Source: a bacterium (GTDB lineage Bacteria > Cyanobacteriota > Vampirovibrionia > Gastranaerophilales > JBAXKC01). Taken from it: a stretch of DNA of 64,000 bases. The notes under the pieces were generated by a model, which was not told the DNA's origin, did no database searches, and saw only the letters and a list, made by a program, of their open reading frames with translations. Position 1 is the first letter of the stretch; the number at the start of each line of letters is the position of its first letter. A program made the translations under genes and the position numbers. The stretch covers positions 43,908-107,907 of the forward strand of contig JBAXKC010000005.1 of NCBI GenBank assembly GCA_037137535.1, read 5' to 3'. Positions 1-64,000 of this stretch are shown here, one piece after another.

Positions 1-190
1 CTTATGGGAAAAAATTGTTTTTTCAATTCATGTTTCATATTTGAAAATATGCTAAATAGCATGTATTTAAGTGCTTTTGGGCATGTAAACAATTGTAAAA
101 AAAAGTATAAATATGAGAGTTTTTTTAACATGTTTTTAATTTATATGACTTTTTATTATTACGATAGAATTTGGGCTGAGGTCATAATTA

Positions 191-1504
191 ATGGTTAGCA
201 AAATAGATAACTCAAAATTGTTTGAAAAATTTGCTTTGAAGCCACAGCAACAGCAAGCTCCTGCTCCTGTGACACAGCAGGCTGAAGTTGTTCCTGTTCA
301 GGTTCAAAAGGAAATGGAAGGGGTTCAAGCAAAGACTCACGAGCCAAAGCAAGATGAACTTAACATCGGGCATGCATCGGATCACATGGTTTCTAATGAT
401 GCTCTTACAAAAATGAAAGTCCAAGTCGAAAAGACATCAAAGCTACCTGAATACGCTATTAGGGGAATGAAAGGCGATCAGGATGCTAATTTCTATGAGT
501 TTTTAGAATTAGGTAAAGTTCCTTATTTTCTTGGTGGTGCTGTTTTAACTGCATGTTATGCTGCCGGTGGTAAGGGGGCTGCTCCATTTGTAACAAGAAT
601 GGGAGCCGGTGCTGCATTTTTCTATACAGCTGCAATGTTAGGAAAGAATGCTATTGCTCTTCCTGTTCAGTTATTAAGAGGTATTGATCTTAATCATCCT
701 TACAGAGATATTGTAGATTGTAGAGCAGTAGATGCTCAAGGTACATCTCCGAAAAAGAAAGAATATCACAAAGTATTTGAAAGTATCGACTTTACAAGAT
801 GGGATCTTCTTGAAAATCATGAAAAAGGAGATGTTAAAAACAACCCAAGGCTTATTAACGCTAAATATGACCGTATCGCTAAGAAAATGGGCATAAAAGA
901 AAAAGACCTTAATGACTCAGATAGCACATTAAGAGCTTATATCAAGAAAACACTTGTCATGAGTAAAGCTGCTCAATATATGAGTATAGCTTTATTTGCA
1001 CCACTAGCTATTGGTGTAGCTAATGTTCGTGAAATGGAATCACTTGGTCATAATATGTTTGGAGATATTGCTAAACATCTTGCAAAGCCTAAGGCTGACG
1101 CTACTATTGCCTCAACAACAAAGGATGTGTTCAGTATTATAAAATCTGCTACAACTGATGTTATTGGTAGATCCTTTAAATCACTATGGACAGGTGAGGG
1201 TAATACGCATACTATAAAGGGTGTTAAAAATACAATAGGAAGCGTGAAAACATCTGACCTCTTTAAGCAAATGACAGGTGGAGAGTTCTTCCAATCATTA
1301 AATGGATTGCTTAAGAAACATGGCGGAAAAGCATTAATCCTTGCTCCGTTAGTAACATCAGTAGCCGCAAACGCATGGATTTACTTCCACACAAATGCAG
1401 GCAAGAAAAAAGTATTACCTGCCGCAGAGTTTGCTATCGATAAGCAAAGACTTGCTGAACAATCAGCTCAAGGGGACAACACTCAACAAGTTAAGCCACA
1501 GTAG
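191..1504 (+). CDS. Orphan membrane-associated protein (437 aa), paralog of the N-terminal part of the next gene
   Basis: Long ORF; Q/P-rich N-terminus; Gly/Ala-rich hydrophobic segments (FLGGAVLTACYAAG, MGAGAAFFYTAAMLG); C-terminal hydrophobic helix followed by KKK. Confidence 0.8.
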   Translation: MVSKIDNSKLFEKFALKPQQQQAPAPVTQQAEVVPVQVQKEMEGVQAKTHEPKQDELNIGHASDHMVSNDALTKMKVQVEKTSKLPEYAIRGMKGDQDANFYEFLELGKVPYFLGGAVLTACYAAGGKGAAPFVTRMGAGAAFFYTAAMLGKNAIALPVQLLRGIDLNHPYRDIVDCRAVDAQGTSPKKKEYHKVFESIDFTRWDLLENHEKGDVKNNPRLINAKYDRIAKKMGIKEKDLNDSDSTLRAYIKKTLVMSKAAQYMSIALFAPLAIGVANVREMESLGHNMFGDIAKHLAKPKADATIASTTKDVFSIIKSATTDVIGRSFKSLWTGEGNTHTIKGVKNTIGSVKTSDLFKQMTGGEFFQSLNGLLKKHGGKALILAPLVTSVAANAWIYFHTNAGKKKVLPAAEFAIDKQRLAEQSAQGDNTQQVKPQ

Positions 1505-1521
1505 GGTTAGGGGATATTAAA

Positions 1522-4251
1522 ATGGTTAACATTAATCGAAATCTCACATTTACAAATGCAGACTTGATTAAAAAACAGTTTCAGATGAAGCCGTCTAATC
1601 AGCAAGCTCAACCTGCTCCTGTGGTTGAAAATAGTCCGCAAAAAGCTAATCAGGAATTGATTGCAGATACATTAAAATTAAGAAACGTTGAGCCTGACAA
1701 ACCAAAAGGTAAAACATTTAACAGAGGTCTTCTTCAGTGGCCACAAGAAATATATGAAACCAACGTTAAAGGTGCAAAAGTTCTTTGGAAAGCTATGGCT
1801 AAAGGCGAAGGCAACGATAAAGATATCGGAAGCCTTAACGATTTAGCGTTAGGTTTGGGCAGTTTAGGTATTGCTGCTGCTTTAGCACTTAGACCTAAGG
1901 CTTCCCCTGCCGAAAGAGCTATGGAATTTGCCGGTTTTGGAACATGGTTTGCAGCGCAAGCTATTTGGCCAAAAACTATTCTCGCAGGACCTGTTAAATT
2001 TTTTACCGGTGTAGATATTAATAAAACTTATCAGCATAGTGAAGGCAAAATTAATAGAACGCTTACTGATCCTCAATATATTCCTTGGGATCACTATACT
2101 CAAAAAGAATATGATGAAGTTGGTAAAAAATGTCATATTCCTGAAAATATCAAAGATAGAAATAAACATGTTCAAAATAAAATCAGACAGGTTGGCGTTC
2201 AGTCAAATACTTTATGGATGCTGACAGCAGGTTTTTCAACTCCGTTAATTTCCAGTTTATTTGCTGATAGATTAAGACCGGCTGTTGCAGGTGGTCTTGA
2301 GATGGTAAATGAAACAAAAAATTCTATGAAGTTATTCGGATTCAAGAAAACACTTCACGATAGAATTGATAGAGCTCTTCAAAATCTTGAACATAAGATG
2401 ATTCCTAACGCTACAGGTAACGGATTAGGTTCTGTGGGTAGAGGTGTTCAAAACTTCTTCATTAGTGCTGATAATATGTTAGGAACTATTAAAAAGCCTA
2501 TTTTATCCACAGTTCAACATCTTGTCGGCTATAAGCCTGAAGAAGCATTAAAAGGTTTTGATTCTAAAGCTGAATCTATTTCTAAGAAAACTGCTGAGCA
2601 AATGGAAAAATTACTTGAGTCTAATCCTAATAAAGAGAAAATGACAAGTGAATTAGCAAATATGTTTAAAGATTCTAGTGAATTAGGTTCATTTAGACAT
2701 ACTGACTTATTTAACAGTATTGTTAAAACTGTATCTTCTAAAATGGATGAAATTCCTGGAAAAGATGCGACTAAACAAGCAGAGCTTAAAAAACAAATCG
2801 TTAGTGTTGTTTCATCGGCTAAGAAATTTGTTGAGATGGCAAAAGATGTTGAAGGCTATGCTAAAACAACACTCGGTAATTACGCTGATACAACTATAGC
2901 TCACGCTTGGGATCAAGCTCCTAGAGAAATGATGGATGCTTTAAGACTTCCTAATGCTGTAAGAGTTAAATTACAAAGTGTTAACGGTCAAACTCCTAAT
3001 GGTATAAGTGCAGTTGCTCTTGAAATTTCTGATTATATTCATAAACTTCCTGCTGCTGAAAGAGAAGAAGTTAAAATTGCATTAGATAATGTTATTCATA
3101 AGCACGATAGTAAGTTATCAGGAATGGCTGAGAGAGTAGGTGTTGTCTTTACTGAAGGAGGAGCTAAAGAGACTGAAAATGGTGTAATGCAAAAATTAAG
3201 AGCATACTCTAAAGACCTTAGCACTCAACTTTATGATAGTGATGATTTTAAAACAGCAAATATTTATATGGATAATCTGAGTAATATGGTCAGAGATCGT
3301 ATTATGAATACAAAAAATTCCTTCCATAAAATGCCTGTGTTATTTGAAGCTCATACAAAAGAAGTTGAATTAATTGCTGAGTATAATAAAAAGAATCCGA
3401 CTAAAGCTATTGATCTTAAAAATGGCGTGACTAATATAGTAATGGAATTGTCAAGTAAACCTAAGGAAGCACTTAACGATCATGAAAAAACATTACTTGA
3501 GGGTCTAACTAAATCAATGAAGTTTAAGAGTACTTTTGATCCGCATAACTTAATGACAGTTGACAAAGGTGTAAGTTTAGATGAATTCTTAAATAAATGC
3601 AGAGCGATTTATGGAAGTAATCCTGCAACAGAAGCTAAAGGCACTATAAATGAGATGTTAAATCAATTATTTGTGTCAATGTATAAAATTGAGGATACAG
3701 GTAAGGATCTCAGTAAATGGACAGAGGCAGCTCTTACTGATTTATTAAAAGGTGATAATCAATTAGCAAAACAATTAAAATCTGCAAGTGGTGATGACCT
3801 TAAACATATGCTTGAGGCTAATGATCACCAGTTAGAAAAAACGATTAATTCTCATTTGGGTGAATTATTTAATCAAGCTAAGTCAACAATGACAGAAAAA
3901 GGTTTAATATCACTTACTGAAGATTCAATTAAAGCTATATTTAATGAAACCTTTAATAAAGCGGGTATTGATGTTTCTCATTCGTTAAAAACACAAGCAT
4001 TTATTGAAGAAAAAGCTGATGCTCTTGCTCCAAAACTTAAATCAGCTGGAGCTTGGTTAGGTAAAGCTCTTGATAAATTTATCGCAGATGCAGCAGGTGA
4101 GACTGTACTTTACAGAGGTTGGTTGACAAAAGTCGGTAGTGCATTCGCTGTTCTTACAGGTGTAACATTAATCGCTTCATCAATGATGGGCAAGAAAAAC
4201 AAATATAATCCGGGTGTCTATGAGGTAAGGGAGACCAAGAAATATGAATAA
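1522..4251 (+). CDS. Large orphan membrane-associated protein (909 aa) with long helical insert
   Basis: GGGG RBS-like motif upstream; hydrophobic segments near N-terminus and at C-terminus (VGSAFAVLTGVTLIASSMMGKK); shares motifs with 191..1504. Confidence 0.8.
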   Translation: MVNINRNLTFTNADLIKKQFQMKPSNQQAQPAPVVENSPQKANQELIADTLKLRNVEPDKPKGKTFNRGLLQWPQEIYETNVKGAKVLWKAMAKGEGNDKDIGSLNDLALGLGSLGIAAALALRPKASPAERAMEFAGFGTWFAAQAIWPKTILAGPVKFFTGVDINKTYQHSEGKINRTLTDPQYIPWDHYTQKEYDEVGKKCHIPENIKDRNKHVQNKIRQVGVQSNTLWMLTAGFSTPLISSLFADRLRPAVAGGLEMVNETKNSMKLFGFKKTLHDRIDRALQNLEHKMIPNATGNGLGSVGRGVQNFFISADNMLGTIKKPILSTVQHLVGYKPEEALKGFDSKAESISKKTAEQMEKLLESNPNKEKMTSELANMFKDSSELGSFRHTDLFNSIVKTVSSKMDEIPGKDATKQAELKKQIVSVVSSAKKFVEMAKDVEGYAKTTLGNYADTTIAHAWDQAPREMMDALRLPNAVRVKLQSVNGQTPNGISAVALEISDYIHKLPAAEREEVKIALDNVIHKHDSKLSGMAERVGVVFTEGGAKETENGVMQKLRAYSKDLSTQLYDSDDFKTANIYMDNLSNMVRDRIMNTKNSFHKMPVLFEAHTKEVELIAEYNKKNPTKAIDLKNGVTNIVMELSSKPKEALNDHEKTLLEGLTKSMKFKSTFDPHNLMTVDKGVSLDEFLNKCRAIYGSNPATEAKGTINEMLNQLFVSMYKIEDTGKDLSKWTEAALTDLLKGDNQLAKQLKSASGDDLKHMLEANDHQLEKTINSHLGELFNQAKSTMTEKGLISLTEDSIKAIFNETFNKAGIDVSHSLKTQAFIEEKADALAPKLKSAGAWLGKALDKFIADAAGETVLYRGWLTKVGSAFAVLTGVTLIASSMMGKKNKYNPGVYEVRETKKYE

Positions 4252-6211
4252 CGTTCAAAATAACAATAATCAGTTTATTGTAAAACTTCCTTTGAATAAA
4301 ACTAATCAGCCGTTACCTCAACAGCCTGTGTATGTTGCTCCTGCGGCTACACATGTGAATCAGCAGCCAAATCAGGTAGTTTATGCAAATAATATTCCTA
4401 ATATTTTCTTTAAATCACCACAACCTCAAAAAGCTGTTGTTGCTCCACAAGTAGCTCCACAGCAACAAGCTAATACTCAATCAATGTCGTCAGATTGGGT
4501 TTCAAGTTGGATAAAAGTTAAAATGCCTGCAGCGGCTAATGCTTCAACAGCAGTAGCAAAGGCTGCTCCGGTTCAGAAAATATCTGATGTGAAACTTGAT
4601 CCGAATTTTCATTGGAAAAACGACCTTAGGCAGTTATTCCACGAAAATAAAGCTTGTATTATGGCAGTGTTAATGAATACATTCAATGCTAAAGATAAAG
4701 ATGGTGACAGATTAATTCAACCGTCTAAAGGTGAAGAATTCGGCACTTGGTATAATGGTATCGAGCGTCTTGATGAGATGAAAGCATTAGGTATTAATAC
4801 ATTACACATTCTTCCTCCAAACCCACCCGGTGCAAAAGGTGCTATGGGGAACAACGGTTCAAGATATGCTGTTGATGATTATACTAAATTAGATCCAATG
4901 CTTGATGATCCAAAATGTCCTCTTGGCGTGGAAGATGAAGCAAAATTATTCATTCAGGAAGCTCATAAACGTGGTATCAGAGTAATGTTTGACCTTGCAA
5001 GCTGTTTCTCAATCGATCAGTTTGAAAAATCTGCTGCTAATCAAGATAAAAATCCTGCAACTCCAAAAGTAGCTGTAAATCCTGACGGTACACCGGCTAT
5101 TCCTCAAGGTTGGGAAGACATTAGAATGATGGATCCTTGGGAAGATAAAGATAAGAGAATTTTACACAAAGGCTTGATGGATTATCATAAAAAATTCATT
5201 GATTTGGCACAAAGAATTGGTGTTGATGGTATCAGAGCTGACGTTGCAAGAGCGAAACCTGTTGAATTCTGGAATGAATTAATTGCATATTCCAGAAGTA
5301 AAGATCCAAACTTCTGCTGGTTAGCTGAAAGCTATTGTTATGAAGATGCCTCACCAATGCAAAACGTACCTGCTGATAGACCTGAAGAGCTGTTAAAAGT
5401 TGGTTTCGATTCATACTATGGTCAAGATCACTTATTCCCATTATGGAAAAACAGTAAAGATTTCCATGACAATATGCTTCTAAACCTTGATCTTTCACAT
5501 AAAGTAGGGCCTAATAAGTCTGTAATCGGTTCAATGCATACCCATGATGATAGAAGTCCTATGTCAAACGGTGGCGCTCCATACTGTTGTTTAACAGCAG
5601 GCGCTCAACTTACATTACCGATGACTAATCCATACTTTACAATCGGTTTTGAATCAGGTGACAGATATTTATATCCATACGATGGCAAGCCTGTTCAAGG
5701 TTGGGCAAGAACAGACTCTAAAACCTATGTAACTCATAGTGAGTTTATCGACATCTTTAATACGTCAGATAAACCGCATGGCGATAATCCTGAAATCGGC
5801 CAATATATGACTGATATGACAAAAGTTAGAAAGCAATATGAAGATGTTATTACCAAAGGTTCTTACATTCCGTTAAAAACTACTAATAAAGAAGATTTAA
5901 TTATCGGTTATGCAAGACACTATAACGGTAAAACCTTACTTGCTATTGCTAACAAAGATGTAAATGCTGTTCAGCAAGGAAAAGTGAAAGTACCAACTTT
6001 AAAAGAAGGACAAGTTCTTAAAGATCTTTCACCTGCTTATGGTGCACCAAGTAATTATGTCGCTAAAAACGGAGAAGTTGACGTAGAACTTGGACCAGCT
6101 AGATTCCATCTTTTTGAAATTGATACACCTGAAATAGAAAAAGCTGCTGATGGCGTATATTCTCAAAACCTTGATTTATCTATGTATGAACAAACTCCAA
6201 TAAAAGATTAA
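4244..6211 (+). CDS. GH13 alpha-amylase family glycoside hydrolase with low-complexity Q/P/N-rich N-terminal extension
   Basis: GH13 motifs: EAHKRGIRVMFDL, VDGIRADVA (nucleophile Asp), WLAESY (acid/base Glu), HTHDD; GGAG RBS; 8-bp overlap with upstream gene. Confidence 0.9.
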   Translation: MNNVQNNNNQFIVKLPLNKTNQPLPQQPVYVAPAATHVNQQPNQVVYANNIPNIFFKSPQPQKAVVAPQVAPQQQANTQSMSSDWVSSWIKVKMPAAANASTAVAKAAPVQKISDVKLDPNFHWKNDLRQLFHENKACIMAVLMNTFNAKDKDGDRLIQPSKGEEFGTWYNGIERLDEMKALGINTLHILPPNPPGAKGAMGNNGSRYAVDDYTKLDPMLDDPKCPLGVEDEAKLFIQEAHKRGIRVMFDLASCFSIDQFEKSAANQDKNPATPKVAVNPDGTPAIPQGWEDIRMMDPWEDKDKRILHKGLMDYHKKFIDLAQRIGVDGIRADVARAKPVEFWNELIAYSRSKDPNFCWLAESYCYEDASPMQNVPADRPEELLKVGFDSYYGQDHLFPLWKNSKDFHDNMLLNLDLSHKVGPNKSVIGSMHTHDDRSPMSNGGAPYCCLTAGAQLTLPMTNPYFTIGFESGDRYLYPYDGKPVQGWARTDSKTYVTHSEFIDIFNTSDKPHGDNPEIGQYMTDMTKVRKQYEDVITKGSYIPLKTTNKEDLIIGYARHYNGKTLLAIANKDVNAVQQGKVKVPTLKEGQVLKDLSPAYGAPSNYVAKNGEVDVELGPARFHLFEIDTPEIEKAADGVYSQNLDLSMYEQTPIKD

Positions 6212-6238
6212 TCTAGTAAAATAACTAAATTAATTATA

Positions 6239-6274
6239 AAAATCCCTTACATTATTTAAGATGTAAGGGATTTT
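6239..6274. terminator. Bidirectional intrinsic terminator
   Basis: Perfect 14-bp inverted repeat AAAATCCCTTACAT / ATGTAAGGGATTTT with 8-nt loop between convergent units. Confidence 0.85.
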
Positions 6275-6277
6275 AGC

Positions 6278-6460
6278 TATAAAGACGGGCATTTAAACCC
6301 TAATGCCAGCTTGCCGTTTTATGACAAAGTCCGACTAGAATAAAAACGCCCTATATTTAATAACCCTGCATAAGGTAATTCCATAAAAAAGATAAATCGC
6401 AACAGTATCGTAACATTGACTTCACGTCTTGTATTAACTTATCTTTTCTTATCCTTTATA
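6278..6460 (-). ncRNA. Candidate 6S RNA (rod-shaped ncRNA with central bubble)
   Basis: Hand-folded nested helices on the minus strand: AAGACG/CGUCUU, AAUGUUA/UGGCAUU, CUGUU/AACGG, 17+17-nt bubble, UGGAAU/AUUCUA, CCUUAUG/UAUAGGG. G-U pairs favour the minus strand. TG-a-TATATT lies upstream and the terminator directly downstream. Confidence 0.5.
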
Positions 6461-6564
6461 AATATATCATTATGTTATATAAACAACATCGGTTGTTCGT
6501 TCTACAACAATTGTCTATAATTACAAATATATTACCATAATATTGTTGTACAACAATTGGCTTA

Positions 6565-8487
6565 TTATGTTAATTTAGCTATTTTTTCCGCTAGCTGAGC
6601 AATTTCCTCACAGTTATCAGCAGAAACATTTATAAGTTTAGTTATTTCAGTCATTTCTTTACCAGCTTCATTCATGTTAGTTTCAAGTTTGTCTGAAATT
6701 TTATTCATTAACTCTACTTGCTTCTGAATTATGGATTCACTAGATTTAGTTGAATCTACAACTTCTTTAGATTGTTCAGAAAGTTTTCTTACTTCATCCG
6801 CTACAATTGCAAAGCCACGTCCATGATCACCCGCACGAGCTGCTTCAATAGAAGCATTAAGTGAGAGTAAATTTGTCATACCTGCTATATTTACAATTTC
6901 TTTTGATGCTTCAATAAATTCATTAACGCTTTGTTCAACACTATAAATACTATTTTTTAAATCACTTGAGGTTTTAATAAGATTAATTATTTGTTCTTTT
7001 ATTTGTTCCGTATTTGCACTATTTTCTTTATTTGAATTAGCGACATTTAATACTTTTTCTATAATCTTATCCACATTTGTTTTAAGAATAGTTGATGATT
7101 CCTCTTTTTCTGCATTAATTTCCTGTAATTCTGCTGTCATTTGTTGTAGTTTACAATTTTGTGCATTTATCATGTCATGTTCTATTTTAAGCTCTTTTTT
7201 ATTATAAAATATGCAGTTTTTTAAATGATTAGTATTATTAAATATAGAAAGGGCCATATTTTTACAATTGCCATATCCGCAAGCATTACAGTTTATGTTT
7301 TTATCTTTTTCAGTATATTTATGCAGTTTTATAAATACTTCATTCAATTCGCTTTGATTTGGAATTAATATTTTTACATCAGAAGATTTATTTTTGTATT
7401 TTCTAATAAAATCATTCAAGTCTATTTCTTTGTTAAACATATCAAATAAAGGATAGGTATTTTTATTAAATATATTCTTTGAGCTTTTTTCTTTGATTTT
7501 TTGTTTTTTTGCTAAATTCATTTTATTATCAAGATCATCTATGTGACGATCTTTACATGTCCCTGTCCCCAAATTGCAGCCGAAAGAACAGTTTAAAATA
7601 TCTACAATAAGAGGCAAATTTTTATTTTCTTTTACTCTTTTATTATATGAATCAAGGTAACTATATGCATGCTCATTACCTTCTACCTGTCTTACCCAGG
7701 CATCAGGTATATGGAATTCTACGTTTTCTCTAAGACCACCTGGTCTTGAGAAGGTTAAGCCTAATCCACATCCGATATCATCAAAGTCTGTTTCTTCATA
7801 GCTATTTAGGTTTATATTATTTCTTTTTAAATAATTCTCTATTTTTTTATAGGTAATATTATATGAAATATAACCATTAGTATTGGGATCATTAAATTCA
7901 TCTGTTTTTCCAAGACAAGGTGATAAAAAGGCTATGTTATCATTTATTTTTTTATAATTTTTCATGTAAATAGCAGTACAGAGAGCAGGACTATGAACAG
8001 GTGAGGTTTTTTCGATTAATTCAGGTTTGTATTTTTCTATATAATTAACAATTGCAGGACAAGGCTGTGCAATGACAGAGTCTAAATTTTTAGTAGTAAT
8101 CGCTTTGATATAAGCCCATGTACATAGATCAGCACCAAATGACACATCATATATTAAATTTATACCTTTGCTTTTAAAAAATGAAAAAAGTTTTTTGTAA
8201 TTGTCAAAATTCAACCTTGCTGCAGGAGCTGCAACAATGGATAATTTTTTACCTTTTTTTAAATCTTCAAAAAATAATTCTGTATCATCATTATATCTAC
8301 GAGCATTATGATCACATTCCTCTATACAATGTCCACAATTTATACATTTATAAGGATCAACTTTAATTTTATTATCGTTGTTTTCGTCTAAATAGGCTAT
8401 ATTGGCGTATATTGCAGGACAACCATTTATGCATTTATTGCAACCGACACAATTCTCTTCAATTGTGTAAACAATATTATTCTTCAT
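6565..8487 (-). CDS. Putative sensory [FeFe]-hydrogenase (group C-like) fused to a methyl-accepting chemotaxis signalling domain
   Basis: Two N-terminal CxxCxxCxxxC motifs; H-cluster-like motifs [34 protein letters not shown] Fe-S motif; MCP hairpin [32 protein letters not shown]; no TM helix. Confidence 0.85.
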
Positions 8488-8699
8488 TATTTTGACCCAG
8501 CTTCCTTTTTATTTTATTTTAAATCCAACATACATAATCGATATTTTTTCTTTAATTATAATTAGAAAACAATATAGTAATAATAAAAAAATTTATAATC
8601 TATCCTCTTGTCATACTAACTAATGAAAGATTTAATTTTATGAAACATAATTAGTTTAACTTTTATACGGTGGTTATGATAATTTATGAGGTATTTACC

Positions 8700-9005
8700 A
8701 TGAATGTTTCAAGAATTGATGGTTTTAAAGAAGAAATGCATAATGCTACTGAATCAATGAAAACTAGAATATCAGAAGTTCAAGGTAAAGTTGAAGAGAA
8801 TATTAATAAAGCTATGGTTGTTACTGCTGACAGTTTAGAAAATACGGCAAAAAAATTTAACGGTACTGCTGAAGTTTTACGAGAAAAAAATGCTCAAACT
8901 ATTAAAAATGATGTATCTGAGCTTGTTAAAAAATATCCTGCTTATACTTTTGTTGGTGCTATGGTTATAGGCTTTATTTTTGGCAAAATGCTTTCAAAAC
9001 GATAG
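8700..9005 (+). CDS. ElaB/YqjD/DUF883-like tail-anchored protein
   Basis: Helical N-terminus and C-terminal VKKYP...GAMVIGFIFGKMLSKR pattern; GAGG RBS favours ATG 8700. Confidence 0.7.
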   Translation: MNVSRIDGFKEEMHNATESMKTRISEVQGKVEENINKAMVVTADSLENTAKKFNGTAEVLREKNAQTIKNDVSELVKKYPAYTFVGAMVIGFIFGKMLSKR

Positions 9006-9018
9006 GAGGATTGTAGCT

Positions 9019-9360
9019 TTGTTTAAAAATGAACCAAATTTTAAAGAGAAAAATAATATTCCGCATCTAATTAAAGAAATAGTTAATGAATTTTTAAATT
9101 TGACATTAAAGCACATAAGTTTAATAAAATTTGATATAAAACATGATATTAGAGTTGCAATAAGTCATATATTATTAGGTCTTTTATGCATTTTTATGGG
9201 ATTTTGCGGACTTATTTTTCTTGGGTTTTTCTTTATTCTGATGCTGACTAAAGCTTTACCGCTATGGTTGGCTACTTTGTTGGTAGCGTTATTGTATTTT
9301 GTCATTTCTATAATTTTGCTGGCTTTTGCAATGAATAAAATTAACATTGAAAAATTTTAG
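9019..9360 (+). CDS. YqjE-like/phage holin family membrane protein
   Basis: Two TM helices, LPLWLATLLVALLY pattern; AGGAGG at 9004-9009 favours TTG 9019; position after DUF883-like gene. Confidence 0.65.
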   Translation: MFKNEPNFKEKNNIPHLIKEIVNEFLNLTLKHISLIKFDIKHDIRVAISHILLGLLCIFMGFCGLIFLGFFFILMLTKALPLWLATLLVALLYFVISIILLAFAMNKINIEKF

Positions 9361-9383
9361 CATAATATATTTGGAGATTTAAA

Positions 9384-9689
9384 ATGGATAAAAGACATGA
9401 ACTTCTAAACGATATTGAGCGTTCGCAGGAGCGCATTCAAGATGATATCTCTCATATTGGAGATATTATTCATAATAAAACTAATATAGCGGATGCAATA
9501 AAAAAACATCCGTTTCAATCTCTTGCTATTGGAACAGCAGCAGGTTTTGCATTGGCATTTATTTCTACCCCTATTGGAAGAGTAGTTATTAAATCACTTA
9601 TAGGTTCTGCTGTTGCTACTGCCGGTGCTCATTATTCCAAAAAGGGAATAGATTATTTACAATTATTAAAAGAGAAAAAAGTTGTTTAA
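9384..9689 (+). CDS. DUF3618/YqjK-like small membrane protein
   Basis: ELLNDIERSQERI...KKHPFQSLAIGTAAGFAL; GGAG RBS; third gene of the trio. Confidence 0.6.
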   Translation: MDKRHELLNDIERSQERIQDDISHIGDIIHNKTNIADAIKKHPFQSLAIGTAAGFALAFISTPIGRVVIKSLIGSAVATAGAHYSKKGIDYLQLLKEKKVV

Positions 9690-10417
9690 AGTGGTTTCTT
9701 TTTAGGTATTCCTGCCTTACGTGGATAATGAGAGGAAGTGTTCCCGACTTTCTTTATTATTAGTATATTTCTATCAGTATTTTCTATTGAATAATCTATT
9801 TGTTTTACAGACTCGCCTTTGAGGGTCTGTAAAGCTTTTTGGGCTTCGTTAAGTTCTTCTTGAGCTTCTTTTGCTTTATATGCTGCAAATATACCGTCCT
9901 TTTTAACAAATGGCAGGCAATATTCGCATAGTATATTAAGTCGACTTACTGCTCTTGCAACAGAAATATCAAATTTTTCTCTCATTTCGACAGTATGTGC
10001 CAGATCTTCCGCTCTTCCGTTTACTGTTTTAATTCGGTCTGTTAATTCTAATATTTCTGCCAATTCTTTAATAAAGTTAATTTTTTTACCAACTGAATCC
10101 ACAGCAGTTAAAGTCCATGTGTCAAATAAAATAATCAGCGGAACTCCAGGAAAACCACCACCACAGCCAATATCAATAATAGAAAGGTTCTTTTTTTCTC
10201 TAATTTCTTCATCAAGATATAAGGAAATAGAGTCTGCGAAATGCTTTGTCATAACTGTTTCATAGCTTGCATCGCTGACTATATTTGTATGTTCGTTAAA
10301 CTTATTTAAAAATTCAAAATATTTTCCGAAAAGTTCAATTTGCTTTTCGTTTAATTCAATATCAAATTCTTTTATTTTATTTATTAAAAGTTCCATAATT
10401 TTATCGTCCTTTAGCAT
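9686..10417 (-). CDS. rsmG: 16S rRNA m7G527 methyltransferase
   Basis: KHFADS, IDIGCGGGFPGVPL, ARAV, YPRKAGIPKKKPL; start may be 10396. Confidence 0.95.
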   Translation of the reverse strand: MLKDDKIMELLINKIKEFDIELNEKQIELFGKYFEFLNKFNEHTNIVSDASYETVMTKHFADSISLYLDEEIREKKNLSIIDIGCGGGFPGVPLIILFDTWTLTAVDSVGKKINFIKELAEILELTDRIKTVNGRAEDLAHTVEMREKFDISVARAVSRLNILCEYCLPFVKKDGIFAAYKAKEAQEELNEAQKALQTLKGESVKQIDYSIENTDRNILIIKKVGNTSSHYPRKAGIPKKKPL

Positions 10418-13088
10418 TCTTTATTCGTTCCATAATAATATTAAAACGAACTTCTCCTATTTCATTCATTATTTGTCTTATTTTTCGGTCAATTTTTTCA
10501 GAGCTGTCTGTAGAAATTGTAGCTCCTATGGTTTTTCTTGAGAGGATAAAGTTTTTTAGAGATTTTTCATAATCTCTTACATTTAAGAAAAAATCGCCAA
10601 GATCAAATAAGGAACCTGCAACAAGATAAATATCTTTAGAGCTTTTTGCTGATTCTAGTCCCATATTCAAATAATCAAGGGCTTTATCATTATTACCTTG
10701 GTAAATATATATATTTGCAAGTTTATTAATTGTTTTATATTCACCATCAAAGTTTTTATTTATTCTGTCAACATTTAATGATTTCTGATAAAAGTTTAGT
10801 GCATTATCAAAGTTGTTATTTTCTTCATAAATAGCCGCAATATTTGCTAATGCTTCCGCTAAGAAAATATTTTGTTCAATATTTTGAAATTCAGCACATT
10901 TTTTATAATATTCCAAAGCTTTTGAAATATTATTCATATCATCATAAACCAGAGCCAGTTTGAATGCAGTAAGAGCATATTGTTCTTTACTTTGAGCTGT
11001 TTCATTTTTTTCTGCAAATTGAAGTGATTTTAAATAATAAGTTATAGCAAGTTCAGCATTTTTCCTGTAATCATAAATCTCCGCTAATCCTGTGTATGCC
11101 TCTGATAGTATTTCATTATTCAGATTATTATTTTTGTCATTAATAACTCTTTTAAAGGCTTTTAGTGCTTCGTCATGTTTATAACTTTCGCTATAGGCAT
11201 TACCAAGCATATTATTTACTTTATTTGCGGTTATATAGTCATTTTCTTGTTGATAAAAGTCTATTGACTCATTATAATAAACCGCTGCATCTTCATATTT
11301 ATGCATTTCGGCTAAAATATCAGCTATTTGTATAGATATTTGAGCAACTTGTTTTTTATCTCCTAATGATTTTGAAAGATTTAATGCTTTTTTATATTGA
11401 TAAAAAGCTAAATCAAGTTTATGTGCTTTTTGAAACTCATCTGCTTTTTCAAGTAATTCTTTTCTTTCTTGTGTAGGTGAAATCTTTTCTTCTTGTTCGG
11501 TTGTTTGATCATTTTCTTGAAAAAATATTGGAATAATTAATTTTGACGGGTCAGTTTTTTCTCTTGATAAATCTTCATTAATAGATTCTTCTTCTAATAA
11601 TTTTTTTTCATCATCAGAAAGTTCAAAACCTAAATCATCGTCATCCATGTCTTGAATGGTTTCGATTAATTTCTTTTTGAAATTATTGTCTATATTTACT
11701 GTTTCGTTGTCTTCAAAGTTTAAGACACTTTCTTCATTTGTATTTTCAATGTTTTTACTTTGTTGTTTCTCTTGTTTATTGGGATTTTTCTGTGCAGGAG
11801 GCATTTGTGATTTTTTAAAATCATAAAATTGATTTGGAGTTGATGCCAATATATTAAAATTGGTTTTAAATTTCGTGCTTATTTTATAGTGATAATATTG
11901 TTCTGTGTGTAAAAGTTTTCGAGAAAGAGTTATTTCTCTTTCATTTATTGGTTTTGGTATTTGATTTGAGTAAAATTCATGTAAGAAATTATGAATTTTA
12001 CCTTTTTCATTTGTGGCAATATGTTTATATATAAGATTTTTAATCATAGGCTTAATGTAGTAATTACCGTTATTATCGGTTACTATCATAAGCTCTTTGA
12101 GTTTATTTATTTTGTGTTCTAAATCACCTTCCGCATTAAGTTTTTGCAGTAGGCTTATTTTTACGGGGTGTCTTAATGCTGATAAAAACCTGCATAATTT
12201 TATACAATCTTGCGGAATAATATCATATATTTTTTCTATAATATATTCTTCAAAACTTTCTTTTCTTGACGAATATTCTCCAATTAAATCAAATGGTGTT
12301 ATTTTTAAGTTTATTACACCATTTATAAACCATAATAAACTTTCAGGATAACCTCTAGTTATTTCAAAGGCCTGATAAAGTGTGTTTTCATAGCCTATTA
12401 AATTATGATCTTTAAATATTTGCAACGCATGGTTATCATCAAGGCCGCCCAGCTTTATGCGAGAACTGTTTTTCTCGTTAAGGTTAAGTCCTGATACCAA
12501 TAATTTTTGCGAAGAAATAATTAACTTAATATTTGGAAATTTAAGTAAATAGTTCAAAAACTTTGCTATTTCTTCATCGGCAAAGTTGAAATTTTTGTCG
12601 GTTAAAAACTCTAATGAGTCTATAGCTATAATTAACGGTCTTTTTAAGTTTTTTATATACTCTATAACTTTTCTATCAATGGATAAAGTTGATGAAGCTT
12701 TTATATCACGGGCAAGCTCTGTGTTTTTTTTGAAGAATTTATTCAAATAAGAATATAAAGAAACGATTATATCATCGAGATTAGTTATTTGTGAGCATTC
12801 ATAATAAAAACGTAAAATAGAATCATCAAGGCTAAGAAAAAGTGATTTTATAAATTCTGTTTTTCCTACTCCATAAAATCCATTTATAACTAAAGCTTTT
12901 CTCATCTCTGAATTTATTGTTCTGATGGCTTCTTTAAAGTGTTCATTTCGATTTATTAAAATATAAGGTGTGTTTTTATTGATATGTTTTACTTTTGCTT
13001 TGTTTAAAACGTCTAAAATTCCGTCAAATTCTTGTATTGACGGGCTAATATTGTCGGTTAATGCAGTTTTAAAGAAAGATTTTCTCAT
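10401..13088 (-). CDS. STAND-like P-loop NTPase with acidic linker and C-terminal TPR array
   Basis: Walker A GFYGVGKT, Walker B IIAIDSLE, GxP motif TRGYPESL, winged-helix-like segment, repeated TPR-like A/L/Y pattern in the C-terminal part. Confidence 0.8.
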   Translation of the reverse strand: MRKSFFKTALTDNISPSIQEFDGILDVLNKAKVKHINKNTPYILINRNEHFKEAIRTINSEMRKALVINGFYGVGKTEFIKSLFLSLDDSILRFYYECSQITNLDDIIVSLYSYLNKFFKKNTELARDIKASSTLSIDRKVIEYIKNLKRPLIIAIDSLEFLTDKNFNFADEEIAKFLNYLLKFPNIKLIISSQKLLVSGLNLNEKNSSRIKLGGLDDNHALQIFKDHNLIGYENTLYQAFEITRGYPESLLWFINGVINLKITPFDLIGEYSSRKESFEEYIIEKIYDIIPQDCIKLCRFLSALRHPVKISLLQKLNAEGDLEHKINKLKELMIVTDNNGNYYIKPMIKNLIYKHIATNEKGKIHNFLHEFYSNQIPKPINEREITLSRKLLHTEQYYHYKISTKFKTNFNILASTPNQFYDFKKSQMPPAQKNPNKQEKQQSKNIENTNEESVLNFEDNETVNIDNNFKKKLIETIQDMDDDDLGFELSDDEKKLLEEESINEDLSREKTDPSKLIIPIFFQENDQTTEQEEKISPTQERKELLEKADEFQKAHKLDLAFYQYKKALNLSKSLGDKKQVAQISIQIADILAEMHKYEDAAVYYNESIDFYQQENDYITANKVNNMLGNAYSESYKHDEALKAFKRVINDKNNNLNNEILSEAYTGLAEIYDYRKNAELAITYYLKSLQFAEKNETAQSKEQYALTAFKLALVYDDMNNISKALEYYKKCAEFQNIEQNIFLAEALANIAAIYEENNNFDNALNFYQKSLNVDRINKNFDGEYKTINKLANIYIYQGNNDKALDYLNMGLESAKSSKDIYLVAGSLFDLGDFFLNVRDYEKSLKNFILSRKTIGATISTDSSEKIDRKIRQIMNEIGEVRFNIIMERIKNAKGR

Positions 13089-13239
13089 ACTTAGAATATT
13101 TTACTAGGTAATTGTCTTTTTTTCCATAAATTATTAATATGATTGAGATTTTATAATGTGTAAAGTAATCTTAACAAATATAGCAATTATACCAATTTAG
13201 TAGTTTTTATAATTATATATAAGGAGGTAAAATCTATTT

Positions 13240-13896
13240 ATGATTAATTCAAATTATAATTCACAGGTTGCATTTGCAGGAAAAGAGAAAACAGAGAAAA
13301 AATCTGCATATCCTGAAAAACAATCTGATAATATAAAAAGAGTTGCCGTTAATACTGCTGTTACTGTAGGGACAGGGGCAGCGTTGGGTGCCGGTGCTGC
13401 TGTAGGTATAAATGAGTTTGCTGTTTCTAAAGTAACTAATGGTATTAAAGAAGTTACTGATACATTTAATAGTAAGTTTCTAAATTCAGATGTTGCAGAA
13501 AAAGTGATTTGTGAAGACTCTCATCCTATTGTTCAACTGGGAGAAAAAATTTCTGATGGATTGAGAGCAGTAAAAAACATATTTGGTTTACCAAAAAATA
13601 ATGAATTTAGAACAGGCTTTAATGATGCTCTTGAATCTGCTGCATTTGTCGGAGAAAACAGATATTACTTAAACGGTAATATCGATGAAATTGGACAGAA
13701 TGTATTACCTTTTATAAATAATTTCAGAGATGAAATGGTTAATCATATTAGAAGTTGCACAAAAAAGACTATTCTTCCTTTTGCTGCTATTGGTGCAGCA
13801 ACTGCTTTAATTCTAGGAACAGCCGGAAGTTTGACTATTCATGGAGTTAAGGATATTTTTAGAACTGATAAAAAAGAAGAAACTTCTAAAGCATAG
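13240..13896 (+). CDS. Orphan membrane protein with two Gly/Ala-rich hydrophobic helices
   Basis: AAGGAGG RBS; N-terminus MINSNYNSQVAFAG; own terminator. Confidence 0.8.
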   Translation: MINSNYNSQVAFAGKEKTEKKSAYPEKQSDNIKRVAVNTAVTVGTGAALGAGAAVGINEFAVSKVTNGIKEVTDTFNSKFLNSDVAEKVICEDSHPIVQLGEKISDGLRAVKNIFGLPKNNEFRTGFNDALESAAFVGENRYYLNGNIDEIGQNVLPFINNFRDEMVNHIRSCTKKTILPFAAIGAATALILGTAGSLTIHGVKDIFRTDKKEETSKA

Positions 13897-13919
13897 ACTT
13901 TGAAATTTAAACAAATATT

Positions 13920-13958
13920 ACTAAAAGCTTTAGTCTCTACTAAGGCTTTTAGTTTTTT
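13920..13958 (+). terminator. Intrinsic terminator
   Basis: ACTAAAAGCTTTAGT-ctct-ACTAAGGCTTTTAGT followed by T-run. Confidence 0.8.
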
Positions 13959-14003
13959 CATGGGATAATTGTATAGTCATAGTTCAATATTTGGGGAAAA
14001 GAC

Positions 14004-14813
14004 ATGACACAGAATAAAATTAAAGTTGCTGTATGCGGCGCATGTGGCAAAATGGGGCAAGAAGTAATCAGAGCCGTATTAAATGAAGCTGATTTAGAGC
14101 TTGTTGCGGCTATTGATATTCAAAATACTGGAAAAGATATCGGAGAAATTGTTAATAATACAACTTCTGGCGTAAAAGTAACTAAAGATTTAAAAGAAAC
14201 ACTTTTGAACTCTAAATCTGATGTTATAGTTGACTTTACATCACCTGAGCTTATCTATAAAAGCTCGATAACTGCTATTGAATGTGGTGTCCGTCCTGTA
14301 ATAGGTACAACAGGTTTAAGTGAAGAGCAACTTGCTGAATTAAAAAGACTTTCAGAAGAAAATAAACTTAGCGTATTAATCGCTCCTAACTTTGCAATTG
14401 GTGCGGTTTTAATGATGATGTATGCAGCTCAAGCTTCAAAATATTTTGAACATGCTGAAATTATTGAATTACATCACAATAGAAAAAAAGATGCTCCATC
14501 AGGAACAGCAATTAAAACAGCTCAATTAATGACCGAAGCTCGCAAAGAATTCAGCAAGGATAATATTCCCGAAACTGAATTTATAGAAGGCGCAAGAGGC
14601 GGAGTTACCGACTCAAATATCCATATTCACAGCGTAAGACTTCCGGGTTATATTGCCAGTCAGGAAGTTATTTTTGGAGCTATGGGACAAACCTTTACTA
14701 TCAGGCATGATTCCTTCAATAGAGAATGTTATATGCCAGGTGTAGTTTTAGCGATAAAACATGTTATGAAAAATAATGATTTTGTATATGGATTAGAAAA
14801 CATATTATTATAA
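14004..14813 (+). CDS. dapB: 4-hydroxy-tetrahydrodipicolinate reductase
   Basis: GACGKMG, VDFT, IGTTG, ELHHNRKKDAPSGTA. Confidence 0.97.
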   Translation: MTQNKIKVAVCGACGKMGQEVIRAVLNEADLELVAAIDIQNTGKDIGEIVNNTTSGVKVTKDLKETLLNSKSDVIVDFTSPELIYKSSITAIECGVRPVIGTTGLSEEQLAELKRLSEENKLSVLIAPNFAIGAVLMMMYAAQASKYFEHAEIIELHHNRKKDAPSGTAIKTAQLMTEARKEFSKDNIPETEFIEGARGGVTDSNIHIHSVRLPGYIASQEVIFGAMGQTFTIRHDSFNRECYMPGVVLAIKHVMKNNDFVYGLENILL

Positions 14814-14824
14814 GGATAAAATCT

Positions 14825-15841
14825 ATGAAAAAGCCTAATATAGCAGTTCTTGGCGCAACAGGCGTTGTAGGAAGCGAAATATTAAAAATATTATCAGAAA
14901 AAAACTTTCCGTTTGAAAATATAAAATTCCTTGCTAGTGCTAGAAGTGCAGGTAAAGATATTCAATTTAACGGTAAAACTTATAAAATTGAAGAAGCTAC
15001 TCCTGAATCATTTGAAGGAGTAAATATTGTTCTTTCTTCCGCAGGAGCAGCGACAAGTAAAGCTCTTGCTCATGAAGCAGTAAAAAGAGGGGCTGTAGTA
15101 GTTGATAATACCAGTTTATTCAGAATGGAAAAGGATGTTCCGCTTGTAATAGCAGGTGTTAATGATGAAGATTTAAGAAACCATAAAGGCATTATTGCAA
15201 ATCCTAACTGTTCTACTTCACAACTTATGCTAGCTTTAAAACCGCTTCACGATTATGCAACAATAAAAAGACTAGTAGTTAGTACATATCAGTCAGTTAG
15301 TGGTGCAGGTATAGAAGCTATTAATGAATTAACAGAAAATACTAAAGCTACGCTTGAAAATAAAAACTACGAAAATAAAGTATTTAAAAAATCTATTGGC
15401 TTTAATGTTATTCCTCAAATTGATGTTTTCCTTGACAATGGATACACAAAAGAGGAAATGAAAGTCGTAAATGAAACTAAGAAAATCCTTCACTTACCTG
15501 AAAATACTCCTATTGCTACAACAGCGGTAAGAGTTCCTGTTTATATCAGTCATAGTGAAGCTGTAAACGTAGAGTTTGAAAAAGAGCTTTCTCCTGAAAA
15601 AGCTAGAGAAATTCTCTCAACTGCTTTTGGTGTTGTAGTTGAAGACAATCCTTCAGACTTTGTATTCCCTACTCCTGTTGAAACAGCAGGAAAAGACCCT
15701 GTTTATGTAGGAAGAATAAGAAAAGATCTTTCCTGTGAAAATGGAATTGCAATGTGGGTTGTTGCTGATAATTTAAGAATCGGTGCTGCTCTCAATACTG
15801 TAAGAATTGCCGAAAAACTCGTAGAAATGGGTTTATACTAA
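14825..15841 (+). CDS. asd: Aspartate-semialdehyde dehydrogenase
   Basis: LGATGVVG, IIANPNCST, TYQSVSGAG, ADNLRIGAALN. Confidence 0.97.
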   Translation: MKKPNIAVLGATGVVGSEILKILSEKNFPFENIKFLASARSAGKDIQFNGKTYKIEEATPESFEGVNIVLSSAGAATSKALAHEAVKRGAVVVDNTSLFRMEKDVPLVIAGVNDEDLRNHKGIIANPNCSTSQLMLALKPLHDYATIKRLVVSTYQSVSGAGIEAINELTENTKATLENKNYENKVFKKSIGFNVIPQIDVFLDNGYTKEEMKVVNETKKILHLPENTPIATTAVRVPVYISHSEAVNVEFEKELSPEKAREILSTAFGVVVEDNPSDFVFPTPVETAGKDPVYVGRIRKDLSCENGIAMWVVADNLRIGAALNTVRIAEKLVEMGLY

Positions 15842-15860
15842 ATTTATAAAGGAGCTGAAA

Positions 15861-16751
15861 ATGTCTTTAAGATATAATGCCGGAGAAGTTATTACAGCAA
15901 TGGCAACTCCGTTTAATGATAAATTGGCAATTGATTTTGAAGCAGTTGAAAAACTTGTTGAACATTTAATAAATAACGGTAGTGATGCTATTTTAGTGGC
16001 AGGAACAACAGGCGAATCTCCAACTTTAACTCATGAAGAAGAGTTTGAGCTTTTATCAGTTGTAAAGTCTGTTGCAAAAGGTAGAGTTAAAGTTATTATG
16101 GGAGCAGGCTCAAATAGTACTGATACCGCTGTTGCATCTACTAAAAGAGTTACAGCAATTGGCGCAGATGCTATTTTGACTGTAGTTCCATATTATAATA
16201 AACCGTCACAACGAGGACTTATCGAGCATTTTGGCGCAATTGCAAAGGCGGCGGATATTCCTATAATGCTCTACAATATACCTGGAAGAACAGGCATAAA
16301 TATGCAACCTGAAACAATTGTAAAAGTTGCTGAAGAAAATAAAAATATTTTTGCGGTAAAACAAAGCAACGCAGACCTAGATTTAGTTAGTGAAATTGCT
16401 TCAACTGCTCCCGAAGGATTTGTTGTATATAGCGGTGATGACAGCTTAACCTTACCTATGATGTCTTTAGGCGCTTATGGTGTTGTTAGTGTTGCAAGTC
16501 ATATAATTGGTAACGATATTAAAGAGATGATTTCTTGCTTTAATAGAGGTGAAAATCAAAAAGCTAGAGAAATTCACTATAAATGTTTCCCTGTATTTAA
16601 AGCTATTTTCACAGCACCAAATCCTGTGCCTATAAAAGCTTGTCTTGAAAGAATAGGAATCATGTCTGATAATGTGAGATTACCGCTTGTTTCTCTGTCA
16701 AATGAGGAAAAAGCTGTTCTTCTTAAAGTTATCGAGCAATTTGAAGGCTAA
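15861..16751 (+). CDS. dapA: 4-hydroxy-tetrahydrodipicolinate synthase
   Basis: GTTGESPTL, PYYNKP, LYNIPGRTG, SGDD, NPVPIK. Confidence 0.97.
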   Translation: MSLRYNAGEVITAMATPFNDKLAIDFEAVEKLVEHLINNGSDAILVAGTTGESPTLTHEEEFELLSVVKSVAKGRVKVIMGAGSNSTDTAVASTKRVTAIGADAILTVVPYYNKPSQRGLIEHFGAIAKAADIPIMLYNIPGRTGINMQPETIVKVAEENKNIFAVKQSNADLDLVSEIASTAPEGFVVYSGDDSLTLPMMSLGAYGVVSVASHIIGNDIKEMISCFNRGENQKAREIHYKCFPVFKAIFTAPNPVPIKACLERIGIMSDNVRLPLVSLSNEEKAVLLKVIEQFEG

Positions 16752-16776
16752 TAATTTAAAAATAATTTTGTGAATT

Positions 16777-16802
16777 TACCCCGTACTTTAATATACGGGG
16801 TA
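16777..16802 (+). terminator. Intrinsic terminator-like hairpin after dapA
   Basis: TACCCCGTA-8nt-TACGGGGTA. Confidence 0.7.
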
Positions 16803-16885
16803 TTCTATTGTAAAAGCTTATTATTGACAATTTTTAATGTATAATTTATTGCCGAGGCTATAAAAACAGATAAAAGGTAAACTAG

Positions 16886-17605
16886 ATGAATAGATATAAC
16901 CGAAATATTTTAATGATTGAAGAGAGCGGACAACAAAAACTTTTAAATTCAAAAATATTAATTGCAGGTGCAGGTGGATTGGGTTCAACTGTCATTGTAA
17001 ATCTTGCCTCTTTGGGTATAGGAAAATTAGGCATAATTGATAATGACAAATTAGATATTACTAATCTTAACAGGCAATATATTCATAAATTTGAAAATAT
17101 CGGCAAAGATAAAGTTGACTCTGCTGAAGAGTGGATTAAGTCTTTTAACCCTGATATTGAAGTAGAAAAATTCAAATTAAGACTAAATGAAGATAATGCG
17201 GAAAGTATTATTTCAAAATTCGATCTTGTAATTGATTGTTTTGATTCTTATGCGTCAAAATTCATATTAAATGACATTTGTAATAAACTGAAGAAACCGC
17301 TTATTCATGGCGGTGTAATGGAATATAGCGGTCAAGTTCTAACAATTTTTCCTGAAAAATCAGCATGTTTAAGGTGTATTTTTCCCGATGCAAATCTTGA
17401 TGCTTATGTGGTTAAAGGAATTATAAGTCCGACAGTAAGCGTTATTGCTTCATTGCAGGCAATGGAAGCAGCTAAGGTTATTTTAGGGGAAGATAACCTT
17501 TTAATCGATAAACTTCTTACTTATAACGGCAAACTTCAAGAATTTAAGAAAATTAACCTGACCAAAAATCAGGCATGTCCTTTGTGTTCCACTTTAAAAG
17601 TATAA
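16886..17605 (+). CDS. HesA/MoeB/ThiF family E1-like adenylyltransferase
   Basis: GAGGLGS, TNLNRQ, CLRC and C-terminal CPLC zinc motifs. Confidence 0.92.
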   Translation: MNRYNRNILMIEESGQQKLLNSKILIAGAGGLGSTVIVNLASLGIGKLGIIDNDKLDITNLNRQYIHKFENIGKDKVDSAEEWIKSFNPDIEVEKFKLRLNEDNAESIISKFDLVIDCFDSYASKFILNDICNKLKKPLIHGGVMEYSGQVLTIFPEKSACLRCIFPDANLDAYVVKGIISPTVSVIASLQAMEAAKVILGEDNLLIDKLLTYNGKLQEFKKINLTKNQACPLCSTLKV

Positions 17606-17639
17606 ATGGTTGCTCTTGAATTAATCTATTAGATATAAC

Positions 17640-17675
17640 AAAAGACAAGTCTTAATTTTCAAAGACATGTCTTTT
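17640..17675. terminator. Bidirectional terminator-like hairpin
   Basis: AAAAGACAAGTCTT / AAGACATGTCTTTT (one mismatch) between convergent genes. Confidence 0.65.
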
Positions 17676-17691
17676 CTTTATTAGACAGTAG

Positions 17692-20600
17692 TTATTCCAC
17701 AGAGAAAATATCCTCTAAATCCTGATAAGTCAATGCTTTTCCTATTGATCTGTCTACAGAAATAATGGTATCTGCAATATCACGTTTTTTCTCTTTTAAT
17801 TTCATTATTTTTTCTTCAACAGAGTTTTTTGTAATAAACCTGTAAACGAAAACATTTTTGGTTTGTCCAATTCTGTAAGCTCTATCAGTTGCCTGATCTT
17901 CAACAGCAGGATTCCACCATGGGTCATAATGAATTACATAGTCGGCACCTGTTAAATTCAGACCTGTTCCGCCCGCTTTAAGACTTATTAAAAATATGGG
18001 GATGCTATCGTCATTATTGAAGTTATTTACTCTTTCGGCTCGGTCTTTTGTTGAACCGGTAAGATACTCATGTTTTATGCCTTTTTCTTCAAGCCATTCT
18101 TTAACAATATCAAGCATTTGAACAAATTGACTGAATAATAAAATTCTATGTCCCTCGCTTATGATTTCTTCGAGCATTTCTTTTAAATGTTCAAATTTAC
18201 CTGATGTTTCAATGCCTCTTTCACCTTGTTTATCAAAGAGTTTTGGATGGCAACAGATTTGTCTTAATCTTAATAGAGCGGCAAAAATAGACATTTGACT
18301 TTTTTCAATTCCGTCCTTTTGCACTTTTGCCATAAGTTCTTTTTTAGTGCTGTCAAGAACATCAAGATAAAAGTCTTTTTGTTCAGGCAACATGTGACAA
18401 TATGCAATGTTTTCAACTTTATCGGGAAGGTCTTTTGCAATATCTCTTTTCATTCTTCTAAGAATAAACGGATAAATTTGTTTTTTAAGTTTGGATTCGA
18501 CCAGCCTGTCTTCTCTCTCTTGAATTGGAACTAAATACCTTGATTTAAACTCTTTATCATCATATAAAAAGCCCGGCATTAAGAAGTCAAAAACTGACCA
18601 TAATTCGTTAATGCTGTTTTCTATCGGTGTACCTGAAAGAGCGATTCTATGTTGTGCATTAAGCTGTTTTGCCGATTGTGCGGTAATTGAATCAGAGTTT
18701 TTAATATTTTGTGATTCATCAAGAATAATAAATCTGAAATTATATTTTTTTAACTCTTCAATATCTCTTCTTAACAACGCATAACTGGTAATTATTATGT
18801 CATGCTTGTCAATTTTACCGAAAGAATCTTTTCTTGATGAGCCTGTTAAGTTTAAATATTTTAATTTTGGCGTAAATTTCTCAATCTCCGCTTCCCAGTT
18901 AAAAACAACTGAAGTCGGACAAACTACTAATGTCGGCATAAGTTTATCTTCTTCTTTCGCCTTTAGAATGAGAGCGAGAGTCTGAAGTGTTTTACCAAGA
19001 CCCATATCATCAGCAAGTATTCCGTTTAGTCCGTAATCATATAAGAACCATAACCAGTTAAGACCTTTTATCTGATATTCTCTGAGATCGGCTTTTAGAC
19101 CTTTTGGTTTGCTTATGTCTTCAAGTGTATTAAAAGATTTGATTTGTGTCCAAAATCTTTCAAATTTTTCGCTCATTTCAATTTTTACATTTTGCTCGAT
19201 TAATTCATTAACAAGACCTGCTCTATATGTTTTTATTTTATAAACGTCTTCTCCGTTTATTTTTTGAGCATCAAAACTCGTCAAACTCTTTGTAAAGTTA
19301 AGAATGAGAGCTAATGGTATTTCGACATAGCCTTTATTGTAAGCATTTATATATTTTTTTCCATGTAAAAAAGCTTGAATTACATCATCTGTAGCTATTT
19401 CAACTTCCCCTGAAATCATTTTTACAGCCATTAAGAAACTATCGGCAGATTTTTCAAAATCTAAATGTGCAGAAACTACAAGCGGTTCAGGTAATACAGT
19501 AATTAATGAAAAATCTCCTGTTTCTTCAAAAATCCAGTCATCTCCTGCTTTAGGTTTATAAAAATTATAAAAATCTACTGCATCATCGCCTTCTACTTGA
19601 AGGTTATTTGTTTGCATCGGATAAAATTTACAGGTCTGTAAAGAGTTATAAGCTTGCTGTTCATGTTTTAAATCTCTTTTTAGCCAGTATATAATTTCTT
19701 CTTCAGGTTTTTTAACTGTAACATAAGGCGTTTTATCAGCGAGTTTGCCAAAAGGAACTCTTGTGCCGTCATACTCAAATTCTAATGCCGCTTTTATTGT
19801 GTTATTTTCTAAAAGTTCCATTGTAACTATATTAGTAGGTATTTTTTGTTCTAGGTTCAGTTTGCCTAATGTTTCAGATATTTCTACAGGCATGACTTCT
19901 TTTATCTTAGGAAGTTCTTCATATATGAATTTTCCGCCGTCAGCATCCCTTATATCAGTAAAAGTGGATTTTGTTAAATAAGGAGGTAATTTCATAAGTT
20001 TGATATTTGTCGGGAATACAAATTGCTTGTATCTTCCCCATTGAGAATGTTTTGAGTAATATCTTATTTCTTCAAAAGGAAGTATTTCATCAATATCTGT
20101 TCTATGCCAATGCAAAGATAAGAGCACATTTCCAACAAGTGACACATTTACGGCCAGTTTAAGATTCAAAATATTTTGATTAAAAATAAGTCTTTTTTTA
20201 GTTACAGGATCAACAACTTCTTCAAGTTTAGAAAGTAGGTTTATTGTTTCATCAAGTAAATTAAAAGGTATAGAATAAAATTCGCTGTCTTTTTGAAATT
20301 TAGCTTTTTTATATAAGAACTGCATTACTCCAAATTCATTTTTTTGAGTTTCATTGAGTTCAAAGGTTGAACCAGGTGTTTTTTGTAATGCAATAACCGC
20401 TCTCAATAAGCTTTCTACGTCTTTTACGACTTCTTCTTTATTTCTGTCAATTATTTTTATTCCGATAAATTTAGGCTTTAACTCAGGGGCAAATAAAAAC
20501 CTGTAAGCTCCTTGAGGTGATTCTAAAGGAGGTGGAGTTTCTTCATCAAAGTCAAAAGTTTCTTCTGTTTTTTTTGTGAGATATTCCTCATAAAAATGTT

Positions 20601-20871
20601 TTTCTATTGAATAAATAGCCGCAGATACTGCATGTTTGCACCATTCTTCTTCAAGGGGGCAGTTGCATTCAGCTTTTATATTATTCTCATCAAATTTTAA
20701 CTTTACCTCATAGCTTTCCTGAAAACTTCCTTTTATTTTTGCATTTACTGTATAGTCTTCAAGTAAAGCTTCAAGAACCATATCTTTTTTAAAATATTCA
20801 TAGCCTCTTCTCCAACTTCCCGGAGTTGCTGCTTCTTTTAGATATTTAAAGTTAAAATTACTTTTTTTCAT
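17692..20871 (-). CDS. SWIM zinc finger-SNF2 family helicase/ATPase
   Basis: SWIM CNCP...CKH; GILADDMGLGKT, ILDESQNIKN, SGTPIEN, QATDRAYRIGQ; ATG at 20871 preferred over TTG 20895. Confidence 0.95.
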   Translation of the reverse strand: MKKSNFNFKYLKEAATPGSWRRGYEYFKKDMVLEALLEDYTVNAKIKGSFQESYEVKLKFDENNIKAECNCPLEEEWCKHAVSAAIYSIEKHFYEEYLTKKTEETFDFDEETPPPLESPQGAYRFLFAPELKPKFIGIKIIDRNKEEVVKDVESLLRAVIALQKTPGSTFELNETQKNEFGVMQFLYKKAKFQKDSEFYSIPFNLLDETINLLSKLEEVVDPVTKKRLIFNQNILNLKLAVNVSLVGNVLLSLHWHRTDIDEILPFEEIRYYSKHSQWGRYKQFVFPTNIKLMKLPPYLTKSTFTDIRDADGGKFIYEELPKIKEVMPVEISETLGKLNLEQKIPTNIVTMELLENNTIKAALEFEYDGTRVPFGKLADKTPYVTVKKPEEEIIYWLKRDLKHEQQAYNSLQTCKFYPMQTNNLQVEGDDAVDFYNFYKPKAGDDWIFEETGDFSLITVLPEPLVVSAHLDFEKSADSFLMAVKMISGEVEIATDDVIQAFLHGKKYINAYNKGYVEIPLALILNFTKSLTSFDAQKINGEDVYKIKTYRAGLVNELIEQNVKIEMSEKFERFWTQIKSFNTLEDISKPKGLKADLREYQIKGLNWLWFLYDYGLNGILADDMGLGKTLQTLALILKAKEEDKLMPTLVVCPTSVVFNWEAEIEKFTPKLKYLNLTGSSRKDSFGKIDKHDIIITSYALLRRDIEELKKYNFRFIILDESQNIKNSDSITAQSAKQLNAQHRIALSGTPIENSINELWSVFDFLMPGFLYDDKEFKSRYLVPIQEREDRLVESKLKKQIYPFILRRMKRDIAKDLPDKVENIAYCHMLPEQKDFYLDVLDSTKKELMAKVQKDGIEKSQMSIFAALLRLRQICCHPKLFDKQGERGIETSGKFEHLKEMLEEIISEGHRILLFSQFVQMLDIVKEWLEEKGIKHEYLTGSTKDRAERVNNFNNDDSIPIFLISLKAGGTGLNLTGADYVIHYDPWWNPAVEDQATDRAYRIGQTKNVFVYRFITKNSVEEKIMKLKEKKRDIADTIISVDRSIGKALTYQDLEDIFSVE

Positions 20872-21576
20872 TATAATTCCTAGAAAATCATACAAAACTT
20901 TTAATTATTTTTATTGTATTATCCACCCGCAATTACTTTAAGTTTAAAAATTACAAGTAATTATGGGAGTGGTTAATGTTTAAATACGTATTTCTTAATA
21001 CGTCAAAAATATCTTCAATTACTAATATACTATAACCTGATAATAATGTACTAATTCATTAAGCTAATATTAAGACTGTATCAATATAGAATGAATTTAT
21101 TAATGTCATTTACTCGTATCTCTACTGAATAATTATCTTTATGCCGTATGTAATTATTACAAAGAATGCCTTTTAGTTTTTAAATAGTTATTTTTAGTAT
21201 GGTCGAACTGATAAGTTTTCGTTAAAGAATGTTTTTTTAAACTATCCATGCAAATAGGTAATAGTGGTAATGCTATAAGTCGTTTGTAAGCTTCATAATC
21301 ATTTGTAAATAAATGAAACATGTTAATACCTTTGAGTTTACTAAATTAAAACTTTATTACGAGGTTAGAAAAATAAATAAATGTTAAATAAGGTATTAAA
21401 AAAAATAAATGAAGTCAGTTGTAGATAAATGTAATCTTTGCTTGATATATCGATTACACATTTAGCATGTTTCTAAAAATAGTGCTAAAACTAAATATTT
21501 AGTTATAGGGATGGTAGTTTTCAGGATGAGGAACCAGGTTATTCATTCTGGTAGAAAACAAAGGGAGGAAACTAGT

Positions 21577-23490
21577 ATGAGTTTCAAAAAAATGACATTA
21601 GCAGCAGCTATTACAATAGGTATGGTTGCAGTTGGCGGCGCTGCAAGAGCGGCAGATTTGAATGGTGCAACAATTCCTACATCATCAGATGCTTGTACAC
21701 CAAGTAATATAATCTCTTCTCAGCAGGTTAATTGTCCGGTCAGCGGTACTTGTCCTGCTATGTCCACAGATGGTAAACTTGATTATTCAGAAAGACAAGT
21801 TTATGCGTTCCCTAATTTAAGTGGGCAAAACCTTGTAATTCCTAATGAGAATACAATGGTTCAATTAGGTCAATCATCTGATGTAAGTGTTCCGACTAAA
21901 AACAATATTACAGGTGCGGCAGCTCCTATTGGTCAAAATGGTGTAATTTTGAACAATAGAGCAGGTGTTGGAATCGCAGGACAAACCGTAAACCTTTCAG
22001 AAGAAAATACAGGTTGTTGCCCTGATTCAAAAAAAGCAGAAGCAGAACAGCCTAAGAGAACAGGTGCAGCTGCAGCAGTAGATGAGTCTTGTGCTCCTGT
22101 TAATCCTTGTACAGGCGGTGCAGCTCCTGCTAATAATACTTTCCAATCAAGTTCAGGACTTCAAATTGAAAAGAAAATTCCTGAATGTGAATTAGAACAA
22201 ATGAGAAAAACAGGTGCAGCCGCTGCAATAATTCCAAATCAATTTACTGATGTAAGTTCTGATTTCTGGGCAAGTAATCAAATTAACTTGCTTGGTTCAA
22301 AAGGAATTTTGGCAGGATATCCTGACAGAACATACAGACCAACACTTCCAACATTAAGATCTGAATTTGCAAGTATGGTTGTTGCAGGTTTAAATCTTGA
22401 AGGAACACAAGCTTATTCCGAGAAAAAATTTAAAGATGTTCCTGAAAATCACTGGGCTAGAAATGATATTTATAAAGCCTATAATCAAGGTTATATGAAT
22501 GGTTATTCCGATAATACTTTCCGTCCGTCAGAAACTATTTCCAGAGCTCAAGCGTTTAATTCATTCGCAAAAGCATTACCAGGTAAAATGACGGCTCAGG
22601 AAGCTCAAGGTGTATTAGCATCTTATGCTGATAATAATACTGTTCCTGATTGGGCTAAAATTGGTATGGCAGAATCTATTAGTGCAGGATTAACTAAAGA
22701 TTCACCTGATCCTACAAGATTAAATCCTAATAAAGATGCTTCAAGAGCTGAAATGGCAGCAGTTATTGCTCAATTAAGACAAACATTAGCCCTTGATCCA
22801 TCTAATATTCCTACGGGAGCAGCTTCTGAAATACAAACATTCCCTACACTCAGCTTGAAATTTAATGATATGTTACATGCTAGAGGTAGTCATATTGGTG
22901 ATACTTTCGTAGCAGAAACTCAAGATCAGGTTACAATAAACGGACAAGTATACCCAACAGGCTCTAAAGTTCACGGTAAAATTGTTGAAGTTGTTATGCC
23001 TAATTTAGATAACAAAGGTTCAGTAAAACTTGCCTTTGATACTATCGAAGATAATGGCCATAAAGCTGATTTACCTAAACAAATTTTATCAGCAGGTATT
23101 ACAAGAAGTGATAATGTAAATATTATCGCAAGAGCTGTACAATTCCCATTTGTATGGCCTGGTAAACTTGTCGGTACAGCAGGAAGATCAGTTTCTAATA
23201 TTGGTATAATTGCTTCCAATACAGTTCAAGAGATGATGGGTGCTACCGGTTTTGCGGCTGGTCACGTATTCTCTGGTGAATTTGGCGCAGCAGGAAGAAA
23301 CACTTATGAAGTTGGTAAATCACTTGCTATGGGCGTAGTTGATACAGGTAAAACTGTAATTAGCGGTACCGTAGGACTATTCAAAGAATCAGGTGATGAA
23401 TTAACTTATATTGTATCTCCTGATACATTACAAGTATCAAGCATCAACCCTGATGAAGTTGTTCAAGTTGCATTTGGTTGCCCTCAATAA
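21577..23490 (+). CDS. Exported S-layer homology (SLH) domain surface protein
   Basis: GGGAGG RBS before ATG 21577; signal peptide ending ARA; three SLH repeats (FTDV..FWA, FKDV..HWA, YADN..PDWA); C-terminal beta-rich domain. Confidence 0.9.
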   Translation: MSFKKMTLAAAITIGMVAVGGAARAADLNGATIPTSSDACTPSNIISSQQVNCPVSGTCPAMSTDGKLDYSERQVYAFPNLSGQNLVIPNENTMVQLGQSSDVSVPTKNNITGAAAPIGQNGVILNNRAGVGIAGQTVNLSEENTGCCPDSKKAEAEQPKRTGAAAAVDESCAPVNPCTGGAAPANNTFQSSSGLQIEKKIPECELEQMRKTGAAAAIIPNQFTDVSSDFWASNQINLLGSKGILAGYPDRTYRPTLPTLRSEFASMVVAGLNLEGTQAYSEKKFKDVPENHWARNDIYKAYNQGYMNGYSDNTFRPSETISRAQAFNSFAKALPGKMTAQEAQGVLASYADNNTVPDWAKIGMAESISAGLTKDSPDPTRLNPNKDASRAEMAAVIAQLRQTLALDPSNIPTGAASEIQTFPTLSLKFNDMLHARGSHIGDTFVAETQDQVTINGQVYPTGSKVHGKIVEVVMPNLDNKGSVKLAFDTIEDNGHKADLPKQILSAGITRSDNVNIIARAVQFPFVWPGKLVGTAGRSVSNIGIIASNTVQEMMGATGFAAGHVFSGEFGAAGRNTYEVGKSLAMGVVDTGKTVISGTVGLFKESGDELTYIVSPDTLQVSSINPDEVVQVAFGCPQ

Positions 23491-23512
23491 GCGCTAAATT
23501 TAATTAACAACG

Positions 23513-23545
23513 AATAAGAGGACTGGTTTCAGTCCTCTTATTTTT
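23513..23545. terminator. Intrinsic terminator
   Basis: Perfect 13-bp stem AATAAGAGGACTG / CAGTCCTCTTATT plus T-run. Confidence 0.88.
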
Positions 23546-23570
23546 ATGAGTTTTTATAGTTCTTGAATTA

Positions 23571-24092
23571 TTAGCTTTTAAGAAAATCATCTAATGCTTG
23601 ATCATTTTTTGTTACTTTTGGTTTATCGTAATATTTTTTTGCAAGATTAATAACACCTTTAAATAGAGAATCAAGTCCATGAATACCATGTTCTTCATCA
23701 ACTATTACAGTTTTTTTGCCATCAGGTTGTTCAATTGTGTAAAAGTTTGCATCAGATCCAAAACAATGTTGAGGTGAATCTTCAGCATTATTTTTGTCTG
23801 ATTGACTAATGTGTGGATCTTTGTTTATCTCTTTGATTGTTTTCATTGAGACAGTGAATGTATCTTTATCAGGTCCAATAGTTTTTAATTTTGATTTGCA
23901 GAAGTTACCTTTGTTCAAAAAATCATTAACTAAATTACCTTCCGGATGTTTGATATCTTGAGGTTCTCCATTGCAAACACCAGATAAAATATCTGGATTT
24001 TGATCGCTAAAAACTTTTTTTAGACCTTCTGCATTAGGAAGATCAAATTTTAGGTTTGCTTTAAAAGCTATATTGTTTGTTTTTGAAATCAT
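23571..24092 (-). CDS. Orphan protein (173 aa)
   Basis: AGGA RBS; consensus promoter upstream; N-terminus MISKTNNIAFKA. Confidence 0.75.
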   Translation of the reverse strand: MISKTNNIAFKANLKFDLPNAEGLKKVFSDQNPDILSGVCNGEPQDIKHPEGNLVNDFLNKGNFCKSKLKTIGPDKDTFTVSMKTIKEINKDPHISQSDKNNAEDSPQHCFGSDANFYTIEQPDGKKTVIVDEEHGIHGLDSLFKGVINLAKKYYDKPKVTKNDQALDDFLKS

Positions 24093-24133
24093 TGTTTTAT
24101 TCCTATATGATGTACAGATTTAATGATGCTTTC

Positions 24134-24161
24134 ATTATAAGTATAAAAAAGTATGTGTCAA
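24134..24161 (-). promoter_or_regulatory. Sigma70-type promoter of the 173-aa orphan
   Basis: Minus strand TTGACA-N16-TATAAT, 42 bp upstream of the ATG. Confidence 0.75.
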
Positions 24162-24323
24162 ATTTTATAAGTAATAAAGTTTGACATCAAAAACCTTAAA
24201 ATTCCTAACGTTTCATAATGCGATAGGTGGTTGTCATAATGGTTTCATCTTATCCGCAAAAAAAAAGATTTACGGACAAACAATGATAAGATAATAAATT
24301 TAATTTAGATTTATATAAACTTG

Positions 24324-25067
24324 TCATGGCGTTTCAAAATGTGGTTCATCTTTAAATGTTTTCCAATTGCCACCCCAAGAAAGACCTAATGATTCACCAA
24401 TTTTTCCAGCATTAGAATACTCTGGCGATTCCCATTCAATTTCACCATTTTTTCCAATAATAGCAATATCAAAAGCCTTACCGGAATTATGATTAGATTG
24501 TCCTCCACGTGCATTTGTAACAATTGGCCCAGGCGTTGTTCGTCCTTGAGCATAGAGTTTTTCTTGCTCGTCAAATGACCTATATCCTGAAATTATCTTT
24601 ATATTAATTCCTTTGTCTTTACAAGCTAAATATAAATCAATAGCTTTTTGTGCGGCATCAGGATTCAATCCTTTTAATTTTTTTTTAATTGAGTCAGGGA
24701 CTTCAATAGCTGATTTACCATCAGTCGCCTTTTCATTTATTTGTTTTATCTCGTCTGGAGCCATTGGTTGTAAATCTATATTTTCTATACGAATTGATTG
24801 GTTGTCATTTGTAGAAGTGATTTCACTATTTTTTTCAACACATCCATTTAGTCCGGTAGCAAGAAATAGGCTTGTAGCAAGTGCTGCTAAACCTAATTTT
24901 AGTTTTGAAATGGATTCTTTTTTTTGATTTGCATTAAATCCAATACAATTAAATTCATATTTATCGTAAGTGAGCGGAGTGGAATTATTAATATTAGACA
25001 TTATCTTATTAGTGATTAAGGTCTTTTTTTCATTTAATACCAGCGATTCTGCTCTTATAATTCGCAT
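24324..25067 (-). CDS. M15 family (CwlK-like L-Ala-D-Glu) peptidoglycan metallopeptidase
   Basis: GYRSFDEQEKLYAQGRT, VTNARGGQSNHNSGKAFD, WGGNW..FKDEPHFE; hydrophobic helix with lipobox-like LNGC. Confidence 0.92.
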   Translation of the reverse strand: MRIIRAESLVLNEKKTLITNKIMSNINNSTPLTYDKYEFNCIGFNANQKKESISKLKLGLAALATSLFLATGLNGCVEKNSEITSTNDNQSIRIENIDLQPMAPDEIKQINEKATDGKSAIEVPDSIKKKLKGLNPDAAQKAIDLYLACKDKGINIKIISGYRSFDEQEKLYAQGRTTPGPIVTNARGGQSNHNSGKAFDIAIIGKNGEIEWESPEYSNAGKIGESLGLSWGGNWKTFKDEPHFETP

Positions 25068-25346
25068 GTTTGTCCCCTCTAACTTTTAGCAAAGCTCTAT
25101 ATTATTATATTTTTTGTTAATATTGAAAATTAATTTTACTATTTTTATAGAATTAATTTAATTAGTGAGCATCATTGACTTTTTTTACTTCATTTTTATT
25201 CACTTTATTTAAAGTGTATCAAAAATATGGTATTAACTTCATTGAATTTAGCAATTCAGTTTTTTTATTTTTAAACAAATAAAAATAGAAGCTTGTTTGC
25301 TAGAAATATCTAAACAAAAAGCTCCTATTATTTTTTAATTTTATAA

Positions 25347-26630
25347 TTACTTAACTATTGTTTTAACTTGCTCAATAGCCGAGGCTTCATTTTTATGTTC
25401 GGTGTTATATTTTGTTATTTGCGTGGATAACACTTCTTCTGCTTTCATAAGTTGTGGATCTTTTCCGTCTCTTACATCATCAGTAGTAACTTTAACGGTA
25501 TAGTCCGGCATTATCCCTTTTTTATTTATATCTGTATCATTAGGCGTTAAATATTTTTGAATAGTAATATTCATTCCTGAGCCATCAGGTAATCTGTTGA
25601 TTTCTTGTACAATTCCCTTACCGAAAGATTTTGTTCCGACTAAAGTTGCTCTTCCGTTATCTTTTAGAGCTCCGCTTAAAATTTCGCTCGCACTAGCACT
25701 GCCGCTATCTATAAGCAATACTACAGGCTTGTCGGTAATAGTGGCTTTGTCGGATTTTTGAGTTTGTTTATATCCGTCTCTATCAACTGTACTGACTATT
25801 ACACCGCCATCAAGCAGCATATCAGCTATTTTAACCGCATTGGACAATAGTCCGCCGGGGTTTGATCTTAAATCAATGATATAACCACTTTTTGTGTTAA
25901 GTTTTTCTAGTGCATCTTTGACTTCATCGGCTGCATTGGAGCTTATAAATGAATTAAGTTTGATATAACCCATATTGTTTTCTACTTTTATTCCTTTTGG
26001 TGGAATTAAAGATACTGATTTAACGTTAATTTTGCTTCTTGCAATAGTAAAGCTTTTAAGTTCTTCGCCTCTTTTTACTTCTATAGTAACGGTAGTACCT
26101 TCTTCGCCTCTTATTCTGTCGGCAGCTTCTTTTACTGAAATACCTTTTGTGCTTTTCTGATCAATTTTAATTATTTCATCATTTGAGAGTAATCCTGCTT
26201 TTGCCGCAGGTGTATCTTCAATAGGTGATATAACTACTATTTTCTCATCTTTAATACCTATTTGTATTCCAATTCCAAAAAGAGTTCCTTTTATTGAGTT
26301 TCCTTCATCAGCAAAAGCTTCAGGGTCTAAAAATCTTGTATATGGGTCATTAAGGCTTGCTAGCATTGTTTGAATAGCAAGATAAGCATCCGCATCGGTT
26401 TTTATGCTGTTATCGTATCTATGTCTCCATTTATTCCAATCTTGAGCGTTTTCACTAGGGTCAAGGAATTTAACACTTACGATTTTCCAGACTTGGTCAT
26501 AAAGTGATTGCGGTGTGTTGGCAAAGACACTATTTGTAAACATTCCAAAATAGGAAAAAGCTAGAGCTGAAATTGCCACAGGTAAGATTTTTTTTAGTTT
26601 TTTAGTTGTGTTTGTTTGTTTTGCGCCCAA
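25347..26630 (-). CDS. S41 carboxy-terminal processing protease (CtpA-like) with PDZ domain
   Basis: DPYTRFL, GIGI, IDLRSNPGG, SASASEI, FGKG; GAGG RBS with TTG start; N-terminal signal/TM. Confidence 0.95.
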   Translation of the reverse strand: MGAKQTNTTKKLKKILPVAISALAFSYFGMFTNSVFANTPQSLYDQVWKIVSVKFLDPSENAQDWNKWRHRYDNSIKTDADAYLAIQTMLASLNDPYTRFLDPEAFADEGNSIKGTLFGIGIQIGIKDEKIVVISPIEDTPAAKAGLLSNDEIIKIDQKSTKGISVKEAADRIRGEEGTTVTIEVKRGEELKSFTIARSKINVKSVSLIPPKGIKVENNMGYIKLNSFISSNAADEVKDALEKLNTKSGYIIDLRSNPGGLLSNAVKIADMLLDGGVIVSTVDRDGYKQTQKSDKATITDKPVVLLIDSGSASASEILSGALKDNGRATLVGTKSFGKGIVQEINRLPDGSGMNITIQKYLTPNDTDINKKGIMPDYTVKVTTDDVRDGKDPQLMKAEEVLSTQITKYNTEHKNEASAIEQVKTIVK

Positions 26631-26701
26631 TTTTATATTCCTCTTTTCATCACTTGCAACTAATTACTATAATTGTAGCACATTGTTTTTTTTAGTGTAT
26701 A

Positions 26702-27637
26702 TTATCCAGAGCTTTGATATTCTTCAATATAATGATAAACAGTTGAAACGTCAAATTTTATTTGTTTTTTTAGCTCTTCTATTGAGTTGAATTTAACTTC
26801 GTCTCTTATTTTTTTTTGAAAAATAAGTTCAATTTCTTCATTATATATATTTTGATTAAAGTCTAAAATATGTACCTCAATAAGATTATAAGTTATGTCT
26901 GCAAAAGTTGGTCGTTTTCCTATATTTATTACTGCATTGAATAGTTCATTTTTTATTTTTGCTTGAACATAATAGACACCGTTTGCAGGCATGGCAATAT
27001 ATTCGGGTTTTTGTATGTTTGCAGTGGGAAAACCTAATTCTCTTCCTCTTTGCATTCCCTTTATTACAGTTCCTTTTAATGAATAAGGTCTGCCTAAATA
27101 TTCGGAAGCTGATGTTATATCGCCAACAGCCAAGAAGTCCCTTATCGAAGAGCTGCTTACCGCAATTTCATTTATTAGTACAGGAGAAACTACATTTACT
27201 TCATAGTTGTATTCTATTGAATTATTTTTAAGAAATTCATAATTCCCTTTTTTATTTGCTCCAAAATTATGGTCATAGCCTATGGTTATGCTTTTTGCGT
27301 TTAATGATGCGATTAAATATTCTTTAAGGTATTTTTCTGCACTTATTTTAGAAAATTTATCATCAAAATCAATTAAAAAGACTGCATCAACGCCTTCTTT
27401 TTCTAAAAGTTCAAGTTTTTCTTCAGTTGCAGTAATTAATTTTATTTTATTTTCAGAGGTTATAACTTCAGGATGTGTGTCAAAAGTTACAATACATGTA
27501 GGGCAATTAAATTCTTTACCCTTATCCATAGCAGTTTTTATAACTTTTTTATGGGCGGAATGTACACCATCAAACATCCCTAACGCAAGACTAGAGGCTT
27601 TAAAAATATTTTTTAACGGTGTTTTTATTATTTGCAT
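26702..27637 (-). CDS. ribF: Bifunctional riboflavin kinase/FAD synthetase
   Basis: GMFDGVH, GYDHNFG, VSSSSIR, GRELGFPTAN, EVHILDF. Confidence 0.96.
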   Translation of the reverse strand: MQIIKTPLKNIFKASSLALGMFDGVHSAHKKVIKTAMDKGKEFNCPTCIVTFDTHPEVITSENKIKLITATEEKLELLEKEGVDAVFLIDFDDKFSKISAEKYLKEYLIASLNAKSITIGYDHNFGANKKGNYEFLKNNSIEYNYEVNVVSPVLINEIAVSSSSIRDFLAVGDITSASEYLGRPYSLKGTVIKGMQRGRELGFPTANIQKPEYIAMPANGVYYVQAKIKNELFNAVINIGKRPTFADITYNLIEVHILDFNQNIYNEEIELIFQKKIRDEVKFNSIEELKKQIKFDVSTVYHYIEEYQSSG

Positions 27638-27811
27638 ATATTCTCTCAGTCACCTAAGAACCACATTCATAATAGCATAGTTATGCTTAATTTTTTTATA
27701 TATAAAGTTTGAATTCAATTCAAAATGAAAATATACTAATAGACTGTTATCTCTAAGAAAAATATATTATAATAGATATTGTAGTGGTTTAGAATTTTCT
27801 GCGGAAGTTTT

Positions 27812-29485
27812 ATGTTGACTTATGCTGAATTAATTACTTTTGTTTTAACAATATTAGTTGGTATTACTGTATTTACTCTTTATAAATACGTAATGCAGAG
27901 TTTTAATGAGCTTTATGTTGAAAAAAACTTGAATAAAAATGCACAATTCAATAAGATGAAAGAAATGCAGGAAGAAGCCCTTAACGATGTAGCTCTTTTT
28001 AAAAAAGCTATGCAATTGTATCAGTTAGGACAACTCAACGAGGCTTTAAAACTTTTTAAAAGCTATGTGAGAAAAAAGCCCAATGATATTGATGCAAGAC
28101 TTTCTATGACAGATATTTTCATACAGAAAAATGAAATTATTCATGCTATTGAGCAATTAAATCATATAAAAAAACTTGATATGTCTAATTTATCCTTTAA
28201 AGAAAAACTTATTGAGTGTTACGAATCTTTAGGCAATTATGCTTCTGCTGTTAACGAATTAAATGATTGTTTGAAAATAGTACCTGATAATATTTCTTAT
28301 CTTAAGAGATCAGCAGCAATGTATAAAAAAGTGGGAAACTTTAATTATGCTCTGGCTCAATATCAAAAAATATTGAAAATTGAAACTTCTGATTTGGCTA
28401 CAAGAAAAGAAGTGGCTACTATTTATTTTGATAGTACAAATTATAAAAAAGCAGCTGAAGAATTAGAAATCTTATTAAGATATTCTCCACAAGATATGCA
28501 GATTTTAAAAAAACTTGCTCAATCTTATAAAAAATCAAATCAATATGAAAAGGCATTAGGAACTTATAATCAAATATTATCCTTTGAGCCTGAAAATAAA
28601 GAAGTAGCAAAAGATTTAGCAGATGTTTACTGTCATTTTGGTAATTATCAAGCCGCAATAGCTCTTTATGAAAATATAATAAATCAACATGACTTTTCTT
28701 TAAGTGCAAAATCAAGGTATGCAGAACTTTTAACTTTTTGTTCTTATTTCGATAAAGCTATTTCTATCTGTAAAGATATACTATCAAAAGAAAGCAATAA
28801 TGAGTACATTAACAATATTCTGTCTAAAGCCTATGAAGGTAAGGGCGATTATTTGTCCGCTATTGATATATATAAAGATTTAATAGCCGTTTCAAGAGAT
28901 GAAGACAGTAAAAGTCATTATAGAAATTTATTAAGTGTAGTTTTGTGCAATTGGGGTGTTACTTTGTACAAACAGAAGCTTTATAATGATTCATTAGATA
29001 AATTTTCACTTGCTGTTTTTTATGATGACAAAAATCCCGATATTTATTTTAATCTGGGGAAAGCAAATCATCTGATTAAAAATTTTGATACAGCTAAAGC
29101 AAACTTTAAAAGAGCAATCGTATTAGCTCCTGATGATTATGATTCTTATCTCGGAATGGCATCTTTATTTGAGGAAATAGGTGAAAAAGACAGGGCTTTA
29201 AGCTATTATCTACAGGCAAAGAAATTAGCACCTTTTAATATTGAAGTTTTATGTGATTTAGGTGTTTTTTACGGGAAATATAACAACATGGATAAAGCTA
29301 TTGAAGAGTTTAAATTAGCTGCATCAGTCGATGAAAATTCTATTGATGCACATTATAATTTAGGCGTAGCTTATGAGATGGTAGGACAATTGCATTTAGC
29401 AAAAGCGGAGTATGAAAAAACACTTTTTATAAATCCTAATCACCGTGAAGCTAAGAATAATCTTGAAGTATTAATGAATGATTAA
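27812..29485 (+). CDS. Membrane-anchored TPR protein
   Basis: N-terminal TM helix followed by continuous TPR-like repeats (YFNLGKA, AHYNLGVAY). Confidence 0.88.
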   Translation: MLTYAELITFVLTILVGITVFTLYKYVMQSFNELYVEKNLNKNAQFNKMKEMQEEALNDVALFKKAMQLYQLGQLNEALKLFKSYVRKKPNDIDARLSMTDIFIQKNEIIHAIEQLNHIKKLDMSNLSFKEKLIECYESLGNYASAVNELNDCLKIVPDNISYLKRSAAMYKKVGNFNYALAQYQKILKIETSDLATRKEVATIYFDSTNYKKAAEELEILLRYSPQDMQILKKLAQSYKKSNQYEKALGTYNQILSFEPENKEVAKDLADVYCHFGNYQAAIALYENIINQHDFSLSAKSRYAELLTFCSYFDKAISICKDILSKESNNEYINNILSKAYEGKGDYLSAIDIYKDLIAVSRDEDSKSHYRNLLSVVLCNWGVTLYKQKLYNDSLDKFSLAVFYDDKNPDIYFNLGKANHLIKNFDTAKANFKRAIVLAPDDYDSYLGMASLFEEIGEKDRALSYYLQAKKLAPFNIEVLCDLGVFYGKYNNMDKAIEEFKLAASVDENSIDAHYNLGVAYEMVGQLHLAKAEYEKTLFINPNHREAKNNLEVLMND

Positions 29486-29641
29486 TCTGCTTTGTTTTGA
29501 TAATTTAAAACTTAATAATAATTTGGCAACTTAAGTTAATTATTAAATATACATTAGTATTATATAGTTAAATGGACTACTATATCTCAATTTTTTATGT
29601 AATAATAAAGCGTCTATCGTGAGTCTTATTTGGAGACAAAA

Positions 29642-30094
29642 ATGGAAAGAACATTTATTGCTTTAAAGCCGGATGCCGTTCAAAGAGGTTTAATCGGTGA
29701 AATTATCAGCCGTATTGAAAAAAGAGGTTTTAAAATCGTAGCTATGAAATTAATGCACCTTAGTGAAGAAAAAGCTAAAGAGCATTATAGCGAACATATA
29801 GGAAAACCTTTCTTTGACAAGCTTGTGACTTTTATAACAAGTGGGCCTATCGTTGCTATTGTTGTTGAAGGTGTCAATGTTGTAAAAACAATGAGAAAAA
29901 CTATGGGAGCAACTAATCCTCAAGATTCAGAATTAGGATCAATCAGAGCTGATTTTGGACAGGATATGGGGAGAAATATTATCCATGGTTCTGACTCATT
30001 AGAAAGTGCAAAACGTGAAATAGCAATATTTTTTGATGATTCTGAGATTTTACCGTCATGGAATAGAGATGTTGATAAATGGGTTATTGAGTAA
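29642..30094 (+). CDS. ndk: Nucleoside-diphosphate kinase
   Basis: ERTFIALKPDAVQRGL, NIIHGSDS; GGAG RBS before ATG 29642. Confidence 0.97.
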   Translation: MERTFIALKPDAVQRGLIGEIISRIEKRGFKIVAMKLMHLSEEKAKEHYSEHIGKPFFDKLVTFITSGPIVAIVVEGVNVVKTMRKTMGATNPQDSELGSIRADFGQDMGRNIIHGSDSLESAKREIAIFFDDSEILPSWNRDVDKWVIE

Positions 30095-30112
30095 AAAATT
30101 GAAAATGGTTTT

Positions 30113-31237
30113 ATGAGTGAAAAATATTTTGACTATACATTAGAAAAAAAATCTGCTAAATCAAATGCAAGAGCAGGTACATTTAAAACTCCTCACGGAG
30201 AAATTAAAACACCCGTATTTATGCCTGTTGGTACTAATTCTGCCGTTAAAATGATGACAGGACACCATTTGTATGAAACAAATGCGCAGATTATATTATC
30301 AAATTCATATCATTTATTTTTAAGACCAGGGCATAAATTAATTGAAAAAGCAGGCGGTCTTCATAAATGGATGAATTGGCATAAGCCTATATTAACTGAT
30401 TCAGGCGGATTTCAAGTCTTTAGTCTTGCTGCTTTAAGAAAAATAACTGAAGAAGGAGTAACCTTCAGAGATCCTAAGCGTGGTGATTCTTATTTTATTA
30501 ATCCTGAAGTTTCTATGGAAATTCAGAATGCCCTTGGCCCTGATATTATGATGGCATTTGATGAATGCGCACCATATCCTTGTGATCACACTCATGCTAA
30601 GAAAGCCATGGAACGTACTCATAGATGGTTGGATAGATGTTTTGCCGCTCATAAAAGACCTGACCAAGCATTATTTCCAATTGTTCAAGGTTCTACTTAT
30701 GATGATTTGCGTGCAGAAAGCGTTAAATATATATCATCAGTAGAAGCTCATGGCTATGCAATCGGTGGTGTTAGTGTTGGTGAACCTAGAGAGCTTATTA
30801 ATCATATTGTTGAAATAACAGCCCCCGAATTACCAGAAAATAAACCTAGATATTTAATGGGTGTCGGAACTCCCGAAGATTTACTTGATGGTGTCTTAAG
30901 GGGTATTGATATGTTTGATTGCGTTATGCCTACAAGAAATGCAAGGCATGGTAGCTTTTTTACAAATAAAGGTCGTGGTGTAATTAAAAATAAAGAGTTT
31001 GAAGAAGATTTTACTCCTTTAGATCCCGACTGCACCTGTTATGCTTGTAGAAATCATACTAAAGCCTATATCAGACATCTCTTTAGAATGAAAGAAGCTA
31101 CTGCGGCTATTCTTATGAGTATTCATAATATTCATTTCCTTGTAAACTTAATGTTTGAAGCAAGGGAAGCTGTTTTAAATGATAATTATGAAGCATTTTA
31201 TGATAAGAAAATGACTGATTTGGGTATTATTCGTTAA
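30113..31237 (+). CDS. tgt: tRNA-guanine(34) transglycosylase
   Basis: TPVFMPVGT, LTDSGGFQVFSL, DMFDCVMPTR, CTCYAC. Confidence 0.97.
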   Translation: MSEKYFDYTLEKKSAKSNARAGTFKTPHGEIKTPVFMPVGTNSAVKMMTGHHLYETNAQIILSNSYHLFLRPGHKLIEKAGGLHKWMNWHKPILTDSGGFQVFSLAALRKITEEGVTFRDPKRGDSYFINPEVSMEIQNALGPDIMMAFDECAPYPCDHTHAKKAMERTHRWLDRCFAAHKRPDQALFPIVQGSTYDDLRAESVKYISSVEAHGYAIGGVSVGEPRELINHIVEITAPELPENKPRYLMGVGTPEDLLDGVLRGIDMFDCVMPTRNARHGSFFTNKGRGVIKNKEFEEDFTPLDPDCTCYACRNHTKAYIRHLFRMKEATAAILMSIHNIHFLVNLMFEAREAVLNDNYEAFYDKKMTDLGIIR

Positions 31238-31268
31238 GAATATATTTTTAGTAGTTCATCAAATATTT

Positions 31269-31296
31269 AAAAACCTGCTTTCATAAGCAGGTTTTT
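31269..31296. terminator. Bidirectional intrinsic terminator
   Basis: AAAAACCTGCTT-tcat-AAGCAGGTTTTT between convergent tgt and cobO. Confidence 0.88.
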
Positions 31297-31316
31297 GGTT
31301 TTCTTGGATAGTTATA

Positions 31317-31913
31317 TTAGAATTCTATTCCTTCTCTTGCAGGAATACCTATATCCCAATAGTGTTTTATCGGTTTTATTTCTGAGACAAGATGAGCTAT
31401 TTCCACAATTTCAGGATGTGCTCTTCTGCCTGTCATTACAATTTCTAAATCTAAAGGCTTGTTTTGTAAGAAGTCTTTGACATCATTTATTTCGATTAAT
31501 CCAAGGTCTATTGCTATATTTATCTCATCAAGAACGATAAGTTTATATTCATTAGATTTTGCTGCATCTTTTGCAATGTCCCAACCTTTAGCAATAGCAA
31601 CCTGATCTTCATCATTGATATTAGAGCTATATACAATTCTATCAACGCCTGCTTGAACAATTTTTAGCTTATTGCTTAAATTTTGCATTAATTCTTTAAA
31701 AGAGTATAATTCACCGTAGTTGGTTCCACCCTTAGTAAACATAACTATAAGGACATTCCAACCTCTGCCCAGTGCTCTCATTGTTAAACCGAGAGATGCG
31801 GTTGTTTTACCTTTGCCATCTCCTGTATAGACTTGAATATAGCCTCGTTCATCAAACTGAGGATTTATCAACTCCTGATCAGATAGATTTTGTTTTCTTG
31901 AATTTTTGGTCAT
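31317..31913 (-). CDS. cobO: Cob(I)yrinic acid a,c-diamide adenosyltransferase (CobO/BtuR)
   Basis: VYTGDGKGKTTA, VLDEIN, MTGR, AREGIEF; ATG 31913 with AAGGG RBS. Confidence 0.93.
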   Translation of the reverse strand: MTKNSRKQNLSDQELINPQFDERGYIQVYTGDGKGKTTASLGLTMRALGRGWNVLIVMFTKGGTNYGELYSFKELMQNLSNKLKIVQAGVDRIVYSSNINDEDQVAIAKGWDIAKDAAKSNEYKLIVLDEINIAIDLGLIEINDVKDFLQNKPLDLEIVMTGRRAHPEIVEIAHLVSEIKPIKHYWDIGIPAREGIEF

Positions 31914-32086
31914 TGTCTTGCCCTTAAAATATCTATTATTAATTTTATCATTAATAAAATAAAAAATTTTCTTTATCATAAAATTAATTGATTACTTTGA
32001 ATTTTTGAATTGCCAAATATAATTAATATTAGTATTAATAAACAAATATTAATACCATTATTTATTAAATTAATATCTCTAAACAT

Positions 32087-32119
32087 AAAAAATCCTGACA
32101 TCAATTGTCAGGATTTTTT
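32087..32119 (-). terminator. Intrinsic terminator after hlyD-like gene
   Basis: AAAAAATCCTGACA-tcaat-TGTCAGGATTTTTT. Confidence 0.88.
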
Positions 32120-32136
32120 TAGATTATATGCTTTGT

Positions 32137-33471
32137 TTATCTTACGCTCATACCTTCATTTAAGTATTTAATCAGTGGGTAAATAAAGAACTCTATAATT
32201 CTTCTTTTTCCAACTTTGATTTCTGCACTTAAACTCATACCTGTTTTGAGATAAACTTTTTTACTTTCAACCATCAACGACTTATCGATAGGTGTTATGT
32301 AAACTTCATAGATAAGTCCTGCTTTCGGGTCTTGAATACTGTCTTCTGAGATGCTTTTTACTTTTCCTTTTAAAATTCCGTACTTTTGGAAATCAAAGGT
32401 ATCAATTTTAAGAGCTACCGGCATTCCTTCATGAATAAAGCCTATATCTCTGTTTTCAGCTGTGGCTTTAATTACAAGAGGAGTGTTTATCGGAACAATT
32501 GACATTAATTTTTCTGCTGACGTTACAACTCCACCAACTGTGTGGACTGAAAGAGTATTAATATAACCATCAACAGGTGAAATAATGCGTTGTTTAGTAT
32601 TTTTGTAAGTTGCTTCTTTAATTTGTGAAATAAGATCAGTAGAATTTTTTTGTTTATCAGAAAGTTCTTTTAAATTCTCAGCTTTAAAGTTAGCTCTAAT
32701 GTATGATTGCTCTTCTAGTGCCTGATTTCTTTGATGATGTAACTCATCTAATTTGAAATCAGCTTCTTTTATTTGGCTTTGTAGATTTAAAATATCTGAA
32801 TGGCATTGATCAACTTCATTTTTTGCAATTATATTTATAACTGCATTTAGTCGTCTTTCTTTATCTTTAAGAATAGTTAATTGATTTAAATTATTACTTC
32901 TTGAAGCTAAAGTAGATTTAATTTGCTCATCAACTTTTTTAAGCTCTAATTCTTTTACATCTAACTGTTTTTGCATACTATCCATAGATGAATTGTATAG
33001 TTGAGTCTGTGTATTTATTGAATAAACATCAGGTAATTTTTCACCTGTTGCAGTAGGTGGAACAAATCTAACACCTTGAGATGATGCATCTAACCTTTGT
33101 GATTCTAATTGAATATAATCAAGATTTTTTTTCATTGCATCAAGCCTAGGAGCGGTAGTTGAAGGATCTATTTCCATCAAAATTTGTCCTTTTTTTACAA
33201 AAGAACCCTCTTTTACAAAAATATTAGTTATTACACCAGTATCTAAAGGTTGAATTACTTTAATATTTCCGTCAGGAATTATCTGTCCTCTTGTTGTTAC
33301 TACAATGTCAACTTGTCCAAGGACTAACCAGAGTATAGTGCAAACAAATAAGATAACTACTGTCCAAAACATTGTTCTGCCAATAGGGCTTACAGGTGCA
33401 TCTTCTATTTCTAATAAAATAGGCTTAAACTCGTGAGCGTCATCCATTCTCTTAAATAGTTTTTTAAGCAT
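32137..33471 (-). CDS. HlyD family type I secretion membrane fusion protein
   Basis: EFKPILLEIE, TM helix, coiled coil, SPVDG, FQKYG, IKVGKRRIIEFF. Confidence 0.95.
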   Translation of the reverse strand: MLKKLFKRMDDAHEFKPILLEIEDAPVSPIGRTMFWTVVILFVCTILWLVLGQVDIVVTTRGQIIPDGNIKVIQPLDTGVITNIFVKEGSFVKKGQILMEIDPSTTAPRLDAMKKNLDYIQLESQRLDASSQGVRFVPPTATGEKLPDVYSINTQTQLYNSSMDSMQKQLDVKELELKKVDEQIKSTLASRSNNLNQLTILKDKERRLNAVINIIAKNEVDQCHSDILNLQSQIKEADFKLDELHHQRNQALEEQSYIRANFKAENLKELSDKQKNSTDLISQIKEATYKNTKQRIISPVDGYINTLSVHTVGGVVTSAEKLMSIVPINTPLVIKATAENRDIGFIHEGMPVALKIDTFDFQKYGILKGKVKSISEDSIQDPKAGLIYEVYITPIDKSLMVESKKVYLKTGMSLSAEIKVGKRRIIEFFIYPLIKYLNEGMSVR

Positions 33472-35578
33472 TTACCGGCTCCTGTTGTGTGTACAATTTA
33501 TAATAATAGCCTTTTTTATCTATTAATTCCTGATGTGTTCCCATTTCAATTATTTTGCCCTCATCTAAAGCTACAATTAAATCGCAACCGACAACAGTAA
33601 ATAATCTGTGAGCTATAACAAACATAGTTCTGCTGCTTTTAATCTGTCCGATATTATCTTGAATAATTTTTTCTGATTCGTAATCAAGTGCAGAAGTCGC
33701 TTCGTCAAAAATAAGGATTTTAGGATTTGTAATAATAGCTCTCGCTATTGCTATTCTTTGTCTTTGACCGCCGGAAAGAGTTGAACCTCTTTCACCGACT
33801 AGAGTGTCATAACCTTCAGGTAATTTTCTGATAAAGTCATGTGCTCCTGCAATTTTTGCACATTCAATTATTAATTCAATTGAAGCATCAGGTTTTGGTA
33901 GTGCAATGTTATCTCTTATTGAGCCGCTAAATAAATAATTCTCTTGTAATACTATTCCGATATTATTTCTTAACCATACTGGATTCATGTGTCTTGTATC
34001 GACATCATCAAGATAAACGGCACCTTCATTAGGAATATATAATCTTTGAATAAGTTTTGCGATTGTACTTTTACCGCTTCCGCTTCTTCCTACAAATCCG
34101 ACACTCATTCCAGATTCAACCTTAAGGCTAAAATTATCGATAACATAAGGAGAATTAATATTGTATTTGAATGATAGGTTTTCTATCTTTATTGATCCAT
34201 TAATGCTTGGTAATGTAATAGCTTTGCTATTTGTCGATTCAATAGGGGAATTTAAAATATCACCTAATCTGTCAACACCAAGAAGTGCTTGTTGAAACTC
34301 GTTCCATAAACCTACAAGTCTTAAAACAGGACCTGTGAATTGACCGGAGAACATTTGAAACGCAATAAGCTGACCTATACTTAGTTTATTATCAATTACA
34401 AGTTTAACTCCTAGGTATAGAACTATAATTGACATCATTTTTTGAAAAGCTCCACATATTGCTCCAAGCAATACTCCTAAGTTAGCAAGGTTAAATCCTG
34501 ATTTAACATAAGCACCTAGGTAATCATCCCATTTTTGTTGCATTGAACCTTCAATTGCAAGAGATTTAACGGTTTGAACTCCTGTAACAGACTCAACTAA
34601 ATAGGAGTTTGATTGAGCTCCCATTTGAAATTTTTCGTTTAATCTGTTTCTAAGTTCAGGCGTAACTGTAACATAAAGTAATGCTAATAACGCCACAAAT
34701 ATTATAACTACCACAGATAGCTTAACACTATATAGAACCATAAATACAACGAATATTAATGAGAAGAATACGTCAATGATTACTGATACAGCTTTACTGC
34801 ATATAAAAGATCGAATATTTTCTAATTCTCTTATTCTTTCAATAATATTTCCGACTTTTCTCGATTCAAAATACATAAATGGTAAACCAAATAGATGTTT
34901 GAATAATTTTGAACCCAATTTTGCATCAATTTTGCTGACTGTGTGAATAAAGATATAATTTCTTGAAATATTAAGAACAAGTTCAAATAGTGCAGTTCCG
35001 ATAAAAGCTGCCGCTAATACGTCTAAAGTAAGCATACTTCTATGAACAATTACTTTATCCATAATTACTTGAGTAAATAAAGGTGTTACGAGTCCAAAAA
35101 GCTGAACAATAAACGAACCTATTAAAACTTCTGCTATAACACGTTTATACTTTAAAATTTCGACAAAAAACCACTTGAAACCAAATCGAATGCTTTCTGA
35201 CAACATTTTATGAAAAACTGCAATATATTCAAAAGAAAGTTCATCTATTTGTTCAAAAGTAAGTTCTTGGGTTACATTTGTATCACTGGCAGGTATATAA
35301 AGTAATGCTTTTTCTTCTGCTTTTTTGTCTTTTAACACAACTCCGAAAGTATTATCTTTAAAGACTATTACAGCAGGTAACGGGTAATTTTCTATAAATT
35401 GACTTATAGGTATTTTTTTTAATTTAGCTTTAAATCCATACCTTTTAATGATTTGAAGTAATTGTGCCTTAGATAATTCACTTTCATCTAAACAAAATTC
35501 TCTCACTATTGATCGTAGATCTACACTCATTCTACTTAATTTAGCAATAATTTCGAAACATAAGAGAGCAGTTTGCAT
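33464..35578 (-). CDS. HlyB family type I secretion ABC permease/ATPase with C39-like N-terminal domain
   Basis: FGFKWFF, LVTPLFTQVIMDKVIVH, GRSGSGKST, LSGGQRQR, IFDEATSALD. Confidence 0.95.
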   Translation of the reverse strand: MQTALLCFEIIAKLSRMSVDLRSIVREFCLDESELSKAQLLQIIKRYGFKAKLKKIPISQFIENYPLPAVIVFKDNTFGVVLKDKKAEEKALLYIPASDTNVTQELTFEQIDELSFEYIAVFHKMLSESIRFGFKWFFVEILKYKRVIAEVLIGSFIVQLFGLVTPLFTQVIMDKVIVHRSMLTLDVLAAAFIGTALFELVLNISRNYIFIHTVSKIDAKLGSKLFKHLFGLPFMYFESRKVGNIIERIRELENIRSFICSKAVSVIIDVFFSLIFVVFMVLYSVKLSVVVIIFVALLALLYVTVTPELRNRLNEKFQMGAQSNSYLVESVTGVQTVKSLAIEGSMQQKWDDYLGAYVKSGFNLANLGVLLGAICGAFQKMMSIIVLYLGVKLVIDNKLSIGQLIAFQMFSGQFTGPVLRLVGLWNEFQQALLGVDRLGDILNSPIESTNSKAITLPSINGSIKIENLSFKYNINSPYVIDNFSLKVESGMSVGFVGRSGSGKSTIAKLIQRLYIPNEGAVYLDDVDTRHMNPVWLRNNIGIVLQENYLFSGSIRDNIALPKPDASIELIIECAKIAGAHDFIRKLPEGYDTLVGERGSTLSGGQRQRIAIARAIITNPKILIFDEATSALDYESEKIIQDNIGQIKSSRTMFVIAHRLFTVVGCDLIVALDEGKIIEMGTHQELIDKKGYYYKLYTQQEPVNA

Positions 35579-35838
35579 TAATATTCAACCCCAAATATAA
35601 ATGATTTCAATAAATTTCATATCAAGCATTAATAGATTTATAAAAATTAAAAAATTTATTAAATTCTGATAGAACTATAAAATCTTAGCATGAAGACTTA
35701 GCCTCATCAATAAAGCCTACTACTTATACAGTATTTATATGACCGTTATTTTTTTATGGAGTCAATCTTTTATATGAATTTTTTTAACAACTTGTCGGAT
35801 AAATAAAAAATTAAAAAATTATGATTTATAATATTATT

Positions 35839-37167
35839 ATGAAAAAGAAATTTAATTTATCAATTGGATTAATTTGTGCAATGTTGCTGGCAACCGGCAA
35901 CTTTGCTAAAGCTGAAACAATTACTTTTGACAACGTTTATGATAAGACAAAAACTTATTCACAAGAGCTTAAAATTTCAAACATTGAAATAGGAATAAGC
36001 AAAACTGAATTAAAAAGTGCTAAAGCCGATTATTATCCAACTTTGACGGCTGGATCTTATGCTGAATACACAAGAGATTTAACAAAAAAAACAGGCGGTA
36101 GCGGAGGCTCTTCAATTTCTTCTGTTGGCTCAAGTGTTGTTTCCTCTGCTTCACAATATCAAAATCTTTTAAATATTAACCTATCTTATAATTTATTTGA
36201 TTTTGGGGTAATCCATAAAAAAGTAGTTATGGCAAAAAAGGATGTAGAAGAAAAAAATATTCTATATAAACAAAGCCTTGTTGATTTGAAAATGAAATTG
36301 CTTGACGTATATACGAAGGGTTTAATTTTAAATAAAAGCATAAAAGCGTTAAATCAAATGTTACCAGTTGCCCAATCACTATATGATATGAAACAAGAAC
36401 TTTATAAAGAGGGATTTGCTTCTAAATTACAAGTTTCTGATGAATCTATTAATGTAATGAAGCTTAAAAATGAAATATTGGATAATCAAATTGAATTCAA
36501 AAAAGTATTAACTGATCTTTCATCATATACACATGAAAATTATGATATTGAAAATACTGAATTGTCTGATTTTGATAATCAAGATTATATTGTTCCTATT
36601 GCAAATAAAAGTAATAGGCAAAACTTAAAGTATAAAGTTTATCAACTAGAAATTGAAAAGAAAAAAGCTGAGTTAGAATCAATGAAAAGACAGAAATTAC
36701 CAAATATAAAGCTATATACCAGTTTTGGATTATATGGTGCAGATAGAAGTGACTTTTTAAAATCAGTAAATAATATTGGTACAAGAAATCTTACTGCGGG
36801 CATTTCAGCATCTTTACCGTTATTTGACGGATTTAAAAACTCTGCAAATTGCGACAGATTAAAAATGGAGCTTAAAAAACTTCAATTACAAAAAGAACAG
36901 GCTGAGGAAGATTATAATTCAAGTCTTGATAAATTAACTGAAAGTTTATCTTCTTATAAAGAAGAAAAGAAAAACTATGATATTTTACTAGGTGAAGTAA
37001 GCGAAAAACTTGCTATGCTTAATCAATTATCACAAGAAAAACTGACTGATAAAGCATCTGTTGAGAAGCAAAAGCAAGAGTTAATCAAACAAAAGCTGGA
37101 ATATGAAAAAAATAGAATTATAATAGCCTCTTCAATTAGAAAAATTGAAACTTTATTAGGCACTTAG
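35839..37167 (+). CDS. TolC family outer membrane efflux protein
   Basis: Signal peptide ending AKA; YYPTL, YNLFDFG, LPNI, LPLFDGF; divergent from hlyB/hlyD. Confidence 0.9.
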   Translation: MKKKFNLSIGLICAMLLATGNFAKAETITFDNVYDKTKTYSQELKISNIEIGISKTELKSAKADYYPTLTAGSYAEYTRDLTKKTGGSGGSSISSVGSSVVSSASQYQNLLNINLSYNLFDFGVIHKKVVMAKKDVEEKNILYKQSLVDLKMKLLDVYTKGLILNKSIKALNQMLPVAQSLYDMKQELYKEGFASKLQVSDESINVMKLKNEILDNQIEFKKVLTDLSSYTHENYDIENTELSDFDNQDYIVPIANKSNRQNLKYKVYQLEIEKKKAELESMKRQKLPNIKLYTSFGLYGADRSDFLKSVNNIGTRNLTAGISASLPLFDGFKNSANCDRLKMELKKLQLQKEQAEEDYNSSLDKLTESLSSYKEEKKNYDILLGEVSEKLAMLNQLSQEKLTDKASVEKQKQELIKQKLEYEKNRIIIASSIRKIETLLGT

Positions 37168-37189
37168 CAGATCATATAATATTGGATTT

Positions 37190-37227
37190 TCTGAGGCAAA
37201 ATGCTGTTTGTAGAATTTTGCCTTAGA
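37190..37227. terminator. Hairpin between convergent genes
   Basis: TCTGAGGCAAAAT / ATTTTGCCTTAGA stem with one G-U pair. Confidence 0.55.
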
Positions 37228-37267
37228 GTGTTTTCACTTGGTGATAAATAGTTTTAAGTGTTCTTTA

Positions 37268-38293
37268 TTAAAACTTCTTACAAGCAGGGCTTGTTATATC
37301 AGGAAGTATTATGAAAGAAGATTTTTTATTTTCATTTGTTGTTAATATAGGTTTCCAATAATCTTTTACAAGTAATTTAAAGTTCTTGTCTTTTTCAAAT
37401 TTTAAATTTATTAAGGAAGTTTTTAGTTTGGCACTACTTTGATAATATTTTCTCTCATAAATATATATAATTGCTTCTGAATTGGTAGAGTTAATTACTG
37501 ATGAAATATAAGAAATAACGTGTTCATAATAATCTTGGGCTGTTATTGATAATAAAATATCCACATAAAAATTAAGATTATCCTTTGAATAAATTGTTAT
37601 AAATCCTTCGGCTTCATTTCGTTCTTGATTTATAAATACAAGTTTTTTAGGGTTGTATTTTCTTAAATAATCTAATAAACTGTTTTTTAGGCTTATTTTG
37701 TAATCATTTTTTGATTTTTTTAATGAAACTCTAAATTGTGGATACAATGTAAAAGTATCAAGCTCTAAAAGCTCTTCAGCGTCTTTAGACCTGATTTCTC
37801 TGATTTTATAGCCATCAAGTTTTATTTTTTCAACATCATTACTTTTGAGTTTCCAGATGTCAATTTCACTTAAATACCTAAATCCACAACCATTTTGAAA
37901 AAGTGCAATAGTTTCTGTTTGCATGGACTCAAGTGCTGTTATGAAAGATTGAACACCGGCACCGCCATATTTATTTACAACATAATTAACTAACTGTTTG
38001 CCAATATCAAGATTATTCTGATCAAGAATTAGCCTGTTAATTCTCCATCTCGTGTTGTGTTTATTATCAGGCATAAGGCCTATCAAACCAAGGAGTTCAC
38101 CTTTATTTACCGCTACATAATTTTGTTCAAGAAACCTCATATTTAGAGGCATACTGTCATTGAATAAGGATAGCGGGAAAAAAGTGAACTTCCTGTCTGA
38201 TATAATGCTATAAACATTTGCAGGCTCAATAAATTCAATTTTTTGAGCCAGTTTTTTTATATCTGAAGGTATAAAACGTCTAATTTTTAGCAT
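37268..38293 (-). CDS. Tandem GNAT-fold protein (putative N-acetyltransferase-like)
   Basis: IRRF..SD start, YVA...LLGLI, IGKQLVNYV, IALFQNGCGFR; second repeat begins KIREIRSKD. Confidence 0.65.
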   Translation of the reverse strand: MLKIRRFIPSDIKKLAQKIEFIEPANVYSIISDRKFTFFPLSLFNDSMPLNMRFLEQNYVAVNKGELLGLIGLMPDNKHNTRWRINRLILDQNNLDIGKQLVNYVVNKYGGAGVQSFITALESMQTETIALFQNGCGFRYLSEIDIWKLKSNDVEKIKLDGYKIREIRSKDAEELLELDTFTLYPQFRVSLKKSKNDYKISLKNSLLDYLRKYNPKKLVFINQERNEAEGFITIYSKDNLNFYVDILLSITAQDYYEHVISYISSVINSTNSEAIIYIYERKYYQSSAKLKTSLINLKFEKDKNFKLLVKDYWKPILTTNENKKSSFIILPDITSPACKKF

Positions 38294-38306
38294 TTAACTT
38301 CTTTAA

Positions 38307-38765
38307 TTATATTACTTCTACAATTAATTCAACTTCTACTGAAGAATTCAGCGGTAATGTGTTTACACCAACAGCTGAACGAGCATGTTTGCCTTTATCT
38401 CCAAAGACGTCGCCTAATAAGTCAGAAGCTCCGTTAATAACTTTTGGTTGATCTGTGAATAATGAATCACTATTTACAAATCCAACAACTTTAACAATTC
38501 TTACAACATTATCAAGTCCGACAATATCGTTAATTACACTTAGAGCATTGATAACGCAAAGTTTAGCTCCTTCATAGCCATGTTCGATATTATTTTCAAA
38601 TCCGCCAATTTTACCAGTATAAGCAAGTTTACCTTCTTTCATTGGTAAAACTCCTGAGGTGAAAACGAGATTTCCTGTTCTAACGGCAGGAATATATGTA
38701 GCAACCGGTTGTGGTGCAGGTGGAAGTTCTATTCCAAGTTCTTTTAATCTTTCAAGTATTGACAT
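38307..38765 (-). CDS. RidA/YjgF family protein
   Basis: LGIELP, YIPAVRTGNLVFTSG, VINGASDL, HARSAVGV. Confidence 0.92.
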   Translation of the reverse strand: MSILERLKELGIELPPAPQPVATYIPAVRTGNLVFTSGVLPMKEGKLAYTGKIGGFENNIEHGYEGAKLCVINALSVINDIVGLDNVVRIVKVVGFVNSDSLFTDQPKVINGASDLLGDVFGDKGKHARSAVGVNTLPLNSSVEVELIVEVI

Positions 38766-38815
38766 AATTTTTACTCCTTAACACAAAATTCCAACTTAAA
38801 TTTTAACAGAAACAA

Positions 38816-39718
38816 TTATACGTTTCCAGCGTATACATATTGCAAACCTGCTTTTTTCCCAATTTCGACACCTTCATATATTTTTTCTAATGGAGTAGGC
38901 GGTAAATGAGCCATTTTGTATTGAGGAAAAAACCTTGTAACGTGCCACGGGGTATCTTTTCCAAGTTTAGTTGCAATCCATTCGGCAGTTTTTTCAAAAT
39001 TGTCTACGCTATCATTTATGGTAGGAATAATGTTTGTAATAATTTCAACATGCATTTCTAATTGCTTTGCTCTTTCAATTGTTTCACGAACTTTGTGTCC
39101 ATTTTTGGCATTACAAAATTCTTCATAAAATTTATCATCCATACTTTTTACATCGGCTCTGAATACATCAAGATATGGAGCAATTAGCTCTAGTGCTTCA
39201 ACTGTCATATAGCCGTTGGTCACATATACAGTATAAAAGCCTTGTTCTTTTGCAAGTTTTGCCGAGTCTATTGTATATTCAAGCCATATTGCAGGTTCGT
39301 TATACGTCCAGCTCAAGCCTTGACAGTTATTTTTCGCAATTATACTTACAAGATGTTCTGGTGATAATTGTCCGCTTTTATTTAAAAGTGCTTTTATTTG
39401 TGGATTAGCTAAACTTTCAGCAGACACTTGCGATATTTGCCAATTCTGACAATGTTTACAGTTAAAATTACAGCCAAAACTTCCAACAGAAAGAACTTTT
39501 GTTCCTCGTCTATAATTGTAAACAGGTTTTTTTTCTATAGGGTCTGCGGCAATAGAAGAAATAAGTCCATAAGTATTTAAAACCATTTCCCCGTTAATAT
39601 TTTTTCTTGAAAAGCATCGGGCTATTGTATTTTGCGGAATAACGCATTTGTGATTACAGACATAGCATCGAACAAATCCATTTTTTAATTTTTCCCATAA
39701 TAAGGCTTTATTACTCAT
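38816..39718 (-). CDS. AmmeMemoRadiSam-type radical SAM enzyme
   Basis: CYVCNHKC, DPIEKKP, GCNFNCKHCQNWQISQ, TYNEP, PWHVTRFFP, YVYAGNV. Confidence 0.9.
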   Translation of the reverse strand: MSNKALLWEKLKNGFVRCYVCNHKCVIPQNTIARCFSRKNINGEMVLNTYGLISSIAADPIEKKPVYNYRRGTKVLSVGSFGCNFNCKHCQNWQISQVSAESLANPQIKALLNKSGQLSPEHLVSIIAKNNCQGLSWTYNEPAIWLEYTIDSAKLAKEQGFYTVYVTNGYMTVEALELIAPYLDVFRADVKSMDDKFYEEFCNAKNGHKVRETIERAKQLEMHVEIITNIIPTINDSVDNFEKTAEWIATKLGKDTPWHVTRFFPQYKMAHLPPTPLEKIYEGVEIGKKAGLQYVYAGNV

Positions 39719-39720
39719 AA

Positions 39721-41028
39721 TTATTCATTCCATAGCTTGCTAAATTCGTTTATGGTTTCTTCTAGCCATTCTCTTCCTTTAGCTAAACTCTTCCAATCAA
39801 GTTTTTCATCCGATGAGTGCATATTTTCTATATTCGCCAATCCGACTAAGATAGGTAAGAATTTTTCACCTTTTTCATTCGTTTTTTCATTTGCATAAAT
39901 ATGAGTTTCAGCACCTGCATGGAAAACACTTTCTTTTGAGTTAATCTCAAGGTTATTTGCCGCTATGCTTATCGCCTTGCTTAACGGATTATTTTCTGAT
40001 TTAAGAAAAGGTTTTAGATGCTTTTGTATGACAACTTCAACTTTTATTTTACCGTTATATTTTTTTTCTGTTTCTGAAACGATATTTTTAATAATATTTA
40101 ATAATTCTTCTTCAGGCTCAATTTCACTACTGCGTAAGGAATATGAAATATAGGCTTCTGAAGAAATTATGTTTAATGGTGATTCTTGAGAAATTGTTTT
40201 CATTGCTTCTTTTGCCGCATATTTTGGAAGAATATTTTTTTGAGTTTTTATATTTGCTATGGTATCTTTTATAGCCTCATTAAAATAACCGCCTGCCGAA
40301 CCTCCGATAATTACACCTGCATTTATGGAAGTTACAACACCTTTATCAGTTTGCTTAAATACACCTTGAGGTATTTTAGAATCTATTTCCGTTAAAATTT
40401 TAATAGCACTGATTCTGTCGATATCAGATATATTAATCCCCGAGTGTCCGCCTTTTCCACCTGTTACATTAATATAAACATTGGTAAAGCCAGCCCCTGC
40501 AACGTCATGCTCTCCGAGTTTTTCACCGTCTGCAACAATTACATATTTTGATTTTAATTTTGAAGTATCAAGATTTCTTATTCCGGTCATTCCCATTTCT
40601 TCGTCTTTGGTGAATGTTGCTTCAAGCATTCCATGAGAAGTTTTTGAGTCAAGACTGTTTAGGCCTATTAAGAGATCCATTATTGCAGCTACGCCAGCTT
40701 TATTATCTGCACCAAGCGTTCTTGTCTTATCAGTTTCAATAAAAACACCGTTTTTAGATAATTTTAAGTTAACAGCATCAGAACCTCCAACTACGTCCAT
40801 ATGTGCTGATAATAAAAGTGAAGGGATGTTTTTACAACCCGAAGAAGCAGGGATTTTAGCTATAACATTACCAAAAGTATCATATTTAGCAGCAATTCCA
40901 TGAATGCTTAAAATTTCTATGATTCTTTCTGATACTTGTTTCTCTTTCCCCGATGGAGACGGGATTTCAGCGAGTTCGCAAAAAAGATCAATAACTCTGT
41001 GTTCTTTTTTTATCTGCTCAAGGTTCAT
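39721..41028 (-). CDS. M20/M25/M40 family metallopeptidase (PepT-like)
   Basis: IPSPSGKE, SAHMDVV, LGADNKAG, DEEMG, GKGGHSG, MHSSDE. Confidence 0.88.
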   Translation of the reverse strand: MNLEQIKKEHRVIDLFCELAEIPSPSGKEKQVSERIIEILSIHGIAAKYDTFGNVIAKIPASSGCKNIPSLLLSAHMDVVGGSDAVNLKLSKNGVFIETDKTRTLGADNKAGVAAIMDLLIGLNSLDSKTSHGMLEATFTKDEEMGMTGIRNLDTSKLKSKYVIVADGEKLGEHDVAGAGFTNVYINVTGGKGGHSGINISDIDRISAIKILTEIDSKIPQGVFKQTDKGVVTSINAGVIIGGSAGGYFNEAIKDTIANIKTQKNILPKYAAKEAMKTISQESPLNIISSEAYISYSLRSSEIEPEEELLNIIKNIVSETEKKYNGKIKVEVVIQKHLKPFLKSENNPLSKAISIAANNLEINSKESVFHAGAETHIYANEKTNEKGEKFLPILVGLANIENMHSSDEKLDWKSLAKGREWLEETINEFSKLWNE

Positions 41029-41203
41029 AAATACTTCCTTTCAAACATGCTTTGCGAATACCATTTTGTTTATGTAATAATTAAACTACATCTATATGTG
41101 TTATTGTATGTGAATTTTCTTTTATTTTATAATGTAATAGAAAATAAAGGATTTTATTCTCTGATTATATCAAATCTTTGAGAAACTAAAGCAGGAGAAA
41201 AAA

Positions 41204-41329
41204 ATGAGCGAATATGTTTTTAAAATGAAAAAAGGCGAAATTGAGATTGAATTGAAATCTGATGATGCCAGATTCATTGAAGATCAACTTGACAAGTGGA
41301 GAGAAGCTCTTCTTAATAAAGAAGACTAA
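41204..41329 (+). CDS. 41-aa small protein, stand-alone paralog of the N-terminal domain of 41352..42677 (not in ORF track)
   Basis: AGGAG RBS; MSEYVFKMKKGEIEIELKSDDARFIEDQLDKWREALLNKED*; ungapped similarity to the downstream protein. Confidence 0.85.
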   Translation: MSEYVFKMKKGEIEIELKSDDARFIEDQLDKWREALLNKED

Positions 41330-41351
41330 AAACTGAAGGAAGGGTAAAGCA

Positions 41352-42677
41352 TTGCCTCACTATTATTTATTCAAACTAAAAAAGAATGATGTGGTTTTTG
41401 AATTTTCTTCTCAAGACCCTAAGCTGATGTATTCTCAGTTCAATAAATGGGCTGAAGAATTAATTGGTTCAACTTCAAAAAAAATCGGTTCGCCTGTAAA
41501 AAAGGCCGAGCCTGTTAAAGTTCAACAAGCTGTAAAAATTGAGAAAAAACAAGAACCTATTATTATAGAAACTGTTAAAGTTGTTACAAGAGAAGAATAT
41601 GAGGCAATGCAAAAGCAGCAGGCTGCTCCGCTTGAACCTGCTGAAATACCTCAACCGGTATTAAAGGATTATCCTGAAGAATTTGAAGAAGAAGCCACAA
41701 TTGTAGAAGAACCTGTTCAGCAAGAAGTAGTTCAAGTCGAGGAAATTCAAGAGCCTATTATACAGGAAGTTAAAAAAGTAATTTCTGAACAATTACCGCC
41801 TCCTGTCAAATTAAGGTCTTTAAGTCTTGATGATATTGATATCAGCACAAGACAAGAACCTATTGTTCAACAAACAGAAGAAATTAAAGATGATTTTATT
41901 ACTTTTGAAACAATAGAAAAAAAACCTGAAATTATAATTGAAGAACCTTCTGTTAAAGAAACAGAAGAGGTTGTGACTTTCCCTAATGCAGTTGAATCAA
42001 CTTCAAAGTTTAAACTTACTGAAGATAATGAGCCAAAAGCATATGAATTTAAGACTTTTAATCAGGATGAAGTGTTTGAAGAAGAGCCTGCCGTAACAGA
42101 TAAAGCTGTTGAAGAAGCTGTAATAAATGAAAAGTTCAAACCTTCAAATGTAACTGCAAGTGATGCTTCAAAAGATCAATTCTTTAAAATATTACAAAAA
42201 AAGTTTAGTTCAATAGTTGACGAACCTGAAGTTGAAGAAGTTAAGCCTAAGAATATTATTAAAGAAGAACTTCCGCCTCTTTCAAGTCCGGAAGTCGAAT
42301 ATAAGAAACCGGAAATAAGTTCTTATACTCCGCTTGAAGAAGTGAGAACCGCTCCTCAGCCTTCAATGCAAAATAAAGCATTGGATTTGAAAAATTTAGA
42401 TAATTTGATTCAGTTGAAAAAACCTGATAATATGTTTGATTATTTACTTATAGCCGCATATTATTTAAAAGAAGGTGAGTTTTTAGATCGTTATTCTCTA
42501 AAGCAGATGAATTCTAAAATATTTCCATATACCAGAAAGCCTATTGATCACTCTATAATTCAAAAAGCTGTTGCCAGAAATTACATTGAGGTAGTACCTG
42601 ACTATACAGGAATGGCTGAAGTTACTGAATATGTTATTACTGATGAAGGCGAGAATTATTTAATAAATGAACTCTAA
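41352..42677 (+). CDS. Orphan protein: small N-terminal domain, long E/P-rich linker, C-terminal winged-helix-like domain
   Basis: AAGGAAGGG upstream of TTG start; C-terminus DYLLIAAYYL...YSLKQMN...KAVARNYIEV...YVITDEGENYL. Confidence 0.8.
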   Translation: MPHYYLFKLKKNDVVFEFSSQDPKLMYSQFNKWAEELIGSTSKKIGSPVKKAEPVKVQQAVKIEKKQEPIIIETVKVVTREEYEAMQKQQAAPLEPAEIPQPVLKDYPEEFEEEATIVEEPVQQEVVQVEEIQEPIIQEVKKVISEQLPPPVKLRSLSLDDIDISTRQEPIVQQTEEIKDDFITFETIEKKPEIIIEEPSVKETEEVVTFPNAVESTSKFKLTEDNEPKAYEFKTFNQDEVFEEEPAVTDKAVEEAVINEKFKPSNVTASDASKDQFFKILQKKFSSIVDEPEVEEVKPKNIIKEELPPLSSPEVEYKKPEISSYTPLEEVRTAPQPSMQNKALDLKNLDNLIQLKKPDNMFDYLLIAAYYLKEGEFLDRYSLKQMNSKIFPYTRKPIDHSIIQKAVARNYIEVVPDYTGMAEVTEYVITDEGENYLINEL

Positions 42678-43740
42678 TACTAAAAAAACTAGAGTTGCTG
42701 TTGCTATGAGTGGCGGTGTAGATAGTAGCGTTGCAGCTTTATTATTAAAAAATCAAGGTTATGACGTAATTGGGATAACAGGGGTTATGCATTGTGGTAA
42801 TAATGCTAATGATGCTGTTATAAATGCAAAAAAAGTTTGTGAAATACTAGGTATTTCACATTTTGTTATTGATATGAAAGAACTTTTTCAAGAAAAGGTT
42901 GTTGATTATTTTGTAAATAGCTATAAAGAAGGATTAACTCCAAATCCTTGTCCTGTTTGTAATAAATTTATAAAATGGGGTAAACTCAGAAAAACTGCTC
43001 ATGAGTTGTATTTTGCTGATTTTATAGCAACAGGGCACTACGCCAATATTTCAAATGAAAAGGGTACTTATAAGCTAATTCAAGCTAAAGATAATAAAAA
43101 AGATCAGCTATATATGTTACATACACTAACGCAGGAAGATATTTCAAAAACAATGTTTCCTTTAGCAAATCTTGTTAAATCGCAAGTTAGAGAAATTGCA
43201 AGGGAAAATAACTTACCTGTTGCAGATAACAAAGAAAGTCAGGATGTTTGCTTTATTCAACCTCCTTTAACTACTCCAAAGTTTTTATCTGACAATATTG
43301 GTGAAAAAGAAGGCATGTTTGTAAGTATTCATACTAATGAAGTTTTAGGTAAGCATTCAGGCTATTATAAATATACGATTGGACAACGTAAAGGTATTGG
43401 CATTGCTCATAAAGAACCATTATATGTTGCAGGTTTAAATCCGAATGAAAATATTGTTTATCTTTGTTATAAAGATGATCTTTTTTCTACAACAACATTT
43501 GTTGAGAATATGAATTGGGTATTACCCGAATATTCAAAAAATGATTTTGAGGCCTTTTGCAAAATAAGATATAATACGTCGGCAAAAAAAGCTAAAATAA
43601 TACATCTTGATAATAATAAAGTGAAAATTATATTTGATGAGCCTGAATCAGCTGTAACAATAGGACAAATGGCTGTTATCTATTCTGCTGACAATAGTTT
43701 TCTTATTGGTGGCGGAACAATATACGGAGTAAATGAATAA
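42667..43740 (+). CDS. mnmA: tRNA 2-thiouridine(34) synthase
   Basis: AMSGGVDSS, TPNPCPVCN, ATGHY, KDQLY, ESQDVCF, YTIGQRKG. Confidence 0.97.
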   Translation: MNSNTKKTRVAVAMSGGVDSSVAALLLKNQGYDVIGITGVMHCGNNANDAVINAKKVCEILGISHFVIDMKELFQEKVVDYFVNSYKEGLTPNPCPVCNKFIKWGKLRKTAHELYFADFIATGHYANISNEKGTYKLIQAKDNKKDQLYMLHTLTQEDISKTMFPLANLVKSQVREIARENNLPVADNKESQDVCFIQPPLTTPKFLSDNIGEKEGMFVSIHTNEVLGKHSGYYKYTIGQRKGIGIAHKEPLYVAGLNPNENIVYLCYKDDLFSTTTFVENMNWVLPEYSKNDFEAFCKIRYNTSAKKAKIIHLDNNKVKIIFDEPESAVTIGQMAVIYSADNSFLIGGGTIYGVNE

Positions 43741-43756
43741 TTTAAAGGATTAGGGT

Positions 43757-45496
43757 ATGAATAATATTCAAAAGACACTAGCTGTTTCTTTGCTATCTCT
43801 TTCTCTATCAACTTGTGCATTTTCAAAAAATGCAGTTTATCATCATAAAAATATTCATTCTGTAAAAAAGAATAAAATAGCAGTCAAAAAGCTCACTTAT
43901 GTAAAAAATAAAAAAAATGTTGTAACTCCTAAGCATGAAGTTTTTATTAAGAATGATGATTCAATTAAAACGGCAATAACAGTTAATGACGGTATAACCT
44001 TTGATGATTTGGTTGCGTTATCAAAAAATCCACATCCTGACGGTGTTTTAGGTTATAAACTTCAAAAAGTATTAACTACTCCAATAGTTGATAATACTAT
44101 TAATCCTAATCCTTCATCTGATGAAAAATATAGTACCTCAATTGGTGATTATATCAGGGTAGCCAGTTGGAATATTGAAAGAGGTTTGAATTTAGATAAT
44201 ATAAAATTATTATTTTCTAATGATGATGAGTTGTTGAAAAAAGTTAATCCTAAAGCTAATAAAATTGATGTAGAGAAAGAGGCTAATCAACTTAAGCAGT
44301 CTGATATTATTGTAATGAATGAAGTTGATGACGGTATGCCGAGGACAGGATACAGAAATGTTGCTAAAGAATTAGCAGAAACCTTACATTATAATTATGC
44401 TTATGCACCTGAATTTTTAGAAGTGGACCCCGCTCATCTTGGTGAGGAAGATTGCCAGTGGTCAGAAGAAAAATATCTATTTCCAGATAAAAAATATGAA
44501 GTAGATAAATCTAAATACAAAGGTCTTCATGGAAATGCAATTTTAAGTAAATATCCCCTTGAAAATGTTAGAATTGTAAGACTTCCAGCGGCTTATGATT
44601 GGTTTCAAGGTGAAAGAGATAAGGTAACTGAACTGGAAACAGCAAGAAGAGAAGCTGCTAAGGTTATTTTTAAAGAGGAAATGCTAAGAGAAATCAGGCA
44701 AGGTGGCAGAATGGCTATAATTGCCGATGTGGTAGTTCCGAAAACAAATCAAAAAATTACTGTAGTTGCGGCACATATTGAAAATAGAACTACTCCTGCT
44801 AGAAGACTTGTTCAGCTAAAAGCTATACTTGATGATATAAAAGATGTTCATAACCCTGTAATATTCGCAGGTGACTTTAATACAACTATATCTGATGGCT
44901 CTCCGACAAGTGTAAAAAAAGAAGTCTTAAAAAGAATAACCGATCCTGAGTTTATTGCCAGAAATGCAATAATGACAATGCTTCCTTTATCATATGTTGT
45001 TAATATTTCATCTTTAACAGGTAATTTCGTTAGAAAATACACCGACCCTACAGTAAAAAATATACCTGTAATCGCTCCTAACAAAGAAAGATCTTTCTTT
45101 AATACTTTAAGAAAATTTACTTTTAATGACGGTTATCAGTTTGATTTCAGAGGGGAGAAAAATAGAACCCGTAAAGGTGAAAATGGTCTTATTGCTCAAT
45201 CTAATGAACGTCAATATAAAGGTTTTGTACCTACTTATGTATTTGAGCGTCCGCTTGTTCTAGGGCGTTATAAATTAGATTGGATTTTTGTAAAATCATT
45301 CTCTGAAAAATCGACTGATGATGATCAAAGTTTTAAACTTGCTCCACATTTCGGCTCAACATTAAGGGCATTAAATTATTCATTTACTCCGATATTATCT
45401 GATCATGCGCCAATAACTGCAGATTTACCTTTAAATGAACCGCCCAAGCATATAAAAAGAGAAAAATCGATAAAGACGACTAAGGAAAATAAATAA
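43757..45496 (+). CDS. Exported endonuclease/exonuclease/phosphatase (EEP) family protein
   Basis: Signal peptide; VASWNI, MNEVD, HGNAILSKYP, AGDFN, KLDWIF, SDHAPI. Confidence 0.88.
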   Translation: MNNIQKTLAVSLLSLSLSTCAFSKNAVYHHKNIHSVKKNKIAVKKLTYVKNKKNVVTPKHEVFIKNDDSIKTAITVNDGITFDDLVALSKNPHPDGVLGYKLQKVLTTPIVDNTINPNPSSDEKYSTSIGDYIRVASWNIERGLNLDNIKLLFSNDDELLKKVNPKANKIDVEKEANQLKQSDIIVMNEVDDGMPRTGYRNVAKELAETLHYNYAYAPEFLEVDPAHLGEEDCQWSEEKYLFPDKKYEVDKSKYKGLHGNAILSKYPLENVRIVRLPAAYDWFQGERDKVTELETARREAAKVIFKEEMLREIRQGGRMAIIADVVVPKTNQKITVVAAHIENRTTPARRLVQLKAILDDIKDVHNPVIFAGDFNTTISDGSPTSVKKEVLKRITDPEFIARNAIMTMLPLSYVVNISSLTGNFVRKYTDPTVKNIPVIAPNKERSFFNTLRKFTFNDGYQFDFRGEKNRTRKGENGLIAQSNERQYKGFVPTYVFERPLVLGRYKLDWIFVKSFSEKSTDDDQSFKLAPHFGSTLRALNYSFTPILSDHAPITADLPLNEPPKHIKREKSIKTTKENK

Positions 45497-48372
45497 TGAC
45501 CTCTAAAACCCTAATTCTTATAGATGGACACGCTTTAGCCTATAGATCATATTTTGCACTCGAGAGAACCGGTATGAAAACTCGTGACGGCAAACATACA
45601 TGGGCTGTTTTCGGATTTTTTAAAGCAATCTTTGATTTGCTGGCAAGAGTTCAACCTGATGCAATTGCAGTAACTTTTGATTGTGGAAGAGAAACATTCA
45701 GACTGGAAGCTTATTCTGAATATAAAGCGAATAGGCAGTCTATGCCAGATTCTATGAGAGAGCAGCTTCAATATATTCATGAGGGGGTAGAGGCTTTAGA
45801 TATTCCTATTTATAAATTACCTGGGTTTGAAGCGGATGATTTAATCGGGACAATAGTTACAAGAGCAAAATCATTAGGTCATAAATCTTTGATATTAACT
45901 GGTGATCAGGATTCATTCCAGTTGATTGATAAAGAAGGTCAAATTAAAGTTTTAATCCCATCAAAAGGCGAACTTGTAGAATATGACAGAGACAAAGTTC
46001 ATGAAAAAATGGAAATTTATCCTGAAGATGTTGTCGATTATAAAGCATTAAGAGGTGATACCTCAGATAATATTCCAGGTGTTAAAGGTATAGGCGAGAA
46101 AACAGCTGTTAAGCTCTTAAAAGAATTTGGTACGTTAGACGGTGTTTATGAGCATATTAATGAAATTACGTCTAAGAGCATTAAATCTAAACTTGAAACT
46201 GATAAAGAAATAGCCTATAAAAGTCAATTTCTTGCGACTATTAAACTTGATGTGCCTATGGAATTCGACTTTGAGCATACTCATCTTACAATGCCGAATA
46301 TTGATAAACTTTCCGAGTTTTTGACAACTTTTCAGTTAAATGCTTTTTTAAAACAATTACCGACTATTTTAAAGCCTTTTAACAACGGAGTAGTTCCGGA
46401 TATTAAATTAACAGCAGAACCTGAAATTAAAACTGATTCTCAGCTTAGTTTGTTTAGTCAAATGCCCCAAGAAAATAATCATGAAAAAGCTATAATTGAG
46501 CAAGAAATAAGTGATTGTAAACATACTCTCGAAATAATTGACAGTGAGCAAAAACTTGATGATTTAATTAAAATTCTCAACCTTGCAACTGTTATTTCGC
46601 TTGATACGGAAACAACTGACCTTGATACTTTAAGAGCTGATCTTGTTGGTATTTCTTTTGGAATAAATCCTCAAGTGAATTTTAAAGATGGTAATTTATT
46701 TGCAGATAAAACAAAAAATGATTGTGTTAATACTTTTTATATTCCTGTTGGACATATTGAAGGTAAGCAGCTAGACAGAATCTTTGTTTTAGATAAATTA
46801 AAACTCGTTTTTGAAAATGACAATATAAAAAAAGTTTTACAAAATGCGAAATATGAAATAAATATTTTAAAAAATTATAATATTACCTTAAAAGGCATAA
46901 TTTTTGACACAATGCTTGCAAGTTATGTGAAAGATCCCGCAGGAAAACATGGCTTAAAGCAGCAGGCTCTTTTGCATCTTAATTATTCAATGACAAAGAT
47001 TGAAGAGTTAATTGGCAAAGGCAAAAATGCATTAACAATGGATAAAGTTTCTATTAATGATTCTGCAAAATATGCCTGTATGGATGCGGCTTCAACAATT
47101 AATCTTGCTGACTATTATTTAACAAAACTCGATAATAAAGATAAAGAAATTTTAAATGATATAGAAATGCCTTTAATTTCTGTACTTGCGGATATGGAAA
47201 GAACTGGAGTTTGTGTAGATAAAGAATATCTGGCAGAATTATCAAAAGAACTTGGTTCAAAATTAGAAAAAATAGAAACAGCTATTTTTGAAATTGCGGG
47301 GGAACGATTTAATGTTAATTCCCCGAAACAGGTTGCCGATATTTTATTTGAAAAACTTCAATTACCTGTTAAAGCAGGGAGTAAGACAAAGACAGGTATT
47401 AGTACCGATGCAAAAACTCTTGAATATTTAAAAGATATTAATCCTATTGCGGGTTTATTACTCGAACATAGGCATTTATCAAAACTTAAATCAACTTATG
47501 TTGATTCATTGCCGCTTCTTATAAATCCTAAAACAAAACGTATTCATACGAGTTATAATCAAACAGCAACAACAACAGGACGTCTTTCAAGCAGTAATCC
47601 TAACTTGCAGAATATTCCAATCAGGTCTGAAATTGGTAATAGAATAAGGGCGGCTTTTGTAACAGAAGACCATGAAAATTATGTTATTCTTGCTGCGGAT
47701 TATTCACAAATTGAATTAAGGCTTTTAGCTCATGTTTCTCAAGATGAAAACTTAGTATCGGCATTTAGAAATAATATCGATATTCATACAGATACAGCTT
47801 CAAAAGTGTTTAACGTATCAACTGAAGAAGTTACAAAAGATATGCGTAGACAGGCAAAAGCTGTAAACTTCGGTATTATATACGGGCAAACAAGTTATGG
47901 GCTTTCCGAATCCCTTGGTATTCCTGCATCAGAAGCTAAGCAAATGATTGAAAAGTATTTTGAAACATATCCTAAAATTAAAGAATATATTGAAAATACT
48001 ATTAAAGAAGCTCAACAGAATGGATGTGTTGCCACATTCTATGGAAGAAAGCGTTATTTTGACGAAGATATTCACAGTAGAAATAAAAATATCAGAGAAT
48101 TTGCTCAAAGAGCGGCTGTAAATGCACCTTTGCAGGGAACTGCCGCGGATCTGATAAAACTTGCAATGATAAAACTTCATGATGAATTGCAAAAAAGAAA
48201 ATTAAAATCTAAACTTATTTTGCAGGTGCATGATGAATTGGTACTTGAAACAGCTAAAGATGAGCTTGATGAAGTTATAAATCTTGTAAAAGATTGTATG
48301 GAGCTAAATCAACCGTTTTCAGTTCCTCTTGAAATTGATATAACAAGTGCAAAAAACTGGATGGAAGTATAA
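45496..48372 (+). CDS. polA: DNA polymerase I
   Basis: 5'-3' exonuclease (LIDG, EADD, GDTSDNIPGV), DTET exonuclease motif, TGRLSS, ADYSQIELR, QVHDE. Confidence 0.98.
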   Translation: MTSKTLILIDGHALAYRSYFALERTGMKTRDGKHTWAVFGFFKAIFDLLARVQPDAIAVTFDCGRETFRLEAYSEYKANRQSMPDSMREQLQYIHEGVEALDIPIYKLPGFEADDLIGTIVTRAKSLGHKSLILTGDQDSFQLIDKEGQIKVLIPSKGELVEYDRDKVHEKMEIYPEDVVDYKALRGDTSDNIPGVKGIGEKTAVKLLKEFGTLDGVYEHINEITSKSIKSKLETDKEIAYKSQFLATIKLDVPMEFDFEHTHLTMPNIDKLSEFLTTFQLNAFLKQLPTILKPFNNGVVPDIKLTAEPEIKTDSQLSLFSQMPQENNHEKAIIEQEISDCKHTLEIIDSEQKLDDLIKILNLATVISLDTETTDLDTLRADLVGISFGINPQVNFKDGNLFADKTKNDCVNTFYIPVGHIEGKQLDRIFVLDKLKLVFENDNIKKVLQNAKYEINILKNYNITLKGIIFDTMLASYVKDPAGKHGLKQQALLHLNYSMTKIEELIGKGKNALTMDKVSINDSAKYACMDAASTINLADYYLTKLDNKDKEILNDIEMPLISVLADMERTGVCVDKEYLAELSKELGSKLEKIETAIFEIAGERFNVNSPKQVADILFEKLQLPVKAGSKTKTGISTDAKTLEYLKDINPIAGLLLEHRHLSKLKSTYVDSLPLLINPKTKRIHTSYNQTATTTGRLSSSNPNLQNIPIRSEIGNRIRAAFVTEDHENYVILAADYSQIELRLLAHVSQDENLVSAFRNNIDIHTDTASKVFNVSTEEVTKDMRRQAKAVNFGIIYGQTSYGLSESLGIPASEAKQMIEKYFETYPKIKEYIENTIKEAQQNGCVATFYGRKRYFDEDIHSRNKNIREFAQRAAVNAPLQGTAADLIKLAMIKLHDELQKRKLKSKLILQVHDELVLETAKDELDEVINLVKDCMELNQPFSVPLEIDITSAKNWMEV

Positions 48373-48432
48373 AAAACTTTGAATTTAGCGTTTAACTGTT
48401 AAAATTAATATATAGTTAAACGGAGAAAGATA

Positions 48433-49110
48433 ATGCACATTCCAGACGGTTTTTTAAGTCCAATTACTTGTATAACTTGTTATGCAGCAATAATTCCGTT
48501 TTGGATTATATTCTCAAAAAAAGTACAAAAGGGTATGAATACTCAATTAATGTCGTATGCAGCTCTGGGTGCTTCATTTTCCTTTTTAATTATGATGATA
48601 AATATACCGATTCCCGGTGGAACGTGCGGACATGCAACGGGTACAGCTTTATTGAGCCTGCTATTTGGTCCTGAATATGCTTTTATACTTGTTTCTTTAG
48701 CTTTAGCTATACAAGCGTTGATTTTTGGTGATGGCGGAATTACTACCTACGGTGCAAATGTGATTTCAATGGCATTAATCCCATCATATATAGCTCATTA
48801 TCTGAATTATATATTAGGCAAATTAAGAAATAATACAACACTTTGTCCGATAAATTCGGCTATAAGTGCTTATTTTGCTATTGTTTCTGGGGCTTTGTTT
48901 ACTTCGGTTATACTTGGCGTTCAGCCTTACTTTTTTCATTCTGCAACAGGACTTCCAATGTTTTTCCCGTATGGATTAAATGTTACTATTCCTGCTATGT
49001 TAATTCCCCATATTCTTGTATTTGGTTCTATTGAGGGAGTAATAACCTCTTTAGTTATAAAATATCTGGCAACTTCAAATAATTTATTAAATTTGCAGGT
49101 TGATGAATAA
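48433..49110 (+). CDS. Ni/Co ECF transporter substrate-binding component (NikM/CbiM)
   Basis: N-terminal MHIPDGFL; PGGTCGH; FGDGGIT. Confidence 0.92.
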   Translation: MHIPDGFLSPITCITCYAAIIPFWIIFSKKVQKGMNTQLMSYAALGASFSFLIMMINIPIPGGTCGHATGTALLSLLFGPEYAFILVSLALAIQALIFGDGGITTYGANVISMALIPSYIAHYLNYILGKLRNNTTLCPINSAISAYFAIVSGALFTSVILGVQPYFFHSATGLPMFFPYGLNVTIPAMLIPHILVFGSIEGVITSLVIKYLATSNNLLNLQVDE

Positions 49111-49439
49111 TGCAATATAAAAAGTTAAGATTAATAGTATTTTTATTAATTATAATTTCACCTCTCGGTGTTATTTTACCTGAACTTATAAAAAATAATG
49201 GCACTTGGGGCGAATGGGGCAACGATGAACTTTATAGAATGATTGGTTATTTACCTCATGGGATAAATAAACTTAGTTCTTCATGGTCATCAGTTTTTCC
49301 TGACTATTCTTTAACGTCAACTCAACATGGTTTAGTGGGCAAATCAATTGAGTATTATACCTCTGCTGTAATTGGAGCAGTTTGCTGTTTCTCTTTGAGC
49401 TTATTTTTATTAAAACGTATGAATGGAAACGTAAAATAA
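49110..49439 (+). CDS. Ni/Co ECF auxiliary component (NikN/PDGLE-domain-like)
   Basis: Two TM helices flanking WGEW...FPDY; translational coupling. Confidence 0.8.
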   Translation: MQYKKLRLIVFLLIIISPLGVILPELIKNNGTWGEWGNDELYRMIGYLPHGINKLSSSWSSVFPDYSLTSTQHGLVGKSIEYYTSAVIGAVCCFSLSLFLLKRMNGNVK

Positions 49440-49441
49440 TT

Positions 49442-50143
49442 ATGCAATTTATTGATAAAACATTAGAAGACGTAATGCAAATTTTAAAAAGAGATTATTG
49501 TTTATCCACTCAGCATAATAATCGTTTTTATAATAAAATTTCACCTGAATTAAAATTATTATTATTTAGTATTATGCTTTTAATCGTAAACTTCATTGGA
49601 AATATTCAATTTGATTTTCTTATTTCATTTTTTTTGATAATGCAGATTTATTTTATTGATTCAAAATTTAGAAGAGTTTCATTTCTGTTAATAATTTTTA
49701 ATCTTATATTTTTAAGTTTGATTTTTCTTCCCGTATTATTAACCTTCAACTTTGACAAAAACTTAGCAATAGGCTTTAGTTTAAAGCATTTTCATCTTTT
49801 TATAACTAACGTATTAAGAACAGAAACTTCTCTTATCCTTTTAATTTTATTATGGCTTACTACAAGTTGGGATAAAATTATTAAGTCATTAAAGATATTT
49901 AAAGTTCCCGACTTTATAATAGAAATTTTACTTTTAAATTATAGATATATTTTCTATTTCTTGAATTTATTAAATAATATAAACTATTCTCTAAAAAGCA
50001 GGTTGATTAAACGTGTTAATATAAGATTAATGTATAAATTTATTTCGTTTAAAATATTGTTAATACTATATAAGTCGGTTTCAATGGCTAAACAGGTAAA
50101 CATGGTGATGATTTCAAGGAGTTATAATGTCCGAAAGTTCTAA
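49442..50143 (+). CDS. ECF transmembrane component (NikQ/CbiQ)
   Basis: Multi-TM; LKIFKVP, YRYIF, KSR and ISRSY coupling-helix motifs. Confidence 0.8.
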   Translation: MQFIDKTLEDVMQILKRDYCLSTQHNNRFYNKISPELKLLLFSIMLLIVNFIGNIQFDFLISFFLIMQIYFIDSKFRRVSFLLIIFNLIFLSLIFLPVLLTFNFDKNLAIGFSLKHFHLFITNVLRTETSLILLILLWLTTSWDKIIKSLKIFKVPDFIIEILLLNYRYIFYFLNLLNNINYSLKSRLIKRVNIRLMYKFISFKILLILYKSVSMAKQVNMVMISRSYNVRKF

Positions 50144-50876
50144 AGTTTTATATAAGTTTGAAAATGTTTCTTTTAATTATTTTAAAGAAAAGCCTATTTT
50201 TAATAATTTGAATTTTGAGATAAATGTATCTGATAAAGTTTCTATTCTCGGGCCAAATGGAGCCGGAAAAAGCACTTTATTGAATTTGTTAAATGGATTA
50301 GTCTTTCCAACCTCGGGTAAAGTTATTTGCGGTGGAATGGAATTAAACAAGGTAAACCTTGCAAAATGGAATAATAACCACCAATTTAGAAGAAAATGTG
50401 CCTATGTGTTTCAAAATCCCGAAGTTCAGCTTTTATGTCCGACTGTAAGAGAAGAATTAGCTTTTGGACTTGATCAGCTTGGCATTGATAAAGCTAATAT
50501 AGTAAATTTTGTAGATTTAACTGCAAAAAAATTCAATATAGAAAAGCTTTTAGATTCACATCCTTATAATTTAAGTATTGGGCAGAAAAAACTTGTTGGT
50601 TTAGCTTCTGTTTTAATTTTAAATACAGGTATTATTTTGTTTGATGAGCCAACAACTTCTTTAGATTTGAAAACTAAAAAATTGATTGTTGATGTCCTCG
50701 AAAAGTTAAAAAATTCTGATAAAACCATTATTATAAGTACTCATGATTTAGATATTGCAGAGCAAACTTCAAATAAAACCATTCTTTTAAATAAAAATAA
50801 TGAAATTTGCGCAATTGATGAAACTCATAAAATTATTAATAATAGAGAATTATTAGAACAAGCCGAATTGATTTAA
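50127..50876 (+). CDS. ECF ATPase (NikO/CbiO)
   Basis: GPNGAGKST, VFQNPEVQL, LSIGQKK, FDEPT, STHD. Confidence 0.9.
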   Translation: MSESSKVLYKFENVSFNYFKEKPIFNNLNFEINVSDKVSILGPNGAGKSTLLNLLNGLVFPTSGKVICGGMELNKVNLAKWNNNHQFRRKCAYVFQNPEVQLLCPTVREELAFGLDQLGIDKANIVNFVDLTAKKFNIEKLLDSHPYNLSIGQKKLVGLASVLILNTGIILFDEPTTSLDLKTKKLIVDVLEKLKNSDKTIIISTHDLDIAEQTSNKTILLNKNNEICAIDETHKIINNRELLEQAELI

Positions 50877-50992
50877 TTTAAATTTAATATATTCTTTATT
50901 TGTAATCACTCCAAATTAGAATAACTGTGTGCAATAATTAAATAGAGTTTAAAATAATATAAATAAACTTTAGCAGACAAGGATTTCATAAT

Positions 50993-53869
50993 ATGTATGA
51001 AAATTATAAAAAAGAATATATTACGGTAAGAAAGGCAAATCAGCATAATTTAAAGGATGTAAGCCTATCAATACCAAAAAATCAATTAGTTGTATTTACA
51101 GGAGTAAGCGGTTCGGGAAAGAGTTCTTTAGCGTTCGATACTATTTTTGCTGAGGGACAACGCCGATATATAGAAAGTTTAAGCTCCTATGCAAGACAAT
51201 TCTTAGGGAGAATGGATAAACCTGAAGTCGAAAGTATTGAAGGTTTAAGTCCTGCTATATCTATTGACCAAAAAACTACAAGTAATAATCCACGTTCTAC
51301 AGTTGGAACTGTAACAGAAATATATGACCATTTGCGTTTGTTATTTGCAAGAGTGGGAACACCTCATTGTCCTCAATGTGGCGATATAATTAGTCCTCAG
51401 ACTGTTGATCAGATTGTTGACAGTATTTTAAATCTTGAAGAAGGTACTAAAATTCAAATTCTTTCGCCTGTTATTAGAGGCAGAAAGGGAGAATATCACT
51501 CTTTATTGAATGAAATCAAACAAGAAGGTTTCGTAAGGGTAAGAATTGACGGAAAAGTTTATAATCTTGACGATGATGAAGTCAAATTAGCTAAAACAAA
51601 AAAACACGATATTGAAATTATCATAGATAGAATTATAGTAAAAGAAAGTGCTCGCTCAAGAATTGCCGATAGCGTTCAACTTGCACTTAAAAAAGCTGAA
51701 GGTCTTTTGCTGGTTGATATTATAGGTGAAAGAGAACAAATATATTCTGAAAAACTGGCATGCCATAAATGCCAATTAAGTTTTGATGAGCTTTCCCCTC
51801 GAATGTTCAGTTTTAACAGTCCTTACGGAGCTTGTGATAATTGTAGCGGATTAGGGGCTCATTTAGAAATTTCACCTGACTTAATTGTTCCAGACCCTAC
51901 TAAATCCATAGCTAAGGGTGCTATTTATCCTTGGGCAAAAACAGGAAATTCTTATTATACTGATTTATTGAAATCCGTTGCTGATCATTTTGAAATTGAT
52001 TTGAATACTCCCTTTGAAGAATTATCGCAAGAAAAACGAGAAATTATTTTATTCGGAAGCGGTAAAGAGAAAGTTATGCTTACTCATGAGGATTTTAATA
52101 AAACTCGTAAAAAATCTTATTATGCAAAATTTGAGGGTGTAATTCCTTACTTGAAAAGACGATATGATGATTCAAATTCAGATTTAATCAGAGATGAAAT
52201 TGCAAAATACATGACGGCTATTCCTTGTCCTGTCTGCAAAAGCCAAAGACTTAAAGAGTTTCCGCTGGCAGTAAAAATAAAAGGACAATCAATTGCAGAT
52301 GTTTCATTAATGCCGATAGATGCTTGTCATGATTATATTTCATCGCTATATTTGAGTTTTAATGAATATCAGCTTGCTATTGTTCATCAATTATTAAATG
52401 AAATTCGAGAAAGATTAAAGTTTTTATTAGATGTAGGTTTGAATTATCTTACACTGGACAGAACAGCCGGTACATTGTCGGGTGGTGAATCTCAGAGAAT
52501 AAGACTTGCTACTCAAATTGGTTCAGGGCTTGCAGGTGTGTTGTATGTTCTTGATGAGCCTAGTATCGGGCTTCATCAGGTAAATAATGAGCAACTGTTA
52601 AACACTCTTTTCAGATTGAGAAACCTTGGCAATACCTTAATTGTTGTTGAGCATGACGAAGATATTATCAGAAAAGCTGATTGGGTTGTTGATATTGGTC
52701 CTAAAGCGGGTGTTCATGGTGGTGAAATTGTTTCAGAAGGAACACCTGAAGATATTGAGAATGATATTAATTCAATAACAGGTCAGTATTTAAGAGGAGC
52801 AAAAAATATTGCTATTCCTAAAATTAGACGAGAAGGAAACGGCAATTCAATAGATATTATTAATGCTCATAAAAATAATTTAAAAAATATAAATGTAGAA
52901 ATCCCGTTGGGTAAATTTATATCAGTTACAGGTGTTAGCGGTTCAGGCAAGTCTTCGTTAATCTTTGATTTGTTATATGAATTTGTTAAACATAAATTAA
53001 ACAGAAATACCCCTAAACCTCAAGGTGTTAGAGATATTACAGGGCTTGAAAATATTGATAAAGTTATAGATATTGACCAAAGCCCTATCGGTAGAACACC
53101 AAGAAGTAACCCTGCCACGTATACAGGGACTTTTGACCATATAAGAGAACTTTTTTCCGTAACAAATGAAGCTAAAACAAGAGGTTATAAACCCGGTAGA
53201 TTCAGCTTCAATGTTAAAGGTGGAAGATGCGAGGCTTGCAAGGGGGACGGTATCATTAAAATTGAGATGAATTTTTTACCCGATGTCTATGTCCCATGCG
53301 AAGTGTGTAAAGGTGCAAGATATAGCAGAGAAACTCTCGAAGTGAAATATAAAGGGAAATCAATTAGCGAAGTTCTTGATATGACTGTTGAAGAAGCATT
53401 AGAATTCTTCAAGAACATTCCTAGAGTTGCGAATAAACTACAAACTCTTTTCGATGTCGGTTTAGATTATATAAAATTAGGGCAAAGTGCAACGACTTTA
53501 TCTGGGGGCGAAGCGCAAAGAGTTAAGCTGGCGGCTGAATTGAATAGACGAAGTACAGGTAAAACATTATATTTACTTGATGAACCTTCGGTCGGTTTAC
53601 ATTGGGCGGATTTGCAAAAACTAACAGAAATTCTTAATAGACTTGCCGATGCAGGCAATACAATTTTAGTTATTGAGCATAATTTAGACATAATAAAAAT
53701 TTCGGATTGGGTTATAGATCTAGGCCCTGATGGTGGAAATGCAGGTGGAACTATTTTGGCTCAAGGAACGCCTGAAGAAGTTGCTTTATGTAAAGAATCT
53801 TATACGGGTAAATATTTGAAACAAATTCTTGAAAAAGAAAAGAATAAACCTAATATGCAGGTAAATTGA
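50993..53869 (+). CDS. uvrA: Excinuclease ABC subunit A
   Basis: Two GVSGSGKSS Walker A motifs, [16 protein letters not shown], zinc fingers. Confidence 0.98.
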
Positions 53870-54231
53870 GTATGAAAATTCTAAAAATAATTATGGGACT
53901 TGGTGTTTTATTTTTATTAAATCTTTTAAGCATAAATTTAGTTCATATCTTAAATATCCATTTTCCTGCTCCTTTGGTTGGAATGTTATTATTTACAGCT
54001 CTTTTAAAACTAGAAATAATACCTATAAGTTTAATTGAGGGTGGATGTAAATTAATGCTCGAAAATATGGGATTATTTTTTGTCCCTTTACTTGTTGGTG
54101 TTGTTCTTTATTTGAATTTGATAGCTAAAAATGCCCTGCCTATTGTTTTAACTATTGTAATAAGTTCAGCTTTAATAATATGTGCTGTTGGTTATTCTTC
54201 AGAGTATTTAATCAATAAGAGAGCAAAATAA
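53866..54231 (+). CDS. CidA/LrgA family holin-like protein
   Basis: [24 protein letters not shown]; start may be ATG 53872. Confidence 0.9.
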
Positions 54232-54932
54232 TGATTTTTATTGGTAAAATTATAAATTCGCCAATATTATGGTTTGTAGTTACTATAATAATTTATAAAA
54301 TCGCAGAACAGTTTAAAAAACATCTATTCTTTTCAAAAATTCCTCCAACTTGTCTTGCTGCAATTAGTTTGATATTTTTATTAAAAATATGTTCAATTAA
54401 ATATCAATGCTATAACAGTGGAGGTTCTTTAATAACCTATTTATTAGGTCCTGCAACTATTGCTCTTGCCTTACCCTTGGTTAAAAGCTTCGATATTTTA
54501 AAGCAAAATTTTAAAGTAATTCTTGCGGGAGTGAGTATTGCAACGTTTACAGGAATATTTTCCGTATATTTAATTGCTGAAATACTTAAAGCGACAAAAC
54601 CAATTGTTTTATCGCTTATTCCTAAAGCTGTTACAACTCCAATTGCAGTTGAAATATCTAAATCTATTGGAGGCATTCCTGAATTAACTGCGGCTATAGT
54701 TGTTATAACAGGCTTAACAGGTTATTTATTTGGGCATAAACTTTTAAAAATATTAAAAATTAAAAATAATATTTCAATAGGACTTGCTATTGGTTCATCA
54801 AGTCATGTTATCGGCACATCTCGCTGTATGGAAATTAGTCCCGTTCAAGCGGCGATTAGCAGTATTTCTTTAATTTTAGTCGGATTTCTTACGGCAATTT
54901 TAGCTCCATTGATAGTGCGATTACTTTATTAA
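54231..54932 (+). CDS. LrgB/CidB family membrane protein
   Basis: LLGPATIALALPL, PKAVTTPIA, SHVIGT. Confidence 0.92.
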   Translation: MIFIGKIINSPILWFVVTIIIYKIAEQFKKHLFFSKIPPTCLAAISLIFLLKICSIKYQCYNSGGSLITYLLGPATIALALPLVKSFDILKQNFKVILAGVSIATFTGIFSVYLIAEILKATKPIVLSLIPKAVTTPIAVEISKSIGGIPELTAAIVVITGLTGYLFGHKLLKILKIKNNISIGLAIGSSSHVIGTSRCMEISPVQAAISSISLILVGFLTAILAPLIVRLLY

Positions 54933-55021
54933 TAATAAAGTATAATATTCTGATATATTTTTTTAAATTAAGATGATAATATAAAAATGTTTCGTAAATT
55001 TATTGGATGAAATAATTATCA

Positions 55022-56173
55022 ATGATATATTTAATTTTTCCTGTCGGAAGTTTTCATGGTTGGGGTGTTTGTGGGAAATACTTAACCAGAGAGTTATCTT
55101 CTATAACTGATACTAAGCTTATTACGCATTCTGTCAATGAAGCTGAAATTTCAGATCCTTTAGATTACGAATTTTTAAAAAGTAAATTTGTAGGCTTTGA
55201 AGAAACTAAGCGATTTATTACCGGTTCTAAAATTATAGATATGCCTGTACTTCAAGCAATTGCAGGTCCTATGAATCCTTGGCTGATAGAAACTAAAACT
55301 TCATTTAAAGTCGGTTATACTTTTTTTGAAGATAATCTTCTATCAGAGAGTTATGTAGCAAATGCTTCAAAAAACTTTGATTACGTTGTAGCTGGCTCAA
55401 AATGGTGTGAAGAAATACTTGAAAGTTATGGCTGTACTAATGCTAAAACAGTTATTCAAGGTGTTGATACACAAATTTTTAACCCTTTTGATAATGAAAA
55501 AAAATATTTTAAAGATAAATTTATTATTTTTTCAGGTGGTAAATTTGAACTTAGAAAAAGTCAGGATTTAGTAATTAGAGCTTTTAAAATTTTGCAAGAT
55601 AAATACGATGATGTAATGCTTTTGACTAACTGGTACAATAAATGGCCACATAGCTTTAATACTATGGCAGTTACTCCTCATATTAAATTTAGCGGATTAG
55701 CTGAAAATAATTATAATCACACAATTAATAAAATATTAACTGATAATGGAATTGATTTAAGACGTGTAATAAGTGTACCTCCTGTTCCAAATACTTCATT
55801 GGCAAGAATCTATAAAAATACTGATATAGGTCTTTTCCCAAATCGTTGCGAAGGTGGAACAAACCTTGTGCTTATGGAATATATGGCATGCGGAAAACCT
55901 ACTATAGCTTCATATAATTCTGGTCATAAAGATATTCTTACTTCTGAAAATTCAATAAAAATTGAAGAGATGAAGCAAATTAAAATTAATAAAGAGCGAA
56001 GAGATGTTGCTGTTTGGGATGAACCTAATTTAGATGAAATTATCAGTCATTTAGAATGGGCATACAACAATAGAGAAAGCCTTAAACTAATCGGTAACAA
56101 GGCAGGTGAAGACTTATGTCAAACCACATGGGCTAAAAGTGCCGAAAATTTTTATAAACTGTTTAATCTTTAA
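55022..56173 (+). CDS. GT4 family glycosyltransferase
   Basis: GVDTQIF, GKFELRKSQD, E-x-E motif RCEGGTNLVLMEYMACGKP. Confidence 0.88.
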   Translation: MIYLIFPVGSFHGWGVCGKYLTRELSSITDTKLITHSVNEAEISDPLDYEFLKSKFVGFEETKRFITGSKIIDMPVLQAIAGPMNPWLIETKTSFKVGYTFFEDNLLSESYVANASKNFDYVVAGSKWCEEILESYGCTNAKTVIQGVDTQIFNPFDNEKKYFKDKFIIFSGGKFELRKSQDLVIRAFKILQDKYDDVMLLTNWYNKWPHSFNTMAVTPHIKFSGLAENNYNHTINKILTDNGIDLRRVISVPPVPNTSLARIYKNTDIGLFPNRCEGGTNLVLMEYMACGKPTIASYNSGHKDILTSENSIKIEEMKQIKINKERRDVAVWDEPNLDEIISHLEWAYNNRESLKLIGNKAGEDLCQTTWAKSAENFYKLFNL

Positions 56174-59148
56174 GCAGCGTGCCATGAGTTTGATACTATA
56201 GCCATTAATTCGCTGTTATTTCTTACATCGTCAGCACTTGTTATAGTTACATTATGACTTGCTGTATAACTTGCCATTTGTTGAATAATGTTGTCAATAT
56301 CCTGATTATCAATGTAATTGCCGTTGCTTAATTGGATTTTTTCTATTGTGTTGCCATTTTGTTCATCTTGAACTGTTACTCTGTTACCGTTTTTATAGTC
56401 AATGATTAGATCGTTATTATCGGCATAGATTGCTATGTCTGATTTATTTATATTAGTTCCAAAAACTATCTTGTCTTGAGTTCCTGAAGTATCGCTGATA
56501 AAGTCTATACCGTCATTTTGGTTAATTAAATATGTATCATCACCGGCACCACCATAAAGTGAATCATTACCGCTACCACCAATTAAAGTGTCATTGCCAT
56601 CAAGCCCTTCAAGCATATTAGAGCCTGCTGCACCAGTAAGAATGTTATCAAGCTCATTACCTGTTCCATTGATTGTATTTAATTGCTGCTTAATCGCATT
56701 GTCTGTTATTACAGCATAGCCACTTGTAGTTCCATTCCAGCCGTATTGGTCAAAATAGTAGAAAGCTGATTTCATTTGATCATATGATACATATCTTTCT
56801 GCATCTGATTGAAGTCTTCTTCCACTATCACAAATGTAAAAGCCCTCTATTTTGTTAGCATTACTTGCATCGTATGCAACACCTGTTAAAGTAACAGCAT
56901 GGTTAATTGTGCTTGAAGAACCGTATTGAGCTCCCCAAATTTTATAAGCATTTATTTCTACAATTACACCTTTATTTTCTTTCAGATAACCTGCAATATT
57001 TTCTAGACTAGTAATTTCATAATGTGCTTGAACTCCAAAACTTTCCAGTATTTTTTCTTGATTTTCAGGAGTTGTTCCACCGTTATTGTAGGAATTTGAA
57101 GTTTTTGTGCAAAGATTTTTTGATATTGCCATTCCTACTACTTGTGTTTCTAATGCATCGGTTCGTCCTGAAAGATAGGTATAGCCTGTTTTTTTGGATA
57201 ATGCACCCGCCTGAATTAATATATTTTCACAAGAAACTATACCGCAATCACCAAGATAATTGTAACTATTATCTCCTTGAGCGTAATCAAGATAATTTTT
57301 CCATAAACTTGATTCACCGTAGGTTATAACTTGTTTACCAGTTGATAGAACAGAAACGTTATTTCCTGAGGTGCCTGTTAAAGTTAAATTTTCAATGTTA
57401 TTTCCTAAAGTGTAGGAAAAAGACGAAGAAACGGTATCATTTCCTTCATTTTCATTTTCTATAATTATGTCTTTTACACTGTCTATGTAATAGGTGTCAT
57501 CGCCGGCACCGCCAATCATTGTGTCATTGCCTGCACCACCATTGATAATATTATTTCCAGAGTTTCCGTTAATAATATTATTTCCTGCATTTCCAGTCGC
57601 ATTAATATTATTAGAGCCTATTAAAATGATATTTTCTAAATTTGCTCCTAATGTATAACTAATTGAAGATGCAACGGTATCTATTCCTTGATTTGCATAT
57701 TCTGTTATAACATCTGAAAGACTGTCTATATAATAAGTATCATTGCCTGTTCCACCGTATAACTTGTCAATTCCTGCGCCACCGTCTAAGGTATCATTCC
57801 CTGCACCGCCATAAATAACGTCATTTCCGTCTCCACCGTTAATAGAATTATTGCCGTCATTGCCGTTTATAGTATTGCTTGATTCATTTCCTGAAGCATT
57901 AATATTTGATTTTCCTGTTAAATTCAGAGTTTCGAGATTACTGCTTAATGTATAGGAAGCAGTAGAATTGACAATATCATTTCCTTGATTTGCAGATTCA
58001 ATAATTACATCAAGCGAATTATCAACGTAATAAGTGTCATTTCCATTGCCACCAATCATTGTATCAGCACCAATGCCACCGTTTATTATATTTGCTGCAT
58101 CATTGCCAGTGATTATATTATCAAGTATGTTTCCAACTCCATTAAGTGTTTTAGTTCCAGTTAGAGTAAGATTTTCTACATTTACTCCTAAAGTATAACT
58201 AATGGACGAATAAATAAGATCAGTGCCTTCATCTTTATTTTCTACTATTACATCGCCAATATTATCGACATAATAGGTGTCATTACCGTCCCCGCCTTTC
58301 ATTATGTCAGCGCCGGTTTTGCCGTCGATAATATTGTTTCCCGTATTTCCTATAATTAAATTATTTAAACTATTACCAGTTGCGTCTAAGTTCTCACTTC
58401 CGGATAAGGTTAGATTTTCTACATAATTGTTTAATGTGTACGATATTGATGAAATTGCTGTATCTATTCCTTGATTTATCAGCTCAATAATAACATCGTT
58501 ATAGCTGTCTACATAATATGTATCGTTACCTGCACCCCCAATCATTGTGTCATTGCCTGCACCGCCGTTTATAATATTATTTCCTGCATTTCCAGTAAGT
58601 TTATTATTAAGCTCATTTCCAGTTGCTCCAATATTACTTGAGCCGGATAATATTATATTTTCTAAATTAGCACCTAATGTATATGTGATTGAGCTGTAAA
58701 TTAAGTCTATACCTTCATTTTCATTCTCTTGTATTATATCTCCCAAATTATCTACATAATAAGTATCGTTGCCGTTACCGCCAATCATTGTATCAGTCCC
58801 GACACCGCCATTTATAGTATTGTTCCCATTATTTCCAAGAATAATATTGTCTAAATTATTTCCCATCGCATTAATATTAGTAAGACCTGAGAGTGTTAAA
58901 TTTTCTAAGTTGCGTCCTAAAGTATAGGACACTGTTGCAATAATGGTATCTATTCCTTCATTGCTTTTTTCATCAACTATATCACCGATATTATCAACAA
59001 TATATGTATCATTGCCGGCTCCGCCATATAACAGATCTGCGCCCAATCCTCCATTAAGAGTGTTATCGGCTATTGACCCATACATTATATCGCTTGATAC
59101 CGTTCCAATTATTGAAGCTATTCCTTCTTTTGCATAGATTGTCTGCAT
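56170..59148 (-). CDS. RTX (Ca-binding nonapeptide repeat) protein with inserted papain-like (C39-like) domain; probable T1SS substrate
   Basis: Many GGxGxDxhx repeats alternating with DTYYVD..DVI.E...G.D..S.ISYTL..N.ENL.L.G units; C-terminal IIQQMASY...SNSWHAA export-signal-like tail; no Sec signal. Confidence 0.9.
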   Translation of the reverse strand: MQTIYAKEGIASIIGTVSSDIMYGSIADNTLNGGLGADLLYGGAGNDTYIVDNIGDIVDEKSNEGIDTIIATVSYTLGRNLENLTLSGLTNINAMGNNLDNIILGNNGNNTINGGVGTDTMIGGNGNDTYYVDNLGDIIQENENEGIDLIYSSITYTLGANLENIILSGSSNIGATGNELNNKLTGNAGNNIINGGAGNDTMIGGAGNDTYYVDSYNDVIIELINQGIDTAISSISYTLNNYVENLTLSGSENLDATGNSLNNLIIGNTGNNIIDGKTGADIMKGGDGNDTYYVDNIGDVIVENKDEGTDLIYSSISYTLGVNVENLTLTGTKTLNGVGNILDNIITGNDAANIINGGIGADTMIGGNGNDTYYVDNSLDVIIESANQGNDIVNSTASYTLSSNLETLNLTGKSNINASGNESSNTINGNDGNNSINGGDGNDVIYGGAGNDTLDGGAGIDKLYGGTGNDTYYIDSLSDVITEYANQGIDTVASSISYTLGANLENIILIGSNNINATGNAGNNIINGNSGNNIINGGAGNDTMIGGAGDDTYYIDSVKDIIIENENEGNDTVSSSFSYTLGNNIENLTLTGTSGNNVSVLSTGKQVITYGESSLWKNYLDYAQGDNSYNYLGDCGIVSCENILIQAGALSKKTGYTYLSGRTDALETQVVGMAISKNLCTKTSNSYNNGGTTPENQEKILESFGVQAHYEITSLENIAGYLKENKGVIVEINAYKIWGAQYGSSSTINHAVTLTGVAYDASNANKIEGFYICDSGRRLQSDAERYVSYDQMKSAFYYFDQYGWNGTTSGYAVITDNAIKQQLNTINGTGNELDNILTGAAGSNMLEGLDGNDTLIGGSGNDSLYGGAGDDTYLINQNDGIDFISDTSGTQDKIVFGTNINKSDIAIYADNNDLIIDYKNGNRVTVQDEQNGNTIEKIQLSNGNYIDNQDIDNIIQQMASYTASHNVTITSADDVRNNSELMAIVSNSWHAA

Positions 59149-59428
59149 AAAAAATAATTCCTATTTATCTATACTGAACAATCTCCCCTTTATCTGATAA
59201 TTTTATTAAATTTTATATTATATTTTTAAAAATTGCATTAGTTATATTTTTCCCATATTCAACAAATAAATAACATAGTTAAAGGAGTTTGTTACTAATG
59301 TTAATATAGAAAGCTATTTCTGATTTTCCCAAATAAGCCTTATGAAACATAATAATAACAAGCGGTTTGACTGGACAATTATGTGTATTTTGTATAATAT
59401 AAAATAAATTATTCGCTTGGAAGTTGAA

Positions 59429-60517
59429 ATGTTAAATAATAAAACTGTCGCAGTTGTTATTCCTGCATATAATGAACAAAGTCAAATTGCTTATGTTATT
59501 GAGTCAATGCCTGATTTTGTCGATAAAATTATTGTAGTTAATGATTGCTCAAATGATAATACTGCCGAAGTTGTAAAGAAATATATTAAAGACGATAAAT
59601 TGCTTGTGTTAAGCAGTAATAAAAATCTTTCTAAAGGTAAATTTAACAGAGCTGAACGAGCTTTACAGATTGTTAGAAATAAACAGAAAAAAGAATTTAC
59701 TCCATATGAGATCATTAATGAAAATCCTGAAAATAATAGGGTAATATTAATAAATCACTTAGAAAACGGTAAAGTCGGCGCTTCTATTGCAACTGGATAT
59801 TTATGGTGTAGAGATCATAATATCGACTGTACAGCTGTAATGGCTGGCGATGGACAGATGGATCCAGCTGAACTTGAATCCATTTGCACTCCTATTGTTA
59901 ATGATGAAGTTGATTATGTAAAAGGTAACAGATTGATACATAAATCAGCTTATTTAATCATTCCTCAGATAAGATTTTTAGGTAATTCAATTCTTTCTAT
60001 GTTGACTAAAATAGCTTCGGGTTATTGGCGTATTTCTGATACACAGACCGGTTATACGGCTATTTCTCATAAGGCTTTAGATGCTCTTCAATTACATAAA
60101 ATTTACCCTGATTATGGTGTTCCAAACGATATTTTAGTAAAACTAAATATTGCATATTGCACAATTAAAGAAGTTGAGATTAAGCCAATTTATAATATTG
60201 GTGAAAAGTCTAAAATGAAAATACATAAAGTTATTCCAAAACTTAGTGCATTATTATTGTATTTATTTGCTTACAGGCTTTGGAAAAAATATTTTTTCAG
60301 AGATTTTCATCCATTATTTTTACTTTATCATTTAAGTTTTCTTTTATTATTACTTAATATTCCTATTTTATTGAGAATAATACATGATCTTATTTTTGGA
60401 AGAGACTTAACTTATCAAATTCTTTTTGCCTTTACTATAATTGGAGTTCTGGGCTTTCAATCTCTTATATTTGCTATGTGGATGGATATTCTTGATAATG
60501 AGAGACTTCATAAGTAA
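59429..60517 (+). CDS. GT2 family glycosyltransferase with C-terminal TM helices
   Basis: VVIPAYNE, VVNDCSND, MAGDGQMD, KGNR, DTQTGY. Confidence 0.92.
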   Translation: MLNNKTVAVVIPAYNEQSQIAYVIESMPDFVDKIIVVNDCSNDNTAEVVKKYIKDDKLLVLSSNKNLSKGKFNRAERALQIVRNKQKKEFTPYEIINENPENNRVILINHLENGKVGASIATGYLWCRDHNIDCTAVMAGDGQMDPAELESICTPIVNDEVDYVKGNRLIHKSAYLIIPQIRFLGNSILSMLTKIASGYWRISDTQTGYTAISHKALDALQLHKIYPDYGVPNDILVKLNIAYCTIKEVEIKPIYNIGEKSKMKIHKVIPKLSALLLYLFAYRLWKKYFFRDFHPLFLLYHLSFLLLLLNIPILLRIIHDLIFGRDLTYQILFAFTIIGVLGFQSLIFAMWMDILDNERLHK

Positions 60518-60540
60518 TTAGATATTAATTTGGACGATAG

Positions 60541-61317
60541 ATGAAAGATTTTACTTTAAAAAAATATAAGCAATTTTTGAAAAATATTGTAAATTCTTAT
60601 GATAATGTTTTAAGATTTGACGATTTTTTTATCAGGCAAAATGCTTTAAATGAATTCGTCATAATTAGGCATGATGTTGATAGAAAACCGTTAAATGCTT
60701 TAAAAACAGCAAAAATAGAAAATGAACTGGGAATACAGACAACTTATTATTTTCGATCAAAAAATAATAAATTTAGTACTGAGGTTATTAAAGAAATATC
60801 TTCTTTAGGGCATGAAATAGGTTATCATTATGAAAATTTATCTGATGAAAATGGTGATATGGAATCAGCCTTACTGTCTTTTGAAGAAAACTTAAATAAA
60901 CTTCGTGGAATTGTTCCTGTAAAAACTATAGCTATGCATGGAAAGCCATTTTCAAAATACGACAATCGTGATTTATGGAAAAATAAAGAAAATCATGATT
61001 TATTATTAAATAAATTTGAGATACTGGGTGAGGTTTATCTTGATATAGATTATACCAATATTGCTTATATTAACGATACGGGCAGGAATTGGTCTTCGGG
61101 TCGTTCTAACCTTAGAGATAAAGTTAATTCGCAAATTAATACAGATTTTAAAAACAATAAACAAGTTTTAGCTTATTTGCAAAATAAAGTTTCTCCTAAA
61201 GTAATTTTCCAAATGCACCCTGAGCGTTGGAGCGACAATCTTCCTGAATGGACAAGTCAATTAGTTAAAGATAAAGCTATAAATTCTGTAAAACTTATTA
61301 CGAGCATTATTCGTTAA
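60541..61317 (+). CDS. Polysaccharide deacetylase-like protein
   Basis: IIRHDVD, TYYF, GHEIGYHYE, AMHG, HPERW. Confidence 0.75.
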   Translation: MKDFTLKKYKQFLKNIVNSYDNVLRFDDFFIRQNALNEFVIIRHDVDRKPLNALKTAKIENELGIQTTYYFRSKNNKFSTEVIKEISSLGHEIGYHYENLSDENGDMESALLSFEENLNKLRGIVPVKTIAMHGKPFSKYDNRDLWKNKENHDLLLNKFEILGEVYLDIDYTNIAYINDTGRNWSSGRSNLRDKVNSQINTDFKNNKQVLAYLQNKVSPKVIFQMHPERWSDNLPEWTSQLVKDKAINSVKLITSIIR

Positions 61318-61323
61318 AATTTT

Positions 61324-62205
61324 ATGAAAAAACACAGCTTAAATAATTTAATAGAAAACCTTAAACAGCTTGGATTAAAACAAGGTGATACTGTTCTTAT
61401 AAGAGGCGATGTAGGCAAAATCGGCAGAACGGAAAACAAGATAAGTGAAGATATTTTAAACGCTTTTTTTCAAGTGATTGGCGAAGAAGGAACAATAATT
61501 ACTTTAACCTTTACAGAACAATTTCTTTTGCCTTTAATAGATAAAAATTATGTGTTTGCTAAAAAAACACCTTCGAAATCAGGTGCTTTCGCTAGAATAA
61601 TATTAAATTTTCCCGATTCATTAAGAAGTTCTCACCCTACAAGTTCATTTGCCGCAATAGGAAAAAATGCAGAATATCTTTTAAACGGACACGATGAAAA
61701 AGCACATGCTTATTTACCTATTCAAAAATTAATTGAAGTAAACGGAAAAATGTTAATTGTAGGATGTATTGATAATAGTCCCGGCTTTACGACTGTTCAT
61801 CTTGCGCAAGAAAATTTAGGACTTTCTTCAAAGACATTTTTGAAAAATTTAGTCGGCGTTTATTATGAAAAAAACGGACAAAAAAAATTATATAAACGAA
61901 ATAGTATTGGCGGCTGTAGCATGGGCTTTTCAAACTTCTATGAAGAATATAAAAATCAAAATAAATTAATTTCTGGAGTATTTGGCAATGCAGAGTCATT
62001 TTTAATTAATGCTAAAGATGCTTATCAAGTAGAATATGATTTATTAAAAGTTAATCCTAAATTTGCACTATGTAATGATCCATACTGTAAAAGTTGCAGA
62101 GGTATTTGGTTTTACAATATGAAAGAAATGCCTGCTTTTTATATTAGAATATTAAAAAAAGTTTTATTGAATATTCTAAATAAAGATAAATCTTGTAATA
62201 AATAG
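61324..62205 (+). CDS. AAC(3) family N-acetyltransferase
   Basis: LGLKQGDTVL, GEEGTII, RSSHPTSSFAAIG, TTVHLAQE. Confidence 0.85.
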   Translation: MKKHSLNNLIENLKQLGLKQGDTVLIRGDVGKIGRTENKISEDILNAFFQVIGEEGTIITLTFTEQFLLPLIDKNYVFAKKTPSKSGAFARIILNFPDSLRSSHPTSSFAAIGKNAEYLLNGHDEKAHAYLPIQKLIEVNGKMLIVGCIDNSPGFTTVHLAQENLGLSSKTFLKNLVGVYYEKNGQKKLYKRNSIGGCSMGFSNFYEEYKNQNKLISGVFGNAESFLINAKDAYQVEYDLLKVNPKFALCNDPYCKSCRGIWFYNMKEMPAFYIRILKKVLLNILNKDKSCNK

Positions 62206-62222
62206 TAGAAAAGGAAAGAACA

Positions 62223-63245
62223 TTGAATATTTTATTTGAATTGGGACATCCTGCACATGTTCATTTGTTTAGAAACTTTATTTCCTATTTGAAAAAAAAT
62301 GCTCATAATATAACGATAGCAACAAGAAATAAAGAAATAACCAATAATTTACTAGATTATTATGGCTTAGAATATACAAGTCTAAGTGATCCAGCTAATG
62401 GTTTGTTAGGAATGTTAAAAGAACTGCTTCTGCGTGATATTAAAATTTTAGATTTACATAAAAAAAAGAAATTTGATGTCTGTTTTGGCTCTTCAGTTTC
62501 TATTGCTCATTTAACTGCATTAACAGGTGTAAAATCATACTGTTTTTCAGAAGATGATGATCCTGTCGTACCATTATATGTAGCTTTAACTTATCCTTTC
62601 TGCTCAGGTATTGCTGTTCCTTCTTGTTTGGATTATTCAAAATGGAAAAATAAAAGAATTAAACATAATTCTTACCATGAATTAGCCTATTTACATCCTG
62701 ATAATTTTACTCCCGATGAACATATATTAAAAAAATATGGACTTGAAAAAGGAAAATATGCAATTGCGAGATTTTCTGCGTTAAAAGCTCATCATGATAT
62801 TAATGCAAAAGGAATATCAAAATCGTTATGGGAACAGATTGAGCCAATTTTAAACGGATATGAAATAATAAAATCATCTGAAACAGAAAGAGCTCAAAAA
62901 ATCGAGTTATGGGACATGCATCATATTATGGCATTTGCAAAAATGATTATTTCTGATTCCCAGACAATGACAATTGAAGCTGCTGTTTTAGGTGTACCTG
63001 CCGTAAGAATTAATACTTTTATAGGAAAATCTACTGTTATTGATGAGCTTGAGCAAAAATATAAACTTTCATACGGTTTATTGCCTAATCAGGAAAATGA
63101 AATACTTAACACGATAACAGAAATTATTAATGATGCTGATAGTTCGGAAACCTATACGGAAAGACAAAATATTTTTCTTTCTGAAAAAATCGACCTTAAT
63201 AATTGGATGATTGATTTTTTTGAAGAAAAGATTAATAAAATTTGA
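62223..63245 (+). CDS. DUF354 family GT-B-fold protein
   Basis: HPAHVHLF, YHELAYLHP, SQTMTIEAAVLGVPA; TTG start with AGGA RBS. Confidence 0.82.
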   Translation: MNILFELGHPAHVHLFRNFISYLKKNAHNITIATRNKEITNNLLDYYGLEYTSLSDPANGLLGMLKELLLRDIKILDLHKKKKFDVCFGSSVSIAHLTALTGVKSYCFSEDDDPVVPLYVALTYPFCSGIAVPSCLDYSKWKNKRIKHNSYHELAYLHPDNFTPDEHILKKYGLEKGKYAIARFSALKAHHDINAKGISKSLWEQIEPILNGYEIIKSSETERAQKIELWDMHHIMAFAKMIISDSQTMTIEAAVLGVPAVRINTFIGKSTVIDELEQKYKLSYGLLPNQENEILNTITEIINDADSSETYTERQNIFLSEKIDLNNWMIDFFEEKINKI

Positions 63246-63329
63246 TAAATTTATAATATTGGTACTTTTAAGTAGTTTGATATAAAATTTAATAATATTT
63301 ATACTTTTTTACATAAGCTAGGTTGTTAA

Positions 63330-63983
63330 ATGAAAGAATTAAAGACAAATAAAATCTGCACAAGAAGCGTATTTGATGAAACAGTACCTGGTATCACTTT
63401 TAATGAAAAAGGTGAGGCTAACTTTTGCAATATTCACGATAAATTAACAGCGGCTTACCCTAGAGGCGAAGAAGGAAAACAAGAATGGCTTAATTTGGTT
63501 AATAAAATTAAAACCAAAGGCAAAAACAAAAAATATGACTGTATTATAGGAGTCAGTGGTGGAACTGACAGCTGCTATTTGCTTCATTTAGCAAAAGAAT
63601 ACGGACTAAAGCCTTTAGCCGTAAATCTTGATAATGGTTGGAACTCGGAAATAGCTGTTGAAAACATTAAAAAAGTTATTTCAAAGCTTGATATTGATTT
63701 AGAAACTTATGTTATAGATTACGAAGAAATTAAAGATATTCTTCACTCTTATATGAAAGCCTCTTTGCCATGGATTGATACTCCTACTGATTTAGCTATT
63801 ACTTCAATCTTATATAAGATTGCTAATAGTGAAGGGCTTAAACATATTTTAGTCGGCAATGACTTTAGAACTGAGGGTAAACAACCTATTGAATGGACTT
63901 ATGGCGATACAAAACAATTAAAAATTATTCAAAAGTTATTTGGTCGTGACCTGCCCCCGTTTTTCCTAACGATTAGAACTTAG
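63330..63983 (+). pseudogene. N-acetyl sugar amidotransferase (WbpG/PseA-like), 3'-truncated, probably by IS insertion
   Basis: YDCIIGVSGGTDS PP-loop, DNGWNSE; only 217 aa and its last residues read into an IS-like end. Confidence 0.7.
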
Positions 63984-64000
63984 TACTCCACGAGTTTCTA
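63947..64000. mobile_element. Probable terminal inverted repeat of an IS3-family (IS407-like) element, partial
   Basis: Abrupt GC-rich TGACCTGCCCCCGTTTTT, matching the recalled TGACCTGCCCCC end of IS407-group elements, at the point where the CDS loses family-like sequence. Confidence 0.65.

Follow-up and report, generated by a model that had tools for sequence, protein, structure and literature searches.

A 41-residue protein and its modular neighbour in non-photosynthetic cyanobacterial relatives: a candidate microProtein pair built on a module without a family description

To our knowledge, only a few bacterial small proteins copy the assembly domain of a larger partner (SinI/SinR and H-NST/H-NS), and these are mostly regulators of accessory behaviour. 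SinI is described as mimicking the oligomerisation domain of SinR and blocking SinR tetramerisation, with formation of a mixed complex of the two (bioRxiv 10.1101/2025.11.23.689978). H-NST is described as a truncated H-NS that lacks the DNA-binding domain and prevents H-NS oligomerisation, acting by entering the oligomer and disturbing it; according to the same source it is absent from E. coli K-12 and EHEC, which makes it an accessory gene and no conserved operon partner (PMC3897749). The term microProtein denotes a small single-domain protein whose relative is one domain of a larger, multi-domain protein and which acts via heterodimers with its target (PMC7534434; PMC6003976). The adjacent genes described in this report lie in the window, by which we mean the whole stretch of 64,000 nucleotides that was analysed. 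We tentatively prefer to read them as a microProtein pair found throughout the lineage and comparable to SinI/SinR or H-NST/H-NS, made from an undescribed module, in which the small protein would join the assembly of the large one; we do not give this reading quite an even chance. The parts of the pair are the following.

41193..41197, + strand: AGGAG, a Shine-Dalgarno-like motif read from the sequence, 6 nt 5' of the ATG of the small gene
41204..41329, + strand: small gene, ATG start, encoding a 41-aa protein that is a free copy of the beta-beta-alpha module
41335..41344, + strand: purine-rich ribosome-binding stretch GAAGGAAGGG in the 22-nt spacer before the TTG of the large gene
41352-42677, + strand: large gene, 441 aa, TTG start
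41352..41471, + strand: N-terminal beta-beta-alpha module (large residues 1-40), paralogous to the small protein
41472..42368, + strand: acidic disordered linker of variable length (residues 41-339), judged from composition and from pLDDT mostly <55
42180..42206, + strand: amphipathic helix motif FFKILQKKF in the linker (residues 277-285), a conserved block in alignment A1
42369..42674, + strand: acidic C-terminal winged-helix domain (residues 340-441), order helix-helix-helix-helix-strand-strand-helix in the AlphaFold2 model

The relation between the two proteins was examined in two ways. In a BLASTP comparison, residues 4-37 of the small protein align on residues 5-38 of the large one with 13/34 identities, 21/34 positives and 0 gaps (E 4e-8 for this single comparison). 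A module HMM was also built without any small protein. It used columns 1-40 of alignment A1, which has 15 rows (the window's large protein and 14 database relatives); 13 rows entered the HMM, the 2 without a start being omitted. This large-protein-only HMM matches the small ORF of the window at E 7.6e-13 and the small ORFs as a set at E 1e-14 to 8e-13, while the best unrelated ORF, among all ORFs of at least 25 aa in the window and in the 20 related genome loci that were surveyed with it, scored E 0.36. Judging from the alignment and the independent profile, the N-terminal module of the large protein has a genuine paralogue in the small protein, as the original prediction, made from the letters of this DNA, had proposed in calling the latter a free copy of its neighbour's N-terminal domain. 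By this paralogy the first part of the microProtein concept, a small single-domain relative of a larger protein's domain, applies to it; that class was described in eukaryotes (plants and animals), whereas the small protein here is bacterial and its action through heterodimers is putative.

The small gene had been called hidden, with an AGGAG ribosome-binding site. The ORF and the site are both present as claimed, but the gene was hidden only to that reader's length cut-off, and several public records already predict it as a 'hypothetical protein'. In related loci, purine-rich stretches of the GGAG, GAGG or GGGA type were read by eye no more than 20 nt 5' of the small ORF. The profile made from large-protein relatives finds an ORF of 40-46 aa directly upstream of the large gene in 13/20 loci, and the small protein has 67 database clusters (33-65 aa, 68-100% identity). 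Median pS was 0.81 against a median pN of 0.13 over 91 pairs, median dN/dS was 0.074 (32 pairs with finite dS), and differences at codon positions 1, 2 and 3 amounted to 0.21, 0.075 and 0.50, a pattern indicating that the small ORF is under strong purifying selection; the concern that it might not be conserved in relatives does not apply. One might still hold that the 41 codons are no gene at all and form a chance reading frame in AT-rich DNA, the ORF being short and chance ORFs of 30-80 codons being many in this region. Yet the synonymous sites are saturated and the protein is kept all the same, its position is maintained in the 13 loci, the ORF of the window has a Shine-Dalgarno motif and an ATG, and both the database clusters and the match to the large-protein profile speak for a gene, so that as far as sequence evidence reaches this explanation is refuted and we leave it virtually no chance. 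Genes of 40 codons, overlooked by length cut-offs, can rank among the best conserved of a lineage.

The large protein was predicted by AlphaFold2 to have the layout that had been proposed for it, module - acidic disordered linker - winged helix, with the beta-beta-alpha module, the amphipathic linker motif and the winged-helix-like C-terminus all recovered. The module has strands at 5-11 and 14-20 and a helix at 23-39 (pLDDT 77-91), and FFKILQKKF lies within a predicted helix at 274-289 (pLDDT 72-79). The C-terminal domain was modelled with a mean pLDDT of 90.6 and a pTM of 0.82. The earlier description of the linker as Glu/Pro-rich stands for glutamate, but its proline content is moderate: over about residues 41-340 it holds 18% E, 11% K, 10% V and 10% P, with a net charge of -29 and a pLDDT mostly below 55. 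No DNA tandem repeats were found in the linker region. A loose pattern of the FFKILQKKF type occurs in the linker of 93/130 family members, mostly 127-135 residues before the C-terminus, and variants of the motif are also seen in the Vampirovibrio-type proteins and in the single-gene forms described below.

Searches of family libraries gave little. For the small and the large protein, Pfam returned 0 families at E<=1 and NCBIfam 0 matches, and PHROGs matched them weakly and only to families of unknown function (small protein against phrog_27870, E 0.0025; others E 0.19 or worse). In PADLOC neither the small protein nor the large protein of the window nor that of the related locus L010 had a match, and L017 had one at chance level (PglZ, E 0.23); by these models the pair is not a member of the known anti-phage defence systems. 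When 20 C-terminal domains were compared with Pfam at E<=5, nine different families appeared, each in one or two members and none recurrent; among DNA-binding families, HTH_34 was found in 1/20 at E 0.11 and PadR and MarR in 0/20. Nine of the longest family members had 0 Pfam families. When the profile of the C-terminal domain was run against PDB sequences, the two rows returned were at chance level (E 1 and 1.2). The ESM Atlas has no model for the small protein and otherwise yielded unnamed clusters only (scores 0.85-0.89), leads at best. No paper on either protein family was found in a literature search that covered sources outside the subscription journals. Judging from these searches, neither protein appears to belong to a described family, and the pair would consist of domains without description in any of the libraries searched; the reservation in the original prediction that both proteins might map to an already characterised family does not apply.

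In its arrangement the pair resembles SinI/SinR, since the small protein is homologous to the putative oligomerisation domain, or assembly part, of an adjacent larger protein that carries a helix-turn-helix-type domain; the likeness is one of arrangement only, oligomerisation being putative here. The proteins are not members of the SinI/SinR families by sequence: no Pfam or NCBIfam match points to an Xre-type HTH or to a SinI-type helical hook, and the module is beta-beta-alpha. SinI is helical and copies a C-terminal domain, whereas the module of the window is a hairpin and helix at the N-terminus. In SinR the HTH is of Xre type and a long linker is absent, whereas in the large protein about 60 to over 500 linker residues precede an acidic winged helix. 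A further difference is that conservation here is much stronger in the small protein than in the domain of which it is a copy. The likeness to H-NST lies in a free copy of the N-terminal region within a layout of oligomerisation domain, linker and binding domain. H-NS oligomerises through a coiled coil and has a basic DNA-binding C-terminal domain, whereas the pair described here is acidic throughout, adjacent, conserved in two orders and without sequence relation to H-NS. Membership of the H-NS family was not found (0 Pfam families at E<=1; an N-terminal fold of hairpin and helix with no coiled coil), nor was a basic C-terminal domain as in H-NS in any of 20 relatives (net charge -4 to -10, pI 4.1-5.5 in 20/20). 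The comparison with H-NS, Lsr2 and Rok made in the original prediction thus survives as an analogy of layout and not as a match of H-NS-type sequence.

The fold of the C-terminal 100 residues, with a three-helix core, a two-strand wing and extra N- and C-terminal helices, resembles that of PadR/MarR regulators and of the ORC1 winged helix. Foldseek against the PDB aligned the domain model with the ORC1 winged helix, PadR, MarR, F93 and AspA at E 2.7e-3 or worse and TM 0.46-0.62, with 0 matches at E<=0.001; PadR chains scored E 4.8e-3 to 7e-3 and TM 0.52-0.54, and the ORC1 winged helix, MarR and F93 scored equally. The ESM Atlas structure row for the domain was a PadR cluster (TM 0.69). With the full-length model the same winged-helix matches came up again, no Foldseek E-value being better than 2.4e-3 overall, and the N-terminal module had no match, so that the structural comparison suggested for both domains gives a generic PadR/MarR/ORC-type likeness for one and no match for the other. 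In contrast to those proteins, with which its TM is 0.46-0.69, the domain has no sequence-profile match to them (PadR family, Pfam PF03551: 0/20 C-terminal domains at E<=5, and 0 families at E<=1 for the whole protein), is acidic, and conserves no basic residue in either helix 3 or its wing.

These structures bear on whether the large protein could bind DNA with its winged helix, as a transcription factor similar to PadR/MarR or a nucleoid protein similar to H-NS, and bridge or oligomerise via its N-terminal module, the small protein being its antagonist as SinI is for SinR. The C-terminal fold is that of a winged helix-turn-helix whose nearest solved structures are DNA binders, and the order of the genes, small antagonist first and regulator second, is that of sinI, which stands directly upstream of sinR in Bacillus subtilis. 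Conservation in the domain is highest in helix 2, at the beginning of helix 3 and in the wing, on the side that winged helices usually turn towards DNA. However, the winged helix is acidic in every relative (net charge -4 and pI 4.9 in the window), and the net charge of the whole large protein is -33. In the winged-helix alignment, K/R make up at least 60% of only 3 columns, none of them beyond helix 2; among the 20 relatives there is no mostly-K/R column in the third helix or the wing, and the residues that the wing conserves (D, E, T and Y) include no basic one. The lack of a recurrent DNA-binding Pfam family and of a Foldseek match at the threshold above also counts against DNA binding, as does the linker: site-specific regulators do not usually carry a variable acidic one of about 60 to over 500 residues. 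The acidic winged helix therefore weakens the nucleoid reading put forward originally, and DNA binding more generally, although the charge argument is soft because winged helices with a low overall pI can still bind DNA. Taken with the fold, we regard DNA binding of this kind as unlikely.

Mean identity among the small proteins was 0.78 (13 loci and the window), while that of the paired N-terminal modules from the same loci was 0.40 within the Gastranaerophilales type and 0.30 between the two orders. Every group of N-terminal modules shares more identity with the small proteins (0.38-0.43) than with the remaining groups of N-terminal modules (0.23-0.30), and in the tree the small proteins sit on short branches and the N-terminal modules on long ones. 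By these identities the small protein is far better conserved than the module of the large protein (0.78 versus 0.30-0.40), which fits a role of the small protein as a hub. Such slower evolution of the free copy is the opposite of what a simple 'decoy derived from its target' predicts, and, unlike microProteins, the small protein is older and more constrained than its supposed target domain. Ten positions are common to the small protein and the N-terminal module (Y4, K9, K10, E16, S19, D21, F24, Q28, K31 and W32). A further five, K7, E14, K18, E26 and R33, reach at least 0.97 in 59 small proteins and stay below 0.5 in 130 N-terminal modules, a comparison that is indicative only, the samples having been drawn differently. 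These invariant charged residues of its own hint at a partner of the small protein other than the N-terminal module.

In another reading, the small protein and the N-terminal module bind the same third molecule (protein or nucleic acid) and not each other, the small protein competing with the large one at that site or substituting for it. Several of the ten shared positions are charged and likely exposed, and conservation as extreme as that of this 40-residue protein is typically seen where a conserved partner constrains a protein. Nevertheless, the neighbourhood offers no candidate for it (the upstream genes differ, and downstream stand mnmA in 14/20 loci and prs in 4/20), and Y4, F24, W32, the S19/D21 helix cap and the K-K-G-D turn are equally explained by maintenance of the fold. 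We hold a shared third partner to be improbable.

A winged-helix profile search found 386 representative proteins at E<=1e-3, and of 156 family proteins with the C-terminal domain, 130 have the module at the N-terminus. Those with the module range from about 197 to 661 aa, their end domains being conserved. Searched against longer proteins, the module profile matched 147; all of the 120 listed have lengths seen in the large-protein family, and 119 of these 120 are without a Pfam domain. The window and 13/20 loci each have exactly two copies of the module, side by side on one strand. The other seven have exactly one, in a shorter single-gene form of the large gene without a small gene within ~5 kb on either side; the small gene is thus dispensable in some lineages or located elsewhere. 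In a tree of 33 modules over 42 columns, the single-gene modules form a clade of their own (97/98 support) and 15/29 inner branches stay open; this tree does not separate fusion from loss of the small gene as the origin of the single-gene form. The spacer within the pair measures 3-51 nt in 11/13 loci and in the window, while the genes are 214 and 204 nt apart in L017 and L019, and tight co-translation, as these spacers indicate, is not universal. Programmed frameshifting or read-through joining the two ORFs was considered and rejected: the spacers hold stop codons, and their lengths (3-214 nt) vary between loci. No terminator-like site was found between the two genes.

The pair and its gene order, whose conservation the original prediction had proposed to search for, are kept in Gastranaerophilales-type and Vampirovibrio-type genomes, i.e., across two orders of a poorly studied class, one order of which has gut and algal-predator members. 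The NCBI taxonomy places the lineages with the pair in Candidatus Melainabacteria. The pair would be inherited vertically across the non-photosynthetic relatives of Cyanobacteria, and, because it is present in both orders, the duplication predates their split. The distribution also bears on the idea that adjacency is left over from an old tandem partial duplication, the small protein serving an unrelated process and not being needed by the large one. That idea would accommodate the seven loci in which the large gene has no small gene nearby, the small protein's own invariant residues, and the distances of about 200 nt in L017 and L019. It agrees poorly with adjacency and order kept in 13/13 loci with a small gene and in the window, in both orders, where nearly everything else around the pair changes between loci, and after a duplication this old an unlinked function would not be expected to preserve linkage for so long. 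We consider independent functions very unlikely.

Returning to the microProtein pair that we tentatively prefer, the large protein would be a three-part tether, consisting of the hairpin-helix module of ~38 residues, a variable acidic spacer with one amphipathic helix, and the winged-helix head. The module would be an assembly domain, dimeric or oligomeric, and the free small protein would enter the same assembly as the large protein's N-terminal copy, forming the hub or setting the number of winged-helix heads per hub. The head would more likely hold a protein or another client that is not duplex DNA than duplex DNA itself. In the 7/20 single-gene loci, the N-terminal module of the shorter large protein may do the job alone. 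What the analysis shows is two real, paralogous, adjacent and conserved genes, their predicted folds and the lack of a described family in the libraries searched; oligomerisation, the association of small with large protein and the nature of the client are inferred. AlphaFold2 reaches a confident model of the N-terminal module from one chain alone; oligomerisation is thus not forced by the model. When the small protein (alignment A3) was paired with large residues 1-45 (alignment A1), the predicted complex scored 0.26 and 0.18 against a mark of 0.32, values that speak neither for nor against binding. The pair is in any case a concrete two-protein system of a 41-aa protein and a modular tether: if the small protein is an assembly hub, it would be a new structural element of these cells, and if it is an antagonist, the microProtein principle would extend to an ancient bacterial core pair.

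A bolder form of the hub is also conceivable, in which copies of the small protein would make up a homo-oligomeric scaffold throughout this class, whether ring, sheet or filament, into which the large protein plugs via its diverged N-terminal copy, showing a protein-capturing winged-helix head through a long acidic entropic spring. Such a scaffold would explain the near-total freezing of residues, exposed charged ones included, across the two orders sampled, and if true it would be a new cytoplasmic organising system specific to this non-photosynthetic lineage and no transcription-factor/antagonist pair. We judge it quite improbable.

The pair was originally placed at the head of a same-strand run with mnmA, an EEP gene and polA, which is present in the window as follows.

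42667..43740, + strand: mnmA, tRNA 2-thiouridylase (Pfam tRNA_Me_trans, E 5e-65)
43757-45496, + strand: EEP-family gene, in the same-strand run
45496-48372, + strand: polA, in the same-strand run

The start of mnmA overlaps the last 11 nt of the large gene, and mnmA is probably co-transcribed with the pair. It is the downstream gene in the window and 14/20 loci, with prs in 4/20, and this linkage recurs in the family, but that to the EEP gene and polA was not seen in those loci whose downstream genes were scanned and is no family feature. Upstream genes vary by locus (M20 peptidase, sigma-70, Era, GcvP, DinB-type, deaminase). There is no sign of foreign origin in the GC content, which is the same as in the surroundings. 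Rfam had 0 matches at E<=0.1 in 36000-50000, and the RNA of 41150-41400 folds no more stably than shuffled sequence does (z 0.64). A promoter scan gave 20 sites against 13.1 +/- 3.5 expected, which is uninformative in AT-rich DNA. One promoter candidate lies upstream of the small gene, at 41052-41081.

The small and large genes lie side by side on the forward strand of the window, in the following neighbourhood.

37268-38293, reverse strand: 341-aa ORF adjoining the YjgF/RidA-like gene, without a Pfam match at E<=1e-5
Upstream of the small gene, opposite strand: M20-type peptidase, radical-SAM and YjgF/RidA-like genes
6 nt upstream of the small ORF, forward strand: AGGAG, read from the sequence
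41204-41329, forward strand: small ORF, 41 codons, ATG start
41352-42677, forward strand: large ORF, 441 codons, TTG start with a purine-rich stretch before it
42667, forward strand: start of mnmA, which overlaps the 3' end of the large gene by 11 nt (42667-42677)
After mnmA, forward strand: EEP-family gene, then polA
48433-50143, forward strand, after polA: cobalt/nickel ECF-transporter genes for CbiM and CbiQ, flanking a 109-aa ORF

The spacer between the two genes is 22 nt, and residues 4-37 of the small protein align gap-free with residues 5-38 of the large protein (13/34 identities, 21/34 positives; BLASTP, E 4e-8 in a single comparison). Every ORF of >=25 aa from the window and 20 related genome loci was searched with an HMM of the first block of the large-protein alignment (13 of its 15 rows, the two rows without the start being omitted); the 20 loci are no census because only two peptide patterns were scanned across genome contigs. 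In the window and 13 of the 20 loci the HMM matched, at E 1.4e-14 to 7.6e-13, a same-strand ORF of 40-46 aa immediately 5' of the large gene; the top unrelated ORF reached only E 0.36. The alignment and this large-only match bear out the original prediction that the small ORF is a copy of the large N-terminus. In a six-frame, start-codon-free scan, the module was present in exactly two copies in the window and these 13 loci and in exactly one in the other 7. GC content is that of the surroundings, and no tandem repeats, Rfam match or unusual RNA structure were found.

The 14 small ORFs, compared in 91 pairs, gave a median difference per site of 0.81 at synonymous and 0.13 at non-synonymous sites, with a dN/dS of 0.074 (32 pairs with finite dS) and differences of 0.21, 0.075 and 0.50 at codon positions 1, 2 and 3. 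Because synonymous change far exceeds non-synonymous change, and judging from dN/dS and the codon-position pattern, we regard the small ORF as protein-coding and strongly constrained by purifying selection. On sequence evidence, a chance ORF is refuted. The small protein matches 67 database clusters (33-65 aa, 68-100% identity), and those bearing a name are called "hypothetical protein"; its residues 14-35 also align weakly (E 0.0025) to positions 4-25 of the 69 in the profile of phrog_27870, a family without a known function.

The two copies of the module differ in their rate of evolution. Small proteins of the pair loci have a mean identity of 0.78 to each other, whereas paired N-terminal modules have 0.40 within the Gastranaerophilales type and 0.30 between orders; each group of N-terminal modules resembles the small proteins (0.38-0.43) more than it does the other groups (0.23-0.30), and the module tree agrees, with short branches for small proteins and long ones for N-terminal modules. 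Ten positions are common to both (Y4, K9, K10, E16, S19, D21, F24, Q28, K31, and W32), while K7, M8, E14, K18, E26, and R33 are near-invariant in the small protein only, a difference that is indicative only since the two sets were sampled differently. Because of these asymmetries in identity, branch length and residues, the small protein is the slow-evolving, probably ancestral-like form with constraints of its own.

For the large protein, 14 relatives were retrieved from the database at E<=0.001 (15 proteins with itself, 7999 candidates scored), none with a name or Pfam domain. When aligned, they are conserved in three blocks with variable sequence between: the first ~38 residues, an amphipathic motif that is short, and the last ~95 residues. 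With a profile of the C-terminal domain, 386 representative proteins (50% clusters) were found at E<=1e-3, of which 269 reach E<=1e-10, and in 150 of the 150 matches listed the match ends no more than about 13 residues from the C-terminus. The module occurs in 134 of 156 family proteins examined, N-terminally in 130; of the 22 without it, 16 fall below 200 aa and resemble fragments, and two of the longer ones begin with visibly module-like sequence. Searched against longer proteins, the module profile found 147, and 119 of the 120 listed lack any Pfam domain, the exception being P0277.

AlphaFold2 (20-row alignment) modelled residues 340-441 with a mean pLDDT of 90.6 and a pTM of 0.82 as four helices, a two-strand wing and a last helix. 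Foldseek gave no PDB match to this domain at E<=0.001; its top PDB matches were the human ORC1 winged helix (2.7e-3), PadR proteins, MarR-family regulators, archaeal-virus F93, and pNOB8 AspA (TM 0.46-0.62), and a PadR cluster in the Atlas reached TM 0.69. The model and these matches favour the winged-helix C-terminus proposed in the original prediction, while none of the sequence profiles for the domain agrees with the Foldseek fold families. The winged helix recurs in the full-length model (130-row alignment), which also predicts the module as strands 5-11 and 14-20 and helix 23-39 (pLDDT 77-91). The linker is mostly below pLDDT 55, with a helix at 274-289 carrying the FFKILQKKF motif (pLDDT 72-79). 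A loose pattern picks this motif out in the linkers of 93 of the 130 members, in most cases 127-135 residues from the C-terminus, and variants are recognisable in Vampirovibrio-type and single-gene forms. Another linker helix (80-89, window 41589-41618, pLDDT about 78) is shared by the window's protein with only its two closest relatives, P0002 and P0003.

A rival reading, suggested earlier, is that the pair is a DNA-binding regulator or nucleoid protein with a small antagonist. The large protein has a net charge of -33 (pI 4.6), of which the linker has -29, and the winged-helix domain is acidic in 20 of 20 relatives (net -4 to -10, pI 4.1-5.5). K/R predominates in only three of its columns, none of which lies beyond helix 2, and D, E, T, and Y abound in the conserved wing. 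Judging from composition, such a winged helix would suit protein binding better than a nucleoid role, though it may still bind DNA.

The small-large adjacency is the sole constant of the neighbourhood. mnmA is next downstream in the window and in 14 of the 20 loci, usually with an overlapping start; the overlap is about 10-22 nt in most mnmA-bearing loci, which suggests translational coupling. Elsewhere the downstream gene encodes shikimate kinase (L004), opposite-strand LptF/G (L014) or PRPP synthetase (four Vampirovibrio-type loci). The same-strand run with mnmA, the EEP gene and polA noted earlier is present in the window, but the latter two genes are no family features. Upstream, where 19 loci were scanned (all but L007), the window and 5 loci have the M20 peptidase gene, and other loci have genes for sigma-70, Era, GcvP, a DinB-type polymerase or a deaminase.

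The best-supported reading of the pair is a microProtein arrangement. The hairpin-helix module would be an assembly domain through which the small protein and the large N-terminus enter one assembly; a flexible acidic tether, variable in length, would then carry the large protein's acidic winged-helix head and its conserved helix motif, and the small protein would be the hub or tune the number of heads per hub. We infer this interaction and the hub step from paralogy, conserved adjacency and precedent (SinI/SinR, H-NST/H-NS and the microProtein definition). Alternatively, the small protein may be a decoy competing for a third partner, or the two proteins may have independent functions. No description of either protein was found in family libraries or in the titles and abstracts searched. 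The kind of arrangement is already known; what is new is the module, the way it is paired with a winged helix that is acidic and tethered, the depth of conservation and a rate asymmetry that is reversed. We consider this bacterial microprotein pair solid, testable and unusually well conserved, with a putative function and central interaction.

The loci come from MAGs labelled Candidatus Gastranaerophilales, Candidatus Limenecus, Vampirovibrio, Vampirovibrionales or "Cyanobacteriota bacterium", and NCBI lineage labels place the first of these groups in Candidatus Melainabacteria. The pair was found in Gastranaerophilales-type (L001-L009) and Vampirovibrio-type loci (L017-L020), and the duplication is therefore older than the split of these orders. 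The single-gene form (L010-L016, 7 loci) encodes 197-239 aa with no small ORF within about 5 kb, and a tree of 33 modules did not separate loss of the small gene from fusion as its source. MAGs labelled "uncultured Gammaproteobacteria", "Clostridium sp." or "uncultured Muribaculaceae" carry a Gastranaerophilales-type locus (L002, L003, L006, L013, and L014), with mnmA downstream in all except L014; these labels are probably taxonomic mislabels of bins.

Non-ATG starts recur in the pair and may set the small:large protein ratio. For the large gene the start codon is TTG in the window (41352), L001 (5995), L002 (6166), and L003 (6165) and GTG in L009 (6139); for the small gene it is GTG in three Vampirovibrio-type loci (L017, 4953; L019, 4705; L020, 4938). 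The spacer is 214 nt in L017 (5082-5295) and 204 nt in L019 (4834-5037), compared with 3-51 nt elsewhere. Large proteins of L010-L016 have an extra conserved linker element (roughly residues 53-95, starting R-S-G-F-I) that is absent from paired forms. P0277, a 127-aa database protein on an 874-bp contig, joins a single-gene-type module and linker start to DUF6870 (Pfam E 1.2e-21) with no winged helix; this architecture is either a rare alternative or the product of a chimeric assembly.
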